Shown here: piece by piece, positions 1 through 32,000 of the stretch
Layout: every line of letters begins with the position of its first letter
How positions within the stretch are numbered: the stretch's first letter is position 1
Origin: Mycobacterium leprae TN
Lineage (GTDB): Bacteria > Actinomycetota > Actinomycetes > Mycobacteriales > Mycobacteriaceae
Reading direction: 5' to 3'
NCBI RefSeq assembly: GCF_000195855.1
Contig: NC_002677.1
Span: 1,140,001 to 1,172,000, forward strand
DNA: 32,000 nt
Made by a program: the position numbers and the translations under genes
Notes under the pieces: generated by a model
Told to the model about the DNA's origin: nothing
Database searches by the model: none
The model's input: the letters and a program-made list of their open reading frames with translations, nothing else

Positions 1-1010
1 GCCACTCGACTGGTCATTGCAGCACCGCGATGAATCATGGCAGTTGGATTTGGTCTTCATTGCTGCGGTGGTCTTCGGTATCCTCGTCGGGTAAGAGCCA
101 GTCTCCTGGCGGTTTCCAAGATCCGAACGCGGAGTCGGTGCGCACAATCCAGGTGTTGACCGAGCAAGTTTGGGCAGAGCGGTCAGCATATGGCTTACCG
201 TGGTAACTACACCCGCAGATGCTGTCGGTGAACAAGCTCGTACGGGTGGGCACTGACCTAGTCGACTATTTGCAACGGTCGTCATTGATGTACTAGAGCC
301 GTATCGGCGTGAACTTGGCCTCGCGCCGAGGCTCTCGAAGAGGCAAAAAAACTAATGTGGTCAACATCGACGGCGAGTTGGGGTTCACCGTGGTCAACCT
401 CAAAAGCGGCGAAAACCACGCACAGGACGACGTCCGAACTCTCCGTACGACGAACTCGTCCACGTACCGTGACGCCGTCATAGTTTTATAGTGCCGGTGG
501 CCCGACTATGCAGTAACGCGAAGGTAAACAAACAGAACCAGGACGACGTGCTAGTTATGGAGATGATCGCCGATTCCGCTGAGCTTCCTGGTGTTGGTCT
601 GGATATTCGGTGGGCTCCTGGCAGCGGCTTTGCTGATCCCCTCGATGGACTAGCTGTCGTCGGTTCAATGTCGGTGTTGTGCTTCAGTTACATTGACAAC
701 CGAAGTGTCGATCTTCGCGCTCAACCTGAGCACAGCAATGGACACGGTGTTGGCCATTGGCCTCTACACGCTGCTGATCGTCAGCCACTATCGCGACGCG
801 TTGGCCTAAGGCAGTGACTGCGATGAGGCATTGATCTGGATCATGGTCACTTCCGGTCGCACCGTGCTGTTCTCCGCGGTTACCGTGGCGTTGTCGATGT
901 CGGCGACGGTGGTAGTATGGATCTACTTCCTGAAGTCGTTCACCTACGCTGGTGTGCCCTTCGTAACGATCTTGCCTATCGGCTGCTGGTGCTGCTCGGT
1001 TGTACGTTAA
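1..1010 (+). pseudogene. MmpL-family (RND) membrane transporter remnant; 5' end lies outside the window and the frame is broken
   Basis: Shifting + frames give LVFIAAVVFGILVG (about 47-90), SFLVLVWIFGGLLAAALLIP (about 585-650), SIFALNLSTAMDTVLAIGLYTLLIVSHYRDALA followed by TAA at 807-809, then TSGRTVLFSAVTVALSMSA..YFLKSFTYAGVP (about 850-965). This is the conserved MmpL TM-block pattern. Several frame changes and stops are present. It may continue weakly to about 1500. Confidence 0.55.
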
Positions 1011-1504
1011 CTGGTGTGAAGTGAGGTTTTCCCGATTACCAGGTGTTGCTGCGTTTGGTGTCGTTGAGTCAAATCGGTGACCGATTGCGCACCGGTTTCG
1101 AGCACGCTACTGTGACGGCGGTGCCCGTAGTCGTACTCGATGTCCGAGGTCTGAACCTCGGTGGATCTTGACACTTACTCCGCCTTGTCCCGGATTCCGG
1201 ACATGTCGGTGGTGGAGCACCTCGGGCGGGACAGCTGCTATATTTAGAGCCGGTGGCCAGCGCTTGGGGCTTGTTGCAACAATTTGTCGCTGTGGTGTTC
1301 TGGCCGAGGTTGCTGGGTCACTGTCACGTTCATCGTGACACAGAGCGCTCGATTGTTAACGCCGGATTCGAGGTGGAGATTTCGCGGCGGGAGTGGACGT
1401 TGTCGGTCTGGGAGCCGCATCGGTGTCGGCTACTTGCTCGATTACCGGGCTCGCTGGGTGGTGACTACTGGCGGTTGTGTTGAGGTTAATGTTAGCGCGG
1501 ACTC

Positions 1505-1529
1505 GTTGTGGGGGTGGAGTAAAGGGTGG
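1505..1529. repeat. Left arm of a 25-bp perfect inverted repeat (gttgtgggggtggagtaaagggtgg)
   Basis: The exact reverse complement occurs at 2361-2385. Both arms show up in the ORF track as the peptide GGGVKGGG, in ORFs 1477..1677(+) and 2330..2533(-). Confidence 0.9.
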
Positions 1530-1813
1530 TGGGTCAGTGTATTGGCGGGTCGGTGCGTCAGGTCGCAAAGGTCGGTATCGATGCCGTGGTGATGCGGGTA
1601 TGAGAGTCGTTTCGAGGTCTTGGTCTCACGCTGGGGTTGTACAGCGATTCTGTGGTAGGGCGTTGTCTTGTGGTTGATCATGGCCGCAGTGATCACATCA
1701 GTGCTGTGGTCCTTGGATAGGTGTAGCAGCTGCACGAATCCGCTACTTGTGTTCGGCCAGGGCGCCGATTTGGGGGTCTAATTTTTGCCGATGATTACAT
1801 CATCCGCCCAATG

Positions 1814-2310
1814 CTATGAGGTTAGAGCACCACACGGTCGTGTAGTTTTCGCGGGACGTGCACTGGTGGTGGCCATACCTAGAGAATAATGGTGGTGCCC
1901 GGTTTTAGCGTGCTGTGCCCTCAGCGTGCGGAACATCCACCCAGTGCGCACATGTTGGTTGAGCTTGGACTCGATGTTGAAGTGTTTTATAGGACACCTG
2001 CATCTTTCGGGCCGGTCGGGATAGGTTTTGGGCCAACACCCCCACAATTTGTTCGGGACTGTACTTCTTGGCCAGCACACATGTCTATCTCCGTACGCAG
2101 CTGCCCACAACGCTCACCTTGCCGGCCTTTAAAGCCACTGGGCCCACTGCTCACTGCATAGCTAAGCAATACAAGCTCAGTAACCCGATTGAGCGTCTTA
2201 GCCAGCATAGTTGGTGTCGAATCAGTGCAACCCCCAAAGCAACCCGCAAACACGCGGGCCCCACCCTTGCTGGTGATCTCACGCACGATCCCCACCCCCA
2301 CCCAACCCAA
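1814..2310 (-). pseudogene. Possible IS256/mutator-family transposase C-terminal remnant (weak)
   Basis: Minus-strand frames give LAKTLNRVTELVLLSYAVSSGPSGFKG and PIKHFNIESKLNQHVRTGWMFRTL. These recall the D-G-L-x-G and N-x-I-E-x-L-N-x-x-x-R blocks of IS256-type transposases. The reading is frame-broken and is a by-eye match only. Confidence 0.3.
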
Positions 2311-2360
2311 ACGAACGGTTAACGATCGATCACATCAACTCACAACACTGCAACACACCG

Positions 2361-2385
2361 CCACCCTTTACTCCACCCCCACAAC
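2361..2385. repeat. Right arm of the 25-bp perfect inverted repeat (ccaccctttactccacccccacaac)
   Basis: Exact reverse complement of 1505-1529. Confidence 0.9.
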
Positions 2386-2419
2386 AGAACATGCACACAA
2401 AGTACAATTCAACAATCTT

Positions 2420-3260
2420 GCAGATCCGTCGTGGCCCTCGTGGGCCAACCACTCTAAACTGCGATGCTTTCAGTTTGCGGCTGGTGGGCTCGACATAGCG
2501 TTGGGTAAACTCATTGAATCCGGTCTGTTCCACCTAACTGCCAGCCGTAATCGACGGTAAACCCCGCGACCTCGTCAAGCTGTAAGCCAAAGTGCCACAA
2601 TTGCCGCCGCTGAAGGACGGTGCGGTAAAGTGTGCGGGTGCCATGCCGATTTGTCCCGTCGATGAAGTCCCTACGGACGTAGTTCAACTTTAATCGGTTG
2701 CTCGGCGTGGTCACGCGTAACCTTTTCAAGGCCCGCCGGACACTGTTTTCGGTGAGGTACTGGGTCACGTCTTCACAGATGAAAAACGCCCGTTACTCAG
2801 TGAGATAGCTGTGCCCGGCTAACGGGTGAGCAGGTCGTCATGCTAGAAGTCCAATGCGACCAACCGAACCGACAGCGGTAACGTGCCCAGCACGCGTGGA
2901 CCGTCTTGGCTGTCCTGACGACGTTGACCGGCAAGTCAACCTCGAAGCCCGGGATGCGGACCTACCGCGTCAACTGGTAAGCGCGGGTGTCCGGGCCGGC
3001 ACCGAGGGTGACAACCGGGTTGATATCTTTTACCTGTATGTTGGAGCTTGTCGCCAATGAAACGTTTACGGCAGGCCAGATTCAGATTGGCCCACAGCCC
3101 GGGAACCGACTCTTCCTATGAGCTGATCAGTAGGTGACGGAACACGTCCGACCGGGTAGCACCGACGAGCCATCGCAGTGGCCTCGGCACAAACAGGTCC
3201 GCGAGGTTGTCGTCAACCAGGTGGTTTATTATGTTTGACGGCTGTCAATAAATCATCGGG
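2420..3260 (-). pseudogene. SAM-dependent O-methyltransferase pseudogene (mycobacterial TIGR00027 / leucine-carboxyl-methyltransferase-like family)
   Basis: Minus-strand frames give VVTLGAGPDTRAYQLTR*VRIPGFEVDLPVNVV (LGAGxDTRAxR..FEVDxP motif), EDVTQYLTENSVRRALKRL (EGxxxYL motif), QLWHFGLQLDEVAGFTVDYGWQL (W-x-FG..E-V-x-x-F-L..GW motif) and FNEFTQRYVEPTSRKL. It is interrupted by stops and frameshifts. Confidence 0.6.
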
Positions 3261-3300
3261 CTAAAAGCTTTCTGTACCAAGGAGTTTCACCCCCATCTTC

Positions 3301-4186
3301 CTACCCCCTACTCGCAACAAGGCCCGTATCGACCAACAAGGTGACGCCGGTGACATAGTGAGTGTTTGATCGAACATAAGCCATGCCGCTGCGTTGGCGA
3401 TGTTGTTGGACTGCAGGATTTGTATGGGCAGCGTGTTACCCATATCTGACAATGAACCAAACTCGGTGGCCATGGTGGCAAGCCATTGCCTGGTGGACTC
3501 AATTGTTGATTATTGGGGTGTCGACACCGGAATGATGCACCGAGTTAACCTGAATGTTTGCTGCGCAAGCTGATTGGCGTAAATTCGCATCAACCTGACC
3601 ATCCTGTGCTTGGCAGTGTTGTAACCAATAGTGCCGGCATCGGTGCTGCCTATGCCCGCCAGTCTCGCGGACAAACTGATCAACACGATCGATTCGTCGG
3701 TGTGCCCGGTTCGATCATGGTCGGTATCGCGACTTAAATATAGTTTAGAAGACGCTAGTGAGGTTGACGTTGATGACATTGCGCCAACCTTCAGCACCCG
3801 CCTGCAGGGGAGCCGATGCCGGCATTGGTGACGAGGATGTAAAGCCAGCCGAACTCATCTAGGCTTGCTTGCACTTGCGGTAGACAGCGGCGCGCGATTG
3901 CGGACGTCGCTTTGTTTGGCCACGATGCGTGTGCCGGTGTCTTTACGGGTTTGATCGTGGCCGTGAGGTCTTCAGCCGTGCCCAACGAGTAAGGTGCGTT
4001 GACGATTTGATTGCACACGGCGGCGGCAATGTTCGCCCTGTCGACTGCGATTCGAACCGTGTGCGCGGTCTTGGCCACGCGCCGCTCCGGTAATGAGTAC
4101 GGTTTTCTGTTGAGCGGGCCCGTTAGTGGGCTGTCCAGGAGCCGGTCGCTAACTGGCATAGCTGTCCTTTGTTCGGATCCCCTCAT
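3301..4186 (-). pseudogene. Short-chain dehydrogenase/reductase pseudogene (position matches Rv2750)
   Basis: Minus ORF fragments 3791..4186, 3510..3797 and 3261..3473 carry SDR blocks in different frames: LDEFGWLYILVTNAGIG (LDxLVNNAG), IVLISLSARLAGIGSTDAGTIGYNTAKHRMVRL (S..Y-x-x-x-K catalytic block) and YVTGVTLLVDTGL (C-terminal TG..L.VDGG). Confidence 0.6.
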
Positions 4187-4199
4187 GGGATCGGGCTGG

Positions 4200-4470
4200 C
4201 AGCATTTTGATATCTGTTGCTCTAGGCCAGGTGTTTGCGAGCCGCGGTCACTGTAACGTGGTTATCCCGGGCATGTTGCTATGTGTCTGAAGCGCGTCAG
4301 CATTGGCCCATATGTTCTAGCCTCGGCCAGTGTGGTGCAGCGCATAGAGCTGGCAGTCCGGTGCGCCGTGCACGTCTTTGACGGCATGGGTTAGGTATGG
4401 TAGCGGACGGCGTTGGTCGACCGATTCAGCTTGACCGTGAAGGTGGCGACGACAACGGTCGCTTTGTGGT
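4200..4470 (-). pseudogene. Possible ABM/antibiotic-biosynthesis-monooxygenase-like small gene remnant (position matches Rv2749)
   Basis: Minus frames give VATFTVKLNRSTNAVRYHT* and PDCQLYALHHTGRG*NIWANADALQTH, which fit the ABM pattern (PGCxxYxL....W.s.eA...H). The reading is frame-broken and the evidence is weak. Confidence 0.3.
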
Positions 4471-4495
4471 CTCTTGACACTCCGCGGGCGGCGGA

Positions 4496-7156
4496 ATGAT
4501 TCGTGTCATCCGTTCGTCATTTTACCCACGCATGTTGACAATCGATTTGGATGCATGGGAAGAAACGAAGAAACAGAGTATTGCTAGTGTGGCGTGTAGT
4601 GCAGATGATATAATTGCGATTAGGCTTGTTGCCATGGCTAGTAAGACCGTCGCCCGCTCCGGCAACCGAACGAGCAGTTTAAAGGCCACCTCGCGTGGTG
4701 TATCCCAAAGCCGACGACCAGTACCGCCTCGCCCCAGGAGGAACAGGCCCGCCGAACGACGTAATCAGTCGTTGCTTCTGGCTGCCGGGTTGACCTGCGG
4801 CCAGGCCATACGCGCGACCTGGCTGGTGGCGGCCAAGGGTGCCGGTGGCGCGGCACGCTCAATCGGGCGAGCTCGCGATATCGAGCCTGGACATCGCCGC
4901 GACGGAATCGCGTTGGCTCTGCTGGGTCTTGCCGTCGTCGTCGCCGCCAGCTCATGGTTCGATGCTGCCCGGCCGATCGGTGCGTGGGTCGACGCCGTGT
5001 TGCGGACGTTCATCGGTTCGGCTGTCGTCGTGCTCCCGCTGGTCATTGCTGCCGTGGCAGTGGTGTTGATGCGAACCCAACCCAATCTCGACACGCGGCC
5101 CAGGTTGATCCTAGGCGCGACCTTGATTGCTCTGTCCTTTCTCGGCTTACGGCACCTTTGGTCGGGTTCGCCGGAAACCCCCGAGGTGCGGCGGGGTGCC
5201 GCCGGTTTCCTGGGGTTTGCCATCGGAGGACCGCTGTCGGACGGGTTGACAGCCTGGATCGCTGCGCCATTGTTGTTCATCGGAGCGTTATTCGGCCTGC
5301 TGCTGTTGACCGGAACCACGGTACGCGAGGTGCCCGAAGTGCTGCGCGGCATGTTCGATACCGGGCTTTTCCAACGTGACTATGACGATCAATACGATGC
5401 CGAGTATCGATACGACGACATTCCGGGCGCCCCGCCAGAAGATTTTTCCGGTTGCTACGACGGCTCTTTGGTCGGGGGGGGCGACGCTGAACAGAAGGTG
5501 CGGGGGTGGCCGGTGACTGACCTCGCTGAGGTTTCGTTGCAGGACGACGTTCCCACCACTCCGGAACCTGCCGTGCAGGCTGGCACCGCCGAGGTCCACC
5601 GTCTTACCCCCCGATCCGCGGAGGAACACCGGACCCAGGCGCTGGACCGAGCCATCGAGGGTTCCTATACGTTGCCGTCCATGAGTTTGCTGTTGACTGG
5701 CGATCCGCCCAAGAAATGTAGCGCCGCCAACAACCACATGGCCAGTGCGATCGGTGGGGTTCTTACCCAATTCAAGGTTGATGCGGCCGTAACCGGCTGC
5801 ACCCGAGGACCGACTGTCACCCGCTACGAGGTGGAGCTAGGGCCTGGTGTCAAGGTAGAGAAGATTACCGCCCTGCAGAAGAACATCGCCTATGCGGTAG
5901 CCACTGAGAGTGTCCGCATGTTGGCCCCGATCCCGGGTAAGTCCGCCGTCGGCATCGAGGTACCTAACACCGATCGCGAAGCGGTGCGGCTGGCCGATGT
6001 GCTCACTGCACCCTCGACGCGTCGTGACCATCATTCGCTGGTAATCGGGTTGGGTAAGGACATTGAGGGGAATTTCATCTCGGCCAACTTGGCAAAAATG
6101 CCGCACCTGTTGGTCGCGGGCTCCACCGGATCGGGTAAGTCGAGCTTCGTCAACTCCATGTTGGTGTCACTGCTGACCCGGTCCACCCCGGAAGAGGTCA
6201 GGATGATCCTGATCGACCCGAAGATGGTGGAACTGACACCGTATGAAGGTATTCCGCATTTGATCACGCCGATCATTACGCAGCCGAAGAAGGCGGCGGC
6301 CGCACTGGTGTGGCTGGTCGAAGAAATGGAGCAGCGTTACCAGGACATGCAGGCGTCGAGGGTACGCCACATCGACGTGTTCAACGAGAAGGTGCGGTCC
6401 GGGGAGATCACGGCTCCGCTGGGCAGCCAGCGGGTCTACCGGCCGTACCCTTACATCCTGGCCATTGTCGACGAGCTGGCTGACCTGATGATGACTGCGC
6501 CGCGTGACGTCGAGGACGCCATCGTGCGGATCACTCAGAAGGCCCGCGCCGCGGGGATCCACTTGGTGTTGGCTACCCAGCGCCCGTCGGTCGACGTGGT
6601 CACCGGGCTCATCAAGACCAATGTGCCGTCCCGGCTGGCGTTTGCGACGTCGTCGCTCACCGACAGCCGGGTGATTCTGGATCAAGCGGGTGCGGAAAAA
6701 TTGATCGGCATGGGTGACGGCCTGTTCCTTCCGATGGGTGCGAGCAAGCCGGTTCGGTTACAGGGTGCGTTCATCACTGACGAGGAGATCCACGCCGTCG
6801 TTACTGCTTGCAAAGACCAGGCCGAACCCGAATACACCGAAGGGGTCACCACCGCTAAGACCACCGGTGAACGCACTGACGTTGACCCCGACATCGGCGA
6901 TGACATGGATGTGTTCCTGCAAGCCGTGGAGTTGGTGGTATCTAGCCAGTTCGGGTCTACTTCGATGCTGCAGCGCAAGCTGCGGGTGGGGTTCGCCAAG
7001 GCCGGCCGGTTGATGGATTTGATGGAGACTCGAAGCATCGTGGGGCCCAGCGAAGGATCCAAGGCCCGCGAGGTGCTCGTGAAGGCCGACGAGCTGGCAG
7101 CTACGTTGGCGCTGATTCGGGGTGGTGCTAGCGCCGACGGGTCTAACGAAGACTAG
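4496..7156 (+). CDS. ftsK: DNA translocase FtsK (FtsK/SpoIIIE family)
   Basis: The ORF is 886 aa. It has N-terminal TM segments, an acidic and Pro-rich linker, and a motor domain with Walker A VAGSTGSGKSS and Walker B LAIVDELADLM. The C-terminal gamma winged helix reads SMLQRKLRVGFAKAGRLMDLME. An alternative start is the ATG at 4634 (MASKTVARSG). The 4496-4633 stretch is unusually AT-rich. Confidence 0.95.
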   Translation: MIRVIRSSFYPRMLTIDLDAWEETKKQSIASVACSADDIIAIRLVAMASKTVARSGNRTSSLKATSRGVSQSRRPVPPRPRRNRPAERRNQSLLLAAGLTCGQAIRATWLVAAKGAGGAARSIGRARDIEPGHRRDGIALALLGLAVVVAASSWFDAARPIGAWVDAVLRTFIGSAVVVLPLVIAAVAVVLMRTQPNLDTRPRLILGATLIALSFLGLRHLWSGSPETPEVRRGAAGFLGFAIGGPLSDGLTAWIAAPLLFIGALFGLLLLTGTTVREVPEVLRGMFDTGLFQRDYDDQYDAEYRYDDIPGAPPEDFSGCYDGSLVGGGDAEQKVRGWPVTDLAEVSLQDDVPTTPEPAVQAGTAEVHRLTPRSAEEHRTQALDRAIEGSYTLPSMSLLLTGDPPKKCSAANNHMASAIGGVLTQFKVDAAVTGCTRGPTVTRYEVELGPGVKVEKITALQKNIAYAVATESVRMLAPIPGKSAVGIEVPNTDREAVRLADVLTAPSTRRDHHSLVIGLGKDIEGNFISANLAKMPHLLVAGSTGSGKSSFVNSMLVSLLTRSTPEEVRMILIDPKMVELTPYEGIPHLITPIITQPKKAAAALVWLVEEMEQRYQDMQASRVRHIDVFNEKVRSGEITAPLGSQRVYRPYPYILAIVDELADLMMTAPRDVEDAIVRITQKARAAGIHLVLATQRPSVDVVTGLIKTNVPSRLAFATSSLTDSRVILDQAGAEKLIGMGDGLFLPMGASKPVRLQGAFITDEEIHAVVTACKDQAEPEYTEGVTTAKTTGERTDVDPDIGDDMDVFLQAVELVVSSQFGSTSMLQRKLRVGFAKAGRLMDLMETRSIVGPSEGSKAREVLVKADELAATLALIRGGASADGSNED
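4606..4614 (+). promoter_or_regulatory. Candidate extended -10 promoter element (TGaTATAAT) inside the AT-rich 5' extension of the ftsK ORF
   Basis: Sequence tgatataat at 4606-4614, 20 nt upstream of the internal ATG at 4634. This is motif-only evidence. Confidence 0.3.
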
Positions 7157-7165
7157 TGTACAAGA

Positions 7166-7708
7166 TCACAGCACTAGCAGCATGCGGGAGTTGCCCAGGG
7201 TATTCGGTTTTACATAGCTCAGGTCCAAGAACTCGGCGACCCCGATATCGTATGACCGGCACATCTCTTCGAACACCTCGGCGGTTACCGGGGTGCCCTC
7301 TATCTCGGTGAACCCGTGCTGGCTGAAGAATTCGGTTTCGAAGGTCAACACGAACAACCGTTCCAATTCCAGCTTGCGAGCGACTTCGAGTAGTCGGTTC
7401 ACGATTGTGCCGCCGACACCGTGGCCGGTCATGGCGGGGTCGACGGCGACGGTGCGGATTTCGCCGAGGTCGGACCACAGCACGTGCAGCGCACCGCAGC
7501 CGACTACTTTGCCCGGTATGTCGGGGTGTTCGGCCACCCAGAATTCCTGCACGGCTTCATAGAGTGTCACGAGGTTCTTTTCCAGCAGGATCTTTCCCGC
7601 GTAGGTGTCGACGAGTTGTTTGATCGCCGGGATATCGGAGGTTCGTGCGCGCCGGACCACCGGCAGATAATTCTGTGAATTTTTGGTCACGGCTAACAGT
7701 ATCGACAT
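7166..7708 (-). CDS. argA: GNAT-family acetyltransferase, short single-domain N-acetylglutamate synthase type (Rv2747-like)
   Basis: The ORF is 180 aa. It has GNAT motif A (IRTVAVDPAMTGHGVGGTIVNRLL) and reads close to my recollection of M. tuberculosis Rv2747. It converges on ftsK with a 9-nt gap. Confidence 0.8.
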   Translation of the reverse strand: MSILLAVTKNSQNYLPVVRRARTSDIPAIKQLVDTYAGKILLEKNLVTLYEAVQEFWVAEHPDIPGKVVGCGALHVLWSDLGEIRTVAVDPAMTGHGVGGTIVNRLLEVARKLELERLFVLTFETEFFSQHGFTEIEGTPVTAEVFEEMCRSYDIGVAEFLDLSYVKPNTLGNSRMLLVL

Positions 7709-7747
7709 CAGGGACGCACGAGCTGGTCAACCGTTATTCTATTTGCC

Positions 7748-8356
7748 GTGTCGGGGCAGCCTCCAACGGGTCCGATGGTAGATTGCGTCCGTATTGCCAA
7801 CCTCGCCAATATCCTGACTGGCTTGCGGCTGATGTTGGTCCCCGTTTTTTTGGTTGCCTTGTTCGCTGGGAATGGCCACGAAATCGTCGGTCGGATAGCG
7901 GCTTTCGTGATCTTCACAGTTGCCTGCATTACCGATCGGTTAGACGGTTTGCTGGCCCGCCGCTACGGCATGGCGACTGAATTCGGTGCGTTCGTCGATC
8001 CGATCGCGGACAAGACCCTGATCGGGGCGGCGCTGATCGGACTTTCGATGCTTGGTGACCTGCCATGGTGGGTCACGGTGCTTATCATGACTCGCGAGCT
8101 TGGAGTGACTTTATTGCGGTTGGCTGTTATTCATCGCGGGGTCATTCCGGCAAGTTGGGGTGGCAAACTCAAGACTGTGGTCCAGGCAGTAGCGATCGGT
8201 CTGTTCCTGCTGCCTTTGACGCAACTGTCAGTGCCGTTCCACGTGGGTGCAGCAGTGGTGATGGCAGTTGCGGTCGTGCTTACGGTGGTCACGGGTGTCG
8301 ACTACGTGGCTGGGACAATCAGGGCCGTCAGGGGAGTGCACCAGACAGCCAGCTGA
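7748..8356 (+). CDS. pgsA: CDP-diacylglycerol--glycerol-3-phosphate 3-phosphatidyltransferase (PgsA3-like)
   Basis: The ORF is 202 aa, has a GTG start and is multi-TM. It carries the CDP-alcohol phosphatidyltransferase motif DRLDGLLARRYGMATEFGAFVDPIADK. Confidence 0.9.
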   Translation: MSGQPPTGPMVDCVRIANLANILTGLRLMLVPVFLVALFAGNGHEIVGRIAAFVIFTVACITDRLDGLLARRYGMATEFGAFVDPIADKTLIGAALIGLSMLGDLPWWVTVLIMTRELGVTLLRLAVIHRGVIPASWGGKLKTVVQAVAIGLFLLPLTQLSVPFHVGAAVVMAVAVVLTVVTGVDYVAGTIRAVRGVHQTAS

Positions 8357-8419
8357 TCACGGGAGCCATAGCAGGCCATCTGCGTTCATCTAGTGACTGA
8401 CCGGATGAGGTGGAGCGCG

Positions 8420-8754
8420 ATGGTGTCATTTAGTGCGTGAAGTCATGGGCAACGTGTTGTGCCGGATCAGGGCCGCACGCTGCGTGAGATGTTGGATTCC
8501 GCGTGCGTGAGTCTCGGTTATCTATTCGGAGGTTGAGCCCGGCTGGAAGGCGCCTTCCAGCAAGTTGCTCAACACGATTTGCGACGCGTTGTAGGTGGCT
8601 GCTGTCAGAGTTGCTTATCGACGTCGGTGAACGAGTGGCGCATACGTAACGTGCAGCCTGGACCGTACTAGATAGCGTGCCAAGCGGCTTCATCATCGAC
8701 CGGTCAGCACCAAGGTCGTCAATTCTCCCCGGTGGGGTCGTTGCAGTGGCGTAA
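8420..8754 (+). pseudogene. clgR: clgR (XRE-family Clp gene regulator) pseudogene
   Basis: ClgR-like peptides appear in alternating frames. VREVMGNVL starts at 8433 in frame 0. DQGRTLREMLDSACVSLGYL starts at 8465 in frame 2. PSSKLLNTICDAL starts at 8553 in frame 0 and ends at an in-frame TAG (8592-8594). LLIDVGERVAH starts at 8611 in frame 1. The C-terminus PGGVVAVA is followed by TAA at 8752-8754. That makes at least 3 frame changes and 1 internal stop. Confidence 0.75.
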
Positions 8755-8890
8755 ATGCGGCCAACGTGCCGGGCCCCTCGGATAGGAGTTGCCAAAAGGG
8801 TGTGGAGATCTGCGCTTACCCGATAAATTGAGCGTTAGAGAAAGCGCAGGGTCCATCCGGCTACACAAGCAACGAAGACGGAGCTAAGTC

Positions 8891-9722
8891 ATGGTCAATC
8901 CGTTCGTGAAAGCGTGGAAGTACATCGTGGCGCTGTTCAATGCCAAGCTCGACGAGAATGCAGACCCCAAGGTGCAGATTCAGCAGGCCATTGAGGAAGC
9001 ACAGCGCACTCACCAGGAGCTGACCCAACAGGCCGCGCAGGTGATCGGCAACCAGCGGCAACTAGAGATGCGGCTCAACAGGCAGCTGGCGGACATCGAA
9101 AAGCTCCAGCTAAACCTGCGCCAGGCGCTGACGTTAGTGGACCAGGCCACTGCCACCGGGGACGTTTCTAAGGCTGCCGAGTACAATAACGGCGCCGAGG
9201 TGTTCGCGGCCCAGTTGGTGACCGCCGAACAGAGCGTCGAGGACCTCAAGACGTTGCACGACCAGGCGCTTCGTGCGGCGGCTCAAGCCAAAAAGGCTGT
9301 CGAACAGAACGCGATGGTGGCTGCAGCAAAAAATCGCGGAGCGCACCAAACTGCTGAGCCAACTCGAGCAGGCGAAGATGCAGGAGCAGGTTAGTGCTTC
9401 GCTGCGGTCGATGAGTGAGATCGCGGTGCCCGGCGATACCCCGACGCTCGACGAGGTGCGGGAAAAGATTGAACGTCGGTACGTCAACGCGCTCGGTGCG
9501 GCCGAGTTGGCACAAGGTTCCGTGCAGGGTCGCATGATCGAGATCGAACAGGCCGGTGTGCAGATGGCCGGTCATTTGCGGCTAGAGCAGATCCGCGCGT
9601 CGATGCTCAGTCAAGCTTTGTCGACGGGCGGTACGGCTGCGTTTCCCGGAGGCACACCGGCCAGTATCGCGACCAACCAAGCTAGCGACGTGCACGTTGT
9701 TGAGAAATCCCTCGGTCAGTAA
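8891..9722 (+). pseudogene. pspA: PspA/IM30-family protein (Rv2744c 35-kDa alanine-rich protein homologue) split by a +1 frameshift
   Basis: ORF 8891..9394 reads [16 protein letters not shown]...[11 protein letters not shown] and then turns into nonsense. ORF 9273..9722 is nonsense until [25 protein letters not shown]... and then runs to the stop. The two PspA-like halves join if one G at about 9320 is removed (atggtgGctgcag). Confidence 0.8.
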
Positions 9723-9759
9723 GCAACGCGGGCGGTTTGAGAATGGTGCTGAGGTGGCC

Positions 9760-10605
9760 GTGAATGTAAGCCAACGTGGGCAGTGGCGCGCGTTGATGCG
9801 GCGTGGACTGGACACCATCACCGATTTGTCCGACTTGCTCGCCAAAAAGATTAGCGTTGTGTTGGATCCGCGTGCCCGCCTGCTTCGCCGTCGCCGCCGC
9901 GCGCTGCGGTGGGGCTTGATTTTTGGTTTCGGGTGCCTGTTTTGGGGCGTGGTGACGGCGTTACTAGCGGCCTGGGGTTGGTTCACGTTGCTGCTGCAGA
10001 TCACCGGCTCCATCGCGGTTTTGCAGGCCATTCCTGCTACGTTGCTGCTGCTTCGCTACCGCTGGCTGCGGTCGGAGCCGCTGCCGACATGGCGGCCCAA
10101 CGGAGTTCGTCGATTACTGCCACCCGGTTAGGCTGCCCCACCTTCGATGTCGGAGCTGGGCGTTTCCGAACTCGGGTTCTTTTCGTTGTTGGGTTTGATG
10201 GGGCAGGGCGAAATGTTCCCTGCAGCCGAAATCCGTGATTTGACCGCCGCGGCTAACCAAATCTTGGTGGCGATGGAGGTCACTGCTGCCCAGTTGGTGT
10301 CGATAGAGCGGGTGGTGTGCTATTTTGAATCATCTTGTTTTCTCTGGTCTCCAATAAAGTAATGATTACTATTGATAATTATTATTGCGTTCACTACATA
10401 GTTGAGCGCCGGTGTCCTTAAGTAAAACGAAATCGTCACTATCGTAGCGAGGTTTATTTCTTCGACGAACCGTGTCGGTGGTTTCCGGGGTAGGGTCGCG
10501 CCGGGTTCGCAGCGGTTTTCCCGTGAAGAGCTGGCCACCGCTGCTGATTCTCTGGCCGTTTGTGCGCAGGTGTTCGACGAACTCGGCGGAATGTCGCTGC
10601 GTTAG
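9760..10605 (+). pseudogene. Rv2743c-like transmembrane alanine-rich protein pseudogene; frame kept, five in-frame stops
   Basis: From GTG 9760 a single frame reads VNVSQRGQWRALMRRGLDTITDLSDLLAKK.. through two TM segments. In-frame stops are TAG 10129-10131, TAA 10360-10362, TGA 10363-10365, TAG 10399-10401 and TAA 10423-10425. The reading ends REELATAADSLAVCAQVFDELGGMSLR with TAG at 10603-10605. Confidence 0.7.
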
Positions 10606-10611
10606 ACAGGG

Positions 10612-10953
10612 TTAGTCCTTGGGGCCCGGGCCGTAGCGCTCGATGTATGTCTGGTGGATATGGGCGTCGCACTTGCGCTTAAGTTGGTTGACGCATTCGG
10701 GGTCCAGGTTGTTGCACGCCCAGCATGTGACGTCACCATATTTTGCTTGAGTGCATTGAGTGCATGCGGGAAGTAAACGAACGGGATGAGGATCGGCAAC
10801 GTCATGCTTAAGTAAACGTTGAGTGTCGTTGGGGGCAACTAGAACGGTATGAATACCAGCACAGCCAGAATCGCGACGCGGACCATCATTTAGATGACGG
10901 CGCCCTTGCCTGGCCGAATCGTTGCCTACCCAGTCTCGCATCGAGTCGAGCAA
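10612..10953 (-). CDS. Hypothetical cysteine-rich small protein (CxxC-x10-CxxC-x6-C-x8-C C-terminus), function unknown
   Basis: The ORF is 113 aa and ends ACTQCTQAKYGDVTCWACNNLDPECVNQLKRKCDAHIHQTYIERYGPGPKD. Another frame just upstream encodes TM-like peptides (MMVRVAILAVLVFIPF*, MTLPILIPFVYF), so it may itself be frame-damaged. It might correspond to the conserved cysteine-rich protein of which M. tuberculosis keeps only a fragment near recA. That link is from memory and unverified. Confidence 0.35.
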   Translation of the reverse strand: MLDSMRDWVGNDSARQGRRHLNDGPRRDSGCAGIHTVLVAPNDTQRLLKHDVADPHPVRLLPACTQCTQAKYGDVTCWACNNLDPECVNQLKRKCDAHIHQTYIERYGPGPKD

Positions 10954-11023
10954 TTCCCATAACAGTTATAGTGAACATATTACAGCGCGTTGGGTTTCGT
11001 GCGGGTGTGTTTGTCTTTCATTG

Positions 11024-11467
11024 TTAGAACGCTGCGTTTAACGACGGGATTCTCAGCGCGACCAGGCTTCGCATGGTTGCCTTGAACAGATCGAACAAAT
11101 CAAAATAATTCCGCCACAACATGATTCGCTTATTTTGCACTTCGAAGGTGCCACAGACCCAGAATTGCATCCAAAGTGGGCCGACGATCACCGCGTCGGC
11201 GCGTTCGCAGAGCACGGCTATAGCCACGGCGGCAATTCGGTGGATCTTTATCTCAAACCCGATACAGTCTGCCATCTTACGCCACAGTGTGATCGTTTTG
11301 CTACGGCCATGGATTGTTGGCAGTCCGACGTTCTGGTAAACACGAGGTTGTCGTCCAACGTCGCGTATGCGGTTTCGTAATCCTGCGTCCTGCAGGGCAG
11401 CCAAGAAAACCTCGACCGTGCGAATGTTTTCAACACCTTGGACAGATGCCTCGGTCAGCTCAGCTAT
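11024..11467 (-). CDS. ephG: Limonene-1,2-epoxide-hydrolase-family protein (EphG/Rv2740-like); canonical start apparently lost
   Basis: The last 147 codons of the 501-aa shadow ORF read IAELTEASVQGVENIRTVEVFLAALQD...IGFEIKIHRIAAVAIAVLCERADAVIVGPLWMQFWVCGTFEV...LWRNYFDLFDLFKA..PSLNAAF. This is open and EphG-like throughout. The codon where ATG is expected is ATA (11465-11467). The nearest in-frame alternative is GTG at 11516-11518. Confidence 0.55.
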   Translation of the reverse strand: MAELTEASVQGVENIRTVEVFLAALQDAGLRNRIRDVGRQPRVYQNVGLPTIHGRSKTITLWRKMADCIGFEIKIHRIAAVAIAVLCERADAVIVGPLWMQFWVCGTFEVQNKRIMLWRNYFDLFDLFKATMRSLVALRIPSLNAAF

Positions 11468-11521
11468 GGCTACCAGCTTAGGGGAAACATGACATAACGG
11501 TGCTATGGCATGGTACACTAC

Positions 11522-12688
11522 ATGCGCGTTGCTGTGGTCGCCGGGCCAGATCCCGGGCACTCCTTTCCCGCGATCGCTCTGTGTCAGCGTTTCGCTGAAG
11601 CGGGGGACACGCCCACTTTGTTCACCGGAGTGGAGTGCGTCGATATCGCGCGGGCCGCCGGTGTCGAGACTGCCCTGCTGGACGGGCTCGTGGCCGTTGA
11701 TGACGATGTCGATGCCGGGGCTAGGATCCATCGGCGTGCTGCGCAGATGGCTGTGCTTAATGTGCCAGTGCTGCGCGACTTGGCTCCTGATCTGATAGTA
11801 TCTGACGTCATAACCGCGGCCGGTGGTATGGCAGCTGAGCTGCTGGGGATCCCGTGGATTGAACTCAACCCGCATCCGTTGTATCTGCCGTCCAAGGGTT
11901 TGCCGCCTATAGGCAGCGGACTGGCGTCCGGTGTCGGCATTCACGGCCGGATGCGAGATGCCACCATGCGGGCGCTTACCGCACGGTCTTGGCGTGCTGG
12001 CCTGCGAGAGCGGGCAGCGGTCCGGGTGCAGATTGGATTGCCGGCTTGCGACTCCGGGCCGCTGCGACGGCTGATCGCTACGCTGCCCGCGCTGGAGGTC
12101 TCTCGTCCAGACTGGCCGGCTGAGGCCGTGGTGGTGGGTCCGTTGCACTTTGAGCCGACTGATCGGGTGTTGCAGATCCCTTCCGGCTCCGGGCCGGTGA
12201 TAGTCGTGGCACCGTCTACGGCGTTGACTGGGATTTCGGGCATGGCGCAGACCGCTTTGGACGCTCTGGTGCCCGGTGACACGTTGCCATCGGGGTCGCG
12301 CGTGGTGGTGTCTCGGCTGAACGGTCCCGATCTGACGGTGCCGTCCTGGGCGGTGGCTGGGTTGGTACACCAGACGAAGCTGTTGGCGCATGCCGACGTG
12401 GTTATTTGCGGTGGCGGTCACGGGATGGTTGCCAAAACGCTGTTGGCCGGGGTGCCGTTGGTGGTGGTTCCTGGTGGCGGGGATCAATGGGAGATGGCCA
12501 ATCGAGTGGTACGGCAGGGCAGTGCGCAATTGATTCGGCCGTTGACCGCTGCGGCGCTGTTAGCTGCGGTTAATAAGGTGCTGTCGTCGCCGGATTATCG
12601 CGAGGCTGCACAACGAGCCGCCATCAGTATCGCTGGGGTTGCAGATCCGGTTCAGGTGTGCCACGAAGCGCTGGGGCTCGCCGGGTAA
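11522..12688 (+). CDS. GT1-family (MGT/UDP-glycosyltransferase-like) glycosyltransferase, Rv2739c-like
   Basis: The ORF reads MRVAVVAGPDPGHSFPAIALCQRF... and carries the GT1 C-terminal nucleotide-sugar motif VICGGGHGMVAKTLLAGVPLVVVPGGGDQWEMANRV. The ORF track starts 12 nt earlier, at 11510. Confidence 0.85.
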   Translation: MRVAVVAGPDPGHSFPAIALCQRFAEAGDTPTLFTGVECVDIARAAGVETALLDGLVAVDDDVDAGARIHRRAAQMAVLNVPVLRDLAPDLIVSDVITAAGGMAAELLGIPWIELNPHPLYLPSKGLPPIGSGLASGVGIHGRMRDATMRALTARSWRAGLRERAAVRVQIGLPACDSGPLRRLIATLPALEVSRPDWPAEAVVVGPLHFEPTDRVLQIPSGSGPVIVVAPSTALTGISGMAQTALDALVPGDTLPSGSRVVVSRLNGPDLTVPSWAVAGLVHQTKLLAHADVVICGGGHGMVAKTLLAGVPLVVVPGGGDQWEMANRVVRQGSAQLIRPLTAAALLAAVNKVLSSPDYREAAQRAAISIAGVADPVQVCHEALGLAG

Positions 12689-12710
12689 CTGATTGGGTAA
12701 GTTGGCTGGC

Positions 12711-12905
12711 GTGCGGTTGACGGAATTCCACGAGCGAGTCGTACTGCGATTCGGTGCTGCATACGGTGCCTCCGTGTTGGTTGATCACGTGCTGACTGGC
12801 TTCGACGGTCGTACCGTCGCCCAGGCGATTGAAGACGGTGTCGAGCTCCGCGATGTCTGGCGGGCATTGTGCGTCGACTTCGACGTGCCCCGCGATCAGT
12901 GGTGA
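12711..12905 (+). CDS. DUF3046-family small protein (Rv2738c-like), directly upstream of recA
   Basis: From GTG 12711 the ORF reads VRLTEFHERVVLRFGAAYGASVLVDHVLTGFDGRTVAQAIEDGVELRDVWRALCVDFDVPRDQW. Its position next to recA is conserved. The ORF track uses TTG at 12693. Confidence 0.7.
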   Translation: MRLTEFHERVVLRFGAAYGASVLVDHVLTGFDGRTVAQAIEDGVELRDVWRALCVDFDVPRDQW

Positions 12906-12941
12906 TTTCGCGGATTGCTGGGACGGCGTGTCGAGACTTGA

Positions 12942-12957
12942 ATCGAACAGATGTTCG
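12942..12957 (+). promoter_or_regulatory. LexA SOS box (Cheo-type, TCGAAC-N4-GTTCGg)
   Basis: Sequence tcgaacagatgttcgg lies about 100 nt upstream of the recA ATG. It matches the mycobacterial consensus TCGAAC-N4-GTTCGA in 11 of 12 half-site positions. Confidence 0.8.
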
Positions 12958-12988
12958 GATATTGTGGTGGTTATTCAGCGATGTCGGC

Positions 12989-13009
12989 TTGTCGGTGGCT
13001 CTCTAGTGT
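12989..13009 (+). promoter_or_regulatory. RecA-NDp-like (LexA-independent, PafBC-type) promoter motif
   Basis: Sequence ttgtcggtggctctctagtgt resembles the published tTGTCRgtg..TAnnnT motif: TTGTCGGTG, then 6 nt, then TAGTGT. The spacing relative to the consensus is not verified. Confidence 0.5.
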
Positions 13010-13055
13010 CACGTCCAACCGACCGGTACCGGTTACCGACTACAGGAGAAGTAAC

Positions 13056-15191
13056 ATGGCACAAGTCCCCGACCGTGAGAAAGCTCTCGAGCTGGCGATG
13101 GCCCAGATCGAGAAAAACTATGGCAAAGGTTCGGTGATGCGTCTCGGTGACGAGATGTGTCAGCCAATCTCGGTCATTCCGACCGGCTCCATCGCACTGG
13201 ACGTGGCTCTGGGTATTGGCGGTCTGCCGCGTGGCCGGATTGTGGAAATCTACGGTCCGGAGTCCTCGGGCAAAACTACTGTTGCACTACACGCTGTGGC
13301 CAATGCCCAGGCGGTCGGCGGTGTCGCAGCGTTCATCGACGCCGAGCACGCGCTGGAACCGGAGTATGCTAAGAAGCTCGGGGTTGATACCGATTCCTTG
13401 CTGGTAAGTCAACCTGATACCGGTGAACAAGCCCTCGAGATCGCCGACATGCTGATCCGTTCTGGCGCGCTCGACATTGTGGTCATCGACTCGGTTGCTG
13501 CGCTGGTGCCGCGCGCGGAACTAGAAGGTGAGATGGGGGACAGCTATGTCGGATTGCAAGCCCGGCTGATGAGTCAGGCACTGAGGAAAATGACTGGTGC
13601 GCTGAGTAATTCGGGAACCACGGCGATCTTCATCAACCAGCTACGTGAGAAGATTGGGGTGATGTTCGGGTGCATGAATTACTCGACCCGCGTGACTCTT
13701 GCGGACGGTTCCACTGAAAAGATCGGCAAGATCGTCAACAACAAAATGGATGTCAGGGTGTTGTCCTACGACCCGGTGACGGACCGGATTGTGCCACGCA
13801 AGGTAGTGAACTGGTTCAATAATGGTCCAGCTGAACAGTTCCTCCAATTTACTGTCGAAAAGTCCGGTAGTAACGGCAAGTCACAGTTTGCGGCGACGCC
13901 CAACCACCTCATTCGCACACCTGGCGGCTGGACAGAAGCCGGTAACCTTATTGCCGGTGATCGGGTGCTTGCCGTCGAACCACATATGCTGAGCGATCAG
14001 CAGTTCCAAGTTGTGTTGGGCTCACTGATGGGTGACGGGAACCTCTCGCCCAATCTGTGCGATCGTAACGGTGTCCGGTTCCGGTTGTTGGGATACGGCT
14101 GCAAGCAGGTGGAATATCTGCAGTGGAAGAAGGCGCTAATGGGCAACATTCGGCATACGGTGCGGGAGAATTCCATGGGCGCGAGTTTTATCGACTTCAC
14201 CCCATTGCCAGAGCTCGTCGAGCTACAGCGCGCGGTCTACCTCGGAGACGGTAAGAAGTTCTTATCTGAAGAGTATCTCAAGGCGCTGACGCCGTTGGTT
14301 CTGGCTATTTGGTATATGGACGATGGTTCATTCACAGTGGGTTCCAAGAGGGTGCAGGAACGTACCGCCGGTGGCAGCGGGCGCATTGAGATCTGTGTAG
14401 ATGCCATGACCGAAGGCACACGTGTACGTTTGCGCGACTATCTGTGCGACACACACGGCTTGGATGTGCGTTTGCGAGAAGTTGGTTCGGCCGGTAAGGC
14501 GGTGCTGGTGTTTTCCACTGCGGCCACTGCGAAGTTCCAGTCATTGATCGCTCCATATGTGGCGCCGTCCATGGAGTACAAGTTGTTGCCGCAGTTCCGT
14601 GGTCGGGGGAGCGTGACACCGCAGTTCGTCGAACCCACGCAGCAGTTGGTGCCGGCCCGCGTTCTCGATGTTCATGTCAAACTGTCTACCCGATCAATGA
14701 ACCGGTTCGATATCGAGGTTGAGGGCAATCACAACTACTTCGTTGACGGAGTGATGGTACACAATTCTCCCGAAACCACGACGGGTGGAAAGGCGTTGAA
14801 ATTCTATGCGTCGGTGCGCATGGACGTGCGTCGGATTGAGACACTTAAGGACGGTGTCGATGCGGTCGGCAACCGGACCCGGGTCAAAATCGTCAAAAAT
14901 AAGGTGTCGCCACCTTTCAAGCAGGCCGAGTTCGACATCCTGTACGGCAAGGGCATTAGCAGGGAGGGTTCACTGATCGATATGGGTGTGGAACAAGGCT
15001 TTGTCCGCAAGTCTGGATCCTGGTTCACTTATGAGGGCGAACAGCTTGGCCAGGGCAAGGAGAATGCGCGCAATTTCTTGCTGGAGAACGCCGATGTGGC
15101 CAATGAGATCGAGAAGAAGATCAAGGAGAAGCTTGGCATTGGCGCGGTCGTGACCGATGACGACATCCTGCCCACCCCCGTCGATTTCTGA
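13056..15191 (+). CDS. recA: RecA recombinase precursor (711 aa) containing an intein
   Basis: An RBS aggaga lies at 13044-13049 and the ATG at 13056. The N-extein reads [33 protein letters not shown] with Walker [10 protein letters not shown]. The C-extein resumes [23 protein letters not shown]...[11 protein letters not shown]. The ORF-track start at 12951 is a spurious upstream extension. Confidence 0.98.
13671..14765 (+). mobile_element. RecA intein (365 codons) with LAGLIDADG homing-endonuclease domain (PI-MleI type)
   Basis: This is an in-frame insertion between RecA Gly205 and Ser. It begins with Cys (tgc 13671) and ends VHN (aat 14763-14765), and is followed by Ser +1. The LAGLIDADG blocks are LGSLMGDGN (14016-14042) and [11 protein letters not shown] (14301-14333). 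Removing it restores the contiguous RecA sequence ..[17 protein letters not shown]... Confidence 0.95.
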
Positions 15192-15672
15192 TCGCGAAGA
15201 GCAGGCACGGATATTGTGCCTGCGCCTGCTCACCGCGAGATCGCGAACGCGAGCCCAGCTATTCGGCCAGCTGGCGAAACGCGGATACGCCGATCACGTC
15301 AGCGAGCGGGTATTGGATCGGCTGGCCGCTGTTGGTCTGTTGGATGACAATGACTTTGCTGAACAGTGGGTGCGGTCTCGGCGGGCGAACGTGGGAAAGA
15401 GCAAGCGTGCATTGGCTGCTGACCTGCGTGCCAAGGGGATCGACAGTGAGGTGATTACCACGGTGCTGGCTGGGATCGACCCCGCCGTCGAGCGGGAGCG
15501 AGCTGAGCAGCTGGTGCGTACCAGACTGCGGCGAGAGGTACTTAGCGAGGACGACGCACGGGTGAGTCGCCGACTGATGGCTATGCTAGCCCGCCGTGGA
15601 TACAGCCAGACCACCATATGCGAGGTGGTTGTCGCCGAGCTTGCAGCCGAACGAGAGCGGCGCCGGGTCTAA
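15157..15672 (+). CDS. recX: RecA regulator RecX
   Basis: The ORF is 171 aa and reads [35 protein letters not shown]...[12 protein letters not shown]. It overlaps the recA 3' end by 35 nt, as in other mycobacteria. Confidence 0.93.
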
Positions 15673-15721
15673 TTAAGCTGCGGGTTAACTCGGTGGGACC
15701 CGGTCGCCGTACTATTGCCCC

Positions 15722-17284
15722 GTGACTTCGGTGGTGACGCGTGACGCAGGCATGGCGGATGATGCTGCGACTGGATCGACACGCACTTATCAGGTCCGCA
15801 CCTACGGCTGTCAGATGAACGTTCATGATTCTGAGCGGTTGGCGGGTCTGCTTGAGGCCGCCGGTTACCAGCGGGCGGCTGACGAAGCAGATGTTGGAGA
15901 CGCCGATGTGGTGGTTTTCAACACCTGCGCTGTTCGTGAGAACGCTGATAACAGGCTCTACGGTAACCTCAGCCACCTGGCGCCACGCAAGCGGAACAAT
16001 CCCGACATGCAAATTGCGGTAGGTGGCTGCCTGGCTCAGAAAGACAAACACACGGTGCTGAGCAAGGCGCCGTGGGTCGATATCGTTTTCGGCACTCACA
16101 ACCTGGGATCGCTGCCTACGCTCCTTGACCGGGCTCGCCACAATAAGGTCGCTCAGGTGGAAATTGTTGAAGCGCTCCAACATTTTCCGTCATCATTGCC
16201 GAGTGCCCGCGAATCCGATTATGCTGCTTGGGTTTCTATCTCAGTTGGATGCAACAACAGCTGTACCTTCTGTATTGTTCCGTCGCTACGAGGTAAGGAG
16301 GTCGATCGCAGTCCTGCTGACATCTTGGCTGAGGTGGAAGCACTGGTTGCTGACGGCGTGCTAGAAGTAACTTTGTTGGGGCAGAACGTCAATGCTTACG
16401 GGGTCTCTTTCGCTGACCCGGCGCTTGCCCGCAATCGTGGTTCCTTCGCCGAATTGCTGCGGTCCTGCGGGAGTATCGATGGACTCGAACGCGTACGGTT
16501 CACCTCTCCGCATCCTGCCGAATTCACTTACGATGTCATCGAGGCAATGGCGCAGACGCCCAACGTGTGTCCCTCCTTGCACATGCCGCTGCAGTCCGGG
16601 TCTGACCGGGTGCTACGTGCGATGCGGCGGTCTTACCGCGTCGAGCGTTATCTTGGCATTATCGGCCAGGTTCGGGCGGCCATGCCACACGCCGCCATCA
16701 CCACAGATCTCATTGTGGGATTTCCCGGTGAGACCGAAGAGGACTTTGCGGCCACGCTTGATGTGGTGCGTCAGGTCCGGTTTACGGCGGCGTTCACCTT
16801 CCAGTACTCTAAGCGCCCCGGAACCCCGGCCGCTGAACTTGGTGGGCAGCTGCCGAAGGCCGTTGTGCAGGAACGCTACGAACGGCTAGTTGAGTTGCAG
16901 GAGCAGATTTGTATGGAGGAAAATCGTGTGCTGATTGGGCGGATTGTCGAACTGCTAGTCACCACTGGCGAAGGACGCAAAGATGCCCGCACCGCGCGCA
17001 GGACTGGGCGCGCACGCGATGGCCGGTTGGTGCATTTCGCCTTGGACACGCCCTGGGAGGCGCAGGTGCGGCCCGGTGATATCATCACCGTGATGGTCAC
17101 TGAAGCAGCGCCGCACCATCTGATAGCCGATGCGGGTATATTAACTCACCGCCGCACCCGTGCTGGGGATGCACACGCCGCCAGGCAGTGCCCACGCAGC
17201 ATTGGGCTTGGCCAAATTCCTTTGGGTATGCCGAGTGTCGGTCAGCATTCGGCTTCGATTGGGTCTGCTGGATGTGCCCGATGA
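15722..17284 (+). CDS. miaB: tRNA-2-methylthio-N6-dimethylallyladenosine synthase MiaB (radical SAM methylthiotransferase)
   Basis: The ORF is 520 aa. It has the UPF0004 N-domain ([16 protein letters not shown]), the radical-SAM cluster motif [11 protein letters not shown] and a TRAM-like C-terminus. An alternative start is the ATG at 15752. Confidence 0.93.
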
Positions 17285-17910
17285 ACGAAGAACCCAATAT
17301 CGTGGACTTCCCGGATTCCAATCCCCTCCAGGCTGCACTTGAGGCAGAGGAACTTCGGGTAGTCCGTGAGATTGATTCTGGAGCAAAGATTTTCGTCTTA
17401 ATAGCGGTCCTGGTGTTCATGCTGCTGGGATCGTTCATCTTGCCGCACACCGGTCAGGTGCGGGGCTGGGATGTGTTGTTCGACAGCCACGGCGCCGGAG
17501 CGGCTGCGGTGGCATTGCCTTTGCGGATATTCGCTTGGCTGTCGCTGGTATTCGGTGTCGGTTTCTCGATGCTGGCGTTGATGACACGGCGTTGGGTGCT
17601 AGCCTGGATTGCGCTGGCGGGTGCGGCGATGGCCAGCATAGTTGGGCTGCTAGCTGTGTGGTCGCGCCAGACCGTGGCTGTGGGTCAGCCGGGTCCTGGA
17701 GTGGGGCTCATCGTGGCGTGGATCACGTTGATCTTGTTGACGTTTCACTGGGCCCGCGTGGTGTGGTCGAGCACAATCGTGCAACTCGCTACCGAGGAGC
17801 AACGGCGCCGGGTCGTTGCGCAGCAGCAGTCAAAGACACTGCTGGATGGCTTGTACAGCGCCGGCAACCGAGACACCAGGACACGATCGGATCCTCAAGT
17901 CGGTAGCTAG
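17281..17910 (+). CDS. Conserved integral membrane protein (Rv2732c-like)
   Basis: The ATG at 17281 overlaps the miaB stop (ATGA). The protein reads [48 protein letters not shown].. with about 4 predicted TM helices. The ORF-track start at 17188 lies inside miaB and is unlikely. Confidence 0.75.
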
Positions 17911-19342
17911 GTTCTGTGTGTAAACGCGTCAGCTTCGACTTCAGTCCACTGCCGCCATTGTTCGGCCTTGGCCTCTTAGGCTTCTTGGATCCGGCCGGCC
18001 GCTAATGCCTTGCGGGCTTGCCGTTCGAACTGCTCGGCCCGGGTTTGGAATTGTTCGGCGCGGTCCTGCGCCTGGAGATCGGACCAACCCGATTCACCGG
18101 CGTTGCGCACTTTTTTCTCGATGGCGCGCAGCCTTTGCTCCAACTTAGCGGACTGTTACCGGGAGGACCCGGTCGATCGCGTTCCATTTTTTGATGATGA
18201 TGATCGAGTGCAGCGCTGTTCTCGCGGCTTCGTGGTTGGCAGTGTCGAGTTTTTCTGCTTCAGCCAGCAACGTCTCTTTAGCGATGGCATTGGCCTGCAA
18301 CTCGGCGTCTTTTTTCGCTGACGCGGCATTGCGAGCCGCGAATAAAGTAATCCTGGGCCGCTTTGAAGCGGCGCCACAGGGCATCGTCGATTTCCCGGGT
18401 TGTTTTTCCAACAGTCTTCCATTCGGCGAGCAGCTTTCGGAATTCCGAACTTGTGGTGGCCCATTCGGTGGAGTTGGACAGCTTTTCGGCCCGTTAGCAG
18501 AGCCGTTCCTTGGATTGCTTGATGCCAGTACGCTCCCAGTCGAACTCGGAGAAATGTGATCCCCGTCGCCGCTTGAAGGTTTCTCGGGCCGCCGAATAGC
18601 GCTTCCACAACGCGTCGTTGACCTTTCGGTCCAGGCCGCTGATTGTCTTCCATTCTTCGAGGATCGTGCGTAGCCGGTTGCCGGCGACTTTCCAGTGGGT
18701 TGAGTATGGCGGCCAGATCTTCGGCCTCGTCAGCCAGTGCCTCCTTGCGCGCGGTCTGCGTGGCACGACGCTCGTCGCGTCGAGAGTGATCTGCGACGAC
18801 GATAACGTCGACGCGTGCCAGCAGGTTCGCCAATCGGGTCGCGAGCTCGTCGACGTCACCCAATAAGCATGCCGTTGGCAACGTCTCGGCCAGCGCTGCT
18901 GCATTGGCCTTGATCTTGCGGGCATCGCTGGTCCCCGATGCTAGCCGTTCCTCCATCAGCGTGATTTCGGTGCTCACATCGTCGAATCGGCGGCCGAAAT
19001 GGGCAAATGCGGCTTCGCCGGTCACCGGCTTGCCAGGAGCCGATTATGCGTTCACCAGCCGCGCTTGATCAGCCACACTGTGCCGTCGTTATCCACGCGT
19101 CCGAATCGGTGTGGGTCGTTGGGCGGGAACCTTGCCATCGGGTGGGTGGTGGGTCGCGGCATAGGCCGGGGACCGGGACGTGGCATCGGCTTGGGCGAAT
19201 CGTTGGTCCGGGATGCGTCGGCCGTTATGTGTTGGTTACCTACCCTTTGCCACTCTTTGCGCGATCGTTGTCTCGCGCTTCTGCCGCGTGTAGCGGCATC
19301 TTGCACGGTCGGGGACCCTTGGTGTGGCTTGGTAGCTGTCAT
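17907..19342 (-). pseudogene. DUF349-repeat alanine/arginine-rich protein pseudogene (Rv2731-like)
   Basis: The N-terminal piece ..[33 protein letters not shown] (ORF 19052..19342) ends in a stop. Later pieces lie in other frames: [28 protein letters not shown]; [44 protein letters not shown]; [34 protein letters not shown]. The last two are repeats of the DUF349 W-K..D..LW.RF pattern. The C-terminus carries an in-frame TAA before AKAEQWRQW. There are multiple frameshifts. Confidence 0.8.
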
Positions 19343-20810
19343 CCCCGACCCCCAATACCGTTCCTAACATTATTTAAGCAGCTTGGCGGACTGTACGCTG
19401 TCACCATTTTTCGGTGTTGGTCTGGCTTCCTGGGGCGGCGGCTTCGCGAAGGGTTCGAGTGGCGGATAGCTAAGGCTTTTCCATCAGCCGTAGAGTTGGT
19501 CGAGGTTGGGTCCTGCTGGATCTTCTTGGACAAGACCGATCATCAGTTCGTCCGCCGTTGATCTATACCAGCGCCGGGTTGCTGTCTTAGACTACGCAAA
19601 AGACCATGCCGCCTAGTTGTGGGGTTACTGGGGCAGTGCCAACTGGTTGGTGACCTAGGTTCTCCGAGACAGTCCACCACGATGTTCGGTGCGCAGGATC
19701 CCGTCGAAGAAGTGGCGCGATATTTTAGGTCGCCCCGAACACTGTGTAGATCGCTCTGGACGGGGCGCCGGCATGGCACGGTTCTTATCGCCATAAAACC
19801 CTGGCAGTTCTTTCGACCAGGCGCATGTCCGGGTACAGCTGTCCGGTTGATTGTGCCGTAGTTATGGATGGACACCACATGCGGTTCCTGCAATCTACCG
19901 GTTTTGCGGGGCTTTCGTGTTGCATGCGCATGCGAAATACTGGTTCGTAGCTAGAGCGCTTTCGACATCAGCTATAGCTCCACCACCTACTGTCGTACGG
20001 TGTTGATGGCCCTCGCTATGCCGTCTTGACTCAGTTGCCGCTTGAGTGTAAGAGGGCTCAGATTAGGCCCCCATTCGCGAACCACGCACGGTGGCGTTCA
20101 TTGCTGCCTACTTAACCAACAGGCAAATCGCACTAATAAAGCACCCTTGCCGGCCGACCTATCTACCGCAATATTCTGGTCTAGTAACATAATGGTAATT
20201 TTACATCAATCTGGGCGCACGAAAAATTTCATACCCGAAACCGTCTCGTTAGCTATGGCAAGTGAAAACTATGCTCGGTTAACGGCAATGCGGTGATCCA
20301 AGGAGTTGACCTGTCCGATTTTCTTGGCGCGACCAGATGTCGTCCATTAAGATATTCATGTGTTGTCGAGCAAATTTTTTCAGATTGATTTTAGCGGCCG
20401 GCACCGCGGCCTCAACCGGTGCCTGCAGTGGCTAAACGTGACTGACCCGCAGCTGTCGGATCCCGTTTTGCGTTACGTGGTGCATCCGGCCGAGACGAGC
20501 AGCTGCACTAGCCGGGATTATTTATGTTACAGGGGGCCTTACCAAGGGCCAGGAAAGCAGGAATGGGTTGGGTACGCTAATGGTCGCCGCCACGGCAATC
20601 AGCGGTTTGCGGTCCGTAAATCCCTACGCCGGTGGCAAAGCAATCTAATTTGAAGGGAAAGTCTCGTTGTGTCCCTTATCTAGCGCGCAGGAGTCATTAT
20701 TGGACCGTTGCTTAACCGAAGCGTTATCTGGCGGTTTCGGGATGGATGTCAGTGGGAGGTCGCCCATAGCCAACTTCCACATTGCAGCGTGGCTCGCCTT
20801 GGCTGTCGCG

Positions 20811-20892
20811 CTGGTCATCGGTGTCGGGTTATGTGATCCTGCCAGTAGTCCGCGCAGCAGGTCACCGACGAGGAGGTCGGCCACCTCACGCT
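20811..20892. repeat. Copy A of a diverged duplicated segment (paralogue of 21889-21968)
   Basis: A by-eye alignment gives about 70% identity over about 80 nt. The clearest block is 31 of 45 positions identical (gtccgcgcagcaggtcaccgacgaggaggtcggccacctcacgct versus gtccgcataggagattaccgacaaacagattggtcaccttgagct). On the - strand both copies start ORFs: MADLLVGDLLRGLL and MTNLFVGNLLCGLL. Confidence 0.55.
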
Positions 20893-21149
20893 ATTCATTC
20901 CATCTCTTGCTGCTCCATACTCTTGCTGCGCTACGCCTAGTCTAGTGGTGGTTGGGCAGTGCAGTGATCCTTTTTAGTTTTAGCCTGCAGGCTGCAGCCC
21001 GGGCGTTGGATTCGGTGGTGTTAGTTGCAGTCGTTGCAAGCCACGGTATTGCTGTTCACACTACCGATCGGTGGTGTGGCTGAATCATCATCGTTTGACC
21101 GCCTAAGAGTAGCTGTGGGCGGTGTTTCGTCGAGTCGGTAGCGGGTTTA

Positions 21150-22385
21150 ATCGTCATGGCAGGTATCCTGCTGATTGGTCGGGTATGTGCTCTCTTGTCG
21201 ATGTGGGCCGGGGTTGCTATGGCGATCGTTTCGGCGTTGTTGTTACTGTGCGTAGTGGGAGCCCGGGTCTGCTCGGGTGCGGTATCCGCGGTGCTGTTCT
21301 GCTGGCAGCAGTGGCCTGGCTGGTCGTGTTCACGGTGTTGAACCAAAGCAGTGGTGACGGAGTTCAGCAAGGGTTGCTTGACCCTGATGCGTTACCCCCG
21401 AGTTGTATACTTGGCTCTTGGTCTTGCCGATCGCCTGATATTTCAACAGTCGCCGTTGTGTGCGTGCTGACCACCTCCTTACCGACAATAACGTTGGTCA
21501 GGCCGGGTTATTGCTTAGGTGCTGGGGGCACTGTGCTGGGTGAGGCTCTGCTACACCCATCGGGTGGTGGTGTCCGTGCTAGCCGGTTGCGGTGGTTGTC
21601 GTGACTGTAACCCTGGCCTGCGACGAAGCCGTCATAATCGAGGCCGGAAACCAGCGGAATGGGGCCGCCGGCCAGCTCGCCGTCTCCTAGGAGCCCGATC
21701 GGACGCTGACTCATCATGGCCTGACTGGGTGACTAGCAAATCGATTCCGACTGTCTCACGGTTGGTACGACGACTTCGCTGAATACGGTACTGTGTCGGA
21801 AAATGTCGTGTTACTCGGATTTTTCGATGTTCTGGGGTCGGACGGGGAAGGAGCCCTGTAGCAAAGGGGAAATACCGGCGTTGCTCGCTCTGGTATCGGA
21901 CATCGGTGATGTGGTCCGTCAGCAGTCCGCATAGGAGATTACCGACAAACAGATTGGTCACCTTGAGCTGTTCCGCTTGTCAGTGCGCGAAGGCCGGTAG
22001 GTAGCAGGGCGATCGGCAATTAAGCGTTGCAGGCAGCAACACTAGCGCTGGGGTTGGTGATGCTGGTGACGGGCGCTGCAGTTGACCGTACTGCTGTTTG
22101 CGTTGCTGATCTGCGCCCGTCTGACCCGATGCCCGATAATTCGCTGTGAGTGGACCTGGGTGGTGCTGCTGGCCGTCGTCGCTGGCAGGGATGATTTTTC
22201 ACCGTCGTCATTCTGGGCCGGTTTGCTGACCGCATCGTTGCCGACAGCGGTCGTGGTTCAATCGTTGGTTGGGATCGATGCTGGGCATTGTCGTGCTCGG
22301 TGAGACGCTCGACACTCGACGTCTGTGCTTGTTGCGGGAGTTTTGCTGGTGATCATCGCGACCGTGTCGTTGGCCCATGGCTAGG
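21150..22385 (+). pseudogene. Integral membrane protein pseudogene (position matches Rv2729c; DMT/EamA-like C-terminal pattern)
   Basis: Hydrophobic + strand fragments lie in several frames: MAGILLIGRVCALLSMWAGVAMAIVSALLLL, LGAGGTVLGEALLHPSGGG, LVMLVTGAAV, MLGIVVLGETLDTRRL and VLVAGVLLVIIATVSLAHG followed by a stop at about 22383. About 350 nt in the middle (about 21610-21965) do not fit and contain repeat copy B. Confidence 0.4.
21889..21968. repeat. Copy B of the diverged duplicated segment (paralogue of 20811-20892)
   Basis: See copy A. Many of the differences are G/C in copy A versus A/T in copy B. Confidence 0.55.
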
Positions 22386-22619
22386 TCGAATCCATATCGA
22401 AGTAAGATGGGGAAGAAACTCTCCAGAAAAACGTCGGGGGGAGGGTGACCTTGGGGGACGAAGGGTTAAAGTCACCGACCTGCGTGGCGCACTCGAGTTT
22501 CGGTTTGGGCTAAGACCCCGTTTGGTGCACAGCAGATCAGTCTGCCTCGTTTGTTGCGTTCGAAACCGCAGTACCAACGGCGTCGATGCATTGCATCGCT
22601 GAGACGTTAGTTTGGTGGT

Positions 22620-23318
22620 GTGCTGAGCGCTATCGCGATCGTTCCGTCCGCCCCGGTACTTGTTCCCGAGCTCACTGGAGCGGCAGCTGCCGAAGTGGCC
22701 GACCTAAGGTCCGCGGTGCTGGCGGTGGCCGCCTGCTTGCCCCCGTGTTGGATTGTTGTCGGAACGGGTCGCGCAGACGACGTCGTGGGTCCCGGGGGCT
22801 GCCTGGGCACTTTCGCGGGCTTTGGTGCCGACGTGCGGGTTCGGCTGTCACCGCAGGTCGGTGGCGAGGCTGAGCTGCTGGTTGACTTCCCGGTGTGTGC
22901 ACTGATCGCCGCCTGGGTGCGGGGCCAGTCCCAGCTGGACGCCAGTGCGCAGGTGCGGGTGTATTGTGGTGACCACGATCCCGACATGGCGTTGGCCTGC
23001 GGCAGGCAATTGCGCGTCGAGATTGAGCAGGCACCCGATCCGATCGGAGTATTGGTCGTCGCTGACGGCGCTACCACCTTGACGTCGAGTTCCCCCGGTG
23101 GCTATGACCCTAGTGCCGCCGATGCCGAGCTAGTCCTCGATGACGCCCTGGCAAGCGGCGACGTCGCGGCTTTGACCCGGCTGTCTTGTCAGATCTCGGG
23201 GCGAGTGGCATTCCAGGTGTTGGCCGGTTTGGTCGAGCCAGGGCCTAGATTGGCGAAGGAGTTATACCGGGGAGCACCCTACGGTGTGGGATATTTCGTT
23301 GGTGTCTGGCAGCCATGA
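22620..23318 (+). CDS. Conserved alanine-rich hypothetical protein (Rv2728c-like)
   Basis: The 232-aa ORF is intact from a GTG start and reads [33 protein letters not shown].... Its stop overlaps the miaA start (ATGA at 23315-23318). Confidence 0.7.
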
Positions 23319-24250
23319 GGCCACTTGCGATTGTCGGTCCGACGGGTGTTGGCAAGTCGGAACTGGCCCTCGACGTCATCGAGCGACTTGGCGGCCAGGT
23401 TAGCGTGGAGATCGTCAATGCTGATGCGATGCAGCTCTATCGCGGTATGGACATTGGCACAGCGAAGTTGCCCGTCGCGGCACGTCGAGGGATCCCGCAC
23501 CATCAACTTGACGTCCTGGACGTCACCGAGACTGCGACGGTTGCCAGCTATCAGCGGACTGCTGCCGCCGATATCGAGGCGATCGCGGCACGTGGAGCGG
23601 TGCCGGTCGTGGTGGGTGGTTCGATGCTCTATGTCCAGTCGCTGCTCGACGACTGGTCGTTTCCGGGGACCGATCCGGCCGTGCGCGTGAGGTGGGAGCA
23701 GCAACTTGCCGAGGTCGGAGTGGTTAGGCTGCACGCGGAACTGGCCCGTCGTGACCTGGCAGCAGCTGCGGCAATCCTGCCTACCGATGGCCGGCGCACT
23801 GTGCGGGCACTTGAGGTGGTCGAACTCACTGGAAAGCCCTTCGCCGCGTCCGCGCCGCGCATCGGTGCTCCTCGGTGGGACACTGTGATCGTCGGGTTAG
23901 ATTGTGACAGAACGATTCTCAGTGAGAGATTGGCGCGGCGCATTGACTCGATGTTCGGGCAAGGTCTGGTAGATGAGGTACGCATGCTGTTACGCTGGGG
24001 CCTGCGCGACGGGGTCACTGCCTCACGTGCGCTGGGATACGCTCAAGTGCTCACGGCACTTGACGCTGGAGGGGATGCCGACCATTTGGATGAGGCGCGT
24101 CAGCAGACATACTTGGGTCATCGACGCTATGCGCGACGGCAGCGGTCGTGGTTTCATCGAGATCACCGAGTGCACTGGCTCGACGTGGGTACAGTCGATC
24201 GCGTTGGGGTCGTCGACGACGCTTTACGGGTGTGGCGTAACGCATCCTGA
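23315..24250 (+). CDS. miaA: tRNA dimethylallyltransferase MiaA
   Basis: The ORF is 311 aa. It has the P-loop [13 protein letters not shown] and the IPPT family blocks [13 protein letters not shown] and [13 protein letters not shown]. Confidence 0.95.
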
Positions 24251-24316
24251 TCTAGGTTATCCGTTTATCCGTGCCGGCGACGATGCAGAGCGCAGCGATG
24301 AGGTGGAGCGGCGTAC

Positions 24317-25207
24317 ATGATCTTCGCCAAGGGGCACGGCACCCAAAATGACTTTGTGGTGTTGCCTGATGTCGAGGCTGATGTGACGTTCACCGCTGCC
24401 CAGGTCGCTGCATTGTGCAACCGGCGCCAAGGACTGGGCGCTGACGGGGTGCTCCGGGTGACTACCGCGGGCGCAGCAGTGACGGCCGGTGTGCTCGAGC
24501 ACCTGCCTGACGGTGTCAGCTGCTCCGACTGGTACATGGATTACCGCAACGCCGACGGGTCGGTGGCGCAGATGTGTGGCAACGGTGTGCGGGTGTTCGC
24601 GCATTACCTGCGCGCCAGCGGCTTGGAGTCTTGCGATGAGTTCGTCGTTGGCTCATTGGCTGGCCCGCGACTGGTTAACGTGCACCATGTCGACGAGCTC
24701 AACGCCGACGTCACAGTCGACATGGGCAAGGCAAACTTGCTGGGCAGTGGGGGGCCGGCCTTTGCGGTTACTGTCGGCGGGAGGCGATTTTCCGGCGTAG
24801 CGGTAGACGTGGGTAACCCACACCTGGCGTGCATGGATCCGCAGCTGAGTTTGGAAGAGCTCGCAGCTCTAGACTTGGGTGCGCCGGTCCACCTCGACCG
24901 TGTGCAGTTTCCAGACGGGGTCAATATCGAAGTGCTCACCGCACCGGTCGACGGAATGGTCCAGATGCGAGTCCACGAGCGCGGGGTGGGTGAAACTCGG
25001 TCATGCGGTACCGGAACTGTCGCGGCCGCGGTCGCTGCGCTGGCAAGTGCTGGCGCCGACACCGGGACGCTTACTGTGAGGGTGCCGGGTGGCGACGTTG
25101 TCATAACTATCACTGACGTGACCAGCTACTTGCGTGGACCATCGGTGTTAGTGGCGCACGGCGAGCTCGCGGACGCCTGGTGGTACTCGTTGGCGCGCAG
25201 CTGTTAA
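24317..25207 (+). CDS. dapF: Diaminopimelate epimerase DapF
   Basis: The ORF is 296 aa. It reads [14 protein letters not shown], and the catalytic Cys motifs are [13 protein letters not shown] and [10 protein letters not shown]. Confidence 0.95.
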
Positions 25208-25269
25208 ATGTTGCGGGAATTTATTCGGATGCGCGCCCAGCTACGAAGTGCCACCATCGGATACTGGCT

Positions 25270-26736
25270 ATGAAATATCCAGATTCGTCCGATAGGGGCT
25301 CTGCAGACTTTCCGGATCTCTGGGACTCGTCAGACTCGGTGCCTAGCACCGGTGAGCTTGCCCTTCATGACCGATTGGCGCTGCGCCGGATTGCCGGGCT
25401 GTCCACCGAACTCGCTGATGTTTCCGAGGTCGAGTACCGCCAACTGCGGCTGGAACGGGTGGTGTTGGTTGGTGTGTGGACCGAGGGCAGCGCGGCCGAC
25501 AATCAGGCCAGCATGGCCGAACTTGCGACCCTGGCCGAAACCGCCGGTTCGCAGGTTCTCGAAGGTCTCATCCAACGTCGCGATCGGCCCGATCCGTCGA
25601 CCTACATCGGTTCTGGCAAGGCGGCTGAATTGCGTGAGGTGGTGCTGGCCACCGGCGCCGACACCGTCATCTGCGACGGTGAACTGTCCCCTGCGCAGTT
25701 GACCGCGCTGGAGAAGGCGGTCAAGGTGAAGGTCATCGACCGCACCGCGCTGATCCTTGACATTTTTGCTCAGCACGCGACCAGCCGGGAAGGCAAAGCC
25801 CAGGTGTTGTTGGCTCAGATGGCTTATATGCTACCGCGGCTACGCGGCTGGGGTGAGTCGATGTCACGTCAGGTTGGTGGTCGAGCCGGTGGCAGTGGCG
25901 GAGGAGTGGGCTTGCGAGGTCCCGGTGAGACCAAAATTGAGACCGACCGACGTAGAATCCGGGAACGGATGGCCAAGCTGCGTCGGGATATCGGCGCTAT
26001 GAAGCAGGCCCGCGACACCCAGCGCAGCCGCCGGTTGCACAGCGACATTCCGTCGATCGCTATCGTCGGCTATACCAATGCCGGCAAGTCCAGTGTGCTG
26101 AATGCGCTGACCGGGGCGTGGGTGCTAGTGCAGGACGCGTTGTTCGTCACCCTAGAACCCACCACCCGGCACGCAGAATTCGATAACGGTCAGCCGTTCG
26201 TGTTCACCGACACCGTGGGGTTCGTTCGCCATCTGCCTACTCAGCTGGTCGAAGCATTCCGTTCCACACTGGAGGAGGTCGTTGACGCCGACCTGTTATT
26301 GCATGTCGTCGACGGCTCAGATGCCAACCCGTTGGCTCAGATCAATGCTGTCCGTCAGGTGATCTTTGAGGTTATTTCCGATCACCAGGACGGTGGCGTG
26401 GAGGTGCCGCATGAGCTGTTGGTGGTCAACAAGATCGACGCCGCAAGCGCTCTGATGTTGGCCAAGCTTCGTCACGGGTTGCCAGGCGCCGTGTTCATCT
26501 CCGCTCGCACCGGGGACGGTATCGACGTGTTGCGGCGACGGATAGCCGAGCTCGTTGTGGCCACCGACACCGCTGTAGACGTGGTGATCCCGTACGACCG
26601 TGGTGATCTGGTGGCTCGCCTGCACGCTAACGGGCGCGTTCAGCAGGCAGAGCACAATTCGAACGGCACCCGGATCAAGGCCCGGGTTCCCGTGGCGTTG
26701 GCCGCCTGCTTACAGGAGTTTTCGGCCGACCGATAG
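25270..26736 (+). CDS. hflX: GTPase HflX
   Basis: The HflX N-domain reads ELATLAETAGSQVLEG..VICDGELSPAQLTALEKA. G1 is GYTNAGKSS, G3 is DTVGF and G4 is NKID. I chose the ATG at 25270. The ORF-track start at 25180 overlaps dapF and reads as nonsense. Confidence 0.92.
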   Translation: MKYPDSSDRGSADFPDLWDSSDSVPSTGELALHDRLALRRIAGLSTELADVSEVEYRQLRLERVVLVGVWTEGSAADNQASMAELATLAETAGSQVLEGLIQRRDRPDPSTYIGSGKAAELREVVLATGADTVICDGELSPAQLTALEKAVKVKVIDRTALILDIFAQHATSREGKAQVLLAQMAYMLPRLRGWGESMSRQVGGRAGGSGGGVGLRGPGETKIETDRRRIRERMAKLRRDIGAMKQARDTQRSRRLHSDIPSIAIVGYTNAGKSSVLNALTGAWVLVQDALFVTLEPTTRHAEFDNGQPFVFTDTVGFVRHLPTQLVEAFRSTLEEVVDADLLLHVVDGSDANPLAQINAVRQVIFEVISDHQDGGVEVPHELLVVNKIDAASALMLAKLRHGLPGAVFISARTGDGIDVLRRRIAELVVATDTAVDVVIPYDRGDLVARLHANGRVQQAEHNSNGTRIKARVPVALAACLQEFSADR

Positions 26737-26892
26737 CTGTTGCCGGTCAGATGTCACCGGGTTCTTCATCCCCGCCGGTACGCGACGCATCGCTTGGTTA
26801 GCCAGTTGGTGGGTCGGGCGGCAAGTTGTTGACCAACCATCCGGTTTATGCACGTTGGGCTGCGAAGTTCCTGTTCGCTGGAGGGTCGTGTC

Positions 26893-28060
26893 ATGAGTGG
26901 TGCCATTAAGTACTAGCGCACTTTTCCAGCCTGACTATGAATTGTTTCGTGAGTTCTACTGCGGCTTCCTCGATCGCTACGTTGCGCCGTACTACGACGA
27001 ATGGAGGAAGGTGAAGATCGTCGATCGAGGTGGTGTGGCTCGAGGCCGGCAAACAGGACTTTCTCGGGGTGGCGGCGTCCGAGGAGTACGATAGAGGCGG
27101 TAACCCGGACTTTCTGTACAACACGATCATTACTGAGGAAACTAACGTCGAGGGGAGGGGTTACAGCGGCATCGTTTTCGGCTTACACAACGACATCGTG
27201 GCCTCGCACCTGCTGTGTCTGCCTGTTGAGGAGAAAAACAGTGCTGGTTGTCCAAGGTCTGCATCAGGGAACTGATCAGCGCGATGGCGATGACCGAATT
27301 GGGACCTGGCAGCTACTTGCAGGATATCAAGATTCGCGCAGTCAAACAGGGTGATCACTAAATACTCAATGGAGCAAAGACGTTCATCATCAACGGAATC
27401 AAGTCGATCTGGTGATCGTAATGGTGCAAAACAACTCGAATAAGGGCGTGCAGGTTCTTTCGCTTCTTGACAGCATGGAGCGCTTTGACCGCGGCCGCCA
27501 TTTAAACAAAATCGGACCGCTCGCGTGGGACACCGCGGAGCGGTCGTTTACCAACGTCCACGTTTCGACGGAAAATCTGTTTGGTTAGGAGAGGGTGGGG
27601 TCCATCTAATCTACCTGATGCAGAATCTGCAGCAGGAACGGATTTCGATTGCAATCATGGCAGCTTGGCGATGAATAGGATGCTGGAACAGACATTGCAA
27701 TACACCAAGGAGTACAAAGCTTTTTGGTAAGATAATTGGCAGCTTCCAGAACAGCCGATTCGTACTGGCCGGGTTGGCGACTGAGGCCATCGTGATGCGC
27801 ACGATGGTTGACGAGTTCATCTTCATCCATCTGCACCTCGAGAAGGAGCTAACCGCGGAACAGGTCACAATGGTGAAGTTGTGTGCCAGTGAGAGAAGCA
27901 GCCACAACTGATCGACCGTTGCCTTCAGCTGCACGGCGGGTACGGCTACATGAGCGAATACCTAGTTTACCGTGCCTATTTCGATACCTTGGTTCAGGCG
28001 AAGTATGGAAGGACCATCGAGATCATGAAGGAGATTATCGACCGGAGCCTCCGTGTCTAG
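26893..28060 (+). pseudogene. fadE20: Acyl-CoA dehydrogenase pseudogene (FadE20/Rv2724c-like)
   Basis: The ATG at 26893 gives MSGAIKY and then TAG at 26914-26916. ACAD blocks follow in shifting frames: LFQPDYELFREFYCGFLDRYVAPYYDEWRKVKIVDRG, WLEAGKQDFLGVAASEEY..GNPDFLYNTIITEE, AMAMTELGPGSYLQDIKIRAVKQGDH*ILNGAKTFIINGI, and IDRCLQLHGGYGYMSEYLVYRAYFDTLVQAKYGRTIEIMKEIIDRSL. The stop is at 28058-28060. Confidence 0.85.
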
Positions 28061-28310
28061 CGGACACCAATTTTAATTTCAGCTAGTTTCAATCTTCCGT
28101 TGCTACTGATCATGAAATAAATTGTTACGCAATTCTTCTTGTCGCTAGTCCCGACTTCCTTAGATAGTTGGAACATGGACCAAATAATTTCTATGTTGGC
28201 CAGTATAGATGTGGGATGGCCAGACTTGGGTTGTGTTATTGTGTGGTTCGGCGATTTGGGCGAGTTTGCTCAAGCGAACCGGGTTTGATGCACGCTATCG
28301 TTACGTGTGA

Positions 28311-29480
28311 TCACGTGTGTTTTCCGGCCCGGAGTTGATCGTAGTACCGGGTTCGGATCCAATGGGCGGCCGTTGGCTCAAGCGGGCTGTGTTGGTACCA
28401 ACTGACCTATGCGGAGATGGTATCTGCCAGGTCGGCCAGGGTTTGGATTGGTACGCTACGAAATGGGTTGTCATGGAGTATGCACTCGGTCTTGTAGAGC
28501 TCTAGCGTGGTTTCGCGCAGCGCGTTGTCGTAGACGTTACCGACGGTACCTAGCGACGGGATCGAACCGGCCGATATCAGTGGATCGGCGAAATTGTTGC
28601 AAAGTAATTGGCTTATTTTATCCTATCGGTTAATTGCATTGTTGAACGGGTGGCCCTGCCGGGCAGGGTAGGTGGTTGCATGGTGCAGCGCACGCTCCAC
28701 GAACGCGGTGTTTTTGGTCCGCAAGCATTCCCAGTCGGGGATCAAACCCGGTGTAGACGTCGATGGCGAATGCGGTATATTCTCACCCATCGATGGTCAT
28801 CGGCACGAAGGTGTGATCGCTGGCTTTCCAGCGACCACATTCCCAGCCAAAGTACCCATAACTACTTATAAGAACTCTGCTGCATCGTCAACACACTGCT
28901 TGCCCACCTTTTGGCTACCAAAATGTAGCAGCGGTTCTGGAAGGCGTGGATTCTTAGTTTGCAACCGCCGCATCCTCCCAACAGCCGGCACAGCAAGACA
29001 ACCATCGATCAGAAGACTTATCGTCGCCGACGTCATATACCGAACTGGGCTATCGTGGGTTAGCACCTGTGTCCTTTGGCGTCACCGTTATCGTGTAGGC
29101 CAAGGTTTTGGAGTTCTTCAGTGTTCACCTGGTGGCCCACTCTCCGATCTTTTTTTGGGGGGGTTAGTGATTGAGTGTGGGCACAGAATCAAAGAACTTG
29201 GTGACGGGTATTCGTCTGTCAGATGAGTCAAGTGATGTGGTGATGAAGTTAGGTGCTATCACTTTCGTAAGCACCAAGATGGTGGAGCTTGCTGACTGTG
29301 TTTCGACAGTCGATATCCGTGAAGGTCACAGTGACCACCAAGGCTCCCCGTCGAGAGCCTGCCAGCTTTGTTAGCGAGATTTTTAATTCCCGTGGGCAAC
29401 TGTACCAAATTAATACAGATGGGGGTGCGGATGTCGGCAAGGCAGATCGGCCAGGGTGTGATGGCTGCCGCAAAGACTTA
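28311..29480 (-). mobile_element. IS3-family insertion sequence remnant (orfA/orfB transposase pseudogene, rve integrase core)
   Basis: The minus strand reads GSIPSLGTVGNVYDNALRETTLELYKTECI..PFRSV..LADLADTISA*VSWYQHSPLEPTAAHWIRTRYYDQL, with TGA at 28311-28313. This matches the IS3 OrfB C-terminal pattern (S.G..G..YDNA..E....LK.E........WYN..R.H). Upstream there are decayed DDE-region peptides (FAIDVYTGF..) and an orfA-like region. The reading has many stops and frameshifts, and the element ends are not defined. Confidence 0.7.
29149..29163 (-). other. C7-A7-G homopolymer pair; A AAA AAG-type -1 ribosomal frameshift (slippery) site of the IS3 remnant
   Basis: The + strand reads c-t7-g7 (29149-29163), which is CCCCCCCAAAAAAAG on the - strand. 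It sits where the orfA/orfB junction is expected relative to the rve domain. Confidence 0.55.
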
Positions 29481-29727
29481 TGAGGACCCTGATAAGGGTT
29501 TTCAAGAATCTGATCATTGAGGGCTTTGAAGAAACTGACAATGACCGCAATCCATCTTAGCTATGGCTGCCACGGATTGCTACCGGCGAATAGATCTGCC
29601 AGCGATATGCATTATTAGATTTTAGGAGAAAAATAACAAGGTATTTAACTTCCAAACAATACGGTCTGACATTAACGTTAAATTTCGTAGTCCGGGTTTG
29701 GGCCCGCTACGTTCCGCTCAAGCGGCA

Positions 29728-29755
29728 TGGCATAGTCTTCCGGAAGACTATGCCA
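29728..29755. repeat. 28-bp perfect palindrome (tggcatagtcttcc|ggaagactatgcca)
   Basis: Read directly from the sequence. The two 14-nt arms have no spacer. It lies in non-coding, partly AT-rich sequence next to the IS3 remnant, and no T-tract follows. Confidence 0.9.
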
Positions 29756-30781
29756 GTTGACGGAGGAATGGGAAGCCAAAGTCATCATAGTGAATGAGTT
29801 TTTGCGCGGTGATGCGGCATGTCCGATTTCAGACTTGGCAAACCGGATACAGGCGCTGGCTAGTGGAACACGTCGCAGTTGCCACTAGGGTCGCCGATTA
29901 CCTTGTTGAAGTGGCGGCCCCACGACAAGGCGGTCAACTTGATCTTGATGGTGTCGGTGGTGCTGGCGAACTGCCTGAGGGACACAGCGAGTAAGAAAGC
30001 CGACCTACTCGGGGCTTTTCACTGCCGAGATTGCGTGTGAGGAAGTTGCCGACCAAGAGATGTGGGCCCGCAACGCGGACGTGATGACGAAATAGAAGGA
30101 CGACATACAGGCTTGAGGTCTTCAAGGGAATGGGGGAGAAAACGCCGACTGTGCCGGTGCTGCTGGAGCACTCGCATGCGGCACTGAGTTCGTCGTGGGA
30201 CGTCGACCAGTTCATTCTGCCTGTGCCAACCGACACCGAATTTGTCGCAGGTCATTGCCAGCGGTTCCACAATGACCACAACATATCTGTACTTTATCAC
30301 GACCACCCAGACGACCGTGGAAGGCGAGTTTGAACTACTAGTTCGGGGATTCGACGTGCATGGCGCGATTAGCCGCGTTCAAGCGGTGTTGTTGGAGGCC
30401 ACGCATCAGGCCATCCTGGCAAGTGTGTGGTATACTGCTAACTTTCGCGACGGATAAGGTTCGGCACCATGCGAGCAGTTCGTCAGTGATTTGGACCGCA
30501 GCTTCCAGATGATTTATTGAGCAGGTCAATGCCCACGGCCAAAATGTGCAACGCGCCAGCTCCTTAATGGCTGACACTGATCGTTCTGTCAATTCCCTCC
30601 GGGGCCTACCCCTATAAACCGTCTGGTACGTAATTCTAGAGTGCATTGACGAGTTAGTAGAATGCTTCGCTGTGGTGGTAATGAGCGGTAGTGGTGTCAG
30701 TGGCCATGTAAATGTCACCACTGGTGGCCAAGAAAAGTCCCTACCTCGACACGGGTGATTGGCTAACTCGGTTTGGCAACT

Positions 30782-31400
30782 CTACTTCTCGTGGTCGGTG
30801 TGGCGTATCCGGTAGTACTCACCAGAAGTGACTAAGTAAGTTTTATAGTGGTGTAGTGTAGTAGGTGGTCGAGCATGCTGGTGGTGTGTTCGGGCAGGAA
30901 CCGTCCCCAAATATGCCCGAAGGGCCGATGTGAGGCGATCGGCTATGAGTGACGGCTGTAACCGGTGGCTAACAAGCGAAAAAGTAGTTGGGTGCCGGTG
31001 CCATCGAGTAGGGCGAAGCTGATTTAATTGAGAGTCACGACGTCGGAGCGAAGCAGCGTGTCGATGATTTTTGTCTATGATGTTGTTGGCCAGCCCCGCG
31101 GTAGAGAGCTTCAATAAGGTTGACTACGGTGAAGTAGCGGACCGTGAACCCAGTTGACTTATATAGTGTATAGTGGCGTGTCCGCGGCTGATCAGTAGTT
31201 GACTCTTCCCTGTGCCGGTAGTGATGGTGACAAAGTGTAACAGTTGCGTGCGGCCCTGCCGCGTGAAGAGCGGGTTGTTGCAGAGATGCATCGGTTGTTT
31301 AAGCGATGGAACGGGGCGTTACTATCTAGTGGTGTCGCTGCCGGATGGGTTCACTAGGCACCATACGCGCGGATACGACAGATGTCTTTGGTGGCGGAGG
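30782..31400 (-). pseudogene. istB: IS21-family IstB helper ATPase pseudogene (5'-truncated, frame-broken)
   Basis: The minus strand reads ..PLFTRQGRTQLLHFVTITTGTGKSQLL (Walker A), then IDTLLRSDVVTLN*ISFALLDGTGTQLLFRLLATGYSRHS*PIASHRPFGHIWGRFLPEHTTSMLDHLLHYTTIKLT (Walker B through the ..LDRLLHH.. blocks). The stop is at 30782-30784. Confidence 0.7.
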
Positions 31401-31439
31401 GCGCGGTGTGGGTGTTGGTCGTGACCGATTTGAGGAAGC

Positions 31440-32000
31440 TGCACCGCCTGGCGCAGCGGCTTTTCGAGTCACGCGTTGCGTGACTATGTTGATAAAGGAA
31501 TAAGTAGATTCACCTCGTTCCGGATCCTGCCCACGATCACAAGAGCGGTGAATCACTTGCGCGTATTGTAGTCATAGTGAGCCTATGCTAACTTTTGTTG
31601 CTTCTGTTCGATAACGCCGACTGGTATCAACTGCTGGACTTGTGCGCGATCACCGATACGCTAATCGTGGGCGGGGTTTATCATCTGGCTGATTTCAACA
31701 ATAATCAACTGGTGCTGGGGCTTAAAAGGCACCATTTCTGAGGTCGAATTGCACCTGATCAAAGGCTGTCTTACTGCGGGGTTGAAACACAAGGCAGCCA
31801 AAGGCGAACCGTCTGGTTTCGGGGCCTCGACCAACACTTCCTCACCGCGGTAAGGCCCCTAACTTAAGCAGCATGTCCAGTTCAGACGCCAGGCGGATGT
31901 TGCTGATGGCAGCGGTACCCATTAGGAACTGCTCGGCTTCTTCGCCTGGACAGTAGGATTGTTTCTCTACAACATTATTTAGGTCTGGGTCCGACTTCGT
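31440..32000 (+). pseudogene. Serine recombinase (resolvase-type catalytic domain of a large serine recombinase) pseudogene, running off the window
   Basis: The + strand reads NADWYQLLDLCAITDTLIVGGVYHLADFNNNQLVLGLK, then after a frameshift GTISEVELHLIKGCLTAGLKHKAAKGE. This fits the conserved block ..DW..LL.LC...T.LI.D..GVYD...FNDRLLLGLKGTMSEAELH.I..RL.GG...KA.KGE. Flanking frames are degraded. Confidence 0.55.

Follow-up and report, generated by a model that had tools for sequence, protein, structure and literature searches.

A decayed clgR-pspA-pspM envelope-stress operon in Mycobacterium leprae and the likely order of its loss in the leprosy bacilli

In Mycobacterium tuberculosis, a clgR-pspA-pspM(-pspN) operon is reportedly formed by Rv2745c-Rv2742c, as described by Datta in 2015, by Ravi et al. 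2024, and in the model of Manganelli and Gennaro. According to the literature, ClgR is an HTH activator that is induced by SigE in other mycobacteria and that also activates clp protease genes, PspA is a membrane-stabilizing effector that additionally keeps ClgR in check, and PspM is a membrane partner that recruits PspA. The operon is regulated by a SigE-dependent promoter, ClgR autoregulation, and partner switching among PspA, ClgR, and PspM. The ClgR-PspA-PspM system maintains the membrane potential of M. tuberculosis and M. smegmatis and helps these species to survive envelope stress. Ravi et al. 2024 and a 2026 preprint confine Rv2742c to the M. tuberculosis complex.

The window analyzed here comprised 32,000 nucleotides of M. 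leprae TN (positions 1,140,001-1,172,000; window coordinate = TN coordinate - 1,140,000), and the flanking proteins were identical to entries from M. leprae TN, Br4923, and Kyoto-2. From pgsA3 to the EphG/glycosyltransferase genes, the locus was arranged and oriented as in M. tuberculosis Rv2745c-Rv2742c; unlike in M. tuberculosis, however, all three reading frames (clgR, pspA, and pspM) were broken. Both pgsA3 on one side of them and the glycosyltransferase gene on the other were intact. We read the locus as the dead remnant of a Psp-like envelope-stress operon, left by reductive evolution and nonfunctional as a system, and put the probability of this reading at about 0.93. The features, in window coordinates, were as follows.

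7748..8356, + strand: pgsA3 homologue (ML0979), an open reading frame, intact upstream neighbor
8420..~8760, + strand: clgR pseudogene (ML0980 region), delimited by alignment to intact clgR genes; TN feature, 8468-8751
8798..8834, + strand: conserved intergenic block upstream of pspA, aligning across five species, a possible promoter/operator
8891..9394, + strand: pspA pseudogene (ML0981), N-terminal frame, 143 PspA codons, a 24-codon out-of-frame tail, and TAG
9319..9320, + strand: G insertion in pspA (GTG-G-CTG), the only lesion in that gene
9321..9722, + strand: pspA pseudogene (ML0981), C-terminal frame, codons 144-276 plus stop
9754..10605, + strand: pspM/Rv2743c pseudogene (ML0982), one frame from GTG 9754 to TAG 10603 with five internal stops
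10621..11024, - strand: DUF5313 pseudogene, located by tblastn, partly annotated in TN as the + strand "Rv2742c" remnant ML0983
11024..11518, - strand: EphG/LEH homologue (ML0984, an annotated CDS), damaged; TN coordinates
11510..12688, + strand: glycosyltransferase gene (ML0985), intact downstream neighbor

ML0980-ML0983 were pseudogenes in the annotation of Cole et al. 2001, as tabulated by Williams et al. 2009 (PMC2753549); the lesions in clgR, pspA, and pspM were therefore already known and represent ordinary genome decay. The TN annotation has identical coordinates (ML0981, 1148891-1149719, i.e., window 8891-9719; ML0982, 1149754-1150602; ML0983, 1150700-1150910), and its labels are only "hypothetical" or "35kd" because it is older than the definition of the mycobacterial Psp system. 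Williams et al. 2009 gave truncated ORFs of 167 aa and 125 aa with 5 stops in each and detected transcripts of ML0981, ML0982, and ML0983 (their Additional file 1), and no pseudogene protein occurred in the proteomes that they cited. A literature search on M. leprae clgR as a pseudogene found no paper, a search on the ML098x gene numbers returned only reagent catalogue numbers, and these genes do not appear in the supplementary material to the genome paper on M. lepromatosis. What is new here, modestly, is the order of decay, in which the partner and the regulator appear to have gone first and the effector last, the finding that pspA is open in M. lepromatosis, though changed at invariant residues, and the reassignment of ML0983 from Rv2742c to DUF5313.

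For comparison, the best 80 loci were taken from a genome-collection scan with the frame-corrected PspA; they came from species other than M. leprae, M. tuberculosis, M. haemophilum, and M. lepromatosis. ClgR was complete in a single stop-free frame in 78 of the 80, PspA in all 80, and PspM in 75; in at least four of the other five loci (L010, L011, L055, and L060), PspM lies at a contig end. The M. lepromatosis locus (L081) was reached by a protein search and contig look-up and was recognized by its identical glycosyltransferase. M. tuberculosis was not among the best 120 matches of the ClgR protein search, and its locus (L091) was reached from the EphG sequence (PDB 2BNG) by way of a protein search and the contig of a cluster member. 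Short-read contigs of M. tuberculosis and M. canettii end inside PE_PGRS47, short of the operon. The outgroups were more distant than M. haemophilum, the closest free-living relative. One comparison locus, L084, is M. malmoense-like, with a ClgR identical to that of M. malmoense; the window pgsA3 product was 77% identical to its PgsA over 190/190 aa (tblastn), and the window glycosyltransferase, which is identical to M. leprae proteins CAC31366, CAR71080, and BBC16893, was 82% identical to its counterpart over 388 aa.

The clgR remnant kept its homology to ClgR and its position between pgsA3 and pspA. The L084 gene at this position encodes a ClgR (NCBIfam NF041677, 190 bits versus a cut-off of 170), and the remnant matched both the L084 ClgR (E=1.6e-10) and residues 1-98 of M. 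tuberculosis ClgR (E=9.5e-9) in tblastn searches. Aligned with intact clgR from L084 and from M. triplex, the remnant showed seven frame-changing indels, namely, +1 (8429), -10 (8467), +1 (8525), +1 (8597), +2 (8701-2), +2 (8722-3), and -1 (8742), and two stops in the reference frame (TAG 8592 and TAA 8647), which is heavier damage than the at least three frame changes and internal TAG of the preliminary description. The frame from the ATG at 8420 stops at TGA 8438, after 6 codons. Lacking the uninterrupted frame of ~112 codons that encodes the HTH protein, the remnant is a pseudogene and not a functional ClgR member.

The pspM remnant, directly downstream of pspA, was homologous to PspM (62% identity to the M. 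tuberculosis protein over 270 aa) and likewise had no uninterrupted frame of ~270 codons. With its stops masked, the conceptual product matched PF25587 at 158 bits; the PspM orthologue of an intact locus matched NF047839 at 226 bits and also PF25587. The five in-frame stops previously claimed were exactly the number found (TAG 10129, TAA 10360, TGA 10363, TAG 10399, and TAA 10423), the first of them at codon 126, and were accompanied by several indels, including a -1 deletion (10334) and a 25-nt insertion (10353-77) that cancel out in frame.

In pspA, homology extended across the whole PF04012 (PspA_IM30) domain, with 87% identity to M. tuberculosis PspA in the N-terminal half and 76% in the C-terminal half, but no single frame ran through the domain. 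The L084 PspA matched PF04012 at 184 bits (residues 3-241), and the precomputed matches of the frame-corrected query all carried this family; a PDB sequence search with PspA returned nothing at E<=0.001. In a four-species nucleotide alignment, the extra G formed a single gap column in the window sequence alone, which agrees with the one-base frameshift placed earlier at about 9320, and the gene was otherwise free of indels. A TAG at 9392 closes the upstream frame, a 167-aa ORF with 88% identity to residues 1-143 of the L084 PspA, and the downstream frame continues to TAA 9720, with the C-terminal part in frame 3 at 9291-9719 (74% identity to the L084 PspA in tblastn). The claim that the operon is knocked out gene by gene was thus upheld, with separate lesions in all three genes mapped against intact orthologues; family scores of the orthologues and direct M. 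tuberculosis protein matches bore out the identities given to the genes (ClgR, PspA, and Rv2743c).

Decay extended past the stress module, with four pseudogenes and a damaged fifth gene (ML0984) in the tract. The neighbors on both sides had been described as intact, which is correct for pgsA3, the glycosyltransferase gene, and recA, all of which are open, but not for the stretch between pspM and the glycosyltransferase gene, where the DUF5313 pseudogene and the damaged EphG/LEH homologue lie. The statement that no remnant of Rv2742c follows 10605 also needs correction. The + strand of 10700-11024 matched an Rv2742c-like ORF of M. tuberculosis (E=4e-16, tblastn), and the TN annotation places ML0983 at 10700-10910 as Rv2742c on that strand; the - strand of the same interval, however, matched DUF5313 better, in two frames (E=6e-23 for M. 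tuberculosis and 2.6e-24 for L084, tblastn). The conserved coding frame is that of DUF5313, and the + strand similarity corresponds to a stretch of Rv2742c that is antisense to DUF5313. The sequence of ML0983 is more consistent with a - strand DUF5313 pseudogene, carrying four nonsense codons and five indels, than with Rv2742c. Nor is Rv2742c, which had been expected as a fourth member, part of the operon elsewhere: none of the 80 non-tuberculosis species loci had a second DUF3046 gene, no second DUF3046-bearing ORF was present in the first 86 loci (L001-L086) or called in M. shinjukuense (L090), and among the loci examined, such a gene (PspN/Rv2742c, composed of PspN_N and a C-terminal DUF3046) was found only in that of M. 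tuberculosis. The sole DUF3046 match in the window was the Rv2738c orthologue at 12702-12902. In M. tuberculosis, Rv2742c/PspN is antisense to an intact DUF5313 ORF and lies behind a PE_PGRS47 insertion, and the DUF5313 reading casts doubt on the N-terminal half of the proposed protein.

The EphG/LEH homologue has lost its ancestral ATG and carries a compensated frameshift pair, +1 (11385) and +2 (11343-2), found in M. leprae only; its function is doubtful. The FhuF_C gene has been deleted from the tract. Scans of 8300-11550 against Rfam and for repeats were both empty, so that neither an RNA gene nor a mobile element is indicated as the cause of decay.

That the tract of decay takes in DUF5313, the EphG homologue, and the FhuF_C deletion is compatible with a loss that was not specific to the module, i.e., with local neutral decay producing a chance run in a genome with 41% pseudogenes, whatever the function of the genes. 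Because 1,133 of the 2,747 genes of M. leprae are pseudogenes (Williams et al. 2009, PMC2753549), a run of three is statistically unremarkable, and runs of at least three would be expected many times per genome. This explanation is not really exclusive of the dead-operon reading, since any pseudogene reflects dispensability in the niche. Against it, the operon was intact in essentially every other species sampled, and the stepwise order of loss fits functional coupling, with the regulator and partner going first and the effector drifting afterwards, accompanied by conserved-site changes in both leprosy bacilli. Decay blind to function seems less likely than not, though it is the most probable of the alternatives.

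The order of loss emerges from the comparison with M. lepromatosis, in which, as in M. leprae, clgR, pspM, and DUF5313 are pseudogenes. In pspM, both species have TAG in place of TCG as codon 126 and carry the +25 and +15 insertions, and in DUF5313 they share three nonsense codons; it is because nonsense codons and pspM insertions occur in both that pspM and DUF5313 can be placed, on this comparison, as dead before the species split. The same is probable for clgR, for which a clear -1 deletion at codon 109, near the 3' end, is common to both leprosy bacilli and an insertion at codon 39 is probably so, though ambiguous; the remaining indels in M. lepromatosis clgR mostly differ from those in M. 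leprae. In contrast, pspA of M. lepromatosis (WP_045842821.1) has an unbroken frame of 276 codons and is annotated as functional, whereas that of M. leprae is frameshifted, and the M. lepromatosis EphG homologue is without the M. leprae frameshift pair. Judged by the alignment, the pspA frameshift arose in M. leprae alone.

Substitution rates were taken as changes at sites invariant in four intact outgroups, per leprosy-bacillus branch, and were as follows.

clgR: M. leprae branch, 7.3%; M. lepromatosis branch, 9.3%
pspM: M. leprae branch, 6.5%; M. lepromatosis branch, 5.9%
pspA: M. leprae branch, 2.2%; M. lepromatosis branch, 2.4%
pgsA: M. leprae branch, 1.9%; M. lepromatosis branch, 3.5%
Glycosyltransferase gene: M. 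leprae branch, 3.3%; M. lepromatosis branch, 2.5%

On both branches, clgR and pspM accumulated ~2 to 4 times as many changes at these sites as their intact neighbors, showing that constraint on both genes has been lost. At 2.2%, the change in pspA along the M. leprae branch did not exceed that of intact genes, so that the frameshift may be fairly recent. The ratio of nonsynonymous to synonymous changes in pspA on this branch was nonetheless 6:3, versus 17:108 for the neighbors (Fisher p=0.0008), with only 9 changes in pspA. PspA deviated at 11 of 178 near-invariant columns in each leprosy bacillus, with 5 to 6 of the deviations common to both, compared with 1 to 3 of 178 for the glycosyltransferase and 0 to 1 of 74 for PgsA (0 for M. 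leprae pgsA3). [quoted passage not shown]

On the dead-operon reading, the module was dismantled in three steps. First, pspM and the adjacent DUF5313 gene were disabled in an ancestor shared by the two leprosy bacilli, very probably together with clgR. Deprived of its regulator and partner, pspA then drifted under weakened constraint in both species with its frame still open. Finally, in M. leprae only, a G insertion at codon 144 split pspA into ORFs of 167 aa and 114 to 149 aa, and this allele is apparently fixed by now. The pseudogenes are still transcribed, but functional ClgR, PspA, and PspM can no longer be made.

A more speculative possibility, which we regard as improbable, is that PspA outlived ClgR and PspM by millions of years, working autonomously as a membrane-protecting protein in M. 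lepromatosis and either lost in M. leprae or reduced to a transcribed 167-aa N-terminal fragment with residual activity. A truncated N-terminal product in M. leprae is possible, since the start codon of the gene is preserved, transcripts are made, and there is just one lesion. If PspA did persist in this way, the two leprosy bacilli would differ in envelope-stress capacity and would offer a natural experiment on PspA action without ClgR and PspM.

It is far less probable that M. leprae pspA is still functional, whether through restoration of the frame by ribosomal or transcriptional slippage or through a split protein made from the two ORFs. The retained ATG, the single lesion, the detected transcript (Williams et al. 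2009, PMC2753549), an A6 run that starts 8 nt past the inserted G, and the low total divergence on the M. leprae branch would all be consistent with such a product. However, the break falls midway in the single PspA_IM30 domain, and the regulator and membrane partner of PspA are dead. To regain the frame, a shift of +1 or -2 would have to occur inside 75 nt, and inspection by eye picked out no +1 slippery or stall motif of a known kind. For slippage during transcription, a run of six A's is short. The excess of replacement changes and the deviations at near-invariant positions also argue against a functional PspA, as does the lack of any pseudogene product in the cited proteomes.

Sequencing or assembly errors or misreadings concealing intact genes, which the preliminary description had named as grounds for rejecting its reading, can be dismissed: the extra G of pspA, its one lesion, stands beside other G's and is an error-like change, but identical half-ORFs came from independent cosmid sequencing and the genome project (AAA17271/AAA17276 and CAB08117/CAB08116), the published TN annotation has the same pseudogene coordinates, clgR and pspM are each damaged at many points, in several cases by lesions that another species has as well, and the pspA half-ORFs recur on ~250 assemblies of public read sets, the same number as for the neighboring intact genes. 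The 167-aa ORF was identical to B2235_C2_187, on 250 contigs, and the 114-aa C-terminal sub-ORF to B2235_C3_214, on 249 contigs. Among 15 billion sequences there was no frame-corrected M. leprae PspA, and its closest full-length relative was M. lepromatosis PspA, at 91%. The frameshift appears to be fixed in M. leprae. Upstream of pspA, the candidate promoter/operator block has several substitutions in the leprosy bacilli at otherwise conserved positions.

The window carries, in order, ftsK, an acetyltransferase gene (minus strand), pgsA3, a clgR remnant, pspA and a pspM (Rv2743c) remnant, followed by a DUF5313 remnant (minus strand), a homologue of the limonene-epoxide-hydrolase EphG (minus strand), a glycosyltransferase gene, a DUF3046 gene, and recA with its intein. 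The products of the acetyltransferase (7166-7708, minus strand) and glycosyltransferase (11510-12688) genes are identical to proteins of M. leprae TN, Br4923, and Kyoto-2, and the published TN coordinates of ML0981 (pspA; 1148891-1149719) and ML0982 (pspM; 1149754-1150602) equal window positions plus 1,140,000, which places the window at 1,140,001-1,172,000 of M. leprae TN. Comparators were the best 80 loci of other mycobacterial species from a scan with the frame-corrected PspA, together with loci reached through protein searches and contig look-ups: M. lepromatosis (L081 to L083, identified by a glycosyltransferase that matches WP_045842825 exactly), M. malmoense or a strain very close to it (L084 and L085, identified by a ClgR sequence identical to that of M. 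malmoense), M. shinjukuense (L090), and M. tuberculosis (L091).

According to the literature, clgR of the intact system is induced by SigE, its product switches on the operon as well as the clp genes, and PspA restrains ClgR and, with PspM, stabilizes the membrane and its potential. The L084 orthologues matched the families ClgR (NF041677, 190 bits; cutoff, 170), PspA_IM30 (PF04012, 184 bits), and PspM (NF047839, 226 bits; PF25587, 274 bits). Stop-free single frames were found for ClgR in 78, PspA in 80, and PspM in 75 of the 80 species loci. Of the five loci without such a frame for PspM, at least four (L010, L011, L055, and L060) have it at a contig end; the operon is therefore nearly universal across the genus. 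In M. leprae, all three genes are broken.

Lesions in clgR, pspA, and pspM of M. leprae TN (window positions, from alignment)
8420 (ATG) to ~8760, plus strand: clgR; indels +1 at 8429, -10 at 8467, +1 at 8525, +1 at 8597, +2 at 8701-2, +2 at 8722-3, and -1 at 8742; stops TAG 8592 and TAA 8647
8891-9722, plus strand: pspA; single additional G at 9319/9320 (ATGGTG-G-CTGCAG)
9754 (GTG) to 10603 (TAG), plus strand: pspM; stops TAG 10129, TAA 10360, TGA 10363, TAG 10399, and TAA 10423; indels -1 at 10334, +25 at 10353-77, and in-frame +15 at 10473-87

The preliminary description had proposed a single-base frameshift near 9320 in pspA and five in-frame stops in Rv2743c, both of which the alignments bear out, but its at least three frame changes plus a TAG in clgR understated the seven indels and two stops. 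The clgR frame from ATG 8420 meets a stop after 6 codons, and the match to M. tuberculosis ClgR is split over two frames. Alignment of 8891-9722 revealed no pspA indel besides the additional G; the upstream frame ends at TAG 9392, giving 167 aa, and the downstream frame reaches TAA 9720. M. tuberculosis PspA is matched in frame 2 (residues 1-143, 87% identity) and then frame 3 (residues 134-252, 76%). The -1 and +25 changes in pspM offset each other, so the entire remnant is readable in one frame, matching residues 1-270 of M. tuberculosis PspM at 62% identity. The 60 nt around the AT-rich 25-nt insertion have 28% GC, versus 58% in the window. Rfam and repeat scans of the decayed tract (8300-11550) found no RNA family or repeat element. 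An intergenic block 5' of pspA (8798-8834), which reads GGGTGGGGCGATCGGCGCCGACCCGTTAAATTGAGCG in intact species, persists in M. leprae and M. lepromatosis, although several of its bases are substituted there, and is a possible promoter or operator of pspA.

[quoted passage not shown] The M. lepromatosis pspA is open over 276 codons and annotated as PspA (WP_045842821).

Percentage of sites changed, among those identical in all four intact outgroups (M. leprae branch first, M. lepromatosis branch second)
clgR: 7.3%; 9.3%
pspM: 6.5%; 5.9%
pspA: 2.2%; 2.4%
pgsA: 1.9%; 3.5%
glycosyltransferase: 3.3%; 2.5%

The clgR and pspM rates exceed those of the neighbors, whereas that of pspA does not; clgR and pspM have therefore been unconstrained throughout the time since the split, unlike pspA. 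PspA is nevertheless without normal constraint in both leprosy bacilli. Among 81 other species, 178 PspA columns are at least 97% invariant; at these, M. leprae and M. lepromatosis each carry 11 replacements (5 or 6 common to both), compared with 1 to 3 at 178 such columns of the glycosyltransferase and 0 or 1 at 74 of PgsA. Nonsynonymous-to-synonymous changes in pspA were 6:3 on the M. leprae branch, versus 17:108 in five neighboring genes (Fisher P = 0.0008), and 6:12 versus 30:94 on the M. lepromatosis branch (not significant). The M. lepromatosis gene (L081 10001-10831), with Q212P and R214C among its 11 changes, may be an incipient pseudogene and less than fully functional.

The most economical history would be a three-step loss, in which the partner pspM, and probably the regulator clgR, were lost in the common ancestor of both leprosy bacilli, the effector PspA then drifted under weakened selection, and pspA was at last frameshifted in M. 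leprae only. Judged from its genes, the SigE-ClgR-PspA-PspM circuit would be inoperable in M. leprae. That the decay was purely local and blind to function is partly true, as the decayed tract comprises five genes and 41% of M. leprae genes are pseudogenes, and is compatible with loss of the module. It is unlikely that M. leprae PspA functions through recoding or as a split protein: visual inspection of the available 75 nt revealed no +1 recoding signal, the break falls midway through the sole PspA_IM30 domain, and the substitution pattern is near neutral, although a truncated N-terminal product might conceivably be made. Sequencing error is a vanishingly improbable source of the lesions, since both pspA halves (167 and 114 aa) were deposited independently (B2235_C2_187 and B2235_C3_214; also CAB08117 and CAB08116) and occur in 250 and 249 contigs (adjoining intact proteins, 232 and 200), and the frame-corrected 276-aa PspA is absent from a 15-billion-sequence collection. 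Of full-length relatives, M. lepromatosis PspA comes closest (91% identity), and the frameshift appears to be fixed in M. leprae.

Loss of clgR-pspA-pspM is already known as annotation, and its factual basis is on record. Williams et al. 2009 (PMC2753549), using the 2001 annotation, listed ML0981 (Rv2744c), ML0982 (Rv2743c), and ML0983 (Rv2742c) as pseudogenes and detected their transcripts in nude-mouse-derived M. leprae. Truncated products of 167 aa for ML0981 (ATG start, 61.5% of Rv2744c, 5 stops) and 125 aa for ML0982 (GTG start, 46.1% of Rv2743c, 5 stops) were given there, and pseudogene products were unseen in the proteomes it cited. A proteomics paper put the best M. leprae protein identity to Rv2744c at not above 26.6%. 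No statement in Psp-system terms that M. leprae is without ClgR-PspA-PspM was found in the searchable literature. The minor additions here are the stepwise timing, the surviving M. lepromatosis pspA, and the strand question surrounding Rv2742c and DUF5313.

The preliminary description, whose observation is otherwise real and whose reading of whole-module loss under relaxed selection is supported, was mistaken in seeing no Rv2742c remnant after 10605. The M. tuberculosis Rv2742c-like open reading frame (L091 12283-13143, minus strand, the operon strand there) matches 10700-11024 on the plus strand (E = 4e-16), and the TN annotation has an "Rv2742c" pseudogene, ML0983, at 10700-10910. The same DNA on the minus strand (10621-11024) better matches DUF5313 (E = 2.6e-24 with L084; 6e-23 with M. 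tuberculosis) as a pseudogene disrupted by 4 nonsense codons as well as 5 indels. In M. tuberculosis, the Rv2742c-like frame is antisense to an intact 134-aa DUF5313 frame (12787-13191, plus strand), the overlap being its N-terminal half, and its C terminus partially duplicates DUF3046. Comparison of M. tuberculosis with M. shinjukuense or the M. malmoense-like strain gives a dN/dS of 0.17 to 0.21 in the DUF5313 frame and ~0.8 in the antisense frame. These patterns suggest that the N-terminal "PspN_N" domain of Rv2742c (PspN) and the label of ML0983 as Rv2742c are products of wrong-strand reading. DUF5313 occupies this position in 31 of the 80 species loci as well as in M. shinjukuense and M. 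malmoense, and the literature restricts the fourth operon gene to the M. tuberculosis complex, so M. leprae is missing no gene after pspM, where the DUF5313 pseudogene sits. A second DUF3046-bearing gene was found neither among the first 86 loci fetched nor in M. shinjukuense. In M. tuberculosis (L091 10682-12783), PE_PGRS47 lies between ephG and DUF5313, and after it comes a 69-aa fragment duplicated from the EphG C terminus, suggesting that the PE_PGRS insertion was accompanied by local duplication that supplied material for a chimeric Rv2742c frame.

A FhuF_C-domain gene between the DUF3046 gene and recA is present in the M. malmoense-like strain and M. canettii, called only as a 57-aa fragment in M. 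tuberculosis, and absent from M. leprae, where ~150 nt (12905-13056) separate the two genes. The EphG homologue ML0984 (11024-11518, minus strand), an annotated coding sequence next after the DUF5313 pseudogene, has lost its ancestral ATG and carries compensated +1 (11385) and +2 (11343-2) insertions that together shift ~14 codons into another frame. The changes are confined to M. leprae, being absent from M. lepromatosis, and ML0984 may be an unrecognized pseudogene.
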